From NCBI GenBank assembly GCA_017552965.1, contig JAFZNQ010000101.1:1899-65898 (forward strand): a DNA stretch of 64,000 bases, read 5' to 3'. The notes under the pieces are model-generated. The model had not been told where the DNA came from and searched no databases. It saw only the letters and a program-made list of their open reading frames with translations. This document shows, one piece after another, positions 1-64,000 of this stretch; position 1 is the first letter of the stretch; every line of letters starts with the position of its first letter. The position numbers were made by a program, and so were the translations under genes. The stretch is from Abditibacteriota bacterium (GTDB taxonomy: Bacteria; Armatimonadota; UBA5829).

Positions 1-934
1 TCCAGGCCGCGTATTTGTCGGAATTGGCAGCCTTGACTCCGTCAAAGTATTCCTTGACCTTGTCGGGGACCACGAAGCACTTCTCGGGATCAAAGCCAAA
101 GCCTTCCTTGGCAGCCTTGGCTTCGTCGGCGCCCAGAGGCTCGCCGTGGGCCTTGGCAGTGCCCTGCTTGTTGGGGGCGCCCTTGCCTATGATGGTCTTG
201 GCGATGATGAGGCTGGGCTTGGTGTTCTTCTGAGCCTTGGCTATGGCGGAGGAGATCTCGTCATAGTTGTGGCCGTCTATGTTCTGGATGTCCCAGCCGT
301 AGGCGGCAAAGCGGCCCGCCACGTCTTCCTTGAAGGCTATGTCGGTGTCGCCCTCGATGGAGATGCCGTTGTCATCGTATATCATGATCAGGTTGTCCAG
401 CTCCAGAGTGCCGGCCAGGGAGCAGGCCTCGTGGCTGATGCCTTCCATGAGGTCGCCGTCGCCGCACATCACGTAAACCTTGTGGCTGATGACGTCATAG
501 CCGGGCTTGTTGGCCAGGGCGGCCAGTCTCTTTTCGGCCATGGCCATACCCACGGCGTTGGCGATGCCCTGTCCCAGAGGGCCGGTGGTGGTCTCCACGC
601 CCAGGTCCGGGTCGTATTCGGGATGACCGGCGCACTTGGAGCCCCACTGTCTGAAGCTGGCGAGGTCGTCTATGGAATAATCAAAGCCGGCCAGATAGAG
701 ACAGCTGTAGAGCAGCATGGAGCCGTGTCCTCCGGAGAGCACGAAGCGGTCCCGGTTGATCCAGCGGGGATTCTTACTGTCATAATTCATCACCTTTCCG
801 TAGAGGGTAAAGGCGACGTCAGCCATGCCCAAGGGCAGACCGGGATGGCCGGACTTGGCTTTTTCAATACCGTCAATAGCCAGACATCTGATAGTATCGG
901 ACGCCAGCTTGTCTATGCATTTGCAGCAACCCAT
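1..934 (-). CDS. tkt: Transketolase, 5' (N-terminal) portion; the 3' end lies beyond window position 1
   Basis: Minus-strand translation from the ATG at 934-932 gives MGCCKCIDKLASDTIRCLAIDGIEKAKSGHPGLPLGMADVA...GDGDLMEGISHEA, with transketolase TPP-binding motifs. GGAG lies 7 nt upstream of the ATG. The ORF runs off the window edge, so it is not in the ORF track. Confidence 0.85.
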   Translation of the reverse strand, partial: MGCCKCIDKLASDTIRCLAIDGIEKAKSGHPGLPLGMADVAFTLYGKVMNYDSKNPRWINRDRFVLSGGHGSMLLYSCLYLAGFDYSIDDLASFRQWGSKCAGHPEYDPDLGVETTTGPLGQGIANAVGMAMAEKRLAALANKPGYDVISHKVYVMCGDGDLMEGISHEACSLAGTLELDNLIMIYDDNGISIEGDTDIAFKEDVAGRFAAYGWDIQNIDGHNYDEISSAIAKAQKNTKPSLIIAKTIIGKGAPNKQGTAKAHGEPLGADEAKAAKEGFGFDPEKCFVVPDKVKEYFDGVKAANSDKYAAW

Positions 935-991
935 ATTTATTCTCCGTATGATTTGATAACAATTATATTATGACATATTTACAGACACAAT

Positions 992-1726
992 TCAATCCTG
1001 CATGCCCCGGCGCACAATGGCTTCCGCGGCGGGGATATCCTCGGGACGCCCCATGTCGCACCATTCGCCCTCTATGCAGTAGGCGGCTATCTTTTTGCCG
1101 TCAGCTATGATGTCGGTGATGGCGGAGGGCAGCTCGTATTCGCCCCGGACCGAGGGAGTGATCTTTTTGCAGTAGTCAAATATCTCGTTCTTGAAGCAAA
1201 AGATACCCGCGCTGTTCCAGTGGCTGGGCACGGTGCCCTTGGGGGGCTTTTCGATCATCTTGGTGACCAGCTTGTCCTCGCCGAACATAATGGCGCTGCC
1301 CTGCCAGGGGTCTTCCACCCAGTTCAGGACCTCCACGGCCAGGAGATCGGGAGATTCGTTGAACTGCTTCACAGCGTCCTTGTACACCTTGCGCTCGGTG
1401 ACGCAGTCGCCGTAGCACATCAGGATGTCTTCGCCGGCTACCAGCTTTTCACTCAAAAGGAGAGCTATACCCGTGCCGTAGCGGTCGTCCTGGACCACGT
1501 AGTCGATGTGTATGCCCAATTTGGAGCCGTCGCCAAAGTATTCCTCGACCTTCTCGGCCAGATACTTGGTGACCAGCACAAAATCGGTGATACCCGCATC
1601 CATACAGCATCTGATGACGTATTCCACCAGAGGTATGCCTGCTACCTTGATCATAGGCTTGGGGCAGTTGTCCGTGAGGGCGCCCAGGCGGGTGCCTCTT
1701 CCGGCTGCCAGAATCACAGCTTTCAC
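992..1726 (-). CDS. Sugar-phosphate nucleotidyltransferase (NTP_transferase family; G1P thymidylyl/uridylyl/guanylyltransferase-like)
   Basis: The 244 aa ORF starts [15 protein letters not shown], the canonical nucleotidyltransferase signature. The GTG start overlaps the clpX stop (GTGA). Confidence 0.8.
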
Positions 1727-3033
1727 TTAGCTTTTTCCTCCGCGCTTTCTTTTATTATCTCGGGAGCCGCCGCGCCGTTGACGGCGTCCTCCGTGATGGT
1801 AATCCTGGTGATATCGGGATCGGACGGAGTGTCAAACATCACGTCCAGCATCACCTTTTCCAGTATGGACCTGAGGGCTCTGGCGCCTGTCTTGCGGCGG
1901 ATGGCCTCGTCTGCCACCGCCCTCAGGGCGCCGTCTGTGAAGCGCAGGTCCACTCCGTCCATAGCCATGAGGGCCTTGTATTGCTTGACTATGGAATTTT
2001 TGGGCTCGGTGAGTATCCTGACAAAGGCATCCTGAGACAGAGGGTCCAGACTGCTGATGACCGGCAGACGGCCTATGAGCTCGGGCAGCAGCCCGAAGTG
2101 CACCAGGTCGTCGGGCACCACGTGGGTCATGATCTCAGAGTAGTCGTCGTCGTTCTTGCCTATGTTGTCGGAATTGAAGCCCATGACGTTCTGATGCAGG
2201 CGTCTGCGGATCACGTCCTCGATGCCCACAAAGGCTCCGCCGCATATAAACAGGATGTTGGCCGTGTTGATGGGGATAAACTCCTGCATGGGGTGCTTGC
2301 GTCCGCCCTGAGGAGGCACGTTGGCCACGGTGCCCTCCAGTATCTTCAGCAGAGCCTGCTGCACGCCCTCGCCGGACACGTCCCGGGTGATGGAAGTATT
2401 TTCGTCCTTGCGGGATATCTTGTCTATCTCGTCGATATATATGATGCCCCGCTCGGCCCTTTTGATCACGTTGTTGATGTTGCCGCCGTCATCCGCCGCC
2501 TGCAGCAGCCTGAGGAGGATGTTTTCCACGTCCTCGCCCACGTAGCCCGCCTGAGTAAGGGTGGTGGCGTCGGCTATGGCAAAGGGCACGTTCAGGGCTT
2601 TGGCCAGACACTCGGCAAAGAGGGTCTTGCCGCTGCCGGTGGGTCCTATGAGCAGCACGTTGGACTTCTTGATCTCCACGTCGGTCTTCTTGCGCTTGCT
2701 CAGAGACAGGATGCGCTTGTAGTGGTTGTACACGGCTACGCTCAGTATCCGCTTGGTGGCTTCCTGCCCCACCACGTGCTCGTCCAGAGCGGCGTATATC
2801 TGTGAAGGCAGTATGAGAGTGTCATCGTTGGCATCGGGCACCGTGTCGTCGGGAATAGGCTTGCCCTGGAGAGCAGCCTCCACCTGAGGAGTGGAAAAAG
2901 GCCCGTGCACGTGAGTCTGAAACTCGCCGTAGCAGTCCTCGCACCAGATCTCACCCTGCACAAAAAAGAAAGAGCCTATCTCCTTGGGGGTGGCGCCGCA
3001 AAGGGCGCATTCAAATTTGGGCTTTCTGGGCAT
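1723..3033 (-). CDS. clpX: ATP-dependent Clp protease ATP-binding subunit ClpX
   Basis: 436 aa with an N-terminal C4 zinc finger (CALCG...CEDC), Walker A GPTGSGKT and sensor/arginine-finger regions typical of ClpX. It sits directly downstream of clpP. Confidence 0.95.
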
Positions 3034-3623
3034 CAGGCTTCCTTCTTTCCGGTGATGATATTGTCGATGAGTCCGTATTCCTTTGCCTCTTCGGGAGACA
3101 TGAAGAAGTCGCGGTCTATGTCCTTCATTACCTGCTTCACGGACTTGCCGGAGTTCCCTGCCAGGATGCCGGCCAGCACTTCTCTGTAGCGCAGCACCTC
3201 TCTGGCCTGGATATCTATATCCGAGGGGGTGCCCTCAAAGCCGGCGGAGCCCTGGTGGATCATGATCCTGGAGTTGGGCAGAGCGGAACGCTTGCCTCTG
3301 GCTCCGGAGCTCAGGAGCACGGCGCCCATGCTCATGCTGCTGCCCACGCAGATGGTGGACACGTCGCACTTGATGAGCTGCATGGTGTCATATATGGCCA
3401 GCCCGCTGATGACGGAGCCGCCGGGGCTGTTGATATATATCTCTATATCCCGGTCGGGATCTTCCTTTTCCAAAAACAGCATCTGGGCGATGACGGCGTT
3501 GGCCATCTCGTCGAATATCTCTCCCGACAGCATGATGATCCTGTCCTTCAGGAGACGGGAATATATATCATAGGACCTTTCGCCCTGCCCTGTCTGCTCT
3601 ATGACATAGGGAACGTTGTACAT
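3033..3623 (-). CDS. clpP: ATP-dependent Clp protease proteolytic subunit ClpP
   Basis: ClpP family motifs ([13 protein letters not shown]-like ...IMIHQGS). Start assigned to the ATG at 3623 ([10 protein letters not shown]...), preceded by AGGAG. The upstream M in the track ORF is an over-extension. Confidence 0.9.
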
Positions 3624-3653
3624 AGGTAAATACTCCTTTTTATCGTCATATAT

Positions 3654-3683
3654 ATTATAACACAAGGGCGCCGGTTTATGCAA
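3654..3683 (-). promoter_or_regulatory. Putative sigma70 promoter of clpP-clpX (TTGCAT-18-TATAAT)
   Basis: On the minus strand, TTGCAT (3683-3678) and TATAAT (3659-3654) with an 18 nt spacer, about 30 nt upstream of the clpP RBS. A GC-rich inverted repeat overlaps the -35 element. Confidence 0.4.
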
Positions 3684-3698
3684 AAGCGGCGGCGCCCC

Positions 3699-3722
3699 GG
3701 CAAAAAACGAGGGGATCCCCCG
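3699..3722 (-). terminator. Intrinsic terminator downstream of tig
   Basis: Minus strand GGGGATCCCC palindrome followed by TCGTTTTTTG. Confidence 0.5.
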
Positions 3723-3755
3723 CTGTCGCGGCCGGATCCCCGTCCCATATGCTTG

Positions 3756-5174
3756 CTAAGCCTGCTCTTCTGCGGCCTTGTCGTCCTCCGCCTTGTCTCC
3801 CTCGGCTGCCGCAGCGGCGGCTTCCTCGGCGGCCTTTTCGGCCTGATAGGCGTCCCAGTCCTTCTCGGTGACCACGGCGTTGTCGGAGAGGAATCTGACG
3901 AACTTTTCGTTCACCAGCTCGTCCTTGATCATGTTGAGCATGAACTCGTTCTTGTCGCACATCTCCTTGAAGGCCTCAAAGGTGGACTTGCGCTCCTCGG
4001 CCTTCTTGCCGATGGCCTCGTTGATCTCTTCCTCGGTGGGCTCCAGCTTCTCGGTCTCCACTATCCTGCCGGCGGCGAGAGAACGCTTCAGATTGACGTC
4101 CTCGGTGTTCTTGAACTCCTCGTACATCATCTCGGGGGTGAGCTGATACATCTTCATGTAGTCGTCCACCTTCATGTTCTGCTGCTTGAGATAGTCGCTG
4201 AAGCCTCTGAAGCGCTGCTCGATGCGGGGCTCCAGCATGGCCTCGGGATATTCTATGGACGCATTCTCCACCACCTTGTCTATGAGGGCGGTGTGGAACA
4301 TGTTCTCGAACTGGCTGTCCAGCTGCTTCTGCATGTTGGTCCGCATGAGCTCCTTCATCTTGTCCACGGTGTCGGGCTTTTCGTCAAAGGGAGCGTCCTT
4401 GAAGGTCTCGGCCACCCATTCGTCGGTGACTTCGGGCTTGTTGGTGTGATACACGGTCTTGATGCGGATGTCAAAGGTACCGGTGGTGCCTGCCAGCTCC
4501 TTGTTGTAGTAGTCCTCGTCAAAGGAGAGCACTGCTCCGTCCCTGGTGTCGCCTATCTCCATGCCCTTCAGCACTTCGTCATTGGCAGGTATCTTGCCGT
4601 CGGTGACAAAGCTCTCGGTGGAGTTTTTGGTCTCGTCCTCTTTGTTGAGGAACTCCACGAACACGGTGTCGTCCTCGGCTATGGGTCTGTCCAGCACGGG
4701 CTCCACCCGGGTCTGACGGGCTACCAGATTGTCTATCTCGCTCTGCACCTCGTCGTCGGTGACGGTCTTGGTGTATCTGTCCACCTCCAGGCCCTTGTAG
4801 GCTCCCAGCTCCACCACGGGCTCGCCGGGAACGCTGAACTTGATGGTGATGATGCCGGCAGAGGCAATATCGGAGGATTCCACGTCATAACTCACCTGAG
4901 CGTAGGGCTCCTTTTCAAAGAGAGCCTTGACGGCGTCAAAGTTGTCCTTGACAAAATGCTCTGCCGCCATGCCGGGAACGGGATCCTGATCCACTGCGTA
5001 GATCTTTTCCAGGAGAGCTCTGGGAGCCTTGCCCTTGCGGAAGCCGTCCAGCCGGATCTCCTTGCTGATGTCCTTATATGCGGCGTTGAGAGCCTTGTCA
5101 AACTCGCTCTTTTCGATCTCTACCTCATAGACTGTCATACAGGCGTTGACCTGCTCGGTATTTATTACTTTCAT
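3756..5174 (-). CDS. tig: Trigger factor (ribosome-associated PPIase chaperone)
   Basis: Full-length trigger factor similarity ([38 protein letters not shown]... FKBP-type middle domain). Start moved to the ATG at 5174, which has a GAGAGG RBS. The longer track ORF would run into tRNA-Gly. Confidence 0.9.
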
Positions 5175-5189
5175 ATATATCCTCTCGAT

Positions 5190-5238
5190 GAGACTTTTTC
5201 GCAAAAATAAAGGATATGGAAAAGGCTCCATATCCTTT
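5190..5238 (-). terminator. Intrinsic terminator after the tRNA cluster
   Basis: Minus strand GGATATGGAgccttttTCCATATCC (9 bp perfect stem) followed by TTTATTTTTG, immediately 3' of tRNA-Gly. Confidence 0.5.
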
Positions 5239-5240
5239 GG

Positions 5241-5316
5241 TGGAGCGGGAGACGGGACTTGAACCCGCGACATCCACCTTGGCAAGGTGGCGCTCTACCA
5301 CTGAGCTACTCCCGCA
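5241..5316 (-). tRNA. tRNA-Gly (anticodon GCC)
   Basis: Reverse complement GCGGGAGTAGCTCAGTGGTAGAGCGCCACCTTGCCAAGGTGGATGTCGCGGGTTCAAGTCCCGTCTCCCGCTCCA. Cloverleaf with anticodon loop TTGCCAA and an encoded CCA. Confidence 0.85.
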
Positions 5317-5320
5317 TACT

Positions 5321-5403
5321 TGGTGGGCGAAGAGAGAGTCGAACTCTCACACCGTAAGGTACTAGTTCCTAAAACTAGCGTGTCTGCCATTCCACCACTC
5401 GCC
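5321..5403 (-). tRNA. tRNA-Leu (anticodon TAG), long variable arm
   Basis: Reverse complement GGGCGAGTGGTGGAATGGCAGACACGCTAGTTTTAGGAACTAG...GAGAGTTCGACTCTCTCTTCGCCCACCA. Anticodon loop TTTAGGA and a type II variable arm. Confidence 0.8.
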
Positions 5404-5414
5404 CTAAAGGGTGG

Positions 5415-5491
5415 TTGGTACACGATCGGGGACTCGAACCCCGGACCAATAGATTAAGAGTCTACTGCTCTACCAACTGAGCTAATCGTGC
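5415..5491 (-). tRNA. tRNA-Lys (anticodon CTT)
   Basis: Reverse complement GCACGATTAGCTCAGTTGGTAGAGCAGTAGACTCTTAATCTATTGGTCCGGGGTTCGAGTCCCCGATCGTGTACCA. Anticodon loop CTCTTAA. Confidence 0.85.
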
Positions 5492-5511
5492 ATACCCCAG
5501 CCGACATACTT

Positions 5512-5540
5512 ATTGTAACAAAAACAAGAGAGTTTGTCAA
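5512..5540 (-). promoter_or_regulatory. tRNA operon promoter P1 (TTGACA-17-TACAAT)
   Basis: Minus strand TTGACAaactctcttgtttttgtTACAAT, ending about 20 nt upstream of the tRNA-Lys 5' end. Confidence 0.45.
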
Positions 5541-5608
5541 GGAGTTTGATGTGATTGTCCAATAAGCAAAGCGCTTTTCACAAGAGCCGCGGCTCTCCGG
5601 CATAACTT

Positions 5609-5638
5609 ATTATAGCAAAAGACCGCCGGGCTTGTCAA
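5609..5638 (-). promoter_or_regulatory. tRNA operon promoter P2 (TTGACA-18-TATAAT)
   Basis: Minus strand cTTGACAagcccggcggtcttttgcTATAATaag. Consensus hexamers. Confidence 0.45.
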
Positions 5639-5702
5639 GCCTTGGCCCGAAAAAACTTTCGGCCGGTTCCAGACCGCCTGCGCCAACGCGCCGGCAAATA
5701 TT

Positions 5703-5731
5703 ATTATACCTCTTTCCGAAGGGCTTGTCAA
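5703..5731 (-). promoter_or_regulatory. tRNA operon promoter P3 (TTGACA-17-TATAAT)
   Basis: Minus strand gTTGACAagcccttcggaaagaggTATAATaat. Consensus hexamers. This is the third tandem promoter, about 100 nt upstream of P2. Confidence 0.4.
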
Positions 5732-5874
5732 CACCCGCAGGGCATTTTTTACCCGAAAAATGACCTTGTTCTATGGCGAATGGCCCCGGAGCCTTTCCCC
5801 GGCGCCAAAAAGCCCCGCCGGAGCGGGGCTGTCGGAGCGTATTCATCGGCCGGCAGCAGTCGCCGGCCTGTCTT

Positions 5875-6645
5875 CTATTTCATGGGGATCAGCAGATCCG
5901 AGATGATGGAGAGGTGCGGAGCGTCGGAGTCTGCGGTGTAGCAGCTGCGGAGGTAAAAGCCGATCTGAGGGGCCACCCAGCGATACACGGTCTTGCCCTT
6001 CTCGGTCTCATATCTCACCAGCCAGGTGTCCAGCTTTCTGTCGTCGGCAGAAGAGATCTTGGCTGTCTTTTCCACAATGCAGGCGTATTTGACTCCCGCA
6101 GGGGAGACGAATTCCCACTTGCGGCCCTTCTTCAGCTTGCCGGGCAAAAATTCCAGAGGTCTCTGGTACCACCTGGGCTCGCCCAGAGCAGCCTTGTCAT
6201 AGATGACTCCGCAGGTGGGGTCCATGACGTCGGCGGCAGGAATGTTGTCGGCGTAAAAATACAGGGTGCCGTCGTTTTTCTGCAAGAACCATACGTCAAA
6301 GGATCTGAACTCTCCGGACTTGCCGTCGGCGGTCATGGGAGCCTGCTTGCGTATCATGCGGGTCACCTCCACTCCCTCGGGAGACGTCTTCTTCGTGTTG
6401 GTGACAGTGTAGATGTCGCAGGCCTTGTAGCTGCCCGCGTCATCGCAGATGATATTGGTCCAGGAGTCGCCGTTTTCCAGGAGCTTCACCTTGTCCGAGG
6501 ACAGACCCAGGGATTTGGCTATGGGGTCAAACAGGCTGGACAGGGCGCTGTCAATGGGCCTGTCTATGACGCTCAGGCCAAAGACGGCTCCGCTCAGGGT
6601 ACACACCGCAAGGACGGCCAGGACTGCGCGCAATGATCTCTTCAT
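5875..6645 (-). CDS. Secreted hypothetical protein (signal peptide)
   Basis: 256 aa; N-terminus MKRSLRAVLAVLAVCTLSGAVFG is a Sec signal. AGGAGG RBS. Intrinsic terminator hairpin (AGCCCCGC...GCGGGGCT + T-run) 40-60 nt downstream. No recognisable domain. Confidence 0.6.
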   Translation of the reverse strand: MKRSLRAVLAVLAVCTLSGAVFGLSVIDRPIDSALSSLFDPIAKSLGLSSDKVKLLENGDSWTNIICDDAGSYKACDIYTVTNTKKTSPEGVEVTRMIRKQAPMTADGKSGEFRSFDVWFLQKNDGTLYFYADNIPAADVMDPTCGVIYDKAALGEPRWYQRPLEFLPGKLKKGRKWEFVSPAGVKYACIVEKTAKISSADDRKLDTWLVRYETEKGKTVYRWVAPQIGFYLRSCYTADSDAPHLSIISDLLIPMK

Positions 6646-6663
6646 ATAATCCTCCTATTTGTC

Positions 6664-7917
6664 TCAGAGCTTGTGCTCTATGTTGTCTCTGAATATCACC
6701 GTGCCGGAAGGCTTGTTGGGATTCTTGATGCTGTAGCCGCCGGGCCAGTAGTCTATGATGTTGTCATGGATGATCAGCTTGTCGGCCCCCTTCTCCACCC
6801 AGAGGCCGCCCTTGCCCAGGAGATGGCTGTCGGACATATTGAAGTTGTAGGCGTTGGCGCCCAGCTTCACGCAGGGGTCTCCCTCCGCGACCTGCAGGCC
6901 GTTGACGGACAGACGGGTCCAGGGGTGGTTGGCGCCGGGATTGTAATACAAGCCCTCGATGGACCCGCCCACTCCCCTCACCTGAGTGTTGGTGACCGTA
7001 GCGTTGTAATGAAGGGCCTGAGGGGAAATGTCTATACCTCTTCCGCCGGCGTTGATGAGCACCTGACAGCCGTCCATGACCACTCCGCAGGAGCCTCCCT
7101 GAAAGACGTAGCCGTTCTTCACGTGCTCGCACCAGCAGTTGCTGATCATATGGGGCAGACAGCCGGTGACGGCCTTGTTGCCCTCTCCGTCGGTGAAATG
7201 CTCCCGCTGCTGGAAAAAGGTCTTGGCCAGTATGACGAAGCAGTGGTCCATCATCACCCCGTCCACGTTGCCAAAGTCAAAGCACACCCGGTTCTTGGCA
7301 TAAAAGGCGTCACCCGACACAGAGCTGCCCCCCACGAACCAGTGTATGTTTTCAAACTTGTTGATATCCTTGGCGCCGGATATGACTATGCCTCTGTAAT
7401 GGCTCCAGCCGCCTATGTCTCTGAACAGACCGCCGCCGGCGTTGGTCTCCACCCCCTCGGGAGTGGAGATGCAGGTCCAGCTGCCGTCAAAGGCCACGTC
7501 CACCACCTCGGGGTTGATGCCCGTCAGCAGCAAAGTGGGCTCCGCCTTGTGGGGCTTCACGGTCTCCTGATTGTTGGGATACGTAAACAGCATGCCCTCC
7601 ACCCGCACGGCGTGGCCAAAGGTAAAGGGGACGAAGTCGTGCCTCTTGATAATGATGGTGGTGTTCTTTCTGCCGTCTCCCTTCAGCACAGTGCCGATAG
7701 TCAGCTGCACGGGCTTGTCTATGAGATATTTGCCGGCCGGCACAGTCACCAGACGGGTGTTGTCCCCCTCTTCCGCAGCCGCCAGGACGGCCGCGTTGAA
7801 GGCGTCGGAAGCGTCGGCAGAGCCGTCAGGCAGGGCGCCGAAATCGGTGACGCTCACACCGTAGCACAGAGCAGCGCAAAATATGAGCGCAGCGCAGAAC
7901 AGTATTCGTATTATCAT
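6664..7917 (-). CDS. Secreted right-handed beta-helix protein, pectate lyase superfamily / GH28-like
   Basis: The N-terminal motif VTDFGALPDGSADASDAFNAAV... is typical of the Pectate_lyase_3 / polygalacturonase-type beta-helix fold. Start placed at the ATG at 7917 (MIIRILF..., AAGGAG RBS), not the upstream track M, which overlaps that RBS. Confidence 0.7.
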   Translation of the reverse strand: MIIRILFCAALIFCAALCYGVSVTDFGALPDGSADASDAFNAAVLAAAEEGDNTRLVTVPAGKYLIDKPVQLTIGTVLKGDGRKNTTIIIKRHDFVPFTFGHAVRVEGMLFTYPNNQETVKPHKAEPTLLLTGINPEVVDVAFDGSWTCISTPEGVETNAGGGLFRDIGGWSHYRGIVISGAKDINKFENIHWFVGGSSVSGDAFYAKNRVCFDFGNVDGVMMDHCFVILAKTFFQQREHFTDGEGNKAVTGCLPHMISNCWCEHVKNGYVFQGGSCGVVMDGCQVLINAGGRGIDISPQALHYNATVTNTQVRGVGGSIEGLYYNPGANHPWTRLSVNGLQVAEGDPCVKLGANAYNFNMSDSHLLGKGGLWVEKGADKLIIHDNIIDYWPGGYSIKNPNKPSGTVIFRDNIEHKL

Positions 7918-7939
7918 ATCACTCCTTCGGGGCGGCATA

Positions 7940-9049
7940 TCAGCCGACCACCACGTTCTTGGTGCCCCGTTTGCCTACGTACATATTCTCGTCGGCCAGC
8001 AAAAACACCTCGCTCAGGGACATCCCTTCCTTATAGGCCGCCAATCCGGCGGTGACCGTCACCTTTACGGGAGGCTCTCCCTCCACCAGCTGCATCTCGG
8101 CGTCCTCTATCTCCCGGCGTATATGCTCGCATCTCGCCATCAGCTCCTCCTTAGAGCCGGAGGAGAGTATCAGCATCTCTTCGCCGCCCCAGCGGAACGC
8201 CAGCTCGCCTTCCCCGCAATTGATCCTGATGATGCCCGCCACAGTCTTCAGCACATAGTCGCCGCTCTTGTGGGTGTAGGTATCATTGATCTGCTTGAAG
8301 TTGTCTATGTCTATGACGGCCATGGACAGGCTCGCGCCGTGGCTCACGGCGTTGTCATAATATTTCTTTTGATACAGGTCCATGCGGCGCCGGTTCAGCA
8401 GGCCGGTCAGGGGATCCTTTTCCACCGCCTCCTCCAGAGCTCTCACCAGCATCTTGTTGCCCAGATAGGCCAGCACGTGGAGCAGCAGGAAGGTCAGCAG
8501 GATGCACACCACCCTCAGAGCCACGCTGACTATAAAGTCGGCTTCCTGGGCGGGATACAGCAGCACTCTGTTGTGCATAAAGGATACGACGATAGACGCC
8601 GCCATCAGGGTGCACAAAAAGTCCATGACCCTGTAGTCAAAGAACAGCAAGGTCAGCAGCACGTAATAAGGGGTAAAGCCCCACAGCTCCCTGCTGGGGA
8701 AGGAGTAGGCTATATAGTTCCAGTGGAGGCACAGCAGCAGGCACAAGATCAGCTTGGTGGTCCTCAGAAAGGCAGTGGGATAGGCGCCGGCGGCGCGTTT
8801 GGCCCGCCAGGACCGGGACGCGCATCCGGCCAGGATCACCAGCAGGATGTCAAACGCATCCAGCAGCAGCACACGGCCAAAGGAGATGTGGGCCAGATTG
8901 CCGGCAAAATACTCGGAGGTATAGAATATCCCCGAGCACAGCATCCCTACGGCTGCCAGATTGAGTATGTAGCCGTATATTTTGTCGGTATAGACGTCAA
9001 AAGCGTCCGAGTCATGACTGTTGTCGTGATGTATCTGTTGAGTCCTCAT
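7940..9049 (-). CDS. Membrane-anchored diguanylate cyclase (GGDEF domain) with variant GGEEM motif
   Basis: Multi-TM N-terminus. The C-terminal GGDEF domain (DPLTGLLNRR..., inhibitory-site-like RxxD absent) has RWGGEEMLIL where GG(D/E)EF is expected. Confidence 0.8.
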   Translation of the reverse strand: MRTQQIHHDNSHDSDAFDVYTDKIYGYILNLAAVGMLCSGIFYTSEYFAGNLAHISFGRVLLLDAFDILLVILAGCASRSWRAKRAAGAYPTAFLRTTKLILCLLLCLHWNYIAYSFPSRELWGFTPYYVLLTLLFFDYRVMDFLCTLMAASIVVSFMHNRVLLYPAQEADFIVSVALRVVCILLTFLLLHVLAYLGNKMLVRALEEAVEKDPLTGLLNRRRMDLYQKKYYDNAVSHGASLSMAVIDIDNFKQINDTYTHKSGDYVLKTVAGIIRINCGEGELAFRWGGEEMLILSSGSKEELMARCEHIRREIEDAEMQLVEGEPPVKVTVTAGLAAYKEGMSLSEVFLLADENMYVGKRGTKNVVVG

Positions 9050-9056
9050 ACCGGGA

Positions 9057-9818
9057 TCATAGGTCCTTTGTCATGTTCGCTGTATTGATCTTGTGGGCCA
9101 GATAGCCCGCTCCGAATCCGTTGTCTATGTTCACCACGCACAGCCCTGCGGCGCAGCTGTTGAGCATGGTGATGAGGGCCGACACTCCTCCGAAGGAGAC
9201 TCCGTAGCCCACGCTCACGGGTAGGGCTATGACGGGGCACTCCACCAGTCCCGCCACCGCTCCGGGAAGAGCGCCTTCCATGCCGGCGGCGGCCACTATA
9301 CACGAAGAGCCCCTTATCTCCGGCAGCACTGCCAGCAGGCGGTGCAGACCGGCGATCCCCACGTCAAAGAAGGTCCTGACCTCGCTGCCCAGCAGGCTGC
9401 ACACCAGCGCGGCCTCTTTGGCCACGGGGATGTCCGCCGTGCCTGCGGAGAGGACGGACACCCGGCCCCCCGGGACCCGGGGAGCGGAGCCCCGCCACAC
9501 CAGCCGGGCCTCCGGAGAATACTCATGCTCCGGCAGCCGGTCCCTGATGCGGACATAGACCTCTTCGGAAAGGCGGGTGCCTATCACCAGCTTTTCCGTG
9601 TCGGCCAGACGAGCAAAAATGGCGGCGATATGCTCGTCGCTCTTGCCCTGGCAGAAAATCACCTCGGGCACGCCGGTCCTCAGAGCCCTGTGGTGGTCCA
9701 GACGGGCAAAGCCCAGATCCTCATAGTCTATATTGCCCAGAGTCTCCAGAGCTTCGTCCCGGGACACCCGGCCGCTGATGATGCCGTCTATGATGTCCGA
9801 GAGCTTCTCTCTGTCCAC
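9057..9818 (-). CDS. larB: LarB-like PurE-family protein (nickel-pincer cofactor biosynthesis carboxylase/hydrolase homolog)
   Basis: 253 aa. N-terminal LarB-type region plus a C-terminal AIR-carboxylase (PurE) fold (VIAAAGMEGALPGAVAGLV...VSVGYGVSFGG). GTG start. No larC or larE nearby. Confidence 0.7.
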   Translation of the reverse strand: MDREKLSDIIDGIISGRVSRDEALETLGNIDYEDLGFARLDHHRALRTGVPEVIFCQGKSDEHIAAIFARLADTEKLVIGTRLSEEVYVRIRDRLPEHEYSPEARLVWRGSAPRVPGGRVSVLSAGTADIPVAKEAALVCSLLGSEVRTFFDVGIAGLHRLLAVLPEIRGSSCIVAAAGMEGALPGAVAGLVECPVIALPVSVGYGVSFGGVSALITMLNSCAAGLCVVNIDNGFGAGYLAHKINTANMTKDL

Positions 9819-10252
9819 TATTTGTCTCTCAGCACCGTCACCAGCTTACAGGCGATGGGGTTGGCGCCGGCCGAGGATACGAATTCCTCGGTGCGGAATC
9901 TCCACACGTCGCCGGGCAGCATGAAGTCTATCTTGTTGTAGATGTTCTCTGCCAGATACAGTTGCCCTCTCAGCTTGTAATAGATGTTCCAGACAATAGT
10001 CACGTTGCGCAGTATGTCGCTGCCTCTGTTTTCCAGCAGGCCGTCTATGTGATATCTGGAATTCTTCACCAGTATCAGCACGTTGGAGGCGTTCAGCTCT
10101 CCGTCGTCATACACGTTGTCCACCCGGCGCTGCTCTTCGTCATACATCAGCACCATGATGCCGTTGGCGTCCTTTTCGATCTCCGGGGCCTGGGGCTCGG
10201 CGGTCTCCTCCACGGCAGCTTCCTGCGGGGTCATCTCATTCATTTCGTCCAT
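9818..10252 (-). CDS. Hypothetical protein (acidic N-terminus)
   Basis: 144 aa ORF with an AGGAGAG RBS, translationally coupled to larB. No recognisable domain. Confidence 0.45.
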   Translation of the reverse strand: MDEMNEMTPQEAAVEETAEPQAPEIEKDANGIMVLMYDEEQRRVDNVYDDGELNASNVLILVKNSRYHIDGLLENRGSDILRNVTIVWNIYYKLRGQLYLAENIYNKIDFMLPGDVWRFRTEEFVSSAGANPIACKLVTVLRDK

Positions 10253-10261
10253 AGCTCTCTC

Positions 10262-10699
10262 CTACAATCGAATGTCTATTATAGCGGAGACGCCCACGCC
10301 TTCCACGCGGGAGGCTCCCTTTACGCTCTTTTTGTCCACGGGCACCAGGCCTCTCATTCTCAGAGGGGTGCCAAAGGTCTTGTTGCTCTCCAGCTGGACC
10401 ACGGCCTTCACCTTGTCCACCCGTTCCTTGTCGCCGGTCACCTGGGCCATACCGATCTCCTTGCCGTCGCCCAGGCTGAGGATGATCACCACCTTGGTGG
10501 CGGATTTGGTATCCAGCTGATTCTCGTTCAGCAGGTGATTGAGAAAGCTGTTGATCTGCCCTCCGTAGCTGTCCACCAGCACGCCCACGGCTATGCCCCC
10601 CAGCAGCGACCCCAGATTGAAGCCGGCGCACAGGGACGCCGCCGCCACGGATATGAAGAGCGACAGACAAACGACCGATGCGATGATCCTTTTTTTCAT
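10262..10699 (-). CDS. Hypothetical secreted/membrane protein
   Basis: 145 aa. N-terminal hydrophobic signal MKKRIIASVVCLSLFISVAAASLCAG. AAAGGAG RBS. Confidence 0.5.
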   Translation of the reverse strand: MKKRIIASVVCLSLFISVAAASLCAGFNLGSLLGGIAVGVLVDSYGGQINSFLNHLLNENQLDTKSATKVVIILSLGDGKEIGMAQVTGDKERVDKVKAVVQLESNKTFGTPLRMRGLVPVDKKSVKGASRVEGVGVSAIIDIRL

Positions 10700-10722
10700 A
10701 TACGTCTCCTTTGGGCAACCGC

Positions 10723-13350
10723 TCAGGACAGCAGCGCCAGTCTTTCCAGGAGCTTTGCCTTTTTGTCGGTGAGCTCGCTGACCAGAGCCTTTTGCTTGTC
10801 TATGACCTCCTGAGGGGCCTTGGCCAAAAAGCCCTGATTGGACAGCTTGCCCTGACTCCTGGCCAGGTCCTTCTCGATAGAGGCCAGCTCTTTGGTGATC
10901 TTGTCCTTTTCCTTGCCGCTGTCCCTGAGACCCTGAGGGTCTATATACACGTCCACACCCGGGAGATGGGTCCCGGCATAGGCTGCCTTTTCCTCCGGTG
11001 TGACGGTCTCCGGGGTATCCAGGCTCTCCAGCCTGCCCAGGAACATGATCTTGTCCTTCATGGAGCTCAGGTCCTTCCCGGTGACTATCACGGCTTTGGC
11101 GGGCTTGCCGCCGGGGATATCCAGCTGCAGCCGCATGCTCCGGATGGCGCCCACTATGGCCATCAGCAGCTCGGTCTCCTGCTCCGCTTCCTCAAATATG
11201 CGGCTGTCATCCGCCTGAGGATAGGGCTGCAGCATGATGCTGGCGCCCTCCTCGGAGCTCAGGTGCTGCCATATCTCCTCTGTGATAAAGGGCATCACGG
11301 GATGCAGCAGTCTCAGAGAGGCCTCCAGCACGTAGCCCAGAGTCCATCTGACCACGTCGCCGTCCTCTCCCCTGAGCCTGTCCTTGCTCAGCTCTATATA
11401 CCAGTCGCAGTAGTCGTTCCAGATGAAGTCGTGGATGGCCTTGGCAGCGTCGTCCATATCGTAGGTGGAGAGGGAGCTGTTGGCAGTCCGGGCAGTCTTC
11501 TGGAGCTTGGAGATGATCCACTTGTCCTCGGCGGACAGCCGGTCCTTCACCAGAGGCCAGTCCTCCGCCCTGAAGCCGTCTATGTTCATGAGCACGAAGC
11601 GGCTGGCGTTCCATATCTTGTTGCAGAAGCGGCTGACTATCTCCACTCTCTTGTCGGAAAATCTGATGTCCTGGGTCTTGCCGGCCTGGGAAATGAGCGA
11701 ATACCTCAGGGCGTCGGCGCCGTAAAGGTCTATCATCTCCAGAGGGTCCACTCCGGTGCCCAGGCTCTTGGACATACGCCTGCCCTTTTCGTCCTGGACC
11801 GTGGCGTAGATATACACGTCCCTGAAGGGCACGTCGCCCATATATTCCAGGGAGGAAAAGATCATGCGGGCCACCCACAGATTGATGATGTCCCTGGCGG
11901 TGATGAGCACGTCGGTGGGGAAGAAATACCGCAGCTCTTCGGTCATTTCCGGCCAGCCCAGCGTGGCAAAGGGCCAGAGAGCCGAGGAGAACCAGGTATC
12001 CAGCACGTCGGTCTCCTGCTCCACGGGGCCGCCGCAGTCGGGGCAGGCGTCCACGGGAGTCTTGCTGGCGATGAAGCGGCCGCAGGCCGAGCACTTGTAC
12101 ACGGGGATCCTGTGGCCCCACCAGAGCTGACGGCTGATGCACCAGTCTCTCACGTTTTCCAGCCATTCTATATAGCCCTTTTCATAGCGCTTGGGCCAGA
12201 AGGTGATCCGGCCGGACTTCACAGCCTCTATGGCGGGGGCGGCCAGCTCCTTCATCCTGCAGAACCACTGCTCGCTCAGCAGAGGCTCGATAGTGGTGCC
12301 GCAGCGCTGGCAGGTGCCCACCTGATGGGTGTAGTCCTCTATCTTGTCCATGAGCCCCAGGGCCTGCAGGTCGGCCACTATGGCCTCTCTGGCCTCGTAG
12401 CGGTCCATGCCCGCGTATTTGCCGCACACGTCGGTCATCCTGCCGTCGGGGGCTATGACGGTGATCTGGGGCAGATTGTGCCTGAGGCCCAGCTCAAAGT
12501 CGTTGGGGTCGTGGGCGGGGGTGATCTTCACGCAGCCCGTCCCGAATTCCATATCCACGTAGTCGTCCGCCACGATGGGTATCACCCGGTCCATCAGGGG
12601 CAGGATCAGATTCTTGCCCACCAGATCCTTGTAGCGCTCGTCATGGGAGTTGACTGCCACAGCCGTATCGCCCAGCATGGTCTCGGGGCGGGTGGTGGCT
12701 ATGGTCACGAAGCCGGAGCCGTCCTCCAGAGGATATCTGTAATGCCAGAAATGCCCGGCCTGCTCCTCGTATTCCACCTCCAGGTCGGATATGGCGGAGG
12801 CGCAGCGGGGGCACCAGTTGATGACTCTGGCTCCCTTGTAGATATAGCCCTTGTCGAACAGGCGGACAAAGGTCTCCAGCACCGCGTCTGCGTAGCCCTT
12901 GTCCATGGTGAAGCGCTCTCTCTCCCAGTCAAAGGAAAAGCCCAGCTTTTTGAACTGGCGTATGATCTGCCCGCCGTATTCGTTCTTCCACTCCCAGGTC
13001 TTCTCCAAAAAGGCCTCTCTGCCTATGGCCAGCCTGTCGATGCCTTCCCTGGCCAGCTTGTCCGCCACCTTTTTCTGGGTGGCTATGCCGGCGTGGTCCG
13101 TGCCGGGCAGACACAGGGTGTTGTAGCCCTGCATACGCTTCCAGCGGATCAGCACGTCGTGTATGGAATAGCACAGAGCGTGGCCTATGTGGAGACTGCC
13201 TGTCACGTTGGGAGGCGGGATGGTGATGGAATAACGGGGCCTCGAAGGATCGGGCTCGGCGTGAAAGTATCCGGCCTCGGTCCAGCGGGCGTACCACTTG
13301 TCCTCCACTCCCCGTGGGTCATAGGTCTTGGGCAAATTATCTGTCTGCAT
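10723..13350 (-). CDS. valS: Valine--tRNA ligase
   Basis: 875 aa class I aaRS with HIGH (LHIGH) and KMSKS motifs, an editing domain and a C-terminal coiled coil. Confidence 0.95.
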   Translation of the reverse strand: MQTDNLPKTYDPRGVEDKWYARWTEAGYFHAEPDPSRPRYSITIPPPNVTGSLHIGHALCYSIHDVLIRWKRMQGYNTLCLPGTDHAGIATQKKVADKLAREGIDRLAIGREAFLEKTWEWKNEYGGQIIRQFKKLGFSFDWERERFTMDKGYADAVLETFVRLFDKGYIYKGARVINWCPRCASAISDLEVEYEEQAGHFWHYRYPLEDGSGFVTIATTRPETMLGDTAVAVNSHDERYKDLVGKNLILPLMDRVIPIVADDYVDMEFGTGCVKITPAHDPNDFELGLRHNLPQITVIAPDGRMTDVCGKYAGMDRYEAREAIVADLQALGLMDKIEDYTHQVGTCQRCGTTIEPLLSEQWFCRMKELAAPAIEAVKSGRITFWPKRYEKGYIEWLENVRDWCISRQLWWGHRIPVYKCSACGRFIASKTPVDACPDCGGPVEQETDVLDTWFSSALWPFATLGWPEMTEELRYFFPTDVLITARDIINLWVARMIFSSLEYMGDVPFRDVYIYATVQDEKGRRMSKSLGTGVDPLEMIDLYGADALRYSLISQAGKTQDIRFSDKRVEIVSRFCNKIWNASRFVLMNIDGFRAEDWPLVKDRLSAEDKWIISKLQKTARTANSSLSTYDMDDAAKAIHDFIWNDYCDWYIELSKDRLRGEDGDVVRWTLGYVLEASLRLLHPVMPFITEEIWQHLSSEEGASIMLQPYPQADDSRIFEEAEQETELLMAIVGAIRSMRLQLDIPGGKPAKAVIVTGKDLSSMKDKIMFLGRLESLDTPETVTPEEKAAYAGTHLPGVDVYIDPQGLRDSGKEKDKITKELASIEKDLARSQGKLSNQGFLAKAPQEVIDKQKALVSELTDKKAKLLERLALLS

Positions 13351-14236
13351 TTATCACTCCGTTGGTATTTTGTTTTTTCATTATCAGGCACACCCATTCC
13401 TTCAGGGCGCGCTCCTCCGTCAGCTCAAAGCCTCTCTGTTCCAGGGCTTCCCGCACTTCCTGCGAGCGGGTATTGATGATACCCGAGGCCACCAGTATGC
13501 CTCCGGGCCGGGTGGCCGCCGCCAGCGAATCCGCCATATAGAGGATCACCTTGGCTATGATGTTGGCCAGGGTCAGGTCCGCCGGGACCGGGATATGGTC
13601 GGCGTTGAAGGCCCTCTGCAGGGAAGCCTCTACGCCCAGCCGGCGGAAATTGGCCTCCGCGGTCTCCACCGCCACCGAATCGCAGTCAAAGGCGTATATA
13701 TCTCCGGCCCCCAGCCGGTCTGCCGCTATGGACAGTATGCCTGAGCCGGTGCCCGCGTCTATCACCGTGTCCCCGGGCTTCAAGTAGTCCTCCAGGGCGC
13801 CCAGACACAGAGCCGTGGTGGGATGCTGTCCGGTGCCGAAGGCCATGCCGGGATCCAGCTCCAGCACTATCTCGCCGTCTGCGGGGTCGTAGTCCTCCCA
13901 GCCCGGCTTGATGACGAACCGGCCCAGCCTGAAGGGCTTGTAATACTTTTTCCAGCTGTCGGCCCAGTTTTCTTCCTCTATGAGCTCGGTGGTGAGCTCG
14001 GCGGAGGGCAGAGCGATGCCCAGCAGCTCAAAGGCCTTCACATGGGCTTCCAGCTTCCGCAGCTTGTCCGGATACTGGTCGTCGCAGCGTATGTAGGCGG
14101 TCAGGGTCACGGTGGCAAAGCCGTCGCCCTTGTTCACCTCCTCCAGCACGCCGCCAATGCCCGCCTCAGCGAACACCCGGGACAGGGCGTTCACGTATTC
14201 TCTGGAGGTATTGATGGAGACTCTGGCCCACTTCAT
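13337..14236 (-). CDS. prmA: Ribosomal protein L11 methyltransferase
   Basis: 299 aa with PrmA N-terminal domain and SAM-binding [10 protein letters not shown] motif. Coupled downstream of dnaJ (ATGA overlap). Confidence 0.9.
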
Positions 14237-15396
14237 TTCTTTTTGCGGCCCCCTCTCTTCTTGCCGAAGAGCTTGTCGGTGATGGTGTCCTTGTGAGGAG
14301 CGGGCTCAAGGGTCTCGCCCATGGCCTGCGAATAGGCCAGCAGGGCCTCCCGCTGCTCTGCGGAAAGGCTCCGGGGCACAGCGACTCCCACTCTCACGAA
14401 CATGGAGCCTCTTATGCCCGTTCTCAGCTGGGGCATGCCCTGCCCCTTCATCTCATACACCTGTCCGGGCTGGGTGCCCGGCTTGATCTCCAGCTCCGCG
14501 TCCTCGCCGTAGATGGTGGGCACGGGTATTTTGGTCCCCAGAGCAGCCGCCGCAAAGGACACCTCGGTCTCCATATAGAGGTCCTGGCCTCTGCGGACGA
14601 AATCCGGGTCCTCCTCCAGCCGCACCGCCACGTAGAGATCGCCGGCGGGGCCTCCGTTGAGGCCGTCGTCGCCGGCGCCGGCTATGCGCATGCGCTGATC
14701 GTCGTCAATGCCGGCGGGGATAGTCACTGTCTTGCGCTCGGTCCTGCGCACCCTCTTGTGTCCGTGACAGGTCTTGCATGGATCCGTGATCACGGCGCCC
14801 TCGCCGCCGCAGTTCTGACAGGTGGTCACCTGCACGGTGGTGCCGAAGATGCTGTTCACGGTCCGGCGCACCTGCCCGGTGCCGTGACACACGGGACATT
14901 CCGCCGGGGCAGCGCCGTTCTCGGAGCCGGTGCCCTTGCAGCTGTCGCAGGTGACGCTGCGGGGATACTCTATCTCTCTCTCGCAGCCCGTGGCTGCCTC
15001 CTGCAGAGAGATCCGCACCTGCAGCTCCTGATCGGCCCCCTGCAGGGGACCCGTGCGGCGGGACCTGCGGGCGCCTCCTCCGAAGATATCTCCAAAGCCA
15101 AAGTTGCCGAAGAGGTCGCCCAGATCGCCTTCAAAGGTAAAGCCGCCGGCTCCGCCGCCCTGAGGTCCGCCCTCCAGACCGGCTTCGCCGTAGCGATCGT
15201 AGATGCTGCGCTGTCTGTCGTCCGTCAGCACCTCGTGGGCCTTGTTTATCTGCTTGAATTTCTCCTCGGCGCCTTCCTCGTGATTGATGTCGGGATGGTA
15301 TTTGCGGGCCATCCTGCGGAAGGCCTTTTTGATATCGTCCTTGGTAGCGTCCCTGGACACGCCCAGGAGCTCGTAATAATCCTGATTGTCTGCCAT
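14233..15396 (-). CDS. dnaJ: Molecular chaperone DnaJ
   Basis: J-domain with HPD, a G/F-rich region, four CxxCxGxG zinc-finger repeats and a C-terminal domain. Confidence 0.95.
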
Positions 15397-15431
15397 GATC
15401 CCATGTTATCGATGCGTAATATTCATAATAT

Positions 15432-15460
15432 ATTATACCAAAATACGGCCTGCAAGTCAA
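15432..15460 (-). promoter_or_regulatory. Putative dnaJ-prmA promoter (TTGACT-17-TATAAT)
   Basis: Minus strand cTTGACTtgcaggccgtattttggTATAATat, about 35 nt upstream of the dnaJ ATG. No CIRCE inverted repeat seen. Confidence 0.4.
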
Positions 15461-15481
15461 AGAAAGACCCTCTCCTCCGGA

Positions 15482-15516
15482 CACAAAAAAAGAGCAGAGC
15501 TCAGGCTCTGCTCCCT
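15482..15516 (-). terminator. Intrinsic terminator downstream of rpoZ (bidirectional hairpin)
   Basis: GAGCAGAGCtcagGCTCTGCTC perfect hairpin flanked by A-run and T-run. Confidence 0.5.
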
Positions 15517-15528
15517 TGTTTTTGCCTA

Positions 15529-15933
15529 TCAGAACAGGTCGGTAAAGCTGGTCTCCTCTTCGGCGCCCGCATCTTCCTGCTCTTCCGTGTCCTGGGACTG
15601 CTCCAGGTATTCGCTGTCGGAGCCTTCCTTGGCTTCCGCTTCGTATTCGCCCTCGGCTCCTTCCTGCCGCTTGGTCTCTTCGGTCTCTTCGGTCTCCTCG
15701 TTCCTGGCTATGTCCTCCAGGACCTGGGTATCGATCTCATCTATATCGGGAGTCTCGCCGAACACTTCGCCCGCCGCTATCTCCTCAAAGGCAATGGTGA
15801 GAGGATTGGTGGACTCGGTCTCTATGAGGGGCTTCATGCCGGCCTTGATCTGCTTCGATCTCTGGGCCGCCATCAGCACCAGCTTGTACTTGCTTCCCAC
15901 CTTTCTCATGCTCTCGCTGCTGGGATAAATCAT
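15529..15933 (-). CDS. rpoZ: DNA-directed RNA polymerase subunit omega with acidic C-terminal extension
   Basis: MRKVGSKYKLVLMAAQRSKQIKAG matches the RpoZ core. Start placed at the internal M (MIYPSSESMRK...). Confidence 0.7.
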   Translation of the reverse strand: MIYPSSESMRKVGSKYKLVLMAAQRSKQIKAGMKPLIETESTNPLTIAFEEIAAGEVFGETPDIDEIDTQVLEDIARNEETEETEETKRQEGAEGEYEAEAKEGSDSEYLEQSQDTEEQEDAGAEEETSFTDLF

Positions 15934-15982
15934 ACCTTGACACCTCGCTAATGATCTGGGACAAAAAACAGTCACTTTAATA

Positions 15983-17875
15983 TTATACTATTTTCGCCTC
16001 TATGCTGTCAATAGCCTCCTGGAGAGATTCCCATTTTTTCATGAGCTCCTCCAGCTTTTTTTGCTGCTCCGAATATTCCAGGCTCAGCTCCCGGGCGCTG
16101 CCGTCCCTGTACACCGACTCGTCCCCCATCAGGAGAGTGATCTCCTTCATGCGCTCCTCGCAGCTTTCTATCTCCGCTTCCAGAGCCTTCAGCTCCGCCT
16201 TCAGGGGCTTGGCCTGCTGCCGCAGGGCCCTGTTGTCGGGACCGGAGGCGGCTTTGGGCTTGACGGGAGGCGCGGGCTGCTCGGGCCGGACCGCCTTTTC
16301 CCTGTAGTAGGAATAAGGCCCCGGATATACCGTAAAGCGGCCGTCCCTGATCTCTGCGGTGACCCCGGCCGTCCTCTCCAGAAAATATCTGTCGTGGGAC
16401 ACGATGACCGCCGTCCCCTCGTATTCCCGGACGGCGTTTTCCAGTATCTCGCAGCTGGCGGTATCCAGATGGTTGGTGGGCTCGTCCAGCAGCAGCAGAT
16501 TGGGCTTTTCCGCCATGATGACAGCCAGGCTCAGCCGGCATTTTTCGCCGCCGGAGAGCTGCTCCACCGTCTTGAAGGCGTCGTCCCCGGAGAACAAAAA
16601 CCTGCCCAGCAGGGTCCTGGCCTCGGAGGAGGAGATGTCCGTGGAGAGCAGCAGCTCCTCCAGCACCGTGCGGCCCGGGTCCAGATGATCGAACTCCTGG
16701 GCAAAATAGGCCATCCTCACGTTGGCGCCGAAGGTCAGGGTGCCGCCGTCGGCGGGCACCTCTCCGTGAAGTATCTTGATAAAGGTGCTCTTGCCGGAGC
16801 CGTTGGGCCCCACTACGCCCACCTTGTCTCCCCTGTCCAGAGCAAAATCCACGTCCCGGAGCAGGGTCTTGCCGCCGTAGGACTTGGACAGGCCCCTGAC
16901 CCGCAGCACCTCCCTGCCGCTGAGCAGGTCGGGAGCGATGCGCACGCTCATGCGTCTGGGGTCGGATATCTCTTTCACGGGCCTGATGCGCTGCAGCTTC
17001 TTGACCAGACTGTCCCGGCCGGAGAAATTGCGGTGGGAAAAGAGGGTCTGGATGGCTTCCTCCAGCCTCTGGGCGGTCTTTTTCTGCTGCTCCCGTTCCT
17101 TCTCCAGGACCAGGAGCTCCGCCCTTCTCTTGTCGGAATAGGCCGAATAATTGCCCTTGTATTCCGACACACAGCCCCCCTCCAGAGCCAGCACCGAATC
17201 GCAGATCTGGTCCAGAAAATATCTGTCGTGGCTGATGATGAGGGCCGCGCCCTGATACTGGCCCCTGAGGTATTCCACAAATCTCTCGCAGGCGTCTATA
17301 TCCAGATGGTTGGTGGGCTCGTCCAGCAGCAGCAGGTCGTGCTCTCCCAGCAGGAGCCGGGCCAGATGGGCTCTGGTCTTCTGGCCGCCGCTGAGGTGCC
17401 GGGGCAGCATATCCGTCTCCTGAGGCAGAAAGCCCAGCATCAGAAGCACGATGCGGGCCTGCTCCAGACGGCCAAAGCCCCCCAGCGCTTCGAACTCATG
17501 GGAGGCGTCTCCCAGCTCGGCGGCGGCTGAGTTGGAGTCGGGCTCCGCTTCCAGCCTCTCCCGGCAGGAGCGCAGGCGGGCGTAGCTCTCCGCCAGCTCC
17601 GGCGAAGCGCAGGCCACGGAGCCCAGCAGCTCAAAATCGCCGTCAAAGCCGGAGTCCTGAGGCAGATAGCCCACGGAGACTCCCGTCTCCTTTTGGACCC
17701 GGCCGCTGTCCGGGGAGAGCTCGCCGGCAAGTATCTTCATGATGGTGGACTTGCCGGTGCCGTTGTCCCCTATGAGGGCCTTGCGGCTGCTTTTTTCCAT
17801 GAGGAAGGACACGCCCTCAAACAGGTCCCTCACACCGTAGCTTTTGGAGATGTTCTGGCAGGTGATGAGAGCCAC
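15983..17875 (-). CDS. ABC-F family ATPase (tandem ABC domains, no TMD; translation/antibiotic-resistance-type factor)
   Basis: Two Walker A motifs (GDNGTGKST, GPNGSGKST), two LSGG signatures and a C-terminal coiled coil. The true start is the GTG at 17875 (VALITCQNISKSYG). The 227 aa N-terminal extension in the track ORF is Arg/His-rich junk overlapping the upstream gene. Confidence 0.85.
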   Translation of the reverse strand: MALITCQNISKSYGVRDLFEGVSFLMEKSSRKALIGDNGTGKSTIMKILAGELSPDSGRVQKETGVSVGYLPQDSGFDGDFELLGSVACASPELAESYARLRSCRERLEAEPDSNSAAAELGDASHEFEALGGFGRLEQARIVLLMLGFLPQETDMLPRHLSGGQKTRAHLARLLLGEHDLLLLDEPTNHLDIDACERFVEYLRGQYQGAALIISHDRYFLDQICDSVLALEGGCVSEYKGNYSAYSDKRRAELLVLEKEREQQKKTAQRLEEAIQTLFSHRNFSGRDSLVKKLQRIRPVKEISDPRRMSVRIAPDLLSGREVLRVRGLSKSYGGKTLLRDVDFALDRGDKVGVVGPNGSGKSTFIKILHGEVPADGGTLTFGANVRMAYFAQEFDHLDPGRTVLEELLLSTDISSSEARTLLGRFLFSGDDAFKTVEQLSGGEKCRLSLAVIMAEKPNLLLLDEPTNHLDTASCEILENAVREYEGTAVIVSHDRYFLERTAGVTAEIRDGRFTVYPGPYSYYREKAVRPEQPAPPVKPKAASGPDNRALRQQAKPLKAELKALEAEIESCEERMKEITLLMGDESVYRDGSARELSLEYSEQQKKLEELMKKWESLQEAIDSIEAKIV

Positions 17876-19779
17876 TACTCCAGTCCTTTCCGGATGACGC
17901 AGAGCATGGTGATATCGTCGGACTGCTCCGCTTCGCCTGCGTATTCCTTCAGGTCGGCGTAAAAGGCGTCGCACACAGCCCTGGCCGACTCTCTGCCGTT
18001 TTTCCTGAGGGAGTATCTGATGCGCTCGTGTCCGAACTGCAGGTTCTCCGTGTTCATGCACTCGTCCACGCCGTCGGTGAACATGTAGAGCATGTCGCCG
18101 GGATGGAAGGGCACGGTCTTCTCGGTGTATTTGCCGTTTTCGAAGACTCCCGCCAGGCGTCCCTTGAGCCTCTCCAGCTGGGTGATACCGCCGTCGGAAG
18201 TGCACAGATAGGGGGCGGGATGTCCTGCCAGGGAGTAGGTGAAGGTCTCCTCGGCTTCGTCTATGACGCCGAAGAGCAGAGTCACGAACATATCGGTGGA
18301 GTTGGACCGGGACACCTCCCGGTTCACCACTTCCAGAGCCTCGGAGGGCGACATGCCTTCCTTCCAGAGCACCTTGGCGGTGGTGATGACCATGCTCATG
18401 AAGAGAGCGGCGCTGGGTCCCTTGCCGGACACGTCGCCTATGAGCACTGCCACCCGGGTGGGAGATATGCGAAACACGTCGTAGAGGTCGCCGCCCACCT
18501 GACGGGCGGGCCGGACGAAGGCGTAGATGTCCAGGATGTCCGAGCACACGCTGTCAAAGTCCTTGGGCAGCATGCTGTCCTGTATGCTCCAGGCTATCTT
18601 CAGCTCGCTCTCGGCCTTTTCCCTGTCGGAGTCGGCCTTGCGGATGATGGCTATCTGCTCCTTGATATCGTCCTTCATCTTGTTGAACTCGTATATCAGG
18701 GTGCTGATCTCGTCCTCATGCTCGGGCTCCGGCAGCTGATAGTCCAGATTGCCCTTGGAATACTCTCTGACAGCCAGCTCCAGGTCCTTCACGGGATAGA
18801 GTATCTGTCTGGCTATCCTCACCACCACTATGCCCAGTATGATGATGCCCATGAATCCCACCAGTATGATGGTCCTGTTCATGAGCTCCAGATTGAAAAA
18901 GAGATAGCGGGTGGGGACCACGTAGCCCAGGGACCAGCCCGTGGACACGATGGGAGCGTAGGCCATCTCGCAGCGCTTGCCCGTGACCGTGGAATAGCCA
19001 AAGGAGCCAAAGCCGGACACGCCGGCAAGCATATTCTTGCCGATGCTCCGCAGGGCAGGCATATTTTCGCCCTCCGCCACGGAAAAGATGGTCTCGTTCA
19101 TCACGTATTTGGACTCGGGGTGATATATGACGGTGCCGGTGCCGGTGATCAGGAAATGGTAGTTGTGCACCTTGTCCTGATAGCTCTCCATCAGCTCCTG
19201 TATCCACTGTATAGTGACGTCGGCGGTGAGGACTCCCAGGAACTCCCGGTCCTCCCCTTCCCCTCTGTAAACCGGGGCCGAATAGGTGACCATCAGCAGC
19301 TCGGTGCCGCCTTCGTCATAATAGGGCTCGATCCAGCAGGACCGGCCCGTATCCCGGGCCAGGGTGTACCAGTCCGCGCTGCTGTAGTCATAGGTGGGAG
19401 GCGAAAAGACTATGGAGCCGTCCCCGTCCCTGTAGCAATAGACGTTCCTCAGCTGCACGTCCGTGTTGTACACGAAGGCAGAGCCGTTGATGGAGCTGTT
19501 GGAGCGGACTATGCTGGGCAGCAGGGTCCTGAGGCTTTCCTCGCTCATATCCGAGGTCTTGGCGGCAAAATCCACCACCGAAGCGATGCTGCTCAGGGTC
19601 GAATCGATCTTGTTGGCGTTGCTGGACACCATATACACGGTGCGTTCCACGGTCTCCTTGTAGCCTATGATCTTACCCACTCTGTAGTTGATGACGCTGA
19701 GCAGCACCACAATGAGAGAGCAGCCGAGGATGACGTAGAGCGACAGCCTGGTGGTTATTTTGAGCTTGCGCATTATCAT
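17875..19779 (-). CDS. Sensor protein: periplasmic Cache-like domain - TM - HAMP - PP2C/SpoIIE serine phosphatase
   Basis: 634 aa with N-terminal TM, an extracytoplasmic dCache-like region and a second TM. HAMP-like region (...AVREYSKGNLDYQLPEP...), and a C-terminal PP2C fold (GDVSGKGPSAALFMS...FTDGV). Confidence 0.8.
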   Translation of the reverse strand: MIMRKLKITTRLSLYVILGCSLIVVLLSVINYRVGKIIGYKETVERTVYMVSSNANKIDSTLSSIASVVDFAAKTSDMSEESLRTLLPSIVRSNSSINGSAFVYNTDVQLRNVYCYRDGDGSIVFSPPTYDYSSADWYTLARDTGRSCWIEPYYDEGGTELLMVTYSAPVYRGEGEDREFLGVLTADVTIQWIQELMESYQDKVHNYHFLITGTGTVIYHPESKYVMNETIFSVAEGENMPALRSIGKNMLAGVSGFGSFGYSTVTGKRCEMAYAPIVSTGWSLGYVVPTRYLFFNLELMNRTIILVGFMGIIILGIVVVRIARQILYPVKDLELAVREYSKGNLDYQLPEPEHEDEISTLIYEFNKMKDDIKEQIAIIRKADSDREKAESELKIAWSIQDSMLPKDFDSVCSDILDIYAFVRPARQVGGDLYDVFRISPTRVAVLIGDVSGKGPSAALFMSMVITTAKVLWKEGMSPSEALEVVNREVSRSNSTDMFVTLLFGVIDEAEETFTYSLAGHPAPYLCTSDGGITQLERLKGRLAGVFENGKYTEKTVPFHPGDMLYMFTDGVDECMNTENLQFGHERIRYSLRKNGRESARAVCDAFYADLKEYAGEAEQSDDITMLCVIRKGLE

Positions 19780-20756
19780 AGACCCATCCCCTTGTAGAAC
19801 TCCGCGTAGGTGGGCTTGCGTTTGATGAAGCCGTTCTTATCCATGAGATACACGCAGTTGTTGAATTGCCTCCGGGACAGGGTGCCGGTCTTCCACTTGT
19901 GGTCCCGGGAAAAGATGGAGGGCAGTATGGCATCCAGCATATACTTCATGTGAGCGGGACTGCAGCGCAGGTGGGCCTCGTTGGTGCGGTTCATCACCTC
20001 TTTGAGGGCCTCATCCCTGTGAGACTCGGCGTATTCCCAGCCCAGCAGGGTGCCGGTCACAAAGGCCCGGCACTGGGCCCGGCGGGTCTCCAGGGTCTTG
20101 TGGGTGCAGAATATGGCGTCCTCGGGCAGGTCCACCCCCATCTCCGCCAGTGTAAAGATCTTCATATCGCTGTAATCCAGACCGGAATAATACAGGTTGT
20201 TGTATTCGTTGTAGGTGAGGCAGGTGCACACGTCCACGCCCCCTATGAGAAACAGGGAGTTGGTGGTATTCTGGTCGTAGAGCTTCATATTGATGCCGTT
20301 GGAGGCCAGAGCCAGCTTCACCGGATATCCGGCGTCGGCGTTGATCCAGGTGCTGAGGCGCTTGCCCTTCAGGTCCTCCAGGGTGTTGATACCGCTGTGC
20401 TTTCTGGTCACCAGGATACAGTTGGAGCGGTTGACCACCTGACAGATGTTCACAATATCGTCTCCGTTGCCCGCCGCCATGAGCCCGGACAGGCACCAGC
20501 ACAGGATGAAGTCGTACTTGCCCTTTTTGAGCTCGTTGACCCCTATGGTCTTGGAGTCCGCGTGGCTGATCCTGACGTCTATGCCCCTTTCGGTATAAAA
20601 GCCCTGCTTCTGGGCCATATAGACTCCCGCAAACTGGGACTGGGGCAGCCAGGGCAGCAGCACGCGCACAGTCTCCGCAGCCCCCGAAGGGACCGCCGGC
20701 AGCAGCAGGGCCGCCGCCATGATTACCATCAGCTTTGTGATCAGTTTATTCATCAT
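19776..20756 (-). CDS. NMT1/THI5-like periplasmic substrate-binding protein (aliphatic sulfonate/nitrate/bicarbonate SBP family)
   Basis: 326 aa with signal peptide, coupled upstream of the sensor phosphatase (4 nt overlap). Confidence 0.65.
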   Translation of the reverse strand: MMNKLITKLMVIMAAALLLPAVPSGAAETVRVLLPWLPQSQFAGVYMAQKQGFYTERGIDVRISHADSKTIGVNELKKGKYDFILCWCLSGLMAAGNGDDIVNICQVVNRSNCILVTRKHSGINTLEDLKGKRLSTWINADAGYPVKLALASNGINMKLYDQNTTNSLFLIGGVDVCTCLTYNEYNNLYYSGLDYSDMKIFTLAEMGVDLPEDAIFCTHKTLETRRAQCRAFVTGTLLGWEYAESHRDEALKEVMNRTNEAHLRCSPAHMKYMLDAILPSIFSRDHKWKTGTLSRRQFNNCVYLMDKNGFIKRKPTYAEFYKGMGL

Positions 20757-21441
20757 ACTTACACCTATTCACAGCCTTCAGCAGATTTTCCGCCGCATCG
20801 GGAAACCGGCTGCGGCACTCCCGGAGCAGGTCTCGCGCCGCCGCTCTGCGGGAGGTCAGGGCCAGAGGACACCGGCTCTCCGCCAGAGGTATATTGCGGC
20901 GGCGGACGTAGGCCTCCACCGCCTTCCCCTCCACCCCTATAAGGGGCCTGACGAGAGTCACGGCTCCGAAATAATCTCTTTTTGGTTCGAGGGAGCTCCA
21001 CCTGCCCCGGGAGAGCAGCTCCAGCAGGGCGGTCTCCGCCGCGTCGTCGGCGGTGTGAGCCACCGCCAGCGCCGTGGCCCCTTCGTCCCGGGCAGCCTCC
21101 AGCAGGGCTTTCCTCCTCAGGGCTGCGCAGCGGTAGCAGCTCAGGGGAGCGGGCTCCGCCTCGCCGGTGATGGGCCTTTCGGTGAGCCTGACGCCCAGGC
21201 TGCTCAGATATGCCGCCGCCGGAGCCGGCAGGGGCTCGAAAGCCAGGTCGTAGCTGCCGGTGATATACACGGCTGCCGTCAATTCGATGGACAGATATTC
21301 CTTCAGGGACGCCAGCACAGTCACCAGCGCCATGCTGTCCTTGCCTCCGGACACTCCGCACACCACCCTGGTGCCGGGAGGCAGCAGGCCGTATTCGCCG
21401 CAGGTCCGGACCACCTGCTTCTGGATGCCCGACAGGTTCAT
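20746..21441 (-). CDS. ttcA: TtcA-family PP-loop ATPase (tRNA 2-thiocytidine synthetase-like)
   Basis: SGGKDS PP-loop, plus CxxC-type cysteine motifs (SCYRCAALRRK; ESRCPLALTSRR) that parallel the E. coli TtcA Fe-S ligands. The real start is MNLSGIQKQV at 21441 (ATGA overlap with the permease stop). The track N-terminus overlaps the permease gene. Confidence 0.75.
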   Translation of the reverse strand: MNLSGIQKQVVRTCGEYGLLPPGTRVVCGVSGGKDSMALVTVLASLKEYLSIELTAAVYITGSYDLAFEPLPAPAAAYLSSLGVRLTERPITGEAEPAPLSCYRCAALRRKALLEAARDEGATALAVAHTADDAAETALLELLSRGRWSSLEPKRDYFGAVTLVRPLIGVEGKAVEAYVRRRNIPLAESRCPLALTSRRAAARDLLRECRSRFPDAAENLLKAVNRCKYDE

Positions 21442-22268
21442 CCCTTGATACCGGTGGTGACGACTCCCTTCACAAAGAACTTCTGGGCCACGAAGAACAG
21501 GATCACCACCGGCAGCAGGGTGACGGTGGAGGCCGCCATCAGCGACACTATGTCCACTCCCTGCACGTCGGAAAAGGTGGCCAGTCCCAGCGCCAGAGTC
21601 CTGTTTTCCACGGAATTGAGATATATGAGGGGAGTCATAAAGTCGTTCCAGTAGCCCACGAAGGCAAACACCATGACCGACACTGCCACGGGCTTGGAGA
21701 GAGGCATGAGTATCTTCAGATACACCTGCCAGGTGCTGCAGCCGTCCAGTCTGGCCGCATCCTCCAGCTCCGCCGGGATGGTCAGGAAAAACTGCCTGAA
21801 CAGGAATATGTACAGGGCGTTGCCGAAAAAGGAGGGCAGTATCAGGGGCCACAGGGTGTCATACATGCCCAGGCTCTTGAAAATGACGAACTGGGGCACG
21901 CAGGTCACCATGGCCGGCAGCATCAGGGTGGAGAGCACCAGCAGGAAGACGCCCTGCTTGCCCGGAGCCTTCAGCCGCGCAAAGACGTAGGCCGCCATGG
22001 AGGAGCTGATCAGTGTGCCCGCTATGCCCAGTCCCGTCACCAGACAGGTGTTGAGAAAATACCTGCCGAAGGGCATCAGGGTCAGGGCGTAGCGGTAGTT
22101 GGCTAGGTCTATCTTTTTGGGAACGAAGAGAAATCTGGCCTTGCCTATCTCCTCCACGTTGGACACGGAGGCAGCCAGCATCCACAGCAGGGGAGCCAGA
22201 AACAATGCCGCCAGGGCTATGATGACCAGATACCTGAGTATCTCTGATATGATATTGGTTCTTTTCAT
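21438..22268 (-). CDS. Carbohydrate ABC transporter permease (MalG-like)
   Basis: 277 aa, 6 TM, EAA-type loop, sugar-permease C-terminal signature. Start MKRTNII at 22268, ATGA-coupled to the upstream fusion gene. Confidence 0.85.
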   Translation of the reverse strand: MKRTNIISEILRYLVIIALAALFLAPLLWMLAASVSNVEEIGKARFLFVPKKIDLANYRYALTLMPFGRYFLNTCLVTGLGIAGTLISSSMAAYVFARLKAPGKQGVFLLVLSTLMLPAMVTCVPQFVIFKSLGMYDTLWPLILPSFFGNALYIFLFRQFFLTIPAELEDAARLDGCSTWQVYLKILMPLSKPVAVSVMVFAFVGYWNDFMTPLIYLNSVENRTLALGLATFSDVQGVDIVSLMAASTVTLLPVVILFFVAQKFFVKGVVTTGIKG

Positions 22269-24556
22269 GACTCGCTCTCGTAATATACCCACTTGTTGGC
22301 CAGCTTGAAGTTGATAAGGGTGATAAGCATGACCACCAGAAACAGCATCCAGGCCATGGCCGAAGCCTTGCCCACGTTGAGGTAGCTGAAGGCCTGATTG
22401 TAGAGATACAGGCCGTAGAACAGAGACGCGTCCTCGGGGCCTCCGGAGCCGTTGTTCAGGATGAAGGCCTGGGTAAACATCTGCAGGCTGAATATGATGC
22501 CCGTGATCAGCTGATAGAATATGGCGGGAGTGATCAGCGGCAGGGTGATGCCGAAGAGCTTTCTGGCTCCTCCGGCCCCGTCCAGATCCGCCGCCTCATA
22601 CAGCTGCGCCGGCACCCCCTGCAGGGCCGCCAGATAAATGATCATGGAGGAGCCCACGGACCACACGCTCATGATGACAAAGGCGGGTATGCACAGCTTG
22701 GGCACCAGCAGCCACCCGTCGGCGTTGGACATCATGGACAGCCACACCAGCCTGCCCCGCTCTATCCAGGGGACTATATGCAGGCCCAAAAAGTTGTTGA
22801 GGAGCCCCGAAGGGGCAAATATATTGATCCACAGCACCGAGGTGGCGACGCCGCTGATGACCGAGGGCAGATAATACAGGGTCCGGGCGGCCTCCACGAA
22901 GCGGTTCGTCTTGTTGAGCAGCACGCTGACCAGCAGTCCGAACACCACGGACAGGGGCACCGCCCACAGGGTATAGACCGTGGTCACCCATATGGATCTG
23001 ACAAACTTTTCGTCCCGGAAAAGCTCGGCAAAGTTTCTGAAGCCTATGGCCCAGGCCGTGTTGATCACGTCCCATTTGGAGAAGGAAAACACCAGTGACG
23101 CCAGCACGGAGCCCAGAGTGAGCACCACAAAGCCTATGATCCAGGGGAGTATCATGAGATAGAATTCTCCGGTCTCCCGGCGTTCCCGGGGGTGGCCCTT
23201 GGTCTCTTTCAGGGTCCAGACCGTCCACAGGACGGCAAAAAGGGCGAGGGCTCCGAAGAGCAGTATCCCCAGCAGCCGCCAATTGACGGGCCGGAAGCCG
23301 CTCATGTCTTCGTCCGCCTGAGCTATGATGGCGTTGACCCGCTTTTCGGCCTCGTCGAGAGTCTCCTTTTCCGTCTTTTTGCCCTTGAGATACAGCTCTA
23401 TCCGGGAGGCCATCTCCGCGGAGGCCTCGGCCCAGCCCGGGACTATGGGGATGGTCTTGCCGTAGGGGAGCTGGTCTATGAAGCCCTTGAAGATGGGATC
23501 CTGGCAAAAGGTGTCGTCGGTGGCGGCGGAGCGCCGGGCCGGTATCCTGCCCCCTGCGCTGCACACCTTGATCATCTGCTCCCGGGAAGCGGCAAATTTG
23601 ATGAATTCCCAGGCGGCTCTCTTGTGCCGGGAGCCCCGGGGTATCACCAGGCTGTTGCCCACTATCTCGCTGGCGGGATATTTGCCGTAGGGCACCGTGG
23701 CTATGCCATAATCCAGATCGGGATAATTGGCTCTGAATATAGACGACTTGTAGGGATTGTCCACGAACATGGCCACGGCCCCGTTGCCAAAGGGGTCGTT
23801 CACGTTGCCGTGAAACTGGGAGTTGAAGTTCTGCAGGGTGTTGACATCTCCCGTCTCCTCCCTGATGAAGGAGGACATGAACCTGAGGGCCTCCGCCCCC
23901 TCCCGGGTGTTGAAGACGGCCTTTTGGGTCTCCGGGTCCACCAGCTCTCCCCCCAGCTGCCAGAGATACATGGCGAAGTTGTTGGGGTTGTACAAAAAGG
24001 CCGAAAAGCCCAGCCGGACGGGCTTGCCGTCCTTGTCGTATTTGGTGAGCTTGCGGGCGTATTCCCTGAGCTCCTGCCAGGTCTTCGGAGGCCTCTCCGG
24101 GTCCAGACCCGCCTCCCTGAACAGAGCCTTGTTGTAATAGAGAGCGTTGGGGCTCAGCACCCAGGGCAGTCCGTAGAGGACCCCCTTGTAGGTGTTTTGC
24201 TCCAGTCCGGCGGGATAAAAGTCCTCCAGACCAAAGCCGTCCTCCCTGACCAGGCTGTCCAGCTCCTCCAGGGCGCCGCGGCTCATCATGCCGCCGCCCA
24301 GGTGGGCGTAAAAACGCACCACGTCCGGTGGCACCTTGCCGGCGATGGACAGGGTCAGCTTCCTTTCCACGTAGGCCTGGGGCACCAGAACGCCGTTGAC
24401 AGCTATGTCCGGATGCTGCTTCTCGAATGCCTTTATCATCTGCTCATAGGCGATCCTTTCGTCGGGGGAGGCTCCGTACCAGAAGGTGATGGTCTCCTTT
24501 GCCATGACGGAGGACGCCGCCAGTATCAGCAGGATGCACAGGATGATTTTTTTCAA
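22265..24556 (-). CDS. Fused solute-binding protein / MalF-like permease of a carbohydrate ABC importer
   Basis: 763 aa. Residues 1-430 are a signal peptide plus family-1 extracellular solute-binding domain. Residues 440-763 are a 6-TM MalF-type permease (LQMFTQAFILNNGSGGPEDASLFYGLYLY). No NBD gene in the operon. Confidence 0.8.
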   Translation of the reverse strand: MKKIILCILLILAASSVMAKETITFWYGASPDERIAYEQMIKAFEKQHPDIAVNGVLVPQAYVERKLTLSIAGKVPPDVVRFYAHLGGGMMSRGALEELDSLVREDGFGLEDFYPAGLEQNTYKGVLYGLPWVLSPNALYYNKALFREAGLDPERPPKTWQELREYARKLTKYDKDGKPVRLGFSAFLYNPNNFAMYLWQLGGELVDPETQKAVFNTREGAEALRFMSSFIREETGDVNTLQNFNSQFHGNVNDPFGNGAVAMFVDNPYKSSIFRANYPDLDYGIATVPYGKYPASEIVGNSLVIPRGSRHKRAAWEFIKFAASREQMIKVCSAGGRIPARRSAATDDTFCQDPIFKGFIDQLPYGKTIPIVPGWAEASAEMASRIELYLKGKKTEKETLDEAEKRVNAIIAQADEDMSGFRPVNWRLLGILLFGALALFAVLWTVWTLKETKGHPRERRETGEFYLMILPWIIGFVVLTLGSVLASLVFSFSKWDVINTAWAIGFRNFAELFRDEKFVRSIWVTTVYTLWAVPLSVVFGLLVSVLLNKTNRFVEAARTLYYLPSVISGVATSVLWINIFAPSGLLNNFLGLHIVPWIERGRLVWLSMMSNADGWLLVPKLCIPAFVIMSVWSVGSSMIIYLAALQGVPAQLYEAADLDGAGGARKLFGITLPLITPAIFYQLITGIIFSLQMFTQAFILNNGSGGPEDASLFYGLYLYNQAFSYLNVGKASAMAWMLFLVVMLITLINFKLANKWVYYESES

Positions 24557-24798
24557 CGCTCGACTTCCTCAGGGTTTTTCTAATTAATTTATACCATAAA
24601 AGGGCCAATTATTCAAGCCGCGCCCCTGCCCCGCAAAAAGGAACACGCGAGAGACCCGGGCAGTCTATATTATTGAGAAAGGCGCCTTTTTTCCCGATTC
24701 AGATTATTTTCGGCCTCTTTCGCTTGCTTTACTTCTTTGATTTAGTATATAATAGTATTGCAGGTATTTAATCAGGTACCTTTACTGCAAAGAGAAAT

Positions 24799-25875
24799 AT
24801 GAAAGACTATTATCAGATACTTCACATATCCAGACTGGCTTCGAAGGATGAGATCAAGGCCGCGTATTACGCGCTGGCCAGGAAATATCATCCCGACATC
24901 AACAAGAGCCCTGACGCCGCAGATATGTTCAGGGAGATCAACGAAGCCTACTCTGTGCTGAAAAGACCCGAGAAAAAAGGCAAGTACGACTATGAGCTGA
25001 AGGCGGAGGAAGAGGATTCCCGCCGCAGCAACGACAACAACTACAGCTTTTCGGGCAAGAACCGCAGATACGAGGGCGTGTCTCTGGCCACCCTGGTCAG
25101 ATGCCTCAACAAAGGCCGCATAGACGAGTCCACCATCATTTTCCACAAGGGCAAGCCTTACAGGATCACCGGCTTTGACGGAGCAAAGGTGACCTTTTCC
25201 CCGGTGGATATGGGCAACAACAAGAACAAATACTATGCGGACCCCACCGGCGCCACCGTTCAGGAGGAGCCGGAAGGCAACCTGCGGGACGCCATGCACT
25301 TCTACTGGTACGACCTCATCCACTCGGCCAGAGGCAGGGTGATGCTCTTCCTCCTGGCCACCATCATCATCATAGGCACCATACAGTTCTTCCAGAGGGC
25401 CCTGGGGCCCAAGGAGCCCACTCCCGCCATGGTCACGGATCCCATGCTGGATGTGCCGGAGTACGGCAATCAGGCCTCCACCCCGGTGGTGGGCTTGCCT
25501 CCCAACGGGTCCATACGGTGGTACGTGGACACAGCCGGCAACATCCCGGTCACGGTGTCGGTCCCCAGAGGCAAGGACTATTATTACGTCATCATCAAGA
25601 ACATGGACTCGGGAGCCAAGGTGCTCTCCGTGTTCCTCTACAAGGGCAAGACAGCCAGGATAAGCATGACCGCCGGCAACTACGGCGTATACTATACCAA
25701 TTTCACCTCCGGCCAGTGGGCGGGTCCCGACACTGTGGGTCAGTCAACACCCTGCGCCAGGTGCAACATATATCTGGCAGTCAGCCGGGACTCCAGGCCT
25801 TCGGTGAGCCTGAAGCCGGTCTCGGACAACAACCCCGCCATCACTCAGATCAGCTACGAAGAATTCATACGTTAG
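24799..25875 (+). CDS. Membrane J-domain protein (N-terminal DnaJ domain, one TM, extracytoplasmic beta-rich C-terminal domain), paralog A
   Basis: N-terminus [36 protein letters not shown]... (HPD). [14 protein letters not shown] motif, then TM ([18 protein letters not shown]), then a 150 aa C-terminal domain of unknown function. Putative promoter with -10 TATAAT at 24748-24753. Confidence 0.7.
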
Positions 25876-25949
25876 AACAGCCACACGGCTGTTCTTTCTG
25901 TTTGCGCCCGCCCGGCTCTGCCGGAGGACGCCCTGCGCTATATCTGTAA

Positions 25950-26693
25950 ATGAAAAACTATTATGAGATACTCGGGGTCCCCCGCAGCGCGGACCAGAGC
26001 GAGATAAAAGCGGCCTACAGAAGCCTGGCCAGAAAATACCATCCGGACATCAACAAGAGTCCGGAGGCCGAGGATATGTTCAAGACCATCAACGAGGCCT
26101 ACTCCGTGCTGGGCGACCCGGCCAAGCGCAGGCTCTACGACATGGGCGGCGGCGTGGGTCAGAACGGCGGGACCTTCAGGAGGCTCTACAGCGTCCAGGG
26201 CTATCACAGGTTTTATCACAATCTCACCGAGCGGGAGATCCTGTATCTGCTGGAGGCAGGCGAGCTGGCTCCCGACGCCCTGCTGCTCTCGGACGGCAAC
26301 CCCTACAGGATAGTCCCCACGGCAGAGGGCCTTGCCATAGCCCCCGGCGCTCCCAAGCCCTCCCACACGGGCTTTGGCGTCCCCGAATACACCATCAATA
26401 TGGGAGACGAGCCCGGCCGCAGAAGGCGGGAGCCGAAGAAAAAGGACAACGGCTGCGGCTGCTTTGGCTGCGCGGGCTGCGTCCAGTATCTCTTATTCCT
26501 CATGCTCATACTCACGGTGCTGAACTTCCTCACCCACGGCTGCTCCTTTGAGACCGAGCCCCTGCCCGGGGAAGAAAAGGAAAAGGACAGGGACAGGGAC
26601 AAGGAGGACAAGACTCCCGCCAATTTTACCCTGGCGCCGGACTTCGCAGAGCCCCTGTCCGGAGACGTGGGCCCCTTTTTCCGGGACGCATAA
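25950..26693 (+). CDS. Membrane J-domain protein, paralog B (J-domain, GNPYRIV motif, Cys-rich TM segment)
   Basis: [36 protein letters not shown]... Shares the J-domain and the G(K/N)PYRI motif with paralog A. Followed by CGCFGCAGC plus a TM and a charged tail. Confidence 0.7.
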
Positions 26694-26727
26694 AAAATGC
26701 CGGAAGGTCATACCTTCCGGCTTTTTA
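26692..26727. terminator. Bidirectional intrinsic terminator between J-domain gene B and rubrerythrin
   Basis: AAAAAA-GCCGGAAGGTcatACCTTCCGGC-TTTTT. Confidence 0.5.
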
Positions 26728-26736
26728 TCAGCGGGT

Positions 26737-27279
26737 CTAATAGTTTTCTGCCTTGACCTCAAAGAAGGACTGAGGATGCTTGCAGACGGGGCACATCTTG
26801 GGGGCGTTCTTGGCTATGTGGATATGGCCGCAGTTGGCGCACTTCCAGATGACGGTGTCATCCTTGGCATAGACCTTGCCTTCCTTCAGATTGGCGATGA
26901 GCTTGTTGTATCTCTCCTCGTGCTCCTTCTCTATCTTGGCCACCAGCTCAAACAGAGCGGCGATCATGTCAAAGCCCTCTTCCTTGGCCTCTTTGGCCAT
27001 GCGGGCATACATGTCTGTCCACTCGCCGTGCTCGCCGGCGGCGGCGTCCATCAGATTGGCCATGGTCTCGGGCACGTCTCCGTCGTGGAGCAGCTTGAAC
27101 CATATCTTGGCGTGCTCCTTCTCGTTGTCGGCGCTCTCGATGAAGATATCGGCTATCTGCTCGTAGCCTTCCTTCCTGGCCTTGCTGGCATAATAGGTGT
27201 ATTTATTTCTCGCCTGAGATTCTCCCGCAAACGCTTCCTGCAGGTTGGCCTCGGTCTTGGTTCCTTTTAATTCGGGCAT
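26737..27279 (-). CDS. rbr: Rubrerythrin (di-iron ferritin-like domain + C-terminal rubredoxin-like CxxC...CxxC)
   Basis: 180 aa with ExxH di-iron motifs and C-terminal CANCGH...CPVCKH. Confidence 0.9.
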   Translation of the reverse strand: MPELKGTKTEANLQEAFAGESQARNKYTYYASKARKEGYEQIADIFIESADNEKEHAKIWFKLLHDGDVPETMANLMDAAAGEHGEWTDMYARMAKEAKEEGFDMIAALFELVAKIEKEHEERYNKLIANLKEGKVYAKDDTVIWKCANCGHIHIAKNAPKMCPVCKHPQSFFEVKAENY

Positions 27280-27348
27280 GATAAGTCTCCTTGTATGGGT
27301 ATTTCAATTATGATTATATACTATCCTTAGTCAAAAAACAAGAGACGC

Positions 27349-29481
27349 CTATATTTCTACGGTGATCTCCGTGTTTGCGGGGGCTCCCAGCTCCAGGGAC
27401 CGCTTGTCCCCCTGGCTGCCTCCCACCGACAGGGTGATGCTGCCGTGGGCAAACACCTTCTCTCCCTCGTCATTATAATAGCACAGGCTGTCCCTGTCCA
27501 CCGTGAGATACACTTCTTCCGTCTCTCCTGCCTTCACGTATACTCTCTCAAAAGCAGCCAGCTGGCGGACCGGGTACTTGCAGGGGCACCCCTCTCTCCG
27601 GGTGATATAGACCTGCACCACCTCGTCGCCGTCAAAGGGCCCCTGATTGGTGACCCGGCAGGCCACCTCCACGGTCTCGTCCTCCGGCGAGTATTCCGCA
27701 GTCACGCCGTCATAGCCAAACCGCGAAAAGCCGAAGCCAAAGCCGAAGGGATAGAGAGGCGTCTTGTCCCCGGGGAAGTATCTGTAGGTCCTGCCCTCCA
27801 TGCTGTAATCTTCAAAATCGGGCAGGTCCTCAACGCTCCTCACCACCGTATAGGGCAGTCTGCCTGCGGGATTGCAGCTGCCGAAGATCACGTTGGCCAC
27901 TGCAGTGCCTGCAGACTGGCCGCCGTAGTAGGCGTAGAGCAGAGCCTTCACGGCGGGATACTTGTCCGCGTCGATGGCCACGGGTCCGCCGTTGACAGCC
28001 ACTATGACCACGGGCTTGCCCACGGCGTTCACAGCTTCTATGAGCTCATACTGCTTGCCGGTGAGAAAGACGGAGCCTCTGTCGCCTCCCGCGTCGGAGT
28101 TGAAGGCGTCGCCCTCCTCCCCTTCTATGGTGGAGTCCAGTCCCACCACCAGTATCACCATATCGCTCATTTCCGCAGCCTTGACGGCCTCGGTGATGCC
28201 TCCGTTGTCATGCATGAAGTCCTCGGTCTTGCCTCTGCCGCAGCCCTTGGCATACCACACCCGGCAGCTTTCTGGCACGGCGTCCTGCACGGCGCTGAGC
28301 ATGGTGGCAGTCCTGGAGGGGAAGCCGTTGTAGTTGCCCAGCAGCACCACGGGGTCCGCGGCGTTGGGGCCTATGACGGCTATATTCTGCAGGGTAAAGG
28401 GATTGACCGGCAGGAACGAATCTCTGTTCACCACCATGGTCACGGTCTCCTCCGCCGCCTGCAGGGCCAGCTCCCTGTGCTCGTCGCAGTCCACCAGCTC
28501 GTAGGGCATGTCCGCATAGGGGTCGTCGTCGCCGGCAAAGAGGCCCAGCTTCAGCCGGGTGACCATGAGCCTTTCCACCGCCTGAGTGATCTCCTCCTCC
28601 GTCACCCAGCCCTCATCCACGGCCTTGGCCAGATTGGAATAGGCGTAGCCGCAGTTCAGGTCGCAGCCGGCCCTCACGGCCTTGCCCGCCGATTCGGCAG
28701 TGCAGGAGGTCACCTTCTGATGGACGTGAAAGTCCTCCACTGCGCCGCAGTCGGACACCACGTGTCCGTCAAAGCCCCAGCGGCCTCTCAGAATGTCCTT
28801 CAGCAGGAATTCGTTGCCTGAGCAGGGCTCGTCATAGAGGCGGGTGTAGGCGGTCATCACGCTCTCCACTCCCGCCTTGACTGCCGCCTCGAAGGCGGGG
28901 AGATAGGTCTCGAAAAAGTCCTTCTTGGGAGGGTTGGTGTCCATGTGGTGCCGCTTGGACTCGGGGCCGGAATGGGCCGCAAAGTGCTTGGCGCAGGCGG
29001 ACACCTTCAGATACTTGGGGTCGTCGCCCTGGAGTCCCCGGATGAAGGCCTCTCCGGTCCTGGCTGTCAGGTAGGGGTCCTCGCCGTAGGTCTCCTGTCC
29101 CCTGCCCCATCTGGGGTCTCTGAATATATTGATATTGGGGCTCCAATAGGTGAGGCCCTTGTATATGCCGTAGTCCCCCTTGGCCGCCGCGGCGTGATGC
29201 TTGGCTCTGGCCTCCGTGGAGATCACGTCGCCCACCTCTTCGATGAGCCAGGGATCCCAGGCGGCCGCCAGGCCTATGGACTGGGGAAACACGGTGGCTA
29301 CGCCGTTGCGGGCCACGCCGTGAAGGGCTTCGCTCCACCAGTTGTGGGGAGGTATGCCCAGCCTCTCTATGCCCGGGCTCTCGTGGAGAGTCTGGGATAT
29401 CTTTTCGTCCAGAGTCATCTCAGCGACCAGAGCCTTAGCTCTCTCTTTGAAGGAAAGGGTCTTGTCTAAATATTTTTTCAT
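27349..29481 (-). CDS. Glycoside hydrolase family 3 beta-glucosidase/beta-xylosidase (BglX-like)
   Basis: 710 aa with GH3 N-terminal barrel (...KHFAAHSGPE...), SDCGAV motif and C-terminal fibronectin-like domain. Confidence 0.9.
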   Translation of the reverse strand: MKKYLDKTLSFKERAKALVAEMTLDEKISQTLHESPGIERLGIPPHNWWSEALHGVARNGVATVFPQSIGLAAAWDPWLIEEVGDVISTEARAKHHAAAAKGDYGIYKGLTYWSPNINIFRDPRWGRGQETYGEDPYLTARTGEAFIRGLQGDDPKYLKVSACAKHFAAHSGPESKRHHMDTNPPKKDFFETYLPAFEAAVKAGVESVMTAYTRLYDEPCSGNEFLLKDILRGRWGFDGHVVSDCGAVEDFHVHQKVTSCTAESAGKAVRAGCDLNCGYAYSNLAKAVDEGWVTEEEITQAVERLMVTRLKLGLFAGDDDPYADMPYELVDCDEHRELALQAAEETVTMVVNRDSFLPVNPFTLQNIAVIGPNAADPVVLLGNYNGFPSRTATMLSAVQDAVPESCRVWYAKGCGRGKTEDFMHDNGGITEAVKAAEMSDMVILVVGLDSTIEGEEGDAFNSDAGGDRGSVFLTGKQYELIEAVNAVGKPVVIVAVNGGPVAIDADKYPAVKALLYAYYGGQSAGTAVANVIFGSCNPAGRLPYTVVRSVEDLPDFEDYSMEGRTYRYFPGDKTPLYPFGFGFGFSRFGYDGVTAEYSPEDETVEVACRVTNQGPFDGDEVVQVYITRREGCPCKYPVRQLAAFERVYVKAGETEEVYLTVDRDSLCYYNDEGEKVFAHGSITLSVGGSQGDKRSLELGAPANTEITVEI

Positions 29482-29603
29482 ATCAGCATAGGGTTCCTTG
29501 TGGATTTTTCTATGTTCAGTATATCAGGACGGGGCCAAAATGTAAAGCGGCCCCGGGGATAAATATCCAAAAAACTTCCGGCCCGCAGGCCGGAAGTCTC
29601 GCG

Positions 29604-31340
29604 TCAGGGCTTGTCGATGCAGGAGTGGATATAGGGTATCAGCTTGTCCGCCCACATTTCCCCGTGGGCCCTGAGGCCCTTTTTGGAAAAGTGGATGCCC
29701 GCGCCGTCATAATCTCTGGCGTCCCCCGTCAGCAGGTCCGTGTCCGGCCCTTCCAGGGCCACCCCTGTGTCCCACAGCCTTTGGTGCACCCGTCTGATAG
29801 GCTCTATCATCGGAGCCTCGGCGTTGTTGTAGCTCACCTTGGCCACGAACCAGGGCACGTACCAGCCCGCATCCTGCCGGGATGTCTCTATGATAGTCTT
29901 CATGGCCTCGTAGATGGCGTCGGAGTCGCAGTTGGCGTTGGACTCGCCCTGATGCCACAGCAGGGCCCGGCAGCCGCCCTTGCCCAGCTGTCTCAGGCGC
30001 TCGGTCATGTATTCGTACAGCTCTCCTCCGGGGCCCCAGTGCTCCACTATGGAGCCGCCGTGACCGGTGGAGGCTATGCCCACGGGCACTCCGAATTCCT
30101 CATAGAGCCTGTCCCCGAGGGCTGCGTAATAGCTGCCGCCGCCGCTGCGGTCGTGAGGTCCTATGACTGCCCCCTCCAGCCTTTGCCAGAGGACGCCGTC
30201 GGTCATGGACACCATGCCGGAGGTCTGCTCTATGAGCTCCTGGCCCCAATTGGTGGAGTTGCTCTGTCCGGCGCCCACTATGACCTCGCCTATGCCCACG
30301 CGCTCCGCCGCGGCCTCCGCCACTGTCTCGCCCCGGAGCTCTGCCCGGACCTCCACCCTGTACCAGCCTCCCGCTGGGCCCTCGACCTGCAGGTCAAAGG
30401 AGCCTTCGGGGGCTGAGAGCTGCTGCCACTTGCCGGAGAAGGATCTGCCGGAGAGGCCCTTGCCGGTGATCCGGTAAAAGGCTTTGTCAAAGCGCGCGTT
30501 TATCCTGCCGGAAATGAGCAGGCTGCCCGCAAGCTTGTCTCTCCTCTGAAACACCTGCCAGTCCCGGGGCGACAGGAGCTCCAGGCCGGGGGCAGGCTCC
30601 GCTTTCTTTTGGACCGCAGCCCGGTCCTCCCGGGCGGGGACATAGGGAGCGATGACGAAGGACTTGGTCTCCCCGGGCTCCAGAGCCAGATGAGCCATCA
30701 TGGAGGTCAGGGTATATGGAGTCTGCTCCCACAGGGCGTCGCCCTCGCTGACAAAGCCGGCCTCCCTGAGGACCCACTTGTACCGGGCGGGCTCCAGCGC
30801 GGCGCCCGGCTGCCATACGGTGCCGGGAGACACTATCCGTCCGTCTGTGACGGGATGCCCCACGGCCGCTATGGCGGAGGTAAAGGCAGTGAGAAAATGA
30901 TTGGGGGAGCCGGAGGTGTTGGTGACGGCCACGGTGATGCGGTCGGGCTCGGGGGTATAGGTGACTACGCCCATATCGGGCACAGCGCACACCACCTTGC
31001 CGTCCTCCGCCTGCATACTGCCGCCGTAAACGGCTTCCCGCAGGTCCCATTCGGAGGTAAAATAGCCCGGCTGGAACCTCTGGGAGCACCAGCGGTAAAA
31101 GCGTCTCTGGTCTATGAGCTCCTCCCCTGCCGCCCGGAGGCCGGAGAGGCAGGCGTATTCGGCGGAAAAGACCGCCGTATAGCCCTTGCCGTTGTACGTG
31201 ATATTGCCGTCGGGGCCGGTCTGCAGCCCCTGAGAAATACAAGCGTTTGACATGATCACCAAAAAGAGAGCCGCCAGGGCCCTCAGATACACGGAGGCTG
31301 CAAGGGACACCTTGCAGCCTCTCGAAAAACTATGCTTCAT
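29604..31340 (-). CDS. Two-domain protein: N-terminal unknown domain + C-terminal sialate O-acetylesterase-like (SASA / SGNH-type carbohydrate esterase) domain
   Basis: The C-terminal half has the GQSN catalytic-serine motif and HFSKKG, as in SASA/DUF303 esterases. Signal-anchor-like N-terminus. Confidence 0.7.
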   Translation of the reverse strand: MKHSFSRGCKVSLAASVYLRALAALFLVIMSNACISQGLQTGPDGNITYNGKGYTAVFSAEYACLSGLRAAGEELIDQRRFYRWCSQRFQPGYFTSEWDLREAVYGGSMQAEDGKVVCAVPDMGVVTYTPEPDRITVAVTNTSGSPNHFLTAFTSAIAAVGHPVTDGRIVSPGTVWQPGAALEPARYKWVLREAGFVSEGDALWEQTPYTLTSMMAHLALEPGETKSFVIAPYVPAREDRAAVQKKAEPAPGLELLSPRDWQVFQRRDKLAGSLLISGRINARFDKAFYRITGKGLSGRSFSGKWQQLSAPEGSFDLQVEGPAGGWYRVEVRAELRGETVAEAAAERVGIGEVIVGAGQSNSTNWGQELIEQTSGMVSMTDGVLWQRLEGAVIGPHDRSGGGSYYAALGDRLYEEFGVPVGIASTGHGGSIVEHWGPGGELYEYMTERLRQLGKGGCRALLWHQGESNANCDSDAIYEAMKTIIETSRQDAGWYVPWFVAKVSYNNAEAPMIEPIRRVHQRLWDTGVALEGPDTDLLTGDARDYDGAGIHFSKKGLRAHGEMWADKLIPYIHSCIDKP

Positions 31341-31905
31341 TCCTGGAGTGATTGGTCACTGCTGCCACGTCTCCGTTGGACAGGATGTGGATGTTGCCCT
31401 CCTCATCCTTGATGCGGGTGCAGCGGATACCCAGCTCCACTACTTCGCCGGTGGCTCCGCCGATGGTCACCTTTTCGCCTACGCAGTACTGGTTCTCGGC
31501 TATGATGATGAAGCCGGACACCACGTCCTTCACCAGCTTCTGGGCGCCGAAGCCCACGGCCAGACCGGCCACGCCGGCGGTGGCCAGCAGAGGAGCCAGG
31601 TCAATGCCTACCAGGCCCAGCAGGATCATGATCATCACAAAGCCCAGCACAAAGGCTACGGTGGATCTGAGGACGGTCTCCAGAGTCTGGACTCTGGCCG
31701 CTACCTGCTCGGGGGAGCCGACCTTTTCGCCCACCTTGTTGGTGATGGTCAGCATTTTCTTTGCCCATACCCCGATGATCTTGTCCAGGATCTTGCGGAC
31801 GATGAGATAGATTATTATCACCAGCAGGATCTTGAGACAGACAGTGCCGACGGTGGCGCTCATTTTCTGGATCTGTTCGGGGCTCAAATTACTAAAACAA
31901 CCCAT
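31330..31905 (-). CDS. Small MscS-family mechanosensitive channel (lacks the large C-terminal vestibule domain)
   Basis: 191 aa. The pore helix motif GVAGLAVGFGAQKLVKDVVSGFIII matches the MscS TM3 signature, with a beta-domain after it. Confidence 0.75.
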   Translation of the reverse strand: MGCFSNLSPEQIQKMSATVGTVCLKILLVIIIYLIVRKILDKIIGVWAKKMLTITNKVGEKVGSPEQVAARVQTLETVLRSTVAFVLGFVMIMILLGLVGIDLAPLLATAGVAGLAVGFGAQKLVKDVVSGFIIIAENQYCVGEKVTIGGATGEVVELGIRCTRIKDEEGNIHILSNGDVAAVTNHSRNEA

Positions 31906-31922
31906 TTTTGTACTCTCCGTTT

Positions 31923-33599
31923 TTATTGATTTGGATTGGTATCCATATTATCTCTTTCTCTGATGACCTTGCGGCGGATCTTGCCGGAGAAGGTCTTGGG
32001 CAGCTCGTCCACGTAGTCAAACAGCCTGGGGTATTTGTAGGGAGCAGTGTTCTTCTTCACGAACTCCTGCAGCTCTTTGGACAGCTCGTCGGAGGGCTCG
32101 TAGCCCTTGGCCAGCTTGATGGTGGCCTTGACCACCTGGCCTCTGATGGGGTCCGGGGCGCCGGTGACGGCGCATTCCAGCACCGAGGGATGCTGCATGA
32201 GCACGCTCTCTATCTCAAAGGGGCCGATCCTGTAGCCGGAGGACTTGATCACGTCGTCGCTGCGGCCCACGAACCAATAGTAGCCCATCTCGTCCCGCCA
32301 GGCCATATCGCCGGTGAAGTAGTAGCCGCCTCTGAAGCGCTCTTCCTGATCGTCCAGATCGAAGAGGTAGCCCTTGAAGAGGCCCACGGGATATTCGTCG
32401 TCCACCTTCACGGCCAGCAGGCCCTCCTGGCCCACCTCCACTTCCTTCAGGTTCTCGTCCAGAAGGCGTATGTCGTAGGCGGGAGAAGGCTTGCCCATGC
32501 TGCCGGGACGGGGAGTCACGCCGGGGAAGGTGGCCAGCAGGACCACGCCCTCGGACTGACCGAAGCCCTCGTATATCTTGTGGCCGGTGGCCTTTTCAAA
32601 GGCGTTGAACACCTCCGAATGCAGGGCCTCGCCTGCGGTGCAGCAATGGGTCAGAGAGGAAAAGTCGTATTTGGACAAGTCCTCCTTGATGATGAATCTG
32701 TACACCGTGGGAGGCGCGCAGAAGGTGGTGAGCTTGTATTTTTCGATGAGAGACAGTATCTCGTCGGCGTGAAAGCGGTCAAAGTCATAGACCATGTTGG
32801 CTGTGCCGCCTATCCACTGGCCGTATATCTTGCCCCAGCCCGTCTTGGCCCAGCCCGTGTCGGCTACGGTGAGATGCAGACCGTTGTTCTGCACGCACTG
32901 CCAGTAGCAGGCCGTGATGATGTGCCCCAGGGGATACAGATAGTTGTGGGGCAGCAGCTTGGGCATGCCGGTGGTGCCTGAGGTGAAATACATGAGCATA
33001 GTGTCGTCATTCTGAGTCGCCTCGGCTCCGGTGGGTCTTTCGAACACGTCGCTCTCGCCGGCTATGCAGTCGTCAAAATAAGCCCAGCCCTCTCTGGGGC
33101 TCTGGACCACTATCTTGTTGGTGATATGGGGCGCGTCGTGAGCGATGGACTCCTCCAGCTCCCTGATGGCCATTTCCTCATTGACGCAGAAGACGCAGGA
33201 GACCCGGGCCTTGCTGATGCGGTAGGAAAAATCCTTTTTCTTCATCAGGTGGTTCACGGGAAGGGCTATGGCTCCCAGCTTGTGGCAGGCCACGGATATC
33301 ACCCAGTATTCCCAGCGCCTCTTCAGTACCAGCATAACTACATCGCCCTTCTTTACTCCCACTCTCTTCAGGTAGTTGACCGTTTGGTTGGACAGGCGCT
33401 TGATGTCGGTAAAGGTGAAGGTCCTTTCCTCACCCTGGGGGTTGGCCCATACCAAAGCGCGCTTTTCGGGCTCTTCGTCTGCCCATGCGTCCACCACGTC
33501 AAACCCGAAGTTGAAGTTGTCGGGTATCCTGAACCTAAAGCGATTGCGCATATCTTCGTAAGAAGAAAATTCGCATTCCTCCAGATATCTTTCTTTCAT
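31923..33599 (-). CDS. AMP-dependent acyl-CoA synthetase/ligase (medium-chain ACS-like)
   Basis: 558 aa ANL superfamily: YFTSGTTGMPK AMP-binding motif, GYGQSE-like and C-terminal lysine motif. Confidence 0.85.
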   Translation of the reverse strand: MKERYLEECEFSSYEDMRNRFRFRIPDNFNFGFDVVDAWADEEPEKRALVWANPQGEERTFTFTDIKRLSNQTVNYLKRVGVKKGDVVMLVLKRRWEYWVISVACHKLGAIALPVNHLMKKKDFSYRISKARVSCVFCVNEEMAIRELEESIAHDAPHITNKIVVQSPREGWAYFDDCIAGESDVFERPTGAEATQNDDTMLMYFTSGTTGMPKLLPHNYLYPLGHIITACYWQCVQNNGLHLTVADTGWAKTGWGKIYGQWIGGTANMVYDFDRFHADEILSLIEKYKLTTFCAPPTVYRFIIKEDLSKYDFSSLTHCCTAGEALHSEVFNAFEKATGHKIYEGFGQSEGVVLLATFPGVTPRPGSMGKPSPAYDIRLLDENLKEVEVGQEGLLAVKVDDEYPVGLFKGYLFDLDDQEERFRGGYYFTGDMAWRDEMGYYWFVGRSDDVIKSSGYRIGPFEIESVLMQHPSVLECAVTGAPDPIRGQVVKATIKLAKGYEPSDELSKELQEFVKKNTAPYKYPRLFDYVDELPKTFSGKIRRKVIRERDNMDTNPNQ

Positions 33600-33732
33600 T
33601 TTGAGCGATGTCTCCTTAAATAATTATGCCATATTATATTGTAATTCTTTTTGGCGTGTATGTCAAGGGAGACAGCTTGCAACCGGAGGCGGCTCGCTGG
33701 TATAATAAAGTGGACAAACAAGGAGGCTCCCC

Positions 33733-34884
33733 ATGTCAGACAAGCTCAGAAAACAGATCACCATAGAAGGGATAGAAGCCGCGGCGGACGTCATGCTGCC
33801 GGACGCGGACCTGTGGGTGACGGTCAGATGCCGCAGCAGCCTGCCCGGCCCCTCGGAGGCATCCTTTGTGCTGGTGTTGAAGCAAAAGGACTACGAGCAG
33901 AGGACGGTCATCACCGAGACGGTCCCTCCCGGCGAATACGCCCTGGAGGCCTTTTTCGGCATCAAGGAGGTCCTGTGCTGGCAGCCCAACGTCATAGGCG
34001 AAGCCTCTGTATATGAGCTCATGGCGGGAGTCAGGGCCGAAGGGGCCCTGCAGGACGTGGCCTCCAAAAATCTGGCAGTCTGCGACGCGGACTTTTCGGA
34101 CGGCGGCCTCATACTGAACGGCAGAAGCCTGGCCCTGCCCCTGGCAGTCACGGGCAAGCCCCTTTCCCGGGTCACCGGGGAGGAGCTCCGGGACATGGAA
34201 GCCCTGGGCTTCGGAGGCCTGACGGTGACCGAGGAGGACTGCTCCCGGGACGCCTGTCTGGCCGCCGGTCTGGCGGTCCTGACCACAGAGCCCCGGCTCA
34301 TACGCATCCCCCGCTCCGGGGACAGGGCAGCCGATATAGCCGCCGCCCGGTCCGCGGGAGAAGCCGCCGCCCGGGCCCTGGCCGCGGGAGAGACCATAGG
34401 CATCCCCTGCTCCGAAGCGACAGCCCGGCCCGCCCGATATTTTGTGGCCCGGGCCCTGGCTCCCCTGAGCCTCTTTGCCGAGGACGGCGCCATCCGGTGT
34501 CTGAACAGGACCTGCCGGGACTTTGCCGGCATGCTGGAGACTGAGGACGGCTCGTCGCCTCTGCGCGTGAGCGCCTTCAGCGCGGAGACGGTGTCCCGGG
34601 GAACGGCAGCGGTGGTCAGGGACACAGACAACAAGCCTCTGGCGTCCCTTTACGCGGGACCGTCAGAGGCTATGCCCAGAATATTCATATCCGCTTTTCG
34701 CACGGCTCCGGAGGAATACAGACTGGCTGTAGCCTCCGACGGCAACGCCCGCTGCGTGGAGCTCACGGGGAACGCCGATTTTTCGGACAACTATTTTACC
34801 CTGCTGGCCGGCGAGAGCAGAGAGATCGCGGTGAGGGACTGCCCGGACAAGCCGGATACGGCCTGCCGGGTGTGGGACCTTTAG
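33733..34884 (+). CDS. GH2-like remnant protein (Ig-like beta-sandwich + degenerate TIM barrel; lacks sugar-binding N-domain and catalytic Glu motifs); probably non-catalytic
   Basis: Motifs CWQPNVIGEASVYEL...LILNGRSLAL...LRDMEALGFGGLTV...ACLAAGLAVLTE align by eye to the GH2 (LacZ/GUS) WxP..LYxL / F.INGKP / TIM-barrel onset. The N-terminal ~170 aa domain and the NE / nucleophile-E motifs are absent. Confidence 0.5.
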   Translation: MSDKLRKQITIEGIEAAADVMLPDADLWVTVRCRSSLPGPSEASFVLVLKQKDYEQRTVITETVPPGEYALEAFFGIKEVLCWQPNVIGEASVYELMAGVRAEGALQDVASKNLAVCDADFSDGGLILNGRSLALPLAVTGKPLSRVTGEELRDMEALGFGGLTVTEEDCSRDACLAAGLAVLTTEPRLIRIPRSGDRAADIAAARSAGEAAARALAAGETIGIPCSEATARPARYFVARALAPLSLFAEDGAIRCLNRTCRDFAGMLETEDGSSPLRVSAFSAETVSRGTAAVVRDTDNKPLASLYAGPSEAMPRIFISAFRTAPEEYRLAVASDGNARCVELTGNADFSDNYFTLLAGESREIAVRDCPDKPDTACRVWDL

Positions 34885-37058
34885 ATATCCTCATCCTCCT
34901 CGTCATCATCTTCCAGTTTCTTTTCCTGGCGGGTCATGATCTCCCGCACCTTGTCCCCGGCTTCGAGGAACACTGTCGCTATGGTGGGATCAAAGTGTGA
35001 GCCGCTGCCCTCTTCGATGATGGACATGGCCTTCTCGAAGGAAAAGCCCTTTTTGTAGGGGCGCTCTGACACCAGAGCGTCAAACACGTCCGCCACAGCC
35101 ATGATACGGGCAGCCAGCGGTATTTCCTCTCCCTTGAGGCCTTCCGGATAGCCCATGCCGTTCCATTTTTCGTGATGATAGCGAGCCAGATTGGAGGCGT
35201 CTGCAAAATAGCCGCCCGAATCGGCGTCGCCTATGAGCCTGATGGCCTTTCGTATGATCCTGCCGCCGTATACCGCATGCCGCTTCATGTCGGCAAATTC
35301 TTCATCGGTCAGCTTGCCGGGCTTGTTGAGGATGCGGTCGGGCACCTTTATCTTGCCTACGTCATGGAGAGCGGCGGTGAGAGTGACGTTTTTCTTGAAT
35401 TCCTCGGTGATGACGTCCGTATACATATTCCGTCTCTGGAGCTCCTCCATGATGAGCTCGGCGTAGGCCGCGGTCTTCTGCACGTGGTCTCCGGTACACT
35501 GATCCCTCTGCTCCACCGTGTCGGCCAGCACCAGTATCAGGCCCGTCTGCAGCTTGTTGATCTTATCCTCCTGCTCCTTCATCTCACCGATGAACTTCAC
35601 CGTGTCCTTGGTGGTCCGGACTATGGCGTTGTAGAGATTCTCGATCTCGTCGCCGGTCCTGATGTCGAGAGCGGCTATAGTGCTGACGTTCTCGTAGCGG
35701 GAATCTTCGGTGGAATAGTCAAATTGGCTCGCGGTCTCCGCTATCCTGTTGACAGGCAGGATGATATTTTGCTCCGCCAGCCAGATAGCCAGCGTGAGCA
35801 GCACGATAAAGACGCCGAAGAAGAGGCTGATGACCCGGGCCAGGAACTGGTAGCCGGTGATGGCTATGTAGTTCATATTCACGTCCACGCACAGATAGCA
35901 CCGGCACCTGCCCTCCTTGTCCCGGAGAGGCTCATATACAGACAGCAGCCATCCGTAACGCTCGTTGGAAATAACGGGGTCGATGGGCTCCCCCGCCAGG
36001 AGCTTGGGCAGAACCTTCATGAAGGCTTCGTCAAAGGGTATCACAGTGCCCGGGTCCTCTCCCGGCGTGTCCGCCGTGTCGGGATCAAAGACCACGTGAC
36101 AGCCGTCGGGCTCTACCTTGTAGGCATAGACGTATTCGATGTTGTCGGCGCTGTCCATCAGGGTCTTGAGCTGACGCTCGCTCTCGCGATAGCCCTCCGC
36201 GTCTTCTCCGAACACCAGATATTCCTCTATCTTTTCCGCATCGATGTTTTTGGCGGCTATGTGGAGTATGCTGCGGGCGATGTATATCTGCTGATCCACC
36301 GCGCCGGTCCGGTACTGCTTGTAGCTGATACCGGATACAAAGCTGGCTATGATGATGCAGGCCCCGGAGACCAGCAGCACCACCTTGGTCCGGAGGGACA
36401 TCTTTTTGCGGTCGGAGATCGGCCGTCCTTCCTCATCCTCCAGGGGAGCGACCTTCGTCTTGCGGAAGCCGAAGAAGTAGAACTTGCTTTTGAAGGACTC
36501 CGGCAGCAGCTTCACTATGGCTACGGTGATGATCACCGATATGGTCTTGTCAAAAAAGTCCACCAGCAGGTCGGCCAGCAGCAGGGAATAAAAGGGAGGG
36601 ATGCCCCTGACCACCGAGAAATAATAGGCCAGACCGGAAGCGGAGCCTTCGCCGATCCAGAAGCCGTTGAGCACCCAGTTGAGCATGGTGCCGAAGATGC
36701 CGCCTATGAGGGCAAAGGTGACTATGATGATGGGCAGCGTGCTCAGGCGGTCAAAATAGCCCCTTTGGGCAAACCAGGCCGCGCTGATGGCTATCAGCAT
36801 GCTGATGAAGCTGTAGTAAGCGGTGTAATAGTTGCTGAGACCGTTGATAAGGTTGGTAAAGAGGCCCACTATAAACGCGGGGATATAGCCTCCGAGAGCG
36901 GCCGAAAGAGCGTTGCCTATGATATCGAGATACAAAGGCAAATCAAAATAATGGGCGATCTTGTAGCCGATAAAATTGATGCAAAGCCCCATGACGCACA
37001 AGAGCACGGTGTAAGAGAGCTTTTGGTGATTGTGTATATAAGTCTTGATGTCTTTCAT
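34881..37058 (-). CDS. Membrane sensor HD-GYP phosphodiesterase (N-terminal multi-TM domain, periplasmic sensor domain, HD-GYP catalytic domain)
   Basis: 725 aa. The C-terminal region has HD (ALHDVGK) and GYP (GMGYPEGL) motifs. About 7 N-terminal TM helices, an extracytoplasmic domain and another TM. Acidic tail. Confidence 0.8.
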   Translation of the reverse strand: MKDIKTYIHNHQKLSYTVLLCVMGLCINFIGYKIAHYFDLPLYLDIIGNALSAALGGYIPAFIVGLFTNLINGLSNYYTAYYSFISMLIAISAAWFAQRGYFDRLSTLPIIIVTFALIGGIFGTMLNWVLNGFWIGEGSASGLAYYFSVVRGIPPFYSLLLADLLVDFFDKTISVIITVAIVKLLPESFKSKFYFFGFRKTKVAPLEDEEGRPISDRKKMSLRTKVVLLVSGACIIIASFVSGISYKQYRTGAVDQQIYIARSILHIAAKNIDAEKIEEYLVFGEDAEGYRESERQLKTLMDSADNIEYVYAYKVEPDGCHVVFDPDTADTPGEDPGTVIPFDEAFMKVLPKLLAGEPIDPVISNERYGWLLSVYEPLRDKEGRCRCYLCVDVNMNYIAITGYQFLARVISLFFGVFIVLLTLAIWLAEQNIILPVNRIAETASQFDYSTEDSRYENVSTIAALDIRTGDEIENLYNAIVRTTKDTVKFIGEMKEQEDKINKLQTGLILVLADTVEQRDQCTGDHVQKTAAYAELIMEELQRRNMYTDVITEEFKKNVTLTAALHDVGKIKVPDRILNKPGKLTDEEFADMKRHAVYGGRIIRKAIRLIGDADSGGYFADASNLARYHHEKWNGMGYPEGLKGEEIPLAARIMAVADVFDALVSERPYKKGFSFEKAMSIIEEGSGSHFDPTIATVFLEAGDKVREIMTRQEKKLEDDDEEDEDI

Positions 37059-37445
37059 TTATACGCCTCTTTCCGCTCCCGCGCCTTTGGCGGGGGAGCT
37101 CAGCCGATGGATTGCAGCTATTAATATTATATCATACAGGCCCCCGGCAAATAAAGCCCCGCTCCCGCCAAGTAAAAAAATACTATAAACGCCGATTTTT
37201 ACAAAAACGGGCCGGACAGTCAGGCTGCAGACAGGTCCTCCCGGCGTGATCGCCCTCAGCCCCTCGCAGGCAAGAGACCTCCCGCAACTCGGGCGCCAGC
37301 CCCGCCGGGAATGCATACTGCTCCAAACAGGCGCCCTGGGCGGGCGCGGGAGGAAAACGATGCAACCCGATCAAAGCGTTCGCTCCCGCGGGATACGTAA
37401 ATAAGCGTTTGACAAAAAGCATGGGGGAAGTATGGGAGTCCTATG

Positions 37446-37486
37446 ACGAAAAGAAAAAGGGGAGGAGCGGAGGGTCTCGGCTCCGC
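37446..37486 (-). terminator. Intrinsic terminator of the candidate ncRNA
   Basis: Minus strand GCGGAGccgagaccCTCCGC followed by TCCTCCCCTTTTTCTTTT. Confidence 0.55.
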
Positions 37487-37815
37487 TGTATCTGCGAATC
37501 TCATCGGCTCGGGGGTGGGGTCCGGACCAACCGTGGCGTTCCCGACTCCGCTGCCCGCGCAGACCTGTCGCTCTCTGTAGCCGAACTCTGAGACCTCTTC
37601 AACAGACCGCGGGAGCCTTCCCGCTCACGAGAGAGTCCGGGGGGTTTGTGGCGCTTGGTAAGATATGCCGGCCGACGGGCCCTGAAAAGGGGCCTCATGC
37701 AGGCTCGGCCGTTTCCCGCGCGCTCAAACGCAGGATCTCTGACTTGCATGCTCCCTCGCGGTGACACTGTCAGGTCGCCGCAGCATGGGTCGGATCCGTC
37801 CCCTTCTGGGGGGAC
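37447..37815 (-). ncRNA. Candidate structured non-coding RNA (about 365 nt), class unassigned
   Basis: Bounded by a perfect sigma70 promoter (TTGACA-18-TATAAT) and an intrinsic terminator (GCGGAGccgagaccCTCCGC + U-tract). No credible ORF on either strand; the 116 aa minus ORF is Arg/Pro junk. GC-rich with many local hairpins (5' GUCCCC-CCAGAA-GGGGAC). I could not find tmRNA (no T-loop, no CCA, no ALAA tag), RNase P (no P4 strands), SRP or 6S signatures. Confidence 0.45.
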
Positions 37816-37821
37816 AGTATC

Positions 37822-37851
37822 ATTATATCCCGCCCCGGACGGGAATGTCAA
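37822..37851 (-). promoter_or_regulatory. Consensus sigma70 promoter driving the candidate ncRNA
   Basis: Minus strand cTTGACAttcccgtccggggcgggaTATAATgatactG: -35 at 37851-37846, -10 at 37827-37822, 18 nt spacer. Confidence 0.55.
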
Positions 37852-37852
37852 G

Positions 37853-37879
37853 AGCCCGCAAAAAGAGCCTCCCGGCTCT
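37853..37879 (-). terminator. Intrinsic terminator of the upstream conserved hypothetical gene
   Basis: Minus strand AGAGCCgggaGGCTCT + TTTTTGCGGG, immediately after the stop at 37880. Confidence 0.45.
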
Positions 37880-38977
37880 CTATTCCGGGGCTTCGCCCTT
37901 CTTCAGCTTCACGGCTATCTCCGCCGCGGCGGAGGAAGCCAGGAAAAACTCCGGAGTGTCCTCAAAGGAGTGGCCCATGGTGGAAAGGCGTATGCCCAGC
38001 CGGTCGGCCAAGTCCTTCCCCGCCCGGCAGGAGGACCTGATCAGGCGGTGCCGTCTGCCTATGCCCGACTCCTCCAGCTGCCGGTCCAGGCTCCGGCTCT
38101 TGTCCGGGTCGTCTATCGCGGGCAGGGGGACTATCACCGGCAGCAGGACAAAGTCCCGCAGCATGGTGGCCGTATGATGGCTCAGGCCCCGGTGTCTGGG
38201 TCTCTGGTCAGCAAAGCAGATGCGGGGGATGCACACGCAGCGCCCCTTCATGACCGCCGCGCCGTTCAGCACTCCGGCCATATCCAGACTGCCAAAGCCC
38301 AGACGGGTGCCGGTGCCCGCGTTGCCGGGTCCCGGCAGGACGGCCGCGTAGTCAGCCTTCAGAACGTCCCGGGCAAAGACCATGGCGGAGCAGGCGTTCA
38401 CCGCCTCGTAGTCTCCTCCGAAGGCCTGTCCGCAGGTGATGGTCCAGTCCAGGGCTCCTCCCTGCTTCAGGGTCTTTACCAGCCGGGAAAAGCCTATGGG
38501 CAGGCTGGAATAGTCGGTCATCACGTAGGCTATGCGGCATCCGGGGTCCAGCTCCTTCAGGGCGCAGCACAAAAGGGGCAGCTGGCTGTGGAGCTGTCCG
38601 CACACCACCGGCAAGCCCTCCAGGGAGTCGGCCCTTTCCAGCTGATAATGGTATGGGGAGCCCTGCTCCTCCACGCTCATCACAGTATGCTGGACCGGGG
38701 TATAGCGGCACTTCACAATGTGCCCCCGGTCGTCGCCGGCGGTCTCCTCCGGCCTTGTGAGATCGGCTATGACAAAATGGACCCCGCCGGTGCCCAGAGC
38801 CTTGCGGCAGGCTGTGGTGTTCACCAGCACCCGGTCCCCTTCCCTCAGCTCGCCGGCTATGGCGGCGTAGGCAAAGGCCCGGGCCCGGGACCCGTCGGTC
38901 ATGATGATCTCCGCCTCCGCGGACGCGCCGTCGCAGACGACGATCCGGGAGACCGTGGCTATTTCTCTTGTCAGCAC
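37880..38977 (-). CDS. Conserved hypothetical protein (possibly DUF3866 family)
   Basis: 365 aa from a GTG start (VLTREIATVSR...) preceded by AAGGAGAGG. The longer track ORF N-terminus is Gly/Arg junk overlapping the M20 gene. Family assignment is from memory only. Confidence 0.55.
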   Translation of the reverse strand: MLTREIATVSRIVVCDGASAEAEIIMTDGSRARAFAYAAIAGELREGDRVLVNTTACRKALGTGGVHFVIADLTRPEETAGDDRGHIVKCRYTPVQHTVMSVEEQGSPYHYQLERADSLEGLPVVCGQLHSQLPLLCCALKELDPGCRIAYVMTDYSSLPIGFSRLVKTLKQGGALDWTITCGQAFGGDYEAVNACSAMVFARDVLKADYAAVLPGPGNAGTGTRLGFGSLDMAGVLNGAAVMKGRCVCIPRICFADQRPRHRGLSHHTATMLRDFVLLPVIVPLPAIDDPDKSRSLDRQLEESGIGRRHRLIRSSCRAGKDLADRLGIRLSTMGHSFEDTPEFFLASSAAAEIAVKLKKGEAPE

Positions 38978-40065
38978 TGGCCTCTCCTTTTGCCGAAAAG
39001 CTCTATGAGGGAGACGGCCATGCCGGCCGCTCCGATCACTTCGGCAGCTTCGATATATTCCTCGGGGGAATGGGCGTTCCTGTAGCCGGCGCCCAAAGCC
39101 ACGGCGGGAAAGCCCATGGCCTGCAGTCTGTTGGCGTCGTAGCCGCCGCCGGAGGTATCCAGGGCCGGCTCCAGTCCCGCCATCTCCGCGGCCTCCAGGG
39201 CCAGACGGCACACCGGGGCAGCCGGGTCCGTCTCCAGAGGGGGATATTCGTCTCTCATGGCCACCTCGGCCCGGACTCCCGCCTCCTTTGCCGCCGCATA
39301 AAACGCTGCTGCCATACGCTCCTTCAGCCCCGCCATACGGACCGCGGAGCGGCTCCGCAGCGCCGCCTGCAGACAGGCTCTCTCCTCCCGGGAGCTGCCC
39401 CGGATAAGGCCTGTGTTGGCGGTGTCGCCGTTCTCCAGCCTCCCCCAGGGGAGAGAAGCTATGGCCCGGGACAGGACGCATATGGCCTCGGGGCCCGTAA
39501 CGGTCACGTCCACGGAGGCCCGGCCCGCGGCGGAATACACGCAGACCCCCGCTCTCTTGCCGGCGTCAAAGGAATACCAGGGAGCCCGGGGGAGCCGGGC
39601 CGCCTCCAAATGGAGCGCGCCCTTGAGTCCCTGCTCCTCGCACACCGTAAACACCAGATACAGATCCCCCCGGGGGATCCCTCTTTCTATGGCGGTCTCC
39701 GCGGCTTCGAGGAGGGCGGCCGCTCCCGCCCTGTCGTCGGCTCCCAGAATGGTGGAGCCGTCGCTCCGCAGGACCCCCTGCTCTTCCTTCAGCGCCGGCG
39801 CCCGGGGAGTATCCACCGTGTCCAGATGGGCGTTGAGGATAAGGGGCGCGCCGCCGGAGTCTCCTGCCAGAGCGCAGATCAGATTGCCGCACTCGGTGCC
39901 CAAGGCCCTGCCGGCTCCGTCTTCATACACCCGAAAGCCCAGGGACTCGGCCTTTTCGGCCACGGCGTCCGCCACCTGTCTTTCCCTGCCGGAGGGGCCC
40001 GCGATCAGCAGCAGCCTTCTCAGCAGGGCCAGCAGACGCTCACTGTTTACCTGCGCTCTCTTCAT
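38971..40065 (-). CDS. M20-family metallopeptidase (PepT/tripeptidase-like), paralog 1
   Basis: HLDTVDTP, GADDRAG and EEQG motifs are M20 metal- and catalytic-site signatures. Start taken at the internal MKRAQVNSERLL. Confidence 0.75.
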   Translation of the reverse strand: MKRAQVNSERLLALLRRLLLIAGPSGRERQVADAVAEKAESLGFRVYEDGAGRALGTECGNLICALAGDSGGAPLILNAHLDTVDTPRAPALKEEQGVLRSDGSTILGADDRAGAAALLEAAETAIERGIPRGDLYLVFTVCEEQGLKGALHLEAARLPRAPWYSFDAGKRAGVCVYSAAGRASVDVTVTGPEAICVLSRAIASLPWGRLENGDTANTGLIRGSSREERACLQAALRSRSAVRMAGLKERMAAAFYAAAKEAGVRAEVAMRDEYPPLETDPAAPVCRLALEAAEMAGLEPALDTSGGGYDANRLQAMGFPAVALGAGYRNAHSPEEYIEAAEVIGAAGMAVSLIELFGKRRGQC

Positions 40066-41173
40066 ACAGGACTTCCAGAATATTTCTGACCTGCATGGCG
40101 GAGGTATAGAGATCCTCCTCCCGGATACATTCCTCGTGGGTGTGGCAGTGCTCGTAGCCTGTGCCCAGAGCCACGGCGGGGATGCCCTTGGCGTTGAAGC
40201 AGTTGGCGTCAAAGCCTCCTCCGGAGATCTCGTACACCGGCTCTATGCCCAGCTTCCGGGCAGCCTTGATGGCTGTCTGACAAATGGGCTCCTCCGGGTC
40301 AAATCTGAAGGCCCTGTATTCGTCCGCCACCTCCGAGCGGAGCTCCGCTCCGAACTCGGCGCAGGCCGCTCTGAAGGCCTCGTTGATGGACTCGGTGAGA
40401 GCCGCCAGCTTCTCCGGGTCGTGGCTGCGGGCCTCCGTCAGCACCCGGCAATAGTCGGGCACTATGTTTCTGGCCTTGCCGCCTTCTATCACTCCCACGT
40501 TGCAGGTGGTCTCGCCGTCCAGCCTGCCCCACTGTATCCGGCTGATGGCCGCGGCGGCGCAGGCGATGCTGTTGACGCCCGTTTCCGGAGCCATGCCCGC
40601 ATGGGCGGCCTTGCCTATGATCTCATAGGTCATGGTGTTCTGGCTGGGAGCCGCCACCACCATGGAACACACGGGGCTGCCGGAATCCAGCACGTACATA
40701 TTGCCCGGGACTATCCGGGAGGTGTCCAGATTCACGGAGCCGCAGAGGCCCACTTCCTCGCTGACCGTAAACACGCACTGTATGTCTCCGTGGGGCATTC
40801 CGCTCTCCAGATAGCTTCTGATGCCTTCCAGAGCCACGGCTATGCCGGTCTTGTCGTCGGCTCCCAGGATGGTGGAGCCGTCGCTTTTGATGACCCCGTC
40901 CTCTATGACGGGCTTCAGGTCCGCGGTGGATTCCACGCTGTCCATATGGGCCGAGAATATCACCGGAGCTATCTCCGGGGACCCGGGCAGCAGAGCTATG
41001 ATATTGCCTGCGCCGGCGGGTATCACCCGGCCGGCTCCGTCTTCATATACGCTGAAGCCGGCCTGCTGCAGCTTGGCAGTCACCAGGTCGGCGATACGCC
41101 TTTCGTCGCCGGACACGGAGGGGACGGAGCACAGCTCCAGAAACTCGGAGAGCAGTCTTTGTTTGTTGATCAT
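40040..41173 (-). CDS. M20-family metallopeptidase (PepT/tripeptidase-like), paralog 2
   Basis: 377 aa: HMDSVEST, GADDKTG, SEEVG, dimerisation-domain region. Tandem duplicate of the downstream gene. Confidence 0.8.
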   Translation of the reverse strand: MINKQRLLSEFLELCSVPSVSGDERRIADLVTAKLQQAGFSVYEDGAGRVIPAGAGNIIALLPGSPEIAPVIFSAHMDSVESTADLKPVIEDGVIKSDGSTILGADDKTGIAVALEGIRSYLESGMPHGDIQCVFTVSEEVGLCGSVNLDTSRIVPGNMYVLDSGSPVCSMVVAAPSQNTMTYEIIGKAAHAGMAPETGVNSIACAAAAISRIQWGRLDGETTCNVGVIEGGKARNIVPDYCRVLTEARSHDPEKLAALTESINEAFRAACAEFGAELRSEVADEYRAFRFDPEEPICQTAIKAARKLGIEPVYEISGGGFDANCFNAKGIPAVALGTGYEHCHTHEECIREEDLYTSAMQVRNILEVLYEESAGKQ

Positions 41174-42873
41174 TGCAGCCTCTTGTTTTTTACGTCTATG
41201 GTTTTTTCGTTTCTGTATATCACGAAGCCCGGAGGGGACCCCTTGGGCTTGCGCACGTATTTCCTGAAGGTATAATCCACGGGCACCAGGGAGGAATGCT
41301 TTGCCTGACTGTTGGCGGCGGCGATGCCCGCCGCATAGAGTATGGAGCCGTAGGGCACCTGGTTGCAGGTCTTGGCAGTGGTGCGTATGATCACGTGGGA
41401 GCCGGTGATCTGCCGTCCGTGGAACCAGATGTCGTTGGGACGGGCCAGCCGGGTGGTCAGATAGTCGTTGGCGTCGGCGCTCTCGCCGTACAGTATCTCC
41501 CAGCCCTCCGGAGACCAGGTCCGGCGGATCCTGTAGCCGTCAAAGCCAGAGCCTTCCTCCTCGGCCGCCTTGATCTCCTTCAGCAGCCCGGCCTCCTGCA
41601 GCCGGTTTTTGATGTCTCTGAGCCCCTGCAGCCTGTCCTCTGCCAGAGTCTGCTCCCGGGCCTCCCGCAGCTGTCTCAGGCGCTCCTCCGCCGGAGGTAT
41701 GCGTTCCTCTGCCTGCTCTGCCGCCGCCTTCACCCGCTTGGCCCTCTTGTAATAGCGCTCGGCGTTTTCCGCCGGGGCGAGACGGGTGTCCAGATCTATG
41801 CGCACCGTCTTCAGCTCCGGATCGTAGTAGTCCGTCACCTCGCAAAAGGGGTCGCCCTTTTTGACGGCGTGGAGAGACCCGAACAACAGGTCTCCCAGCT
41901 CTCTGTATCTGTCCGCCATGGGCAGCTTGGCCAGGGTCTCCCGGCAGGACTTGATCAGGCCCTCGTTGAAGGCGATGCTCTTGTCGGTCCGGACCAGCAG
42001 CTCCTTGCGGGCGGTCTCTCTCAGGTGGCGGGAAATGAGGCTCCTGTAGGCAGTGTCCAGAGTCTCGTTGATGGAATCCCTGGGCTTCTGGGAAGCCTCG
42101 GGCAGCGAGCGCAGATACAGAGGGTAGGCCCCGGCGGCCTTGCCGTCGGGCTCAGTCTGGAGCCAGCACCCCGCCGGCAGCTCTTCAAGGCTCCGTATCC
42201 TCTCGTATGCCTGCTCCGTGTCCCCGGGGGTCAGCCCCAGCCACACCTCCGCGGCCAGCTGGGGAGAAAAGCCCTCAAACAGGCCTGTGAAGGCCTTGAT
42301 AAAGGCGGGAGAACACTCTTCGGCCCCTATGTCCCGGATCAAGCCGGCAAAGGTCTCCGGGTCCGTGCGGAAGGGATCTCTTCTCTCCGTATTGGGAGGC
42401 AGAGTGTAGGTCATACCGATCAGCAGCTGCCTCACGGCGCTGACCTTTCTGCCCACGGGCTTGGCCACCCCCAGTATCAGTCCTTCGGAGTCCGTGAGGG
42501 TTAGGTTGGAATGGCGCCCCATAATCTCCAGCCAGAGCTGATACACGGCGCCGCCGCTGTCAAAGGACAGCCTGACTATCCGCTCCAGGCCTATCTGCCG
42601 CACCTCCGTGAGTATGCTCCCCGTCAGGTATTTGCGGAGTATCATACAGAAGTCCGGAGCCTTGGGAGCAGCCTTGATGCCGGAGGCGGTAAGATACATC
42701 CGGGCAAACGTGGCGTTCCAGCTCAGCAGGAGACGCAGGTCCTCCCCCCGGCTCCTCATTTCCAGCAGCGCCTCTGAGCTCTCGGACTGGCGGGCCTTTT
42801 GAACAAGAGCCCCCAGGATACAGGGGCTCAGCTCTTTTATGGTGTGCCTGAGTACCAGGCTGTCATAGGTCAT
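41170..42873 (-). CDS. rqcH: NFACT-family ribosome quality control protein RqcH (fibronectin-binding protein A homolog)
   Basis: 567 aa from MTYDSLVLRHTIKELSP... NFACT-N, coiled-coil, NFACT-R and C-terminal regions. The track's 139 aa N-terminal extension is junk. Confidence 0.8.
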   Translation of the reverse strand: MTYDSLVLRHTIKELSPCILGALVQKARQSESSEALLEMRSRGEDLRLLLSWNATFARMYLTASGIKAAPKAPDFCMILRKYLTGSILTEVRQIGLERIVRLSFDSGGAVYQLWLEIMGRHSNLTLTDSEGLILGVAKPVGRKVSAVRQLLIGMTYTLPPNTERRDPFRTDPETFAGLIRDIGAEECSPAFIKAFTGLFEGFSPQLAAEVWLGLTPGDTEQAYERIRSLEELPAGCWLQTEPDGKAAGAYPLYLRSLPEASQKPRDSINETLDTAYRSLISRHLRETARKELLVRTDKSIAFNEGLIKSCRETLAKLPMADRYRELGDLLFGSLHAVKKGDPFCEVTDYYDPELKTVRIDLDTRLAPAENAERYYKRAKRVKAAAEQAEERIPPAEERLRQLREAREQTLAEDRLQGLRDIKNRLQEAGLLKEIKAAEEEGSGFDGYRIRRTWSPEGWEILYGESADANDYLTTRLARPNDIWFHGRQITGSHVIIRTTAKTCNQVPYGSILYAAGIAAANSQAKHSSLVPVDYTFRKYVRKPKGSPPGFVIYRNEKTIDVKNKRLQ

Positions 42874-44621
42874 TGTTTTTTCGCAGAGGGTATCCTGAAC
42901 TCCACCTTTTTGGAGCCGGAGCCGTCGTCGGGGATGAACTCCACCGTATAGACCAGGGCTTCGCCGGTGACGCTGGATTCCAGCCGGATCCTGCAGGGGG
43001 TCCTGCCGGAAAAGCCGGCGGTCTGATAGAGGCTTCTGTAGGCGTTGAAGGCTCTCTTGTTCAGGTAGCCCGACTTCACTCCGCCCTCGGTCATCATGGC
43101 GTTGAGGGCCGCGCCGTCGCAGAGAGACAGCATCTCCAGCACGTTGGCGTTGTTCACAAAGTCTCCGGCCAGAGGCTTCAGGTCCGGATCGGAGTTGAAG
43201 GCAAAGGACAGCTGGCCCGGGGTAAACCGGCCCATCTCCAGCAGGGTCTCCAGGCTCAGAAAGCCGGTGGCGCCGAGCTCGTTCTTCCACTTCTTCACGG
43301 TGTCGGAGCTCACCTGGGCCTTGATCTTGTCAAACCACTTCACGTCGCTGAAATCAAACTGGCCGTTGGCCAGCTCCACGTTCAGGTCAAAGGCGTCGCA
43401 GATGCCGGTGAGCACCTGATATATGGTGCCCTGCCACTGCAGATCCACGCCCAGCATCCGGAGCACGTCGGAGGAAGCCAGGCCCGTGTCGGCAAAGGAG
43501 TCGCAAAAGACGGGAGCGCCGGTGGCCTTTTCAAAGAGCTTCAGGGCCTCAGGCAGATTTTTGGGCTCTCCCAGATCGATCATGGCAGCCATGGCCGGGT
43601 CGTAGGGTATCTCCTTTTTGTATACGTCGTTGGCGGTCATGATATCCTTGCCCGCCGCCCGCACCAGGCCGCCCATGTCCAGTCCGGCAAACACGGCGTC
43701 AAAGGACATGCCGGGGTTTTCCAGCAGGTCCACGGCCGCCTGGGCCAGAGTGTTGGTGATGGCGCTGTCGGTGTTGATGATGGGCAGCAGTCCGGTGATC
43801 CTGCCGTCCGTGCGGACCACGGCGTAGCCTGAGCACACGGCTCCCAGCTGGTCGGCAGTGATCCTGTTCCGGCCAAGAGGGATATCACCGTTCACCTCTA
43901 TCTCCACGTTGCCGTTGGCGATGGGGCGGGACAGTGTCCGGGTCAGCTCCCGGGGGACCGGGGTATTCCTGGACTGGCACACCTCGTTGGCCAGCTGCAG
44001 TATAAGGCTGTTCAGCTCCTGCACGGCCTGCAGAGTGCCGTCGCTGACTTCGTCGGCGGTAAAGGTCCGCTTTTCTCCGGAGGCCATGCTCTTCATCAGA
44101 TTGGGCGAAGACTTGAGAGCCCGGCCGATCACGTCGCCGGCTCCCGTGGACTTCATGAGATATCTGGCCGGATCGGTCTTCTTCAGGTCGCTGAGGTTCT
44201 CACCCTGGCGGCTCATCATGCCGTCCACCAGCGCAGCGCCTCTGTCCACCTTGGCGTCGGCGCCCATCCGCAGGGTCTCGGATATGAGCTTGTCCGTGTC
44301 GGGTCTGTAGCACAGCACGTAGGTGTTCTCGTCCTTCACGGTCCACATGAGCCGGGTCACGTCGGCTATGGAATACATGACGTGAGGCAGAGCGGCGTTG
44401 TGACAGAACACCATCATCCGTCTTTCCTTCACTCTCCAGTCCTCATCGGGCACTATGGTGGCTCCTGAGGCCTCGGACATCAGCCGGCACAGGTCGGGGA
44501 TGGCTATGGATTCCTCCTCCACCGTGATCCGGCTGTCCACGTATTTCCGAGACAGCTCCTGGCACAGCGCCGGCGCTGCCATCAGGGCAACGAGCAGCAG
44601 GGTACAGATAAGTCGTTTCAT
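42870..44621 (-). CDS. Secreted hypothetical protein (583 aa, signal peptide)
   Basis: MKRLICTLLLVALMAAPALCQ signal. No recognisable catalytic motif. ATGA-coupled to rqcH. Confidence 0.55.
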   Translation of the reverse strand: MKRLICTLLLVALMAAPALCQELSRKYVDSRITVEEESIAIPDLCRLMSEASGATIVPDEDWRVKERRMMVFCHNAALPHVMYSIADVTRLMWTVKDENTYVLCYRPDTDKLISETLRMGADAKVDRGAALVDGMMSRQGENLSDLKKTDPARYLMKSTGAGDVIGRALKSSPNLMKSMASGEKRTFTADEVSDGTLQAVQELNSLILQLANEVCQSRNTPVPRELTRTLSRPIANGNVEIEVNGDIPLGRNRITADQLGAVCSGYAVVRTDGRITGLLPIINTDSAITNTLAQAAVDLLENPGMSFDAVFAGLDMGGLVRAAGKDIMTANDVYKKEIPYDPAMAAMIDLGEPKNLPEALKLFEKATGAPVFCDSFADTGLASSDVLRMLGVDLQWQGTIYQVLTGICDAFDLNVELANGQFDFSDVKWFDKIKAQVSSDTVKKWKNELGATGFLSLETLLEMGRFTPGQLSFAFNSDPDLKPLAGDFVNNANVLEMLSLCDGAALNAMMTEGGVKSGYLNKRAFNAYRSLYQTAGFSGRTPCRIRLESSVTGEALVYTVEFIPDDGSGSKKVEFRIPSAKKQ

Positions 44622-44626
44622 GATAG

Positions 44627-45430
44627 TTACCTCATCTCGTAGTATTTTTCGATCAAAAAGGACTCTGCCATAGTCCTATTTATTTCCTCATAGCAGGTCT
44701 CGTAAAAGACGTCGCATATATTGCCGGCGCTCCGTTCGTACATGCTGCCTTCCCGCAGCAGGTAGTCTGCCCTGAGAGCGGGCTTGGTGCTCCACAGGGT
44801 CTTGCCGGTCACACAATTCTTCAGGTGGGCGGATATGATGGACTTGGAGCGGCGCTCTCCGTCGGTGACCACCGACTCGGTGGTGATGGCCATATTCACA
44901 AAGAGGGCGAACCAGATGCCGTTTTTTCTGGCGATCTCCATGATCTTTCTGTCTCTCTCGGCGTTCAGGGCCACGTTCTTCACCGCATCCTTGTAGAGCT
45001 CGGGCCTGGCTATATCCAGCACGTTGACGAACCTTTCCAAAAACACGCTGAGGCCCGTCTCCTTCAGGTCCGGCTTGCCCTCAAAATAGGAGTCCATGAC
45101 GACAAATATCTTCATGGCCGGCGGGTCGGCGGCCCGCTGCCACATGGTCCACAGGTCCGGCTTCACGGTGATCCTGGCGGTGAGGACTCCGTCCTTTTCC
45201 CAGGCTCTGCCCCTGTCGCTGAGGGTGGAGTAGTCGGCAAGAGGTATATCCAGATAGCCGCACAGGACCTCCAGCACCTGCAGCTCGGCGTTCACCTGAG
45301 CCTCCGTGAGGGCCCGGTCCCTGTCGGGATAGTCGGCGAGGCTCGCCTTGCCCAGGCAGACTATACCCTCTGCCCGGAGAAACACGGCCGCGCACAGCAG
45401 GGCGAGAACCAGAACGCTTTTCTTTATCAT
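44627..45430 (-). CDS. Secreted hypothetical protein (267 aa, signal peptide)
   Basis: MIKKSVLVLALLCAAVFLRAEG signal. Start ATGA-coupled to trmFO. The long track N-terminus is junk. Confidence 0.5.
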   Translation of the reverse strand: MIKKSVLVLALLCAAVFLRAEGIVCLGKASLADYPDRDRALTEAQVNAELQVLEVLCGYLDIPLADYSTLSDRGRAWEKDGVLTARITVKPDLWTMWQRAADPPAMKIFVVMDSYFEGKPDLKETGLSVFLERFVNVLDIARPELYKDAVKNVALNAERDRKIMEIARKNGIWFALFVNMAITTESVVTDGERRSKSIISAHLKNCVTGKTLWSTKPALRADYLLREGSMYERSAGNICDVFYETCYEEINRTMAESFLIEKYYEMR

Positions 45431-46755
45431 AACATATTTTCTCCCATTTTTTCCATAGCTTCCAGGGCCGCCGCGGCTTTTGCCTCCTTGCGCCCCTGCT
45501 TGCCTCTGCCTCCCGCATAGGGCAGGATGCCGAAGTTGGAGTTCATGGGGACAAAGGGCAGCGGCTTGCCGGCCGACGAGAGCCCGGGGCCCCCGGACAC
45601 GTATCTCTGCAGGGCTCCGGTGATGGTGGCTGCCGGGAACAGGATGGGCTCCTGACCGGACAGCAGCCGGGCTATATTGATGCCGCACACTATGCCCGTC
45701 ATGGCCGACTCCATATAGCCCTCCACTCCTATGAGCTGCCCGGCAAAAAAGAGCCGGGGGTCCCGCTTCAGTCTGAAAAAGGGGTCCAGCAGCCCGGGGC
45801 TTTGGAGATAGGTGTTCCGGTGCACCTGTCCGTAGCGGACAAAGGAAGCTCCGGCAAGAGCCGGCACCATGCCGAAAATGCGTTTTTGCTCGCTCTGCCG
45901 CAGCTGGGTCTGACAGCCCACCAGGCCCCACACGGTCCCCTCCCGGTTCTCCTGCCTCAGCTGCAGCACCGCATAGGGGCGCCGTCCGGTGGCCGGGTCC
46001 TCTATGCCCACGGGCTTCAGCATGCCGAAGGCCAGGGTCTCCGGGCCTCTGGCTGCCATGACCTCCACGGGCAGACAGCCTTCGTAATACACGGCCTTTT
46101 CGTCCTCGGCCAGATGCAGAGGGGCCTTTTCCCCCTCCACCAGCGCCTGCACGAAGGCGTGATACTCCTCCCGGGTCAGGGGACAATTGATATAGTCCGC
46201 ATCCCCCTTGCCGTATCGGGACTGCCTGAAGGCGCGGCTCATATCCACCGAGCCTATATCCACCGACGGAGCTATGGCGTCAAAAAAGGAGAGCGAACCG
46301 CTGCCCACGGCGTCCGCCAGGGCCCGGGCCATATCCGGGGAAGTGAGAGGCCCGGTGGCCGTGACGCATATCCCCTCCTCCGGCAGAGAAAGGGCCTCGC
46401 GCCTCACTATCTCTATCCGGTCCGACTCCTCCAGAGCCCGGGTGATATATTCCGCAAAGAGGGCCTTGTCCACGCAGAGAGCGGCTCCCCCGGGCACTCT
46501 GGCTGCCTCCGCAGCCTCCAGCACCAGGGAGCCCATGAGGGACATCTCCTTTTTCAGCAGGCCGTGAGCCGTGTCGGGAGACTCGGCCTTCAGGGATGAG
46601 GAGCACACCAGCTCCCCCAGCAGGTCCGTGGTGTGGGCCGGGGTGGTCTTCAGAGGCCGCATCTCCCACAGCCGGCAGTCCACGCCTCTTCGGGCCAGGC
46701 TCATGGCGCATTCGCAGCCCGCCAGCCCGCCTCCTATCACAGTGACCCGGCTCAC
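45427..46755 (-). CDS. trmFO: Methylenetetrahydrofolate--tRNA-(uracil54-C5)-methyltransferase TrmFO
   Basis: FAD-binding VTVIGGGLAGCE plus a TrmFO/Gid-family body. GTG start overlapping the upstream stop (GTGA). Confidence 0.85.
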   Translation of the reverse strand: MSRVTVIGGGLAGCECAMSLARRGVDCRLWEMRPLKTTPAHTTDLLGELVCSSSLKAESPDTAHGLLKKEMSLMGSLVLEAAEAARVPGGAALCVDKALFAEYITRALEESDRIEIVRREALSLPEEGICVTATGPLTSPDMARALADAVGSGSLSFFDAIAPSVDIGSVDMSRAFRQSRYGKGDADYINCPLTREEYHAFVQALVEGEKAPLHLAEDEKAVYYEGCLPVEVMAARGPETLAFGMLKPVGIEDPATGRRPYAVLQLRQENREGTVWGLVGCQTQLRQSEQKRIFGMVPALAGASFVRYGQVHRNTYLQSPGLLDPFFRLKRDPRLFFAGQLIGVEGYMESAMTGIVCGINIARLLSGQEPILFPAATITGALQRYVSGGPGLSSAGKPLPFVPMNSNFGILPYAGGRGKQGRKEAKAAAALEAMEKMGENML

Positions 46756-47798
46756 CGGTCCCGTCCCATGGCGAGAGCCTCCCTGAGGCGGCTCTTCACC
46801 ATATCCACCGTGATGTTCTTCATGCATCTGAAATCCTTGCAGTGACAGCGCTTCTGGCAGGGCTTCCGGGGGTTGGCCGGCTCATGTATCACCAAAAAGT
46901 TGTCCTTGTGCACGTGCTGGTCCAGATGTACGTCGGAGCCGTACAGGCACACGGTGGGTATCTCCTGACACACTGAAAAATGGAGCATGGCCGTATCCAC
47001 GCACACGGAGGCGTCGCAGCGCTCCAGGACTGCCATGGCTTCCCTGAGGGTGGTCTTGCCGGATATGTTCACACAGCCGTCGATGCCGCGGCAGATAGCC
47101 TCTCCGCGTTCATAGTCTCCGGGACCTCCCAGCAGGATGCATCTGTATCCCAGCTCCCCCGTGATCCAGGGCAGCAGCTCCCGCCACTTCTCGTCCTGCC
47201 AATACTTGCATTCCCTGCTGGCGGCAAACACTATGCCTATCAGAGGACCTTCACCGGTCAGCCGGGCAGCCGCGGCCCGGTCCTCCTCCCCGAGAGGCAC
47301 CCGGGGATAGGTGACGGTGTCATCGGGCAGAGGGTCCAGACCCTCGTCCTTCAGCACGGCGTTGACCATGAGCCTGTTTTTGTCCGTATACACCGTCCGT
47401 CGGGGCACCGGGACTATCTCGTCATAGAGGGCCAGCTCCAGTATGTTTTCCGGTCTGGAATAGCCTATGATCTTTCTGTGCTTCAGGGTCTTCAGGAGGC
47501 CTATGACCTTGACCCGGCCGTGGATATCCAGCACATAGTCATAATATTCGTCCTCCAGCTCCTTCCTCACCTTGGCGGTAGCCTTCAGCAGGTGGGACAG
47601 GCTCTTGGAGTGCTTTTTTCTCTCCCACAGGGCCACCCGGTCTATGTCGGGGTGGTTTTCCAGCAGGTTTCTGCAATAAGGCTCGCACAGCCAGGTGATG
47701 GTGCAGTCCATAGCTTTCTTCAGCTCCATAGCCACGGGCAGGGCCATATACACGTCTCCTATGGCGGAGACTCTGGTGATCAGGATGTTTTTACTCAC
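46752..47798 (-). CDS. Glycosyltransferase family 9 (ADP-heptose:LPS heptosyltransferase-like)
   Basis: 348 aa; the MSKNILITRVSAIGDV... N-terminus and overall GT9 fold are typical of WaaC/WaaF/WaaQ. Confidence 0.8.
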   Translation of the reverse strand: MSKNILITRVSAIGDVYMALPVAMELKKAMDCTITWLCEPYCRNLLENHPDIDRVALWERKKHSKSLSHLLKATAKVRKELEDEYYDYVLDIHGRVKVIGLLKTLKHRKIIGYSRPENILELALYDEIVPVPRRTVYTDKNRLMVNAVLKDEGLDPLPDDTVTYPRVPLGEEDRAAAARLTGEGPLIGIVFAASRECKYWQDEKWRELLPWITGELGYRCILLGGPGDYERGEAICRGIDGCVNISGKTTLREAMAVLERCDASVCVDTAMLHFSVCQEIPTVCLYGSDVHLDQHVHKDNFLVIHEPANPRKPCQKRCHCKDFRCMKNITVDMVKSRLREALAMGRDR

Positions 47799-50163
47799 GA
47801 TGCAACTCTTTCATGATAAGGCTCAGTATTTCATCTTCGCCATTGATTTCCGCAGCTATGTTCAGAGTGCACACTCCCTTCAGGGCTCCGTAGCCCCCGG
47901 GCAGCCTGCATATGTCTTTTTGGGTGGTGATCATGAGATCGCAGCCGGCAGCCGCGGCCTCTATGCCCTCCAGATCACCGGCGGAGTATTTGTGATGGTC
48001 CAGAAATAGTCTGCTGCCTTCCACCACCGCTCCCAGCTCCTTCAGGCTGCCGAGAAAACGGGTGGGGTTGGCTATGCCGCAAAAGGCAAAGACCCTTTTG
48101 TCTTTCAGTATAGCGCCGGGCTCCTGCCGCCCGCCGGCAAATTCCACGCAGGAGGTGACTGTCCGGGCGTCGCAGATGCGTATCTTCGGAGCGATCCGGA
48201 GTATCCTTTGCCGGTCCCGGTCGCTCATGGGCTCGCTGCCCAGAGACAGCACCACGTCTCCCCGGCGAAAGGCTCTGACGCTCTCTCTCAGGTCCCCGGC
48301 GGGGATGGTGAGGCCGCCGGAAAAGGGCCTCGAGCTGCTGACCACTATGATCTCCAGGTCTCTGTGCATCTGCCAGAACTGCATGGCGTCGTCCATCAGC
48401 AGCGCGTCGGGAGCAAAGCGCTCTATGGCCAGGCGGGCGGTCTGCCTCCGGTCTCTGCCCACCACCACGGGCACTCCCGTGAGTCTGGACAGGAGGAGAG
48501 GCTCGTCGCCGCAGCGCAGGGCGTCGGGCTCGCTGCCCGGCTCTATGATGAGGTCTTCCTCCGTGTTCCTGCCGTAGCCCCTGCTGAGGACGCAGCATCT
48601 GACGCCCTTCTCCTTCAGCAGGTTCACCAGACGCACCGTCACCGGAGTCTTGCCGGTGCCTCCCATGGTGATATTGCCCACGCTGACCACCGGCACCGGG
48701 GCCCTGAATTTTTTCCGCAGGCCCGTCTCGTAGGGCAGCAGATACAGATAGTGGACCAGCCTGTAGAGCAGGGACAGAGGATACATGACTATCCTGAAGA
48801 GCAGGGCCTGAGGGGTCTTGCTCTCGCCTGACAGCAGCTTTTCGCCTCTGAGTATCCGGCTGCAGGCAGGCTGCACCGCCATGGAGCTGTCATAGAGGGC
48901 CAGAAGCCTGTCGCAGGTCTTGGCTGCGGCTCCCCTGTTGTACTCCATCATCCTGCGGCAGCCCTCTCTGATCTCGTCTCTCACCCCGTCGGTCTGCAGT
49001 ATGCGGACGATGTTCTCCGCCAGCTCCCGGGAGGACCTGATCTCAAAGCCCACTCCGAAGGCCTTGGTCTGGGAGGCTATATCCTTGGTCTTGAAGGTGT
49101 AGGGACCGTAGCACACGCCTATGCCTGCGGCCACGGGCTGCAGCAGGCTGTGACAGCCCTTCCTGATGAGGCTGCCGCCCACAAAGGACACGTCGCCGGC
49201 AAAATAGGCCCGGGCCAATTCGCCCATGGTGTCCAGCACCAGAGCGTCGCAGGGACCGTGGGAAGCGTCGGTCCTCCGGGCAAAGACTACGCCCCTTGTC
49301 CGGAGCATCTCGCCCACCTCTTCTCCCCGGGCCGTCTGTCTCGGAGCGATCAGGAGCCTGAGGCCGGGCACCTGTTTCCGGGCTTCCAGCCAGGCCTCTA
49401 TGACCGGCTCGTCCTCGCCGGGATTGGTGCTGCCCGCCACGAACACCGGCGCGTCCTCCGAGCCCGGGCCGAAAAAGCCCTGCTTCAGAGCGCGCCTTTC
49501 GTCGTCGGACATATCCTCCGCGGCCACGTCAGCCTTGCAGTTGCCCGTGACGAACACGCAGGAGGGGTCGGCGCCCAGTGCTATCACCCTTCTGGCGTCC
49601 TCCTCGGACTGCATGCAGAAGAGGTCTATATTCTTGATGGTCCATCTGTAGAGCCAGGACACCAGCCGGGCCCCCTTCAGGGTGCCGTCGGAGATGATGC
49701 CGTTGATGATGGCCGACTTGCTGCCCCGGAGCTTCAGGATATACCGGAAGTTGGGCCATATCTCCGTGTCGGTGCTGGCAAACACCCGGGGAGACACGGA
49801 CACCACGGACAGCAGGACGCTGACGAGAAAATCGTAGGGATAGTATATGAGCCTGTAGCCCTCGGCGGAGATGCTCTTTTTGGCCTGCTCGTGGCCGGAC
49901 CTGGTGGTGGTGGAAAACACTATGGGCAGGGACCTGCGCCTTTCAGCCAGCAGGTTCACCACCGGAGAGCTGGCCACGGTCTCTCCCACGCTGACTGCGT
50001 GGATCCAGACGGCGCCTCCGGACTTTTCTTTTTCCACCAGTCCCAGCTGCTCCTTCATGCTGACCACGCTCTGCTTCACCACAAAGGCCCTGATGAGCAG
50101 ATACACCACTATAAAGGGCAGAAAGACCAGGATAAACAGGTTGTAGAGGACGAATTGGATCAT
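47791..50163 (-). CDS. waaA-lpxK: Bifunctional Kdo transferase WaaA(KdtA) / tetraacyldisaccharide 4'-kinase LpxK fusion
   Basis: Residues 1-430: WaaA (TM anchor, WIHAVSVGE). Residues 440-790: LpxK (GNITMGGTGKTP Walker A). Confidence 0.8.
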   Translation of the reverse strand: MIQFVLYNLFILVFLPFIVVYLLIRAFVVKQSVVSMKEQLGLVEKEKSGGAVWIHAVSVGETVASSPVVNLLAERRRSLPIVFSTTTRSGHEQAKKSISAEGYRLIYYPYDFLVSVLLSVVSVSPRVFASTDTEIWPNFRYILKLRGSKSAIINGIISDGTLKGARLVSWLYRWTIKNIDLFCMQSEEDARRVIALGADPSCVFVTGNCKADVAAEDMSDDERRALKQGFFGPGSEDAPVFVAGSTNPGEDEPVIEAWLEARKQVPGLRLLIAPRQTARGEEVGEMLRTRGVVFARRTDASHGPCDALVLDTMGELARAYFAGDVSFVGGSLIRKGCHSLLQPVAAGIGVCYGPYTFKTKDIASQTKAFGVGFEIRSSRELAENIVRILQTDGVRDEIREGCRRMMEYNRGAAAKTCDRLLALYDSSMAVQPACSRILRGEKLLSGESKTPQALLFRIVMYPLSLLYRLVHYLYLLPYETGLRKKFRAPVPVVSVGNITMGGTGKTPVTVRLVNLLKEKGVRCCVLSRGYGRNTEEDLIIEPGSEPDALRCGDEPLLLSRLTGVPVVVGRDRRQTARLAIERFAPDALLMDDAMQFWQMHRDLEIIVVSSSRPFSGGLTIPAGDLRESVRAFRRGDVVLSLGSEPMSDRDRQRILRIAPKIRICDARTVTSCVEFAGGRQEPGAILKDKRVFAFCGIANPTRFLGSLKELGAVVEGSRLFLDHHKYSAGDLEGIEAAAAGCDLMITTQKDICRLPGGYGALKGVCTLNIAAEINGEDEILSLIMKELHRE

Positions 50164-51953
50164 CTGTCCTCTCCCCGGGCCGCGCCGCTGTACAATTCGG
50201 AGAAGCAGCCTCCCGCGCTGATCAGCTCGTCAAAGGAGCCCTGCTCCGCTATGGCGCCTCTGTCCAGCACGTATATCCTGTGGGCGTTTTTCACTGTGGA
50301 AAGCCTGTGGGCTATGATGATGGTGGTGACGCCGCTCTCCCTGTGGTCCAGATAGCTCTGCACCGCGCTCTCGCTTTCGTTGTCCAGAGCGGAGGTGGCT
50401 TCGTCCAGTATGAGTATCCGGGCCTTCTTTTTCAGCAGGGCCCTGGCAATGGCTATACGCTGTCTCTGTCCGCCGGACAGGCCGCTGCCCCCCTCTCCCA
50501 GCTCCGTGTCGTAGCCCTTGGGAGCCGCGGTGATGAAGCCGTGGGCGTTGGCCGCCCGGGCCGCCTCATACACCTCTTCGTCGGTGGCGTCGGGGGCTCC
50601 GTATTTGATGTTGTCCCTGATGGTGCCGCTGAACAGGATGACCTCCTGGGGCACCAGGGCCACAGCCTCTCTCAGGGCTCCCAGGGATATGTCTCTGACG
50701 TTCACGCCGTTGATGAGTATCTCTCCCTCGGTGACCGCGTAAAAGAGGGGTATCAGGTCGGCCACCGTGGATTTGCCGCTGCCGCTGGGGCCCACCAGAG
50801 CCACTGTCCGGCCGGCGGGAAATGTGACGGAGAGGTCCCTGATGACGGGCTCGTCCTCATAGGCAAAGGTCACGTGTCTCAGCTCCACCTCCGCCGCGTC
50901 TCCGGCGGGAAAAGGCAGGGCGCCGGGACTGTCGGTCTCCTGGCCCTTCATATCGATGATCTCGAAGATGCGGTCCCCGGCGGCCAGTATCTGCTGCTGA
51001 GTGCTCTTCAGCCTGCTGATGGACTTCACCGCATTGGCCACTATGAAGCTCATCATGATGTATTCGCCCAGGGCGGGAAAGTCAAACATGCCCGCATTGA
51101 TGCACAGAGAGCCCGTGAGTATGAGCACGCCTACGGCCAGCCCTCCCACGGCCTCCATGACCGGGACCACCAGAGAGGTCCTCTTTACGGTGCGGACGGT
51201 CATATCGTAGTTGTACAGGTTGACCCGGGCAAATCTCTCCAGCTCATAGTCCTCCCGGGCAAAGGCCTTGATGATCCTGATGCCCTTGAGGTTCTCCGTG
51301 ACCTTGGCGTTCACGTCGCTCATGGATTCCTGCTGGACGCTGGTGGCCTTTTTTATGCGGTAGGTGATCCGGTCCAGTATGAGGCCTATGACCGGCACGA
51401 ACACCAGCACAGCCACCGTCAGCTTCCAGCTGATGATAAAGAGCTGGGACATGCCCACCAGTATCATCAGGGGAGCCTCCACGCCGACCATGATCACGTC
51501 CGCCGCAGTCCGGATGATCTGCACGTCGGAGTTCATGCGGCTGATATAGTCCCCCACCTTGCCCTTCTGAAAATAGCTCATGGGCATCCGCTGCAGGCTG
51601 CGGTACATATCCTCTCTCATCTCCATGGATATGCGGGCCGCTATGACCCCCACGGAGAGCTGATTGATATAGCTGAATACTCCCCTCATGGAATAGACCA
51701 CCACGAACACGGCGCTGACTATGACCATGAGGACGGAGAGTCCGTCGCCGGGGTGATAGAGCCCCATCTTCATCACGTATTTGACAAAGGCGGTCTCCTC
51801 CACCGCTGCGTGAGTGGTGCCTGCCAGAAACACCCCCACCAGCACGGTGGAGGCCGCATTGGACAGGGCCAGCATCAGCGAGCTGACGAAGAGCAGCGCC
51901 AGCTGACGGGCGTATCTGAAAATATATCCGAGAATACGTTGTTGCGCTTTCAT
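50160..51953 (-). CDS. msbA: Lipid A export ABC transporter permease/ATPase MsbA
   Basis: 597 aa from MKAQQRILGYIF: 6 TM, then GPSGSGKST, LSGGQRQRIAIARAL, ILDEATSALD. The track N-terminal extension is junk. Confidence 0.85.
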   Translation of the reverse strand: MKAQQRILGYIFRYARQLALLFVSSLMLALSNAASTVLVGVFLAGTTHAAVEETAFVKYVMKMGLYHPGDGLSVLMVIVSAVFVVVYSMRGVFSYINQLSVGVIAARISMEMREDMYRSLQRMPMSYFQKGKVGDYISRMNSDVQIIRTAADVIMVGVEAPLMILVGMSQLFIISWKLTVAVLVFVPVIGLILDRITYRIKKATSVQQESMSDVNAKVTENLKGIRIIKAFAREDYELERFARVNLYNYDMTVRTVKRTSLVVPVMEAVGGLAVGVLILTGSLCINAGMFDFPALGEYIMMSFIVANAVKSISRLKSTQQQILAAGDRIFEIIDMKGQETDSPGALPFPAGDAAEVELRHVTFAYEDEPVIRDLSVTFPAGRTVALVGPSGSGKSTVADLIPLFYAVTEGEILINGVNVRDISLGALREAVALVPQEVILFSGTIRDNIKYGAPDATDEEVYEAARAANAHGFITAAPKGYDTELGEGGSGLSGGQRQRIAIARALLKKKARILILDEATSALDNESESAVQSYLDHRESGVTTIIIAHRLSTVKNAHRIYVLDRGAIAEQGSFDELISAGGCFSELYSGAARGEDR

Positions 51954-53107
51954 TTTTCTGTATCTTTTATCAATTCGGCAAAGCATTCTGCCGCTCTGAC
52001 GGTGACGCCTTCGGGGCCCAGTATCTCCCTGATCTCCCCCAGAGAGGCCCTCATTTCCGCCATTGCCTCCGGGCTCTCCAGGAGCCTCATGGCTTCTTCG
52101 CATATAGCGGAGCCTGTGACCTCGCAGGCCAGCAGCTCCCTGCACACGGACCGGTCCAGCACTATGTTGGGCATGCCTATATGTCCTCCGGGGAGGCCCA
52201 GACGGCTCTTTCGCAGAGAGTATTCCAGCCTCATGACCGCGGTGCCCCGATACACTATGAGCATGGGGGTACCCAGGATGCCGGCCTCCAGAGTGGCGGT
52301 GCCGGAGCAGGAGCACAGGAGGGCGCTGTGGGCCATGACGTTGTAGGTGTCTCCCACCGCCAGCCTGACGCCGGCCGCCTCATAGTCCCCGAATTCCCGG
52401 ACCAGCCGGCCGCGGATATAATCCGCCTTCTCGGGAGTAGCGGCGAACACGCAGCATATATCCGGGCGCCGGGCCCGGAGAAGCCTGACGGCCTCAAAAA
52501 ACACCGGCAGATGGCAGTCTATCTCAAAATTGCGGCTCCCTGCCAAAAAGCCTATGCTCTCCCCCTCCGTATGATAGCGGCTCCCGTATTCCTCCCGGGA
52601 CAAGTCCGGCCGGACCAGGTCCACCAGAGGATGGCCCGGGTACCTGACCCGCAGTCCATAGCCCGCCAGTATCTCCGCGGACCAGGGGAAGGGCGTGATC
52701 ACCGAGCAGTCAGCCCTGATGAGGGCGGAGGGTCTGGAGGGACGCCTGCGCCAGGAAGAGGGAGGAAAATAATACAGGCACCTGATACCCTGCTTTGCCG
52801 CGGACATGGCAAGGCGCGTATTGAAAAAACCGAAATCCACCAATACCAGCAGATCCGGTTTTTTTCTTGTTATCATCCTGCGGAAGCTGTAGTAGCGATA
52901 CAAAAACCGAGGCAGATACTTGAGGGTCTGAAACACCCCTATGGTCCCCATCTCGGACATGTCGTAGATGATATCGGCGCCCGCGGCGCGCATCTCTCTG
53001 CCGCCGATGCCCCAGTATCCGGCCTGTATCCTGTTCTTCAGCTCCCGGATAAGCGCGGCGGCATTCCTGTCTCCGGATATCTCGCCGACGCTTATCGCTA
53101 TATCCAA
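51950..53107 (-). CDS. lpxB: Lipid-A-disaccharide synthase LpxB
   Basis: LDIAISVGEISGD...RLAMSAAKQGIRCLYYFPPSSW... matches the LpxB family. There is no in-frame ATG: the start is either TTG at 53107 or GTG at 53170 (overlapping the lpxA 3' end), so the start is uncertain. Confidence 0.75.
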   Translation of the reverse strand: MDIAISVGEISGDRNAAALIRELKNRIQAGYWGIGGREMRAAGADIIYDMSEMGTIGVFQTLKYLPRFLYRYYSFRRMITRKKPDLLVLVDFGFFNTRLAMSAAKQGIRCLYYFPPSSWRRRPSRPSALIRADCSVITPFPWSAEILAGYGLRVRYPGHPLVDLVRPDLSREEYGSRYHTEGESIGFLAGSRNFEIDCHLPVFFEAVRLLRARRPDICCVFAATPEKADYIRGRLVREFGDYEAAGVRLAVGDTYNVMAHSALLCSCSGTATLEAGILGTPMLIVYRGTAVMRLEYSLRKSRLGLPGGHIGMPNIVLDRSVCRELLACEVTGSAICEEAMRLLESPEAMAEMRASLGEIREILGPEGVTVRAAECFAELIKDTEK

Positions 53108-53121
53108 TGTGCGGCCGTCTT

Positions 53122-53910
53122 CTATTTTCCCTGCTCCTGTCTGCCGTAGGTCCCGTCCCGGGAAGCGCACACAAAATCCATGAGATAGGTGAGCTCCGGC
53201 GTGGGGGGCAGCTCTTTGATGAGATTGATGGCGGTCTTGGTGTTCAGGCCGGAGTTGTAGAGCAGCCTGACAGCCTCTCTCAGACCGTCTATGGTATCCC
53301 TGTCCACCCCGCGGCGTCTGAGTCCTACGCTGTTGACGTTGCGGATGCGCAGGGGATTGCCGTCGCAGAGGGTAAAAGGCGGTATGTCCACGTTGACCTT
53401 GGAGCAGCCGCCCACCATGGACATCTTGCCCACCCGGACAAACTGATGCAGCCCGGCCAGACCGCCGATGATGGCGTAGTCTTCTATGACGCAGTGGCCG
53501 CTGATGCCCGCGTAGTTGGTGCATATCACGTGGTCGTGCACCACGCAGTCATGTCCCACGTGCGAATAAGCCATGAGCATATTGCTGTTGCCTATGACAG
53601 TGGTATTGCCTTCCTTTGAGCCTCTGTGGATAGTCACGTATTCCCTTATCTGGTTGTCGTTGCCTATCTTCAAAAAGGTCTTTTCGCCGCCGTAGCCTAT
53701 ATCCTGAGGGTCGTCTCCCAGGACGGCGCCGGAGTGAATGACGTTGTTGCTGCCGATCACCGTGTCCTGCCTGATGACCACGTGGCTGATGAGGCGGGTG
53801 CCGTCCCCTATGACCACGTTGTCTCCTATCACCGAATAGGGCCCGATGACCACGCCGCTGCCTATGACAGCGGAGGGTGATATCACTGCCGAAGAATGTA
53901 TGTCGCTCAT
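53122..53910 (-). CDS. lpxA: Acyl-ACP--UDP-N-acetylglucosamine O-acyltransferase LpxA
   Basis: 262 aa left-handed beta-helix with hexapeptide repeats and an LpxA C-terminal helical domain. Confidence 0.9.
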   Translation of the reverse strand: MSDIHSSAVISPSAVIGSGVVIGPYSVIGDNVVIGDGTRLISHVVIRQDTVIGSNNVIHSGAVLGDDPQDIGYGGEKTFLKIGNDNQIREYVTIHRGSKEGNTTVIGNSNMLMAYSHVGHDCVVHDHVICTNYAGISGHCVIEDYAIIGGLAGLHQFVRVGKMSMVGGCSKVNVDIPPFTLCDGNPLRIRNVNSVGLRRRGVDRDTIDGLREAVRLLYNSGLNTKTAINLIKELPPTPELTYLMDFVCASRDGTYGRQEQGK

Positions 53911-54332
53911 TATCTGTCCACTACCTTACATGTGAGATCTGCCTCGCAGGCGAGCTCTCCGTCCACCATAGCCATAGCCTTGACTCTGCCCAGATTGTGG
54001 CGGAAGGATATGACGTTGATCTGCATATCCAGCCTGTCTCCCGGGACCACGGGGCGCCTGAAGCGCACGTTGTCCAGTCCGGCAAAGTAGGCCAGCTTGC
54101 CCTTGTTGTCGCCCTGCAGAAGCAGCACGCCTCCCAGCTGGGCCATGGCTTCGCAAATGAGTACTCCCGGAAAGATGGCGTGACCGGGAAAATGTCCCTG
54201 AAACACTGCCTCGTTCATGCTGATGTTCTTGTAGCCCTTGATGCAGTTTTCCTCCATCTCGGTGATCCTGTCCACCAGCAAAAAGGGATATCTGTGGGGC
54301 AGAACGTCCTGAATGCCTTCGATGTCTATCAT
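53910..54332 (-). CDS. fabZ: 3-hydroxyacyl-ACP dehydratase FabZ
   Basis: 140 aa hot-dog fold, LPHRYPFLLVDRI...GHFPG motif. Confidence 0.9.
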   Translation of the reverse strand: MIDIEGIQDVLPHRYPFLLVDRITEMEENCIKGYKNISMNEAVFQGHFPGHAIFPGVLICEAMAQLGGVLLLQGDNKGKLAYFAGLDNVRFRRPVVPGDRLDMQINVISFRHNLGRVKAMAMVDGELACEADLTCKVVDR

Positions 54333-54344
54333 GTTGATTCTCCG

Positions 54345-55184
54345 TTAAATAGATGCCGTTTCAGTTTCTATCTGTTCCTGCAGACGCAGGGCAAACTCGG
54401 TGTTGAGAGCGTGACCGCTCTTGTAAGCTATGAGCCGGCCTTCCAGCCCGGCTCCGCAGAGAGAAGCGTCTCCCAGCAGGTCCAGCAGCTTGTGGCCCGC
54501 CGGCTCCGCCGGATGCCTCAGGGGCGAGGACAGCTTGTCCCGGAAGATGACCAGACAGTTGTCCAGACTGCCGCCCTTGGCCAGGTTTCCCGACAGCAGA
54601 TGCTCTATCTCCTCGTAGAGGACGAAGGTCCGGGAGTCGGCTATATTTTGCCTGTATTGCCCATAGCTGCCGTCGAAGACGCAGGTCTGCGCCCCTATCA
54701 TGGGGTGATCGTAATTGAGATGATACTCGGCGGTAAAACCCTTCCCCGGCAGCAGGCACACAAAGGCGTCCCCGCGGGTGACCATCACGGGACTGGCCGG
54801 CGCATATATCCTTCTCACGGCGTCGGTGGGTCCGGTCCCCACGTCCTCCAGGGCCTTCAGATAGCCCAGGCTGCTGCCGTCCAGCACGGGTATTTCCCTG
54901 CCGCTGCAGCGTATGCGGGCGGCGGAGATACCCATAGCCCACAGAGCGGACATGAGGTGCTCTACGGTCATGATACGGGCTTCGCCCTGCCCCAGAGTGG
55001 TGCCCCGGGAGGTGTCGGCCACGCAGCGGGCCTCGGCCCTGACGGCGCCGCCGGGAGTGTCAAAATATATCCCGGGCTCTCCGGAGGGCAGTATGGTGAT
55101 CTCCACCCGGTCGCCGCTGTGGAGCCCCACGCCCGATACGGTCAGGGGTCCGGCTATGGTCTTGCAAAAGGTCTCGCTGATCAT
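54345..55184 (-). CDS. lpxC: UDP-3-O-acyl-N-acetylglucosamine deacetylase LpxC
   Basis: 279 aa from [12 protein letters not shown]...TVEHLMSAL, with HKLLDLLGD zinc-site motifs. ATGA-coupled to lpxD. Confidence 0.85.
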
Positions 55185-56200
55185 TGCTTCAGGCTTTGCA
55201 GCTCCTTTTCCAGATCCTTCAGCCTCTGATACATCTCGGGCAGTCTGGCGGACAGCACCTCCACCCTGCGGCGGGTGGCCATGGGCATGGCGGGAAAGCC
55301 TCCCAGGACCGTGTCGTCCCCGAAGTCCCGGCTGATGCCGGCCTTGGCGCCGGCATACACTCTGTTGCCCAGATGCACGTGATCGGACACGCCCACGTTG
55401 CCGCCCATGACGCACAAGTCTCCGAGAGTGGAGCTGCCGGCTATGCCTGTCTGAGCGCACAGTATGCACCCGGCGCCCAGCTTGACGTTGTGGGCCACCT
55501 GGACCAGATTGTCTATCTTGCACAAGTCTCCGATGACGGTCTCTCCCAGCTTGGCTCTGTCTATGGTGGAGTTGGCCCCCACCTCCACACAGTCACCCGT
55601 GCGGACTATGCCCAGATGGGGATACTTGCGTATGCCCCCTCCGGCTGTATAAAAGCCAAAGCCGTCGGCGCCTATGACGCAGCCCGCGTGGAGCAGATTG
55701 TCTTTGCCGATGATGCATCTGTCGTATATGGTCGCATTGGGCATGATCACAGTGCCGGAGCCGATGGTGACTCCCGCGCCCACGTACACCCCGGGGTATA
55801 TCCTGACGCCGTCGCCCACCACGGAATCCGGTCCAATGTGGGCGGTGGGGGCTATGACGCAGCCGGAGCCGATGACGGCGGAGAGAGCCACGGAAGGAGC
55901 GGAAGGATCGGGCTCATAGGGAGCGGGACAGGCGTCCTGCAATATGTCCACGAATACGCCTCCGGCGTCGGCGCTCCGGAGGACCCATTTGCCTCCCCCG
56001 TCGCCGCAGGAAGGGCCCGCCAGGATAAAGGAAGCCCCGCTTTTTACAGCCTTGTCAAAATATGCGTCGGTATCGGCCAGCACCAGATCGCCTTTTACGG
56101 CGTCGTCCGTGTAGCTGATGCCGGTGATGTCCTCTTCCTCGCCGCAGGCGGCGATCTCCAGAGAGTATTTGCGGGCAAATTCCCTGACGTTGTATTTCAT
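55181..56200 (-). CDS. lpxD: UDP-3-O-acylglucosamine N-acyltransferase LpxD
   Basis: 339 aa with N-terminal uridine-binding domain, left-handed beta-helix hexapeptide repeats and C-terminal helix. Confidence 0.9.
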
Positions 56201-56201
56201 G

Positions 56202-57278
56202 CTATCCTTCCATTTCCGATATGAGGCCGGGGGTGAACATCCAGCTGTCCTTCAGCTTCCGCCGAAATACCTCCGTGAAGTCCGGCGCCTGCTTTTCGGG
56301 GATATAGGTGATATCCAGCCCCATTTCCTCGGACATATTCGCCAGCAGCCTGTAGAGGCTCATACGCTTTTTGTCCGCGTCCGAATAAGGCTCCCTGAGG
56401 GTCTCTGCCCCGGGGGACGCGGCGTGAGCCGCGGGCGACACGGCGGCGGGCATGGGATAATACTCCACCGTGGTGTTGCGGTCCAGGGGCATGCGGCCTG
56501 CAAACAGGTCCTTCACGGAGCTGACGTAGCTCTCATATTTCTTTTCCTTGGCAGCCCTGCTCTCGCTGATCTGCCGCTCCAGAATGCCGTTGAGGCGGTC
56601 CACGGTCTTCTGTATCTCCTGCTGCTTGAACCTGTCCGACACGGACATGTAGTAGAGATACAGCTGATTGTTGCGCTGCCGGTCCAGCCTGGCCTTTGAG
56701 GCGGCTTCGCCGAAGAGGGTGTTGTTCTCCGGAGTGTCAAAGAGCCTGCGCTTGGAGGCGGAGGCATAAAAACGGGCCTGACTGTTCAGGCTCTCGATGG
56801 TATTTTTGGCAAACAGGCTCCGCAGCTTTTCCATGCCGGCGGCGTCGTATTCCTCAAAGAGAGGGTTGAGCTGCATCAGGCCCACTATGATATTCCGCCG
56901 GGCAGCCAGCTCGCCGGAGGCGTCCATCACGGACATTATCCGCCTGAACTGCTGGTCCTTTTCCTCGGTGAGCTTGGCAAACACGGCCTTTTCGAACTCG
57001 CCGGTGTCATGGACGTAATACAGCGAGTCAAAGCTGAGGTCCAGCTCCACGGGGACGTCGGCCACCGTGTCGGCGATGGGCTCCTCAGACGGCAGGTCGT
57101 TGAAGGACTCCTGCAAAAAATCCGGCGAATAGTCGGCCAGCAGGCTGTCTATGTCCACGTAGACCTTTTTGGTCTCCAGAGTCTCGGCCTCTTTGTTCAG
57201 CAGATACACCAACAGCGCCGGCAGCAGCAATAGCAGCAGCGCCGCCGGCGCCAGGTACCAAAGAGGCCGACGTGACAT
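56202..57278 (-). CDS. Hypothetical membrane-anchored protein (between skp and lpxD)
   Basis: 359 aa with signal-anchor [22 protein letters not shown]. Start uncertain: MSRRP at 57278, or MTSQRT at 57332 overlapping skp. Confidence 0.5.
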
Positions 57279-57285
57279 TATGCGT

Positions 57286-57879
57286 TTACAGACTGGCGGG
57301 CAGCTTGGCCAGCACGTCCTCTGTGACGTCAACGCCGCCGTAGAGCACGGCAGACTTCAGGACTATGACGGACAGCTTCTTTTCTGCCGCCACTGCCTCG
57401 CAGGCCTTGGCGATCTGAGCGTCCAGAGCCGCCTGCTTGGCCATGAAGAGCTCCTCCATGGTCTTGGTCATGGATTCCTTCACGTTCTCCAGGTTCGCAG
57501 CGCTCTTCTTCTGCATCTGGCTCAGCTCGTCTATGCGCTTTTTCTGCTCGTCACTGGGAGGATTGGCCTGAGACAGAGTGGTGTATTCGGCCTCTCTCTT
57601 TTTGTTCTCGTCCTGCAGCTCCTTGACTCTGGCGCCGGAGGCGTTCTTGGCAGACTCGCTGATGAGCTCGGACACCTCGTTTTCGGTGAGGAAAGGATTG
57701 TTCGTCCGGAGGGCCAGCTCACGTCTGACGTTCTGATCCGCCTCGCCCAGCTCGGCCATCAGGCTCTTGAAAAGAGGAGTGTCCTGCACCTTTTCTTCGT
57801 CAAACTTTCCTATGGTCTGACCCACAGCCGCGGCGGCGGCAAAGGCGAGCAGCAACACTGTGACAATGATCTTTTTCAT
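57286..57879 (-). CDS. skp: Periplasmic chaperone Skp (OmpH)
   Basis: Signal peptide MKKIIVTVLLLAFAAAAAVG, coiled-coil OmpH body. AGGAG RBS at the 57879 ATG. Confidence 0.8.
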   Translation of the reverse strand: MKKIIVTVLLLAFAAAAAVGQTIGKFDEEKVQDTPLFKSLMAELGEADQNVRRELALRTNNPFLTENEVSELISESAKNASGARVKELQDENKKREAEYTTLSQANPPSDEQKKRIDELSQMQKKSAANLENVKESMTKTMEELFMAKQAALDAQIAKACEAVAAEKKLSVIVLKSAVLYGGVDVTEDVLAKLPASL

Positions 57880-57952
57880 GGTTATCTCCTTAGTATACGG
57901 GCCTCTGGAGGCCTTGTCCAAATATTATACGAAAATACGCTGTGATTGGTGT

Positions 57953-60325
57953 CTAAAACATGTGTCCCATGCTGAAATGGGCCTTGTTCCCTTCGTCGCC
58001 GAAGCCCCAGTCAAGCCTCAGGTTGCCTATGGGGGTGTTGAACCGGGCTCCCAGACCGTAGCCGTAATGGCCCTTGAAGGAGTAGTTCTGCTTCAGGTCC
58101 TTGTAGTTGATGGTCTCGCTGGAACCCCAGGCGCTGCCGTAGTCGAAAAAGGCCACCAGGGTAAAGTAGTCCAGTATGGGCTTTCTGTATTCCAGATTGG
58201 CAAACACCATCCTCTTGCCCCAGAACCGGTCCTCGGTGTAGCCTCTCACCGTGTCTGCGCCGCCCACGAAGAACTGTTCGAAGAAGGGCACTGTGCCGGA
58301 TATGACGCCGCCCTTGACCCTCACGGCCACCACGCCTCTCCTGTCCTTGGAGGGATCGCCGGTGTATTCGCCGGGCACCTTGTTGCCGTCGGCGTCGGTC
58401 ACCATGTATCTGGGCGCCCAGAAGTATCTGTATTCACCCTCCACCTTGGTAAAGTTGCCCTTCATGGGCACGTGCTTGAACACGTAGGGATACTCGGTGG
58501 TGGCGTATCTGGAGCCGTCCACGTGGCCGGCCTCCACGCTCACAGCCTGATAGCTGCCCTTGGTGGGAAGAGCGATGTAGTTGCGGGTGTCTCTCGTGAA
58601 TTCCACCGTGGCGGAGGTGGTCTCGCCGTCCTGGATGATCTTCCACAGCTCGTCCTCCCTCAGCAGGTCGGGATTGGTGTTCACGTCGTCGTATTTCAGT
58701 CCCAGAGCCACGGAGCTGTGCTTGCCCATGGGCTTGGTAAAGGTCACCGAGGTGCCCTTGTGCCTTTCGTCGTAGTTGACGTCGCTGCCCAGAGAGCTGG
58801 AGCTGCTCCAGGTGCCCTTGTTGAAGCGGTATATCAGCTTGTTGTAGATGGACAGGGAGGCGGCGATCTTTTTGCCCAGGAGCCAGGGCTCGGTGTAATT
58901 GGCTTCCCAGCTGGCTCCGCCCTTGTAGCCGCTCCTGGTGCCCTGTTCCCACAGGAAGGACACGTTTCTGCCCATGCCCCGGAAGTTGGTGTCGGACACT
59001 CTGACCTGGCCCACCAGCTTCTGGCGGCTGGAATAGCCTACGCCCAGGTTCAGCTGGCCGGTCTTTTTCTCGGTGACGGGTATGGTGATATCGATGACCC
59101 CTTCCTGGTCCTCGGCTTCCTCGTATTCATATCTGCCGATAGTCTCAAAAAAGCCCAGGTTGTACAGGGTCTGATAGTCCTGATTCATGACCTCGGAGTT
59201 GAAGTAGTCTCCGGTCTTGAGGGTCATCTCTCTGGCTATGACGAAGGTCTTGGTCTTCTTGTTGCCGGTGAATTTGATGAGCCCCACTCTATAGACCACG
59301 ATGGGTATATTCACGTCCACGGTGCCCAGATCTCTGGTCTCCACCACCTCGCCGGCCTCGTTTTTCACTTCCTCCACGTTGGGGATGATGACCTCGTCGT
59401 TCACGTCGATGGTGGCGTAGTAGCCCTTCTCGGCGTAGTGCTCCACTATGGCGTGATAGTCGCTGTTGAGATTGACGTCGTTCAGCACGTTGCCCGACCG
59501 GCTCTTCAGCAGAGCCTCCAGTTCCTCCACGGGGAGAGGACCGTTGCCTGTGATGACTATGCGATTGATCTTGGGGTTCTCCACCACGTCATAGGTAAGG
59601 ACTATGCCGGCGGCGGTGGTCTCCTGCTTGTAGGTGACCGCTCCGAAAAAGCCCATGTTGTCCATGGCTTCGATGTCCTTCTGGACCAGTGTCAGATCCC
59701 AGGGATCGCCTATGCGGGTGGTAATGGTGGCCAATATCACGTCTGTATTGATGTTCTGGTTGCCGGTGATGACTATCTGAGCGACTCTCGGGCCGTGGTA
59801 TTCCTCGGCGGGAGCGGCCTCTGCAGGCGCAGCCTCGGCGGGAGCGGCTTCTGCGGGAGCAGCCTCAGCGGGAGCGGCTTCTGCGGGCGCGGCCTCGGCA
59901 GGAGCAGCTTCGGCGGGGGTCTCCTCGGCGGGAGCGGCCTCGGCGGGAGCAGCTTCTGCGGGGGTCTCCTCGGCGGGAGCGGCCTCGGCAGGCGAAGCCT
60001 CGGCGGGAGTCTCTTCTGCAGGCGCAGCCTCGGCAGGGGCCTCCTCGGCGGGGGTCTCTTCCGCAGGCGCGGCTTCGGCGGGCGCCGCCTCGGCAGGAGC
60101 CTCTTCCGCAGGCGCAGCCTCGGCAGGGGCCTCCTCGGCGGGGGTCTCTTCCGCAGGCGCGGCCTCGGCGGGCGCGGCCTCGGCAGGAGCCTCTTCCGCA
60201 GGGGCAGCCTCGGCGGCTGCCGCCTCTGCAGGCGCCGCTTCACCGGGCGCCGCCTCCTGAGAATAACAGAAGCCGGAGACCAGCAGCAGTATAAAAATTA
60301 AGACGTATATTGGATATCTCTTCAT
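57953..60325 (-). CDS. bamA: Outer membrane protein assembly factor BamA with long N-terminal Ala/Pro/Glu repeat
   Basis: Signal peptide, then about 170 aa of (EAAPAEAAPA/ETPAEEAPAE)n, then POTRA domains and a C-terminal 16-strand beta-barrel (terminal ...AHFSMGHMF). GGAG RBS 7 nt upstream of the ATG at 60325. Confidence 0.85.
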   Translation of the reverse strand: MKRYPIYVLIFILLLVSGFCYSQEAAPGEAAPAEAAAAEAAPAEEAPAEAAPAEAAPAEETPAEEAPAEAAPAEEAPAEAAPAEAAPAEETPAEEAPAEAAPAEETPAEASPAEAAPAEETPAEAAPAEAAPAEETPAEAAPAEAAPAEAAPAEAAPAEAAPAEAAPAEAAPAEEYHGPRVAQIVITGNQNINTDVILATITTRIGDPWDLTLVQKDIEAMDNMGFFGAVTYKQETTAAGIVLTYDVVENPKINRIVITGNGPLPVEELEALLKSRSGNVLNDVNLNSDYHAIVEHYAEKGYYATIDVNDEVIIPNVEEVKNEAGEVVETRDLGTVDVNIPIVVYRVGLIKFTGNKKTKTFVIAREMTLKTGDYFNSEVMNQDYQTLYNLGFFETIGRYEYEEAEDQEGVIDITIPVTEKKTGQLNLGVGYSSRQKLVGQVRVSDTNFRGMGRNVSFLWEQGTRSGYKGGASWEANYTEPWLLGKKIAASLSIYNKLIYRFNKGTWSSSSSLGSDVNYDERHKGTSVTFTKPMGKHSSVALGLKYDDVNTNPDLLREDELWKIIQDGETTSATVEFTRDTRNYIALPTKGSYQAVSVEAGHVDGSRYATTEYPYVFKHVPMKGNFTKVEGEYRYFWAPRYMVTDADGNKVPGEYTGDPSKDRRGVVAVRVKGGVISGTVPFFEQFFVGGADTVRGYTEDRFWGKRMVFANLEYRKPILDYFTLVAFFDYGSAWGSSETINYKDLKQNYSFKGHYGYGLGARFNTPIGNLRLDWGFGDEGNKAHFSMGHMF
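59790..60250 (-). repeat. Tandem 30-nt (10-codon) DNA repeats encoding the (AAPAEAAPAE)n low-complexity segment of BamA
   Basis: Visible periodicity: gcctcggcgggagcggc(t/c)tctgc(g/a)gg(a/c)gcagcc repeated about 15 times. Confidence 0.6.
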
Positions 60326-60510
60326 ACGGTACTCCATATAGCCGGATTTATTTCGTGATACACAATTTTATAATACACCAAAACAGGAAAAATATCAAGA
60401 CAAAGCCTTATTTCCCGGGGCCCTTTTCCGCCCCTCGTCCGGGGCCTCTCGTGAGACTTTTTCCCCGATGTGCTATAATAATACTGTAACGACACACAGG
60501 GAGGTTCACA

Positions 60511-61779
60511 GTGAACGTTCTTATAGTAGGAAGCGGCGGCAGAGAGTGCGCCATGGCGCAGAAGTGCTCCGAGAGCCCCCTTCTTTCCCGGCTGTACACC
60601 CTGCCGGGCAACGCCGGCATGGAAAAATATTCCCGGCGTATCAAAGACGTGAAGGCGTCCGACATACCCGGCATAGTCGCCAAGGCCAAAGAGATCGGCG
60701 CCGATCTGGTCATAGTGGGACCCGAGACGCCCCTTATCGCAGGATTGGCCGACGCTCTCGAGGCCGAAAACATCCCCGTGTTCGGCTGCTGCAAATCGGC
60801 GGCCCGCATGGAGGGCAGCAAGAGCTTTGCCAAGAGCATCATGGAAAAATATCACATCCCCACGGCGGCCTGCCGGGTGTTCACCGACTCCGCCGAGGCA
60901 GTGAGCTACATCGACTCCATTGCCGGCGGGGACCCCATAGTCGTGAAGGCAGACGGCGAGGCGGCGGGCAAGGGCGTATTCGTGTGTCCCGACCCGGAGG
61001 ACGCCAAAAAGGCGGCCCGCAGCATGCTGGACGACAGGCTCTTCGGCGATTCGGGCAGCCGCATCATCATAGAAGAATATCTGGACGGTCCCGAGACCAC
61101 AGTGCTGTCCTTTGTGGACGGCGACGCCTTCGTGGTCATGCCTCCCTCCCAGGATCACAAGAGAGCCTTTGACGGAGACCAAGGGCCCAACACGGGCGGC
61201 ATGGGCGTCTATTCCCCGGTGCCCGCCTACACCCCGGAGATATCCGCATTTGTCAATGAGCGCATCATAGGCGCCACCCTCCGGGCCCTGAAGGCCGAGG
61301 GCATCTGCTACAGGGGCGTGCTCTACACGGGCCTGGCCCTGACCTCCAAAGGCCCCAAGGTAGTGGAGTTCAACGTGCGCTTCGGCGACCCCGAGACCCA
61401 GGTGATACTGCCTCTGATGACCGGCGACTTTCTGGAGGCCTGCCTGCTGACAGCCACCGGCAGACTGAAGGAAGCCCGCATCACCTTTGCCGACAAAAAA
61501 GCCGTGTCCGTGGTCATGGCCTCCGGCGGCTATCCCGGCAGCTACGAGAAGGGCAAGCCCATCACCGGCATAGAGGAGGCGGAAAAGACCGCCCTGGTCT
61601 ATCACGCCGGCACAGAGATCGCGGGCGGCCGGATCTGCACCTCCGGCGGCAGAGTGCTGAACGTCACCTGCCTGGGAGACACCTTTGACCAATGCATCGA
61701 AGACGTGTACAAGGCCGTGGGCAAGATCAGCTTTGACAAGTGCTTCTACCGCAAGGACATAGCCTGGCGGGTGAGATGA
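60511..61779 (+). CDS. purD: Phosphoribosylamine--glycine ligase PurD
   Basis: 422 aa ATP-grasp, start MNVLIVGSGGRE... GTG start with GGGAGG RBS. Confidence 0.9.
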   Translation: MNVLIVGSGGRECAMAQKCSESPLLSRLYTLPGNAGMEKYSRRIKDVKASDIPGIVAKAKEIGADLVIVGPETPLIAGLADALEAENIPVFGCCKSAARMEGSKSFAKSIMEKYHIPTAACRVFTDSAEAVSYIDSIAGGDPIVVKADGEAAGKGVFVCPDPEDAKKAARSMLDDRLFGDSGSRIIIEEYLDGPETTVLSFVDGDAFVVMPPSQDHKRAFDGDQGPNTGGMGVYSPVPAYTPEISAFVNERIIGATLRALKAEGICYRGVLYTGLALTSKGPKVVEFNVRFGDPETQVILPLMTGDFLEACLLTATGRLKEARITFADKKAVSVVMASGGYPGSYEKGKPITGIEEAEKTALVYHAGTEIAGGRICTSGGRVLNVTCLGDTFDQCIEDVYKAVGKISFDKCFYRKDIAWRVR

Positions 61780-61792
61780 CGGAATATGCGCT

Positions 61793-61830
61793 GCAGGGCG
61801 GCCCAGACGGGACCGCCCTGCAGTTTTTTG
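61793..61830 (+). terminator. Intrinsic terminator of purD
   Basis: GCAGGGCGGcccagacgggaCCGCCCTGC + TTTTTTG. Confidence 0.55.
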
Positions 61831-62133
61831 CGCGCCATCCCGCGTCATCCCGGAGACAGCTCCAACCCCCGCGTCATCCCGGCCGCCAATTCAGACGTCA
61901 TCCCGGCCCCCCTTCCTCGGGGCCCCCTCCCACCCCGGGCCGGTCCGTGGCCGTGGCTCGCGGTCCTGTCAAAGGAGACTTCTTACCGGTGAGGGCCTGA
62001 GAAGCCCTCACCGCCGAAGTGACGTTTGATTTGGACGGGACAAAAGCAGCACACCCGCCGAAGGATCGGCGGGAGCGTCTGTCCGGATGCGTCCGGGGAA
62101 ATGCTTATATATTCTGAAGGGCGGCCCGGCGCC

Positions 62134-62814
62134 TTACAGCAGGTAGTCCGCGTATTTGATCTTCAGCTTGGCCTCGTGCTGGGCAAAGGCCAGCCTGATG
62201 AGCTGGCTGGCGTCGTCCTTGGTCAGCCGGTTCATATTCAGCTGCAGGTCAAAGGGAAAGGTGTCCACCTTGTCCTTGCCAAAGGCCTTCACCAAAAAGT
62301 TCCTTCTGTCCCGGTCGGCGACCTTCAGGCTCTTTTCGGCTTCTTCGCGGGTCATATTCTCAAACTTGATCATATTCTCCGTCCGCACGCCAAAGGGCGC
62401 GTCTATCCTGACGTGCAGGGCGTTGGGCACGATGAAGTTGGCGCCGCGGCCTATGATGATGGCCTTGTTGGCCGCGCATATGGCCCAGATGGTGCGGGCC
62501 AGCTGCCGGGTATAGACCATGCCGCCCAGAGTGGTGTCTCCAAACAGGCTGTATGCGTAGGACGAGGCTTCGTCAAGGTGCTTTTCGTCTATCACCCTGA
62601 AGATCTCCTTTTGTATATTGGCGTCCTTGGCCAGGGACAGCAGCAGATTGCGGTCCCACACGGTCCAGCCCATATCCTCCGCCAGCCTCTGAGCCACGAT
62701 GGACGCGCCGCTGCCGGTGGTCCTGGAGATAGTGATGATCTTCAGATTGGCGGGGTTAAAGTTCAGCTCTTCGCTGTTTTTCAGTATGCTCTTGGTGTCG
62801 ATGGTGTCCGTCAT
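62134..62814 (-). CDS. Cytidylate kinase-like family P-loop protein
   Basis: 226 aa with Walker A SRTTGSGAS and the overall CMPK-like (PF13189-type) architecture. Confidence 0.6.
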   Translation of the reverse strand: MTDTIDTKSILKNSEELNFNPANLKIITISRTTGSGASIVAQRLAEDMGWTVWDRNLLLSLAKDANIQKEIFRVIDEKHLDEASSYAYSLFGDTTLGGMVYTRQLARTIWAICAANKAIIIGRGANFIVPNALHVRIDAPFGVRTENMIKFENMTREEAEKSLKVADRDRRNFLVKAFGKDKVDTFPFDLQLNMNRLTKDDASQLIRLAFAQHEAKLKIKYADYLL

Positions 62815-62827
62815 AAGCGGCCTCCCC

Positions 62828-63724
62828 TCAATTGATCCAGCCTTTCAGCCAGCGCTCCAGCCTTTCGGGAGGCACTTCTCCCTCATAGACTGTGGCGGCG
62901 GGCCCGGTCATATACACGTTGCCGTCCTCGGCCCATTCTATCTGCAGGTCGCCGCCGGCGAGATGCAGGTTCACCTTGCGTTCGGTCCTGCCGTTGAGTA
63001 TGGCCGCCACGGCGGAAGCGCAGGCTCCTGTGCCGCAGGCCAGGGTCTCGGCGGCACCTCTCTCCCAGACCCTCATGAACACGTTGTCCCTGTCGGGGAT
63101 CTGTACAAATTCCACGTTGGTCTTTTTGGGAAACAGGCTGTGCCGTTCCAGGGCGGGTCCCCACTCTGTCAGGCGGATGTCGTTGATGTCGTCCACTATG
63201 GTGACGCAGTGAGGGTTGCCCATGTTGACGCAGGTCACGGCAAATTCTCTGCCGCAGGCCTCCACGGGGAAGCCCAGGACCTTGTCGGCCTCCGGGGTGC
63301 CGGCAAAGGGTATCTCTTTTGCTGACAGACGGGGAGCGCCCATGTTCACTCTGACGGAGCGGCAGACGCCCTCCGCCACGTCGAGATCCACGTATTTGAT
63401 CCCGGCCAGGGTCTCCACCGACAGACGGGTAGAAGTTGACATTCCGCAGTCATATATATATTTGGCAAAGGTCCTGATACCGTTGCCGCACATCTCCGCC
63501 TCAGTGCCGTCCGGATTGAACATCCTCATGCGGAAATCGCATATCACCGAGGGATACACCAGTATGGTGCCGTCGCTGCCTATGCCGAAATGCCTGTCGC
63601 AGGCTCCCCGGGCGATATTGCTCTGCTCCGAGTCGGAAAAGTGGCGCTCGGTGCAGTCTATTACGACAAAATCATTGCCTATGCCGTGCATCTTCACGAA
63701 TTTGAGTCCGGATGCGCAGCTCAT
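62828..63724 (-). CDS. dapF: Diaminopimelate epimerase DapF
   Basis: FVKMHGIGNDFVV N-terminal motif and both catalytic Cys regions (MFNPDGTEAEMCGNG; ETLACGTGACA). Start at the ATG at 63724 (GGAG RBS), 1 nt after the hfq stop. Confidence 0.85.
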   Translation of the reverse strand: MSCASGLKFVKMHGIGNDFVVIDCTERHFSDSEQSNIARGACDRHFGIGSDGTILVYPSVICDFRMRMFNPDGTEAEMCGNGIRTFAKYIYDCGMSTSTRLSVETLAGIKYVDLDVAEGVCRSVRVNMGAPRLSAKEIPFAGTPEADKVLGFPVEACGREFAVTCVNMGNPHCVTIVDDINDIRLTEWGPALERHSLFPKKTNVEFVQIPDRDNVFMRVWERGAAETLACGTGACASAVAAILNGRTERKVNLHLAGGDLQIEWAEDGNVYMTGPAATVYEGEVPPERLERWLKGWIN

Positions 63725-63725
63725 A

Positions 63726-64000
63726 TTATTCTCCGCAGCCTTCCTTGGCTTCGCAGCAGCCCTCTCCGGCCTCTCCGCCTTCCTTGCATTCCTTGCCTTC
63801 GTCACAGCAGCAGGGCTCGTTGAGTCCGGTGATGTTTTCCTTGGGCACCACGGACACGATGGCGTGCTTGTACACCAGAGTCCAGGGCTTGCCCGGCATC
63901 TGTTCGAGGATCACGGTAAATACGTCAAAGCCCTTGACCAGTCCCTTCAGGGATACGCCGTTCTGCAAAAAAATAGTGACGGGAATCTTTTCTTTTCTCG
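63726..64000 (-). CDS. hfq: RNA chaperone Hfq with Cys-rich C-terminal extension (5' end beyond window)
   Basis: In-frame translation continues upstream of the track ORF: ...[48 protein letters not shown] matches the Hfq Sm1/Sm2 motifs (YKHAI). C-terminal tail [30 protein letters not shown]. Confidence 0.75.

Follow-up and report, generated by a model that had tools for sequence, protein, structure and literature searches.

A conserved gene pair from rumen Abditibacteriota encodes two predicted membrane-anchored class C J-domain proteins

Introduction

What do two adjacent J-domain proteins, each with a predicted membrane anchor, contribute to a bacterium that already carries a canonical DnaJ? 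This question is raised by a gene pair, here termed A and B, located within a 64,000-nucleotide stretch of DNA (the window; contig JAFZNQ010000101.1, assembly GCA_017552965.1). The source of the pair is a rumen Abditibacteriota bacterium. The places and the substrates at which Hsp70 acts are determined by class C J-domain proteins. To our knowledge, only a few membrane-bound class C J-proteins of bacteria (DjlA, DjlB/C) have been studied.

The two open reading frames are as described in an earlier, sequence-only reading of the locus, which also suggested that they may form a new family. We have evaluated the domains, relatives and regulatory elements of the pair, whose coordinates are collected in Table 1.

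Table 1. Features of the A/B locus, in window coordinates.
Feature	Position	Strand	Remarks
Candidate sigma-70-type promoter of gene A	24724..24753	+	-35 TTGCTT 24724-24729, 18-nt spacer, -10 TATAAT 24748-24753; read from the sequence
Gene A	24799..25875	+	358 aa; J domain, putative GYF-like domain, predicted juxtamembrane helix, TM helix, Pro-rich linker, beta-sandwich C-domain
A J domain, residues 1-64, HPD at 31-33	24799..24990	+	Pfam PF00226, E 1.1e-22
A middle domain, residues 81-136	25039..25206	+	Common to B; no Pfam hit
A aromatic juxtamembrane segment, residues 158-179	25270..25335	+	59-91% identity across family; predicted helical, low confidence
A TM helix, ~residues 180-199	25336..25395	+	Kyte-Doolittle 19-mer maximum 2.18 at 181-199
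A beta-sandwich C-domain, predicted extracytoplasmic, residues 233-358; CARC (C319, C322) specific to the family	25495..25872	+	A-family profile and AF2 model
Hairpin resembling a terminator or attenuator, with U-rich tract, between the two genes	25874..25905	+	Nine-pair stem, then TTCTGTTTG
Gene B	25950..26693	+	247 aa; J domain, putative GYF-like domain, basic and Pro-rich linker, Cys cluster, TM helix, short acidic tail
B J domain, residues 1-64, HPD	25950..26141	+	Pfam PF00226, E 2.8e-27
B middle domain, residues 76-131	26175..26342	+	Paralogous to A 81-136; BLASTP to residue 124 and joint alignments
B CGCFGCAGC cluster (169-177) running into TM helix (~178-196)	26454..26537	+	Kyte-Doolittle maximum 2.15 at 173-191
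B acidic C-terminal tail, short	26538..26690	+	Poorly conserved; predicted extracytoplasmic; no family match
Bidirectional intrinsic terminator	26699..26721	.	Ten-pair stem, 7 GC pairs, A-run and T-run flanks; common to the convergent rubrerythrin gene

Results and discussion

A and B are accessory class C J-domain proteins

The Pfam DnaJ family matches residues 3 through 64 of both proteins, and the HPD motif is invariant in the alignments of both families. Since Pfam finds the J domain only, and the G/F region, zinc-finger and DnaJ_C features of class A and B proteins are absent, A and B are class C (type III) J-domain proteins. The best NCBIfam matches of the A J domain are the J regions of DnaJ models, and both J domains resemble the DnaJ/CbpA type, with 60-70% identity to many such proteins. 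When A and B are compared with each other, BLASTP yields 44% identity over residues 1 through 124 (E 7e-30), and a count on this alignment gives 43 identical positions among the 64 of the J domain (67%). The J domains had been called nearly identical, a wording that fits INEAYSVL and one 13-residue stretch, which are indeed the same in both, but that is somewhat generous for the domain as a whole.

A canonical class A DnaJ with all three domains of its class is encoded at 14233-15396, 9 kb from the pair, and therefore A and B are accessory J-proteins. No Hsp70 gene was found in the window by tblastn with HscC, and the neighbors of the pair, which are housekeeping and carbohydrate genes, are functionally unrelated to it. 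Thus, gene context points to no client. Likewise, no partner gene was found that is common to the neighborhoods of the window, of the homologous contig L001 and of six distant relatives.

Each protein carries one predicted membrane helix that follows the J domain

Both proteins contain a single strong hydrophobic 19-mer, in agreement with the earlier description that each crosses the membrane once. Basic residues lie on the N-terminal side of each helix (SARGR in A and a basic stretch in B), and from this charge distribution together with hydropathy we infer an N-in/C-out topology for both, in which the J domain takes its necessarily cytosolic place. In B only ~50 aa follow the helix, and the protein is in essence tail-anchored. 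Its tail is acidic as had been noted, but it is poorly conserved (34-69% identity, with indels), and thus the assignment of extracytoplasmic C-terminal domains to both proteins stands for the beta-sandwich domain of A and not for the short tail of B. Only two relatives of the non-J part of B were found. The cysteine cluster of B is a family feature (CGCxxCxGC at the membrane edge), as evident by the invariance in the B family of C169, C171, C174, C177 and C198, the last of which lies just after the helix. By analogy only, this arrangement recalls the eukaryotic cysteine-string protein DNAJC5, which likewise carries, behind an N-terminal J domain, a cluster of cysteines where it is anchored in the membrane; however, the anchor of DNAJC5 consists of palmitoylated cysteines, whereas B has a true hydrophobic helix and 4-5 cysteines.

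DjlA is also a membrane-tethered J-protein, and it recruits DnaK to the inner membrane, but its parts occur in the opposite order (a TM helix at the N-terminus, a TerB-like domain in the center and the J domain at the C-terminus). Membership of A and B in the DjlA family was rejected, given that NCBIfam model PRK09430 gives 14.6 and 24.4 bits where 162 are required, with matches to the J region only, and that the J domain is N-terminal. The J domain of each protein does precede the TM helix, as emphasized in the sequence-only reading, but precedent for this reversal of the DjlA order exists in DjlB and DjlC of E. coli, both tail-anchored membrane proteins with N-terminal J domains (PMC8215388).

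DjlB and DjlC share with A and B a cytoplasmic N-terminal J domain and a single C-terminal membrane anchor, as judged for A and B by hydropathy and charge. They too are tandem-duplicated paralogues in one locus, and B comes closest to them in its tail anchoring. However, DjlB and DjlC are partners of HscC with J domains of the HPE type (PMC13254874) and lengths of ~480 aa, whereas A and B carry HPD, comprise 358 and 247 aa and have no hscC gene nearby; A additionally has a folded outer domain that DjlB and DjlC lack. A BLASTP comparison with E. coli DjlC aligns 51 aa of the J domain only, at 27-33% identity, and we therefore rejected membership in the DjlB/DjlC family. The same holds for TopJ of the Mycoplasma terminal organelle, whose models match the J region only with 77-97 bits (cut-offs of 300 for NF037946 and 512 for TIGR03835). 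An N-in J-domain topology is not new, but the parts of A and B beyond the J domain are undescribed.

The middle domain probably is a divergent GYF-like adaptor

The G(K/N)PYRI motif noted previously is present in both proteins. Because the BLASTP alignment between A and B runs on past the J domains to residue 124, this motif is part of a shared domain of ~55 aa rather than an isolated element. No other segment of the A family is as conserved as the middle domain, which shows 71-98% identity versus 56-94% for the J domain. No Pfam family, GYF_2 included, matches A residues 66-179 or B residues 66-247 at E<=10, and a sequence search of the PDB with a middle-domain profile gave no match.

An AF2 model of the domain, generated from 7 sequences, has a core pLDDT of ~80 and a beta-beta-alpha-beta-beta-beta order. 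When this model was compared with the PDB by using Foldseek, GYF domains appeared on top, with 8 GYF-domain chains among the best 14 matches (GltJ, GIGYF1, GIGYF2, three Smy2 entries and Arabidopsis GYF) and TIC56 lower, yet at E values of 0.56-3 and TM scores of 0.3-0.47. Profile alignment with hhalign against GYF_2-type sequences gives a probability of 69.8% (P 4.1e-5), over 25 columns, and places the domain in the register expected for a GYF domain of the GltJ/TIC56 type. These comparisons suggest that the middle domain of A and B probably is a divergent bacterial GYF-like adaptor.

In bacteria, a GYF domain typically lies on the N-terminal, cytosolic side of a membrane module and binds proline-rich partners; most such domains lack the G/Y/F residues (PMC11135422), which are also missing from A and B. 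The layout of A, with a small N-terminal cytosolic putative adaptor, a TM helix and an outer domain, is also that of bacterial GYF_2 membrane proteins such as Myxococcus GltJ. Aside from the lack of a Pfam GYF_2 hit, A and B differ from these proteins in having a J domain instead of the usual zinc ribbon, and the outer domain of A is not TonB-C.

The outer domain of A belongs to a large beta-sandwich family

A profile of the A family matches 308 proteins at E<=1e-3 among 1.84 billion (best 1.9e-14), which sets the size of the family at no fewer than 308 cluster representatives, and every match falls on the C-domain region. An HMM restricted to the C-domain yields domain E values down to 8e-20, and the family alignment retains P-NG, G-Y-YY, W-G and GN motifs in A. 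An AF2 model of the A C-domain (pLDDT 89.7, pTM 0.80) has structural matches in BFVD that reach E 5e-8 and 9e-6; the structural relatives include a ‘DnaJ domain protein’ encoded on a Podoviridae contig. The C-domain of A is a member of a large, unannotated extracytoplasmic beta-sandwich family and not an orphan.

No characterized family matches the domain in Pfam, in NCBIfam or in the PDB, whether searched by sequence or by fold. FctB pilin, the VHL beta domain and transthyretin, which Foldseek returned from the PDB, were rejected as homologues because they are generic beta-sandwiches at TM scores of no more than 0.4. Neither a solved relative nor conserved polar or catalytic residues were found. 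Within the family, which includes Acinetobacter apis WP_088822564.1 (a ‘DnaJ domain-containing protein’) and BFVD entry A0A8S5M1J1, A residues 233-358 form a divergent member. The A family has WxGP in place of WYG, a 2-residue insertion, a CxxC pair (the CARC motif recognized earlier, whose C319 and C322 are invariant), and the extra GYF-like and juxtamembrane segments. The proposal of a new family thus applies to the middle domain and to the pair itself, which are confined to a few rumen-type Abditibacteriota contigs, but not to the A C-domain.

The C-domain is almost always C-terminal and located after a TM helix (122 of 149 matches). An N-terminal J domain, combined with one TM helix, is present in 27 of the 149 representatives examined (~18%), 22 of them with HPD, and this layout recurs, for example, in proteins of Acinetobacter apis and of the Podoviridae contig. 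One member (P0184/L016) is itself an Hsp70: its reading frame continues from the NBD end, via linker and SBD, to a TM helix and then the C-domain. Here the membrane module is tied to the Hsp70 system by fusion. However, the C-domain is also joined to zinc ribbon, ankyrin, TPR, serpin, Big_2 and SLH modules, and therefore it is not Hsp70-specific. Searches of Pfam, NCBIfam, PHROGs and PADLOC with the non-J parts of A and B and with 50-100 C-domain relatives returned only J domains and unrelated N-terminal modules.

Given that 122 of the 149 representatives lack a J domain, the outer domain might be the business end of the protein, serving in envelope binding or as a scaffold, while the J domain mainly assists the biogenesis or turnover of the protein that carries it. 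The dependence of tail-anchored DjlC on DnaK for its insertion, a result of Peschke 2018 as cited in PMC8215388, would agree with such a role. This explanation is nevertheless unlikely: B has no C-domain and yet its J domain is highly conserved (66-100% identity), the middle domain of A is more conserved than its C-domain, and the J fusion arose or persisted in many divergent lineages.

The pair and its regulatory elements are conserved

Full-length homologues of A (P0001-P0005) have 48-100% identity, and those with a named source are Abditibacteriota MAGs; B has homologues in P0275, P0006, L001:9135-9845 and L008:943-1653. In keeping with the description of A and B as tandem paralogues, the pair is kept in five lineages, down to 48% identity, all of which are rare Abditibacteriota-type MAGs or metagenome contigs. 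Scans with the A-family alignment revealed one genome in GTDB (yak-rumen Abditibacteriota RGIG10284) and, in metagenomes, only a contig that is 100% identical to the window over the match.

Both hexamers of the candidate gene A promoter and their spacing are invariant in an alignment of four lineages, namely the window, L002 (87%), L001 (63%) and L010 (48%), such that conservation reaches a homologue with 48% protein identity. A consensus scan did not call this promoter because its -35 element matches at only three of six positions. The stop codon of A directly precedes a terminator-like GC hairpin with a U tract (25874-25895), an arrangement that has an equivalent in all five lineages, and consequently simple co-transcription of A and B as one unit does not apply. 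The terminator after B scored on both strands. Thus, the notion of a small transcription unit with its own promoter and a bidirectional terminator is supported at both ends, but is complicated by the hairpin that separates A from B. All other Pfam-verified genes between 9057 and 33599 lie on the minus strand, so the pair does provide the only plus-strand genes in ~25 kb, as had been claimed.

In five lineages the two paralogues strictly occur together. This co-occurrence, the middle domain they have in common and the hairpin between them, which suggests a set stoichiometry, would also suit a translocon or insertase J pair. By this account, A and B form a hetero-oligomer via their middle domains or TM helices, similar to Pam18/Pam16, and place DnaK at a membrane machine, where the insertion or export of proteins would be driven or cleared, instead of serving as recruiters of a general kind. 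The linker of B after the GYF-like domain is rich in proline (e.g. PPGPTRGYPPPPPPK in L008) and could be a ligand for that domain, and one C-domain family member (L019) adjoins a PrsA-like foldase. However, Sec, YidC and Tat genes were not found near the pair, and most relatives with the J + TM + C-domain layout are single genes. We likewise consider it improbable that A and B act in this manner.

Relatives occur in prophages, but the pair is chromosomal

Two relatives with the J + TM + C-domain layout (P0250 on L012 and P0179 on L017) reside in prophage lysogeny modules, between a repressor (or ImmA) gene and an integrase gene, and another relative (P0202) is located beside HTH and RhuM-like genes. 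Structural relatives also occur in viral contigs, including the Podoviridae protein noted above. These locations could indicate a mobile-element heritage in which phage exclusion or lysogenic conversion is the role of the pair, with membrane J-proteins that divert host DnaK or sense surface events. We view such an origin with strong doubt, since the pair in the window has stable chromosomal synteny with no phage genes around it, there is no PADLOC or PHROG match outside the J region, and IMG/VR yielded no relatives of A when searched with the A-family alignment. A typical C-domain gives a single match in 50,697 phage records, and the C-domain of A itself matches no phage genome.

ARC6 (Ftn2/ZipN) combines a degenerate N-terminal J-type domain, one TM helix and a C-terminal outer domain. 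Although A has this same overall layout, it is very improbable that the pair is an ARC6-like envelope or division scaffold, whose J domain would organize a cytoskeletal or division partner while the outer domain contacts an envelope partner, because Pfam detects DnaJ but neither an ARC6-type C-terminal domain nor any other (membership in this family was thus rejected), division genes were not found nearby, and HPD is intact in A and B.

Proposed function of the pair

On balance, we favor the interpretation that A and B, conserved as a pair, are bitopic, N-in/C-out class C J-proteins that concentrate DnaK activity at the inner face of the membrane. The J domain and the small GYF-like interaction domain of each protein would be placed on the cytoplasmic membrane face, where the J domain would stimulate ATP hydrolysis by the general Hsp70, presumably DnaK. 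DnaK would then be loaded onto whatever the adaptor domain or the membrane neighborhood presents, and chaperone activity would be concentrated at the membrane. The outer beta-sandwich of A probably fixes the position of the protein in the envelope or its partners there, and B would be the tail-anchored version with a membrane-edge cysteine cluster. Partial termination at the hairpin between the genes probably lowers the abundance of B relative to A.

The earlier suggestion that A and B couple DnaK to a periplasmic signal is a conjecture. An extended version of this idea, which we consider quite unlikely, is that the TM helix and beta-sandwich constitute a dedicated and widespread membrane tether and sensor for the Hsp70 system, which was joined to J domains on repeated occasions and at least once to Hsp70 itself. 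Within Abditibacteriota, the module would have become a two-protein device, with A as the sensor and B as its tail-anchored counterpart with the Cys cluster, joined by contacts between the GYF-like domain and the Pro-rich linker, such that DnaK recruitment follows the state of the envelope. If true, this would be a transmembrane signaling route into the cytosolic chaperone.

Regardless of its function, the locus points to a recurrent, unnamed architecture composed of an N-terminal J domain, one TM helix and an outward beta-sandwich, which spans Abditibacteriota to Acinetobacter and also occurs in prophage lysogeny modules. Family definitions are merited for at least two of the domains involved, namely the beta-sandwich at the C-terminus and the middle domain common to A and B, and the members from Acinetobacter and from prophages lend themselves to experiments. 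Should DnaK recruitment be controlled or localized by the outer domain, this architecture would offer a simple path by which envelope state is conveyed to the chaperone network of the cytosol.

Architecture of the A and B proteins

The A/B locus combines a lineage-restricted domain in the cytosol with an outer domain that is widespread but unnamed. Both proteins begin with a DnaJ J domain (Pfam, residues 3-64; E 1.1e-22 in A, 2.8e-27 in B), and on a pairwise alignment these domains are identical at 43 of 64 positions, with HPD kept in both. The NCBIfam DnaJ, CbpA and TopJ models match the J region alone, far under their full-length cut-offs. BLASTP aligns A and B with 44% identity across residues 1-124 (E 7e-30), and therefore their paralogy does not stop at the J domain but takes in a second one, here called the middle domain. 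The G(K/N)PYRI motif that a sequence-only reading had singled out is indeed present in both proteins, but it is part of this second shared domain.

A and B each contain a single 19-residue stretch of strong hydrophobicity (Kyte-Doolittle 2.18 and 2.15, respectively) with basic residues on its N-terminal side, as is clearest in B. We infer an N-in/C-out orientation for both, because a J domain acts only where Hsp70 and ATP exist. This layout had been described as the reverse of DjlA; the same topology is already known in DjlB and DjlC. Neither A nor B could be placed in the DjlA, DjlB/C, TopJ or ARC6-type families.

The most conserved part of B is its J domain (66-100% identity). Past the middle domain, B has a Pro- and Arg/Lys-rich linker and then an invariant CGCxxCxGC leading directly into the helix, with another invariant Cys right past it. 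These cysteines might serve as a metal site or as a redox or oligomerisation contact. The remaining acidic tail of ~50 aa is poorly conserved and carries indels; B is effectively tail-anchored.

Coordinates of genes, elements and protein segments (nucleotides of the window or named locus; residues of A, with percent identity across the A family)
Feature	Sequence	Position	Strand	Remarks
Gene A	window	24799-25875	+	ORF, 358 aa
Gene B	window	25950-26693	+	ORF, 247 aa
Bidirectional terminator	window	26699-26721		strong
Canonical class A dnaJ, then prmA	window	13337-15396	-	~9 kb from pair
SBP-permease fusion ORF	window	22265-24556	-	763 aa, divergent from A
SBP-permease fusion ORF	L001	5462-7753		same length
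ABC-F-type ATPase ORF	window	15983-18547	-	854 aa, GTG start
dCache-HAMP-SpoIIE gene	window	17875-19779	-	~670 nt overlap with ABC-F ORF
J domain	protein A	1-64		56-94%
Middle domain	protein A	81-136		71-98%, highest of all segments
Variable linker	protein A	137-157		10-57%
Juxtamembrane segment	protein A	158-179		59-91%
Transmembrane helix	protein A	180-199		25-90%
Pro-rich linker	protein A	200-232		27-67%
C-terminal domain	protein A	233-358		50-87%
P0250	L012	2849-3865		J, one transmembrane helix, C-domain; prophage lysogeny module
P0179	L017	6001-6786		J, one transmembrane helix, C-domain; prophage lysogeny module
P0184	L016	1-1314		Hsp70 frame open to contig end
P0216 and neighbors	L019	4638-8625

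Conservation and genomic setting of the pair

Only five full-length relatives of A were found in a 5.8-billion-protein collection, one of them an identical copy and the others at 87, 63, 64 and 48% identity; those with names come from Abditibacteriota MAGs. A GTDB scan with one genome per species gave a single genome with the A family (Abditibacteriota RGIG10284, yak rumen). A metagenome scan yielded just one contig, which agrees with the window at 100% identity across the matched stretch, and IMG/VR yielded none. Outside its J domain, B matches only two proteins in the large collection; further copies were seen at loci L001 and L008. The pair is conserved as a unit. At L001 (63% identity), a 236-aa J-protein follows A and the flanking genes are the same as in the window. 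L002-L004 (87%) and L008 (64%) show this arrangement too. In L010, the AT-rich contig of the most distant homologue (48%), a second J-domain gene (MKDYYKILGISPDADH...) begins 78 nt past the A stop before the contig ends.

A candidate promoter of A, TTGCTT and TATAAT separated by an 18-nt spacer, has good comparative evidence in that it is invariant across four lineages; a simple consensus promoter scan did not call it. A GC-rich hairpin and U-rich tract immediately follow the A stop codon in all five lineages, and therefore B expression probably relies on read-through or, in L010, on its own promoter. The bidirectional terminator proposed from the sequence alone holds up, and is common to B and the convergent rubrerythrin gene.

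The neighbors of the pair have unrelated functions. One flank encodes an ABC component that fuses solute-binding protein and permease, a PP-loop ATPase, an NMT1-like protein and a dCache-HAMP-SpoIIE phosphatase; the other encodes rubrerythrin, a GH3 glycosidase, a SASA esterase and an AMP-binding enzyme. All of them are on the minus strand, over at least 9057-33599. The window also encodes a class A DnaJ (387 aa; J domain, CXXCXGXG zinc finger, DnaJ_C) whose J domain is 48% identical to that of A and 53% to that of B. No dnaK or grpE adjoins this gene within the window, nor does the window carry an Hsp70 gene. Separately, the SBP_bac_1/8 to BPD_transp_1 fusion is unusual for a sugar-type ABC importer in having both parts in one ORF, and the true start of the ABC-F ORF probably lies further downstream than its mechanical start (the L001 product is called at 561 aa).

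The middle domain is probably GYF-like

The middle domain has no Pfam match, and beyond the A and B families it has no relatives by sequence, either in a profile search of 1.84 billion representatives or among PDB sequences. By eye, its pattern is that of bacterial GYF_2: two short strands, a helix and G-x-I-x-x-x-T-I-I-F-x-x-G-x-P-Y. A model built from only seven sequences has a beta-beta-alpha-beta-beta-beta core (pLDDT ~80). Among its 14 best Foldseek matches in the PDB, eight are GYF-domain chains, including GltJ, GIGYF1, GIGYF2, three Smy2 entries and an Arabidopsis GYF, all with non-significant E values of 0.56-3; TIC56 ranked lower. When compared by hhalign with a small GYF_2-type alignment (TIC56, the GltJ sequence of 7z3c and a consensus that itself matches 7z3c at E 5e-12), the A/B domain aligned in the expected register over 25 columns (probability 70%, P 4e-5). 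We treat a GYF-like assignment as probable. This fits what is published on bacterial GYF domains, most of which are N-terminal, cytosolic and ahead of a membrane module, are missing the residues that gave the domain its name and recognize proline-rich partners (PMC11135422).

The outer domain of A belongs to a widespread family

A profile built on the A family without its J domain, searched exhaustively against the 1.84 billion cluster representatives, gave 308 matches at E<=1e-3, of which 13 reach E<=1e-10. All except the A-family representative P0002 fall on the part with the transmembrane helix and C-terminal domain (C-domain), and none of these on the middle domain. An HMM of the C-domain alone reached domain E values as low as 8e-20. 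Judged by these matches, the C-domain is not an orphan and belongs to a widespread, unnamed family. Its alignment shares the motifs P-x-NG, YYY, G-x-Y-x-x-YY, W-Y-G and G-N-L and has no conserved polar residues pointing to catalysis. Within it the A family forms a divergent branch, marked by WxGP, an insertion of two residues and a CxxC pair.

Neither Pfam nor NCBIfam nor the PDB sequences contain a match to the C-domain. AlphaFold2 predicts, from a 50-sequence alignment, a confident all-beta structure (pLDDT 89.7, pTM 0.80), for which Foldseek returned from the PDB generic sandwiches alone (TM <= 0.4). Among predicted viral structures, it is matched best by a Myoviridae protein of 423 aa (E 5e-8, TM 0.63) and a Podoviridae 'DnaJ domain protein' of 326 aa (E 9e-6).

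The membrane module is repeatedly joined to the Hsp70 system

Among the 149 matches listed, 122 have a C-domain that ends <=12 residues from the C-terminus, usually one short linker past a transmembrane helix. What precedes this module differs: 35 have nothing or a short segment, 16 have zinc ribbons, 18 are multi-pass and 43 have other cytosolic regions, and TPR, ankyrin, serpin, Big_2, SLH and DUF805 modules are occasionally joined. An N-terminal J domain and single transmembrane helix precede it in 27 of the 149 listed, 22 with HPD; one such cluster contains Acinetobacter apis WP_088822564.1, annotated merely 'DnaJ domain-containing protein'. P0184 is a natural Hsp70 fusion to the membrane module, comprising the NBD end, interdomain linker, shortened SBD, transmembrane helix and C-domain, with ~110 further residues. 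The transmembrane and C-domain module is promiscuous, yet it has repeatedly been linked up with the Hsp70 system. Another relative, P0123 (485 aa), has two tandem C-domains past its helix and HHD in place of HPD.

Gene context was read for six distant genes of the J, transmembrane and C-domain type. Two, encoding P0250 and P0179, lie in prophages, with an ImmA-like M78 peptidase or cI/LexA-like repressor gene on one side and an integrase gene on the other. This slot is the usual site of lysogenic-conversion or superinfection-exclusion genes. One (L013) adjoins HTH and RhuM-like genes, and three are chromosomal (L005, L018, L019). In L019, the P0216 gene lies immediately after one for a PrsA/SurA-like rotamase and is convergent with a second J-domain gene (223 aa), followed by a DUF5685 gene; this is a further instance of two J-proteins as neighbors.

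Proposed role at the membrane

On the best-supported reading, A and B act as accessory J-proteins of class C and would recruit DnaK to the membrane on its cytoplasmic side. The middle domain would pick the partner or client, and the outer domain of A may set location or association within the envelope. The A and B J domains are DnaJ/CbpA-like, unlike the HPE-type J domains of DjlB/C, which pair with HscC (PMC8215388, PMC13254874), and therefore we would expect general DnaK to be the partner.

Alternatively, A and B might form a Pam18/16-like pair at a membrane machine, or serve as a scaffold whose J domain acts only in its own biogenesis. A mobile-element function is less favored for the window pair, which shows no mobile-element features itself. 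Weakest is an ARC6-like division scaffold.

As accessory J-proteins, A and B form a locus best filed as a new variant among class C membrane J-proteins. Thousands of class C architectures are already known (PMC10410713), so a new one is not surprising in itself. The more interesting point is the recurrent fusion of J domains and Hsp70 to one particular membrane module.

Follow-up and report, generated by a model that had tools for sequence, protein, structure and literature searches.

What occupies the 822-nt gap between a DUF3866 gene and an HD-GYP phosphodiesterase gene, which is empty in the source contig's own gene calls? A first-pass annotation of the window (the whole stretch of 64,000 nucleotides analysed here) had proposed that the gap holds a novel structured ncRNA, transcribed from the minus strand. 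The source organism is an uncultured rumen bacterium (Abditibacteriota). The features discussed below are collected in Table 1, where "relative" stands for the only second species found to carry the locus.

According to the source-contig gene calls, the operon upstream of the gap has the order NFACT(RqcH-like)-M28-M28-DUF3866, with DUF3866 as its final gene. The mechanical list of open reading frames places a 533-aa ORF over DUF3866, which we regard as an over-extension of the 365-aa gene call. The hairpin of the DUF3866 terminator (37881-37862) has a predicted folding energy of -12.3 kcal/mol (z -2.76). On the other side of the gap, the predicted HD-GYP protein has a membrane N-terminal region, an HD motif at residue 565 and HHEKWNGMGYP in its catalytic domain. 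The adjoining gene is thus a genuine HD-GYP by its HD_5 match and both motifs, as had been claimed; the wider description of the element as lying between two c-di-GMP or stress loci fits on this side only, and the NFACT-M28-M28-DUF3866 operon does not belong to it.

Table 1. Features of the gap and of its two flanking genes, in order of window coordinates; stems and loops are predicted and written as RNA.
Feature	Positions	Strand	Description
HD-GYP phosphodiesterase gene, 725 aa	34881..37058	-	Pfam HD_5, E 1.1e-34; motifs
HD-GYP's own promoter	37126..37155	-	-35 TTTATT, 18-nt spacer, extended -10 TGATATAAT; from sequence and alignment
~230-nt stretch absent from relative	37186..37412	-	62% GC; no ORF support, no Rfam match
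C-rich, G-poor tail	37400..37463	-	C/G 2.3-3.2; U-run UUUUUCUUUU at 37458-37448
Candidate ncRNA core, ~350 nt	37464..37815	-	inferred start to end of invariant 3' hairpin block
H6	37464..37487	-	AGCGGAG-CCGAGACC-CUCCGCU; in block 24/24 identical in relative
H5, tentative	37536..37571	-	outer stem GCG/CGC; inner stem UCUGC/GCGGA; CGGGAA motif 3 (37544-37539)
H4	37581..37640	-	invariant 8-bp stem CCGGACUC/GAGUUCGG around hairpin GCGGGA-AGGC-UCCCGC, which holds CGGGAA motif 2 (37623-37618)
H3, long irregular hairpin, ~85 nt	37644..37729	-	GGCCC/GGGCC tip; CGGGAA motif 1 (37718-37713)
H2	37747..37787	-	outer stem CAUGC/GCAUG; inner stem GCGGCGAC/GUCACCGC
H1, 5'-end hairpin	37798..37815	-	GUCCCC-6 nt-GGGGAC
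Sigma-70 consensus promoter	37822..37851	-	TTGACA-18-TATAAT, 12/12 match
DUF3866 intrinsic terminator	37860..37881	-	8-bp stem AGAGAGCC/GGCUCUUU into U-run
DUF3866 gene, 365 aa	37880..38977	-	Pfam PF12982, E 9.4e-115; source-contig gene calls

One second copy of the element was found, as a composite of two contigs (L029 and L003) of a sister rumen Abditibacteriota MAG. The element aligns with this composite over its full length with only 4 small indels, the distance from the start to H6 being 351 nt in the window and 346 nt in the relative, and just downstream comes a 230-nt indel. Both species have the element directly upstream of the HD-GYP gene, on the same strand and with no intervening gene. 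Full searches with HD-GYP and DUF3866 yielded this one closer species only, the members of the window's cluster being identical to it in sequence, and a chimeric query (DUF3866 C-terminus + HD-GYP N-terminus) aimed at fragment contigs returned nothing new. In the genome contigs, no element was found downstream of the DUF3866 homologue with 69% identity, nor downstream of DUF3866 in relatives with 66-69% protein identity, nor in seven HD-GYP homologue contexts (54-56% identity), whose upstream regions are short or unrelated. One long gap among these contexts was accounted for by a cobalamin riboswitch that belongs to cbiK. An exact-pattern scan of viral contigs with the two invariant blocks and a search of JGI metagenomes with a 20-mer from the 3' hairpin block gave seed-length chance matches only, plasmids and phages had no blastn match, and a covariance model of H3+H4 run over the window and 9 loci detected no paralogue. 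In the literature on Abditibacteriota in the rumen and on DUF3866 we found nothing relevant. The element is therefore carried by two species and is lineage-restricted; because it is missing in relatives with flanking proteins at 54-69% identity, it does not behave as a housekeeping RNA, an argument that is weak on its own since the genome could carry such a gene at another place.

We defined a sigma-70 promoter as TTGACA and TATAAT separated by 16-18 nt. The site upstream of the element has its -35 box at 37851-37846 and its -10 box at 37827-37822 with an 18-nt spacer, lies ~10 nt past the DUF3866 terminator hairpin (z -2.8) and places the inferred transcription start at ~37815 on the minus strand. 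The relative has TTGACT-18-TATAAT (on L029) at the orthologous position, an 11/12 match with identical spacing and a diverged spacer sequence. Both the textbook promoter of the first-pass annotation and its position directly after the terminator of the upstream gene are thus confirmed. Block-shuffled copies of the 64-kb window are expected to contain ~0 such 12/12 matches, and we found four: the one at 37851, one at 16011 before an rpoZ-like gene, and two at 5731 and 5638 before a tRNA cluster. Consensus promoters are therefore routine in this organism, and the site at 37851 is credible without being exceptional; since the same consensus precedes tRNA, rpoZ-like and dnaJ genes within the window, the organism clearly reads such promoters.

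The ~350-nt stretch behind this promoter is non-coding. GC content by codon phase is flat in the element (0.65/0.63/0.64), compared with 0.65/0.49/0.82 in DUF3866; its reading frames are broken by 1-3-nt indels between the two species, and no ORF is common to the window copy and that of the relative. Mechanical ORFs can be drawn, for instance a 116-aa TTG ORF (37851-37501) and a frame of 82 aa that opens at the conserved GGGAGCAUG, the latter being shortened to 20 aa in the relative, as a 20-aa frame is to 3 aa. No Pfam match was obtained with the mechanical ORFs or with six-frame fragments of the element. A pseudogene was also considered and rejected on the negative six-frame Pfam search and the absence of residual codon-phase signal. 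Together with the absence of a gene call, this bears out the earlier observation that the element holds no plausible ORF.

At gathering scores, a search of the whole window against Rfam returned 3 tRNAs only. When positions 36900-38000 were searched at E<=10, the only hits were mir-4484, GP_knot1 and snoU31b (E 1.7-7.4), which is chance level, and the relative's contigs L003 and L029 likewise gave no family match at that threshold. The covariance search proposed with the first-pass annotation thus leaves the element unassigned, and 6S, SRP, Ms1, raiA, OLE, ROOL, GOLLD, HEARO and the other Rfam 15 families gave the element no match at gathering scores and none above chance level at E<=10. ARAGORN found only the 3 tRNAs of the window, and no tmRNA-clan family of Rfam matched at E<=10. 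The RNase P RNA models of types A and B matched neither the window nor the relative at E<=10, and loose strings resembling the RNase P S domain, picked out by eye (ACAGAGAGC and CCACCC..GAGC), are not conserved in the relative. No c-di-GMP-I, c-di-GMP-II or other riboswitch model matched at E<=10 in either species. In a manual count, ~10 GGA triplets occur in 365 nt, versus ~7 expected from composition, and these lie mostly in stems; the element does not present the at least 7 GGA/ANGGA motifs in hairpin loops of a CsrB/RsmZ-type sponge, has no Rfam match to one, and carries a repeated motif (CGGGAA, 3 copies) that differs from the CsrA consensus. The absence of tmRNA, RNase P, SRP and CsrB features had been noted before these searches and agrees with them.

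We folded H1-H2, H3 and H4 separately in each species and obtained the same topologies; H6 emerged from comparing the two sequences directly, which makes five hairpin domains with like folds in the two copies. Several G.U pairs fall in stems when these are read on the minus strand. The changes observed in stems preserve the hairpins. H1, which reads GUCC-6 nt-GGAC in the relative, has lost 2 nt there from each strand; the relative has repaired the single C.A mismatch of the H2 inner stem to U-A, and the two H2 loops are unlike in sequence and in size (8 nt here, 5 nt there). The topology of H3 is predicted independently in both species (domain z -2.26 in the window and -2.48 in the relative), with middle and basal stems that differ in sequence and are re-registered. 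The inner hairpin of H4 becomes CAGCGGG-6 nt-CCUGCUG in the relative, and in the tentative H5 the outer stem shows a compensatory change to GCA/UGC in the relative, where the inner stem reads CCCUGCGC/GCGCGGGG (U-A to C-G); the 3' region around H5 folds differently in the two species. H4 contains an invariant 16-nt block (AGGUCUCAGAGUUCGG, 37596-37581) whose GGUCUC is complementary to the GAGACC of the H6 loop, and from this complementarity a GGUCUC/GAGACC pseudoknot or alternative pairing is possible.

Overall identity between the two copies of the element is 0.57, lower than in the flanking genes at their four-fold degenerate positions (0.74 and 0.65), so that most of its sequence could be drifting. 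Identical runs of 24 and 16 nt have P ~1.5e-4 at the mean identity of 0.57, and the 24-nt run has P only 0.02-0.07 if neutral sequence is taken to be 0.70-0.74 identical. Between the two best-conserved blocks there is a complementarity of 6 nt (P ~0.009 for that block), and CGGGAA occurs 3 times versus 0.13 expected, at positions orthologous in the relative. RNAalifold gave the two-sequence alignment an energy z of -3.0 to -3.3 relative to column-shuffled versions, none of which (0 of 100) reached an energy as low. Folding of the RNA, also suggested with the first-pass annotation, gave an MFE of -147.6 for the window copy versus -148.8 +/- 5.7 for its shuffles (z +0.2) and a z of -4.1 for the relative's copy; the antisense strand of the window copy folds slightly better (z -1.4) than the sense strand. 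Transferring the MFE structure of one species to the other gave P = 0.04-0.12, and 11 of the 74 predicted pairs are changed on both sides in the two-sequence alignment; with two species only, no statistically valid covariation test is possible. The many complementary segments that had been described are therefore no distinguishing feature of the window copy, which folds like its shuffles. A structured RNA of the tmRNA/RNase P/CsrB class, as proposed, is not established: the element occurs in two species, its overall sequence diverges no less than synonymous sites do, and its window copy folds like its shuffles.

An intrinsic terminator was taken to be a stable GC-rich hairpin followed by a U-run within 0-2 nt. 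As a terminator, H6 (37487-37466) is moderately stable (-11.6 kcal/mol, z -0.5 in 61-nt context) and its U-run begins 5-7 nt beyond the stem; in canonical terminators elsewhere in the same window the U-run abuts the stem. The terminator scan called no terminator-like site in 37000-37900 and, in window and relative alike, no canonical terminator from the promoter as far as HD-GYP, and in the alignment the U-run after H6 is missing from the relative's copy, whose tail has the same C>G bias. The C-rich tail might serve for weak termination or for the loading of Rho. The strong intrinsic terminator reported at 37486-37446 thus proves weak, atypical and not conserved as a terminator; the unit, which had been called well-delimited, is consequently not well delimited at its 3' end, and read-through into HD-GYP is plausible. 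Further downstream, the 230-nt stretch absent from the relative ends with an imperfect hairpin (37242-37209) followed by G+UUUUU (37207-37203). The HD-GYP promoter, which is below the -35 threshold of our promoter scan and was identified from sequence and alignment, is kept in the relative as TTTATT-18-TGTTATAAT and is preceded by an A/T-rich tract. The original proposal of a novel structured ncRNA accordingly survives in that the stretch is non-coding, has a credible promoter, belongs to no described family and keeps most of its hairpin architecture in a second species; its delimitation does not survive.

We tentatively favour, at a little short of even confidence, an independently transcribed, lineage-specific structured ncRNA gene of ~350-375 nt on the minus strand. 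The findings are in keeping with a young ncRNA or leader confined to this lineage, and not with a major new RNA class. The stretch may well be a small lineage-specific regulatory RNA; since a single related species carries it, it stays a modest and unproven candidate. Were it instead a long structured 5' leader of HD-GYP, attenuator- or riboswitch-like, with an upstream promoter P1 and the proximal extended -10 promoter P2, H6 would act as a leaky, regulated terminator or belong to a terminator/antiterminator switch, with the GGUCUC block able to pair to the H6 loop (GAGACC) and to the 5' strand of that hairpin. Such a leader would account for the position directly upstream of HD-GYP on the same strand in both species with no gene between, for the lack of a called canonical terminator, for a U-run that lies away from the stem in the window and that the relative lacks, and for the complementarity of the two best-conserved blocks. 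We nevertheless hold it to be unlikely: HD-GYP has a conserved promoter to itself, with A/T-rich sequence upstream, the non-conserved 230-nt insert with its hairpin and U5 end separates the element from that promoter in the window, HD-GYP homologues at 54-56% identity do without such a leader, and no riboswitch model matched at E<=10. The conserved extended -10 promoter and the short or unrelated upstream regions of those homologues were counted for independence of the element from HD-GYP.

Alternatively, the stretch might be a transcribed near-neutral spacer that follows a strong promoter and is either young or in decay, with hairpins as in any 64%-GC sequence and a similarity that reflects recent ancestry. 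An identity no higher than that of synonymous sites, the z of +0.2 for the window copy, the equally GC-rich and unconserved insert next to it, the absence of the element from every more distant relative examined and the marginal structure-transfer tests are all as this reading predicts. It remains doubtful, given that promoter hexamers and spacing were kept while the spacer sequence diverged, that conservation is strongly uneven, that length was kept with few indels over 350 nt beside a 230-nt indel, that the domain topologies are predicted independently in both species (alifold z ~-3), that the relative's copy folds well below its shuffles, and that the repeated CGGGAA is kept at orthologous sites. 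We consider it very improbable that the stretch encodes a small protein, or that it belongs, as a divergent member missed by the models, to a known RNA family (tmRNA, RNase P, 6S, SRP, CsrB). The mechanical ORFs, the size class and the loose RNase P-like strings could be cited for it; against it stand frames that are not conserved and have no phase GC signal or Pfam match, the negative Rfam and ARAGORN searches, strings that the relative does not share, and the absence from a conserved locus, where a housekeeping RNA would not be expected to be missing.

As an independent ncRNA gene, the element would be transcribed from its own sigma-70 promoter with a start at ~37815, independently of both neighbours, and the RNA would fold into a 5' hairpin H1, internal domains H2, H3 and H4 and the strictly conserved 3' hairpin H6. 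H1 and H6 may protect the two RNA ends, and the 3' end would lie at or just past H6 through inefficient intrinsic or Rho-dependent termination in the C-rich tail. We suppose that the RNA could act in trans via single-stranded GGUCUC/GAGACC and/or the three CGGGAA sites, on a partner that may be an mRNA or a protein, possibly in the pathway of the adjacent HD-GYP gene. A bolder version, in which the element is the founding member of a new ~350-nt structured regulatory RNA family of rumen Abditibacteriota, defined by H1-H4 + H6 and a GGUCUC/GAGACC pseudoknot and both linked and functionally tied to HD-GYP c-di-GMP turnover, seems to us improbable.

We know of no earlier ncRNA candidate for uncultured rumen Abditibacteriota. 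If real, this one would be the first as far as known, an unusually long (~350 nt) RNA unrecognised by family models and located beside a c-di-GMP phosphodiesterase gene. sRNAs that are confined to one lineage and have no known target are common across all phyla examined, so that the candidate is a useful entry point and not a surprise, and a two-sequence candidate neither opens nor settles a long-standing question.

Compared with known systems, the candidate shares with tmRNA and RNase P RNA a length of ~350-380 nt, high GC content and a strong promoter, but differs in having no tRNA-like end, tag ORF or P4 strands and in being missing at the syntenic locus of relatives. c-di-GMP riboswitches often precede GGDEF/EAL/HD-GYP genes, and the candidate resembles such leaders (GEMM-I RF01051, c-di-GMP-II RF01786) in lying on the same strand directly upstream of HD-GYP and in being a structured GC-rich RNA with a terminal hairpin that is possibly a terminator; unlike the c-di-GMP aptamers, it is 3-4 times longer, is unmatched at E<=10 and has the HD-GYP promoter downstream of it. 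It is longer (~350 nt) than typical base-pairing sRNAs and has no canonical Rho-independent terminator, and it differs from CsrB/RsmZ in lacking their many GGA hairpin loops and from 6S in lacking a rod with central bubble, while its size class is that of CsrB, Ms1 or 6S-type protein-binding RNAs. Like orphan lineage-specific sRNA/ncRNA genes, it has a consensus promoter of its own directly after a neighbour's terminator, shows no sign of coding, begins with a hairpin at its 5' end and has a conserved hairpin at its 3' end that leads into a U/C-rich tail; its phylogenetic range is narrow, and it repeats a short motif, here CGGGAA in three copies.

Gene calls are those of the window's source, metagenomic scaffold_710 (ENA ERZ28653682, 120 kb), whose proteins carry the NCBI label of a rumen "Abditibacteriota bacterium" MAG. 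The candidate RNA lies in the 822-nt gap between the DUF3866 and HD-GYP genes, which holds no called gene. The first-pass annotation had reported a perfect sigma70 promoter directly past the terminator of the upstream gene, and we recovered it as described. Block-shuffled sequence is expected to yield about 0 full matches (12/12) to the two hexamers; the window holds four, plus five at 11/12, all 9 on the minus strand. We inspected five of these nine sites and found them upstream of an rpoZ-like gene, dnaJ and a tRNA cluster, which indicates that the organism reads the consensus and makes a perfect promoter here credible, not extraordinary.

Features of the locus and of the other near-consensus promoters (window coordinates unless a contig is named)
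Feature	Coordinates	Strand	Remarks
Operon NFACT(RqcH-like)-M28-M28-DUF3866	end at 37880	minus	source-contig gene calls and Pfam
Canonical terminator of DUF3866	37881-37860	minus	fold z -2.8
Promoter of the candidate RNA, TTGACA-18-TATAAT	37851-37822	minus	12/12; ten bases past the DUF3866 terminator
Predicted hairpin H1	37798-37815	minus	
Predicted hairpin H2	37747-37787	minus	
Predicted hairpin H3	37644-37729	minus	
Predicted hairpin H4	37581-37640	minus	
Predicted hairpin H5	37536-37571	minus	tentative
Predicted hairpin H6	37464-37487	minus	
Stretch of ~230 nt	37412-37186	minus	62% GC; absent from the relative
HD-GYP promoter, TTTATT-18-TGATATAAT	37155-37126	minus	relative keeps TTTATT-18-TGTTATAAT
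HD-GYP 5'UTR hairpin	37076-37098	minus	just 5' of ribosome-binding site GAAAGAGGC
HD-GYP gene	37058 to 34881	minus	HD and HHEKWNGMGYP motifs confirmed
Promoter before rpoZ-like gene	16011-15982	minus	12/12
Promoter before dnaJ	15460-15432	minus	11/12
Tandem promoter 1	5731-5703	minus	12/12
Tandem promoter 2	5638-5609	minus	12/12
Tandem promoter 3	5540-5512	minus	11/12
tRNA-Lys/Leu/Gly cluster	5491-5241		
Cobalamin riboswitch	L034 1703-1887	minus	upstream of cbiK; 118.6 bits; unrelated to the candidate RNA

Among the other sites, one lies within the 3' end of an 854-aa upstream ORF and appears to drive the small rpoZ-like gene (ATG at 15932); downstream of that gene, a canonical terminator is followed by the promoter that appears to drive dnaJ, so that consensus promoters seem routine in this genome. 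The three tandem promoters, ~95 nt apart, precede the tRNA cluster, and both short segments between them hold hairpin-forming sequence, the first also a U-run; the three might serve as stacked promoters of the tRNAs or mark very small transcription units.

The absence of any plausible ORF was borne out. GC by codon phase is flat in the candidate region (0.65/0.63/0.64, versus 0.65/0.49/0.82 in DUF3866 and 0.55/0.35/0.76 in HD-GYP), a Pfam search of mechanical ORFs and all six-frame fragments gave zero matches, and none of the tested reading frames is kept in the relative, where an 82-aa frame opening at a conserved GGGAGCAUG is shortened to 20 aa. The proposed lack of a known RNA family also stood: Rfam 15 at gathering scores returned three tRNAs and nothing else over the whole 64 kb, only chance-level miRNA, snoRNA and pseudoknot matches appeared at E<=10 in 36900-38000 and both relative contigs, and ARAGORN found no tmRNA. 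It is very improbable that the stretch encodes a small protein or belongs to a known family that these searches missed.

Using protein-anchored searches, we found the element in one second species, on two contigs. L029 (ENA, sister sample) carries a DUF3866 gene 87% identical to that of the window, the terminator, a promoter at 11/12 (TTGACT-18-TATAAT) and the first ~100 nt of the RNA before the contig ends; L003 (GCA_017616345.1; HD-GYP 71% identical) begins inside the RNA and contains the remaining ~290 nt and the HD-GYP promoter. They overlap by 12 nt (CCGATGCGCGCG) and were taken as one composite copy because each aligns with the window across the junction; domain-level conclusions are independent of this join. 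Four independent short contigs from related samples (L029, L032 and L031 at their 3' ends, L003 at its 5' end) are all interrupted at the promoter or no more than ~100 nt into the RNA, L029 and L003 at the same 12-nt GC-repeat, CCGATGCGCGCG, which points to a difficulty of coverage or assembly at these GC-rich hairpins. The element is absent 3' of DUF3866 homologues of 66-69% identity, where a different or a convergent overlapping gene is found, and 5' of HD-GYP homologues of 54-56% identity, where gaps are 115-195 nt apart from one long gap; the latter, next to a 55%-identical homologue, is explained by a cobalamin riboswitch for cbiK. No further copy came from viral and JGI metagenome contigs (exact-pattern scans), from plasmids and phages (blastn), from the window and 9 loci (covariance model of H3+H4) or from a chimeric protein query designed to catch contig fragments. 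In the sequences searched, the element is restricted to two uncultured species that are close relatives, and it evolves fast.

Separate folding of the H1-H2, H3 and H4 segments of each species gave the same domains in both, and H6 was found by direct sequence comparison. H1, at the extreme 5' end, has 6 bp in the window and 4 bp in the relative (2 nt lost per strand), and H2 combines an outer stem CAUGC/GCAUG, an inner stem GCGGYGAC/GUCACCGC and a variable loop. H3, ~85 nt long, forms an irregular hairpin in both species (z -2.3 and -2.5), with an identical tip and middle and basal stems that differ in sequence yet stay paired. In H4, an invariant 8-bp stem CCGGACUC/GAGUUCGG surrounds a hairpin GCGGGA/UCCCGC in the window and CAGCGGG/CCUGCUG in the relative. 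In the tentative H5, GCG/CGC is replaced by GCA/UGC and U-A by C-G, both of them compensatory changes, and the region around it folds differently in the two species. H6 is invariant; its loop bases GAGACC are the complement of GGUCUC, part of the invariant H4 block (probability of a chance complement to that block of at least 6 nt ~0.009), a pairing that could form a pseudoknot or an alternative structure and is only a hypothesis because both partners are invariant.

The RNA had been described as GC-rich with many complementary segments. GC content is indeed high (64%), but shuffles fold as well as the window copy does (MFE -147.6 for the copy versus -148.8 +/- 5.7 for shuffles, z +0.2; in the comparison of strands, z +0.3 sense and -1.4 antisense). 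For the relative's copy, z is -4.1 on the sense strand and -2.2 on the antisense strand. RNAalifold gives the alignment of the two copies -79 to -81 kcal/mol and column shuffles -62 to -64 +/- 5-6 (z -3.0 to -3.3; 0/100 shuffles as low), and more MFE pairs are kept on transfer between species than under independent substitution (P = 0.04 and 0.12). These tests are moderate and, with two sequences, fall short of covariation proof.

The main caveat is that overall conservation is no higher than at synonymous sites: the two copies are 57% identical over 381 alignment columns, against 74% (DUF3866) and 65% (HD-GYP) at four-fold degenerate sites. A near-neutral transcribed spacer would fit this figure, and we consider such a spacer unlikely. 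Conservation is very uneven, with a 24/24 block spanning the entire 3' hairpin including its loop, a second invariant block of 16/16 (AGGUCUCAGAGUUCGG), several more identical blocks of 8-11 nt and ~44% identity in between; taking the mean identity of the element itself, P for runs of such length is about 1.5e-4, and the 24-nt run has P of only 0.02-0.07 if neutral identity is 0.70-0.74. The length from start to H6 is 351 versus 346 nt, with four small indels and the 230-nt indel immediately downstream. CGGGAA occurs three times (37718, 37623, 37544; 0.13 expected, three reached in 0/5000 shuffles), at the same three sites in the relative, one as CGGAAA.

The strong terminator reported for the 3' end was not upheld: the H6 hairpin AGCGGAG-CCGAGACC-CUCCGCU (37487-37466) reaches only -11.6 kcal/mol in context (z -0.5), its U-run begins 5-7 nt past the stem, whereas in genuine terminators of the window the U-run abuts the stem, and a scan of 37000-37900 called zero terminators. 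With no canonical terminator between the strong promoter and HD-GYP in either species, the stretch might be a long regulatory leader of that gene. The tail past H6, C-rich and G-poor in both species (C/G 2.3-3.2), would be compatible with Rho loading and also with the read-through that a leader would involve. Against a leader, HD-GYP has its own conserved promoter, in the relative behind an A/T-rich tract, and distant HD-GYP homologues dispense with any upstream element, which favours an independent RNA gene. We rate a leader as improbable as a spacer and tentatively favour an independently transcribed, lineage-specific structured ncRNA.

The 230-nt stretch between the RNA and the HD-GYP promoter has no ORF support or Rfam match and occurs only once in the window. 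At its end stand an imperfect hairpin and GUUUUUGU (37242-37203), and the similar TTTTTGT..AAA..TTAT strings on either side of it might represent a target-site duplication. In HD-GYP itself, the N-terminal 150 aa (36609-37058), a membrane region, are weakly similar to proteins annotated as substrate-specific (S) components of ECF transporters (PF12822) and to cache-domain proteins, which hints at a ligand-sensing input domain. Its 5'UTR hairpin is kept in the sister species (L003 ~421-441) although the stems differ in sequence (CUCCCCCGCC..GGCGCGGGAG versus UCCCGCGC..GCGCGGGA), suggesting a conserved translational or stability element.

Of the novel ncRNA unit first proposed, the non-coding character, the real promoter and the lack of a known family stand. 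Its terminator is not perfect, its boundaries are not well delimited, and the importance implied for it is not borne out. The element, unnamed, is best filed among orphan bacterial ncRNA candidates, an ordinary class.
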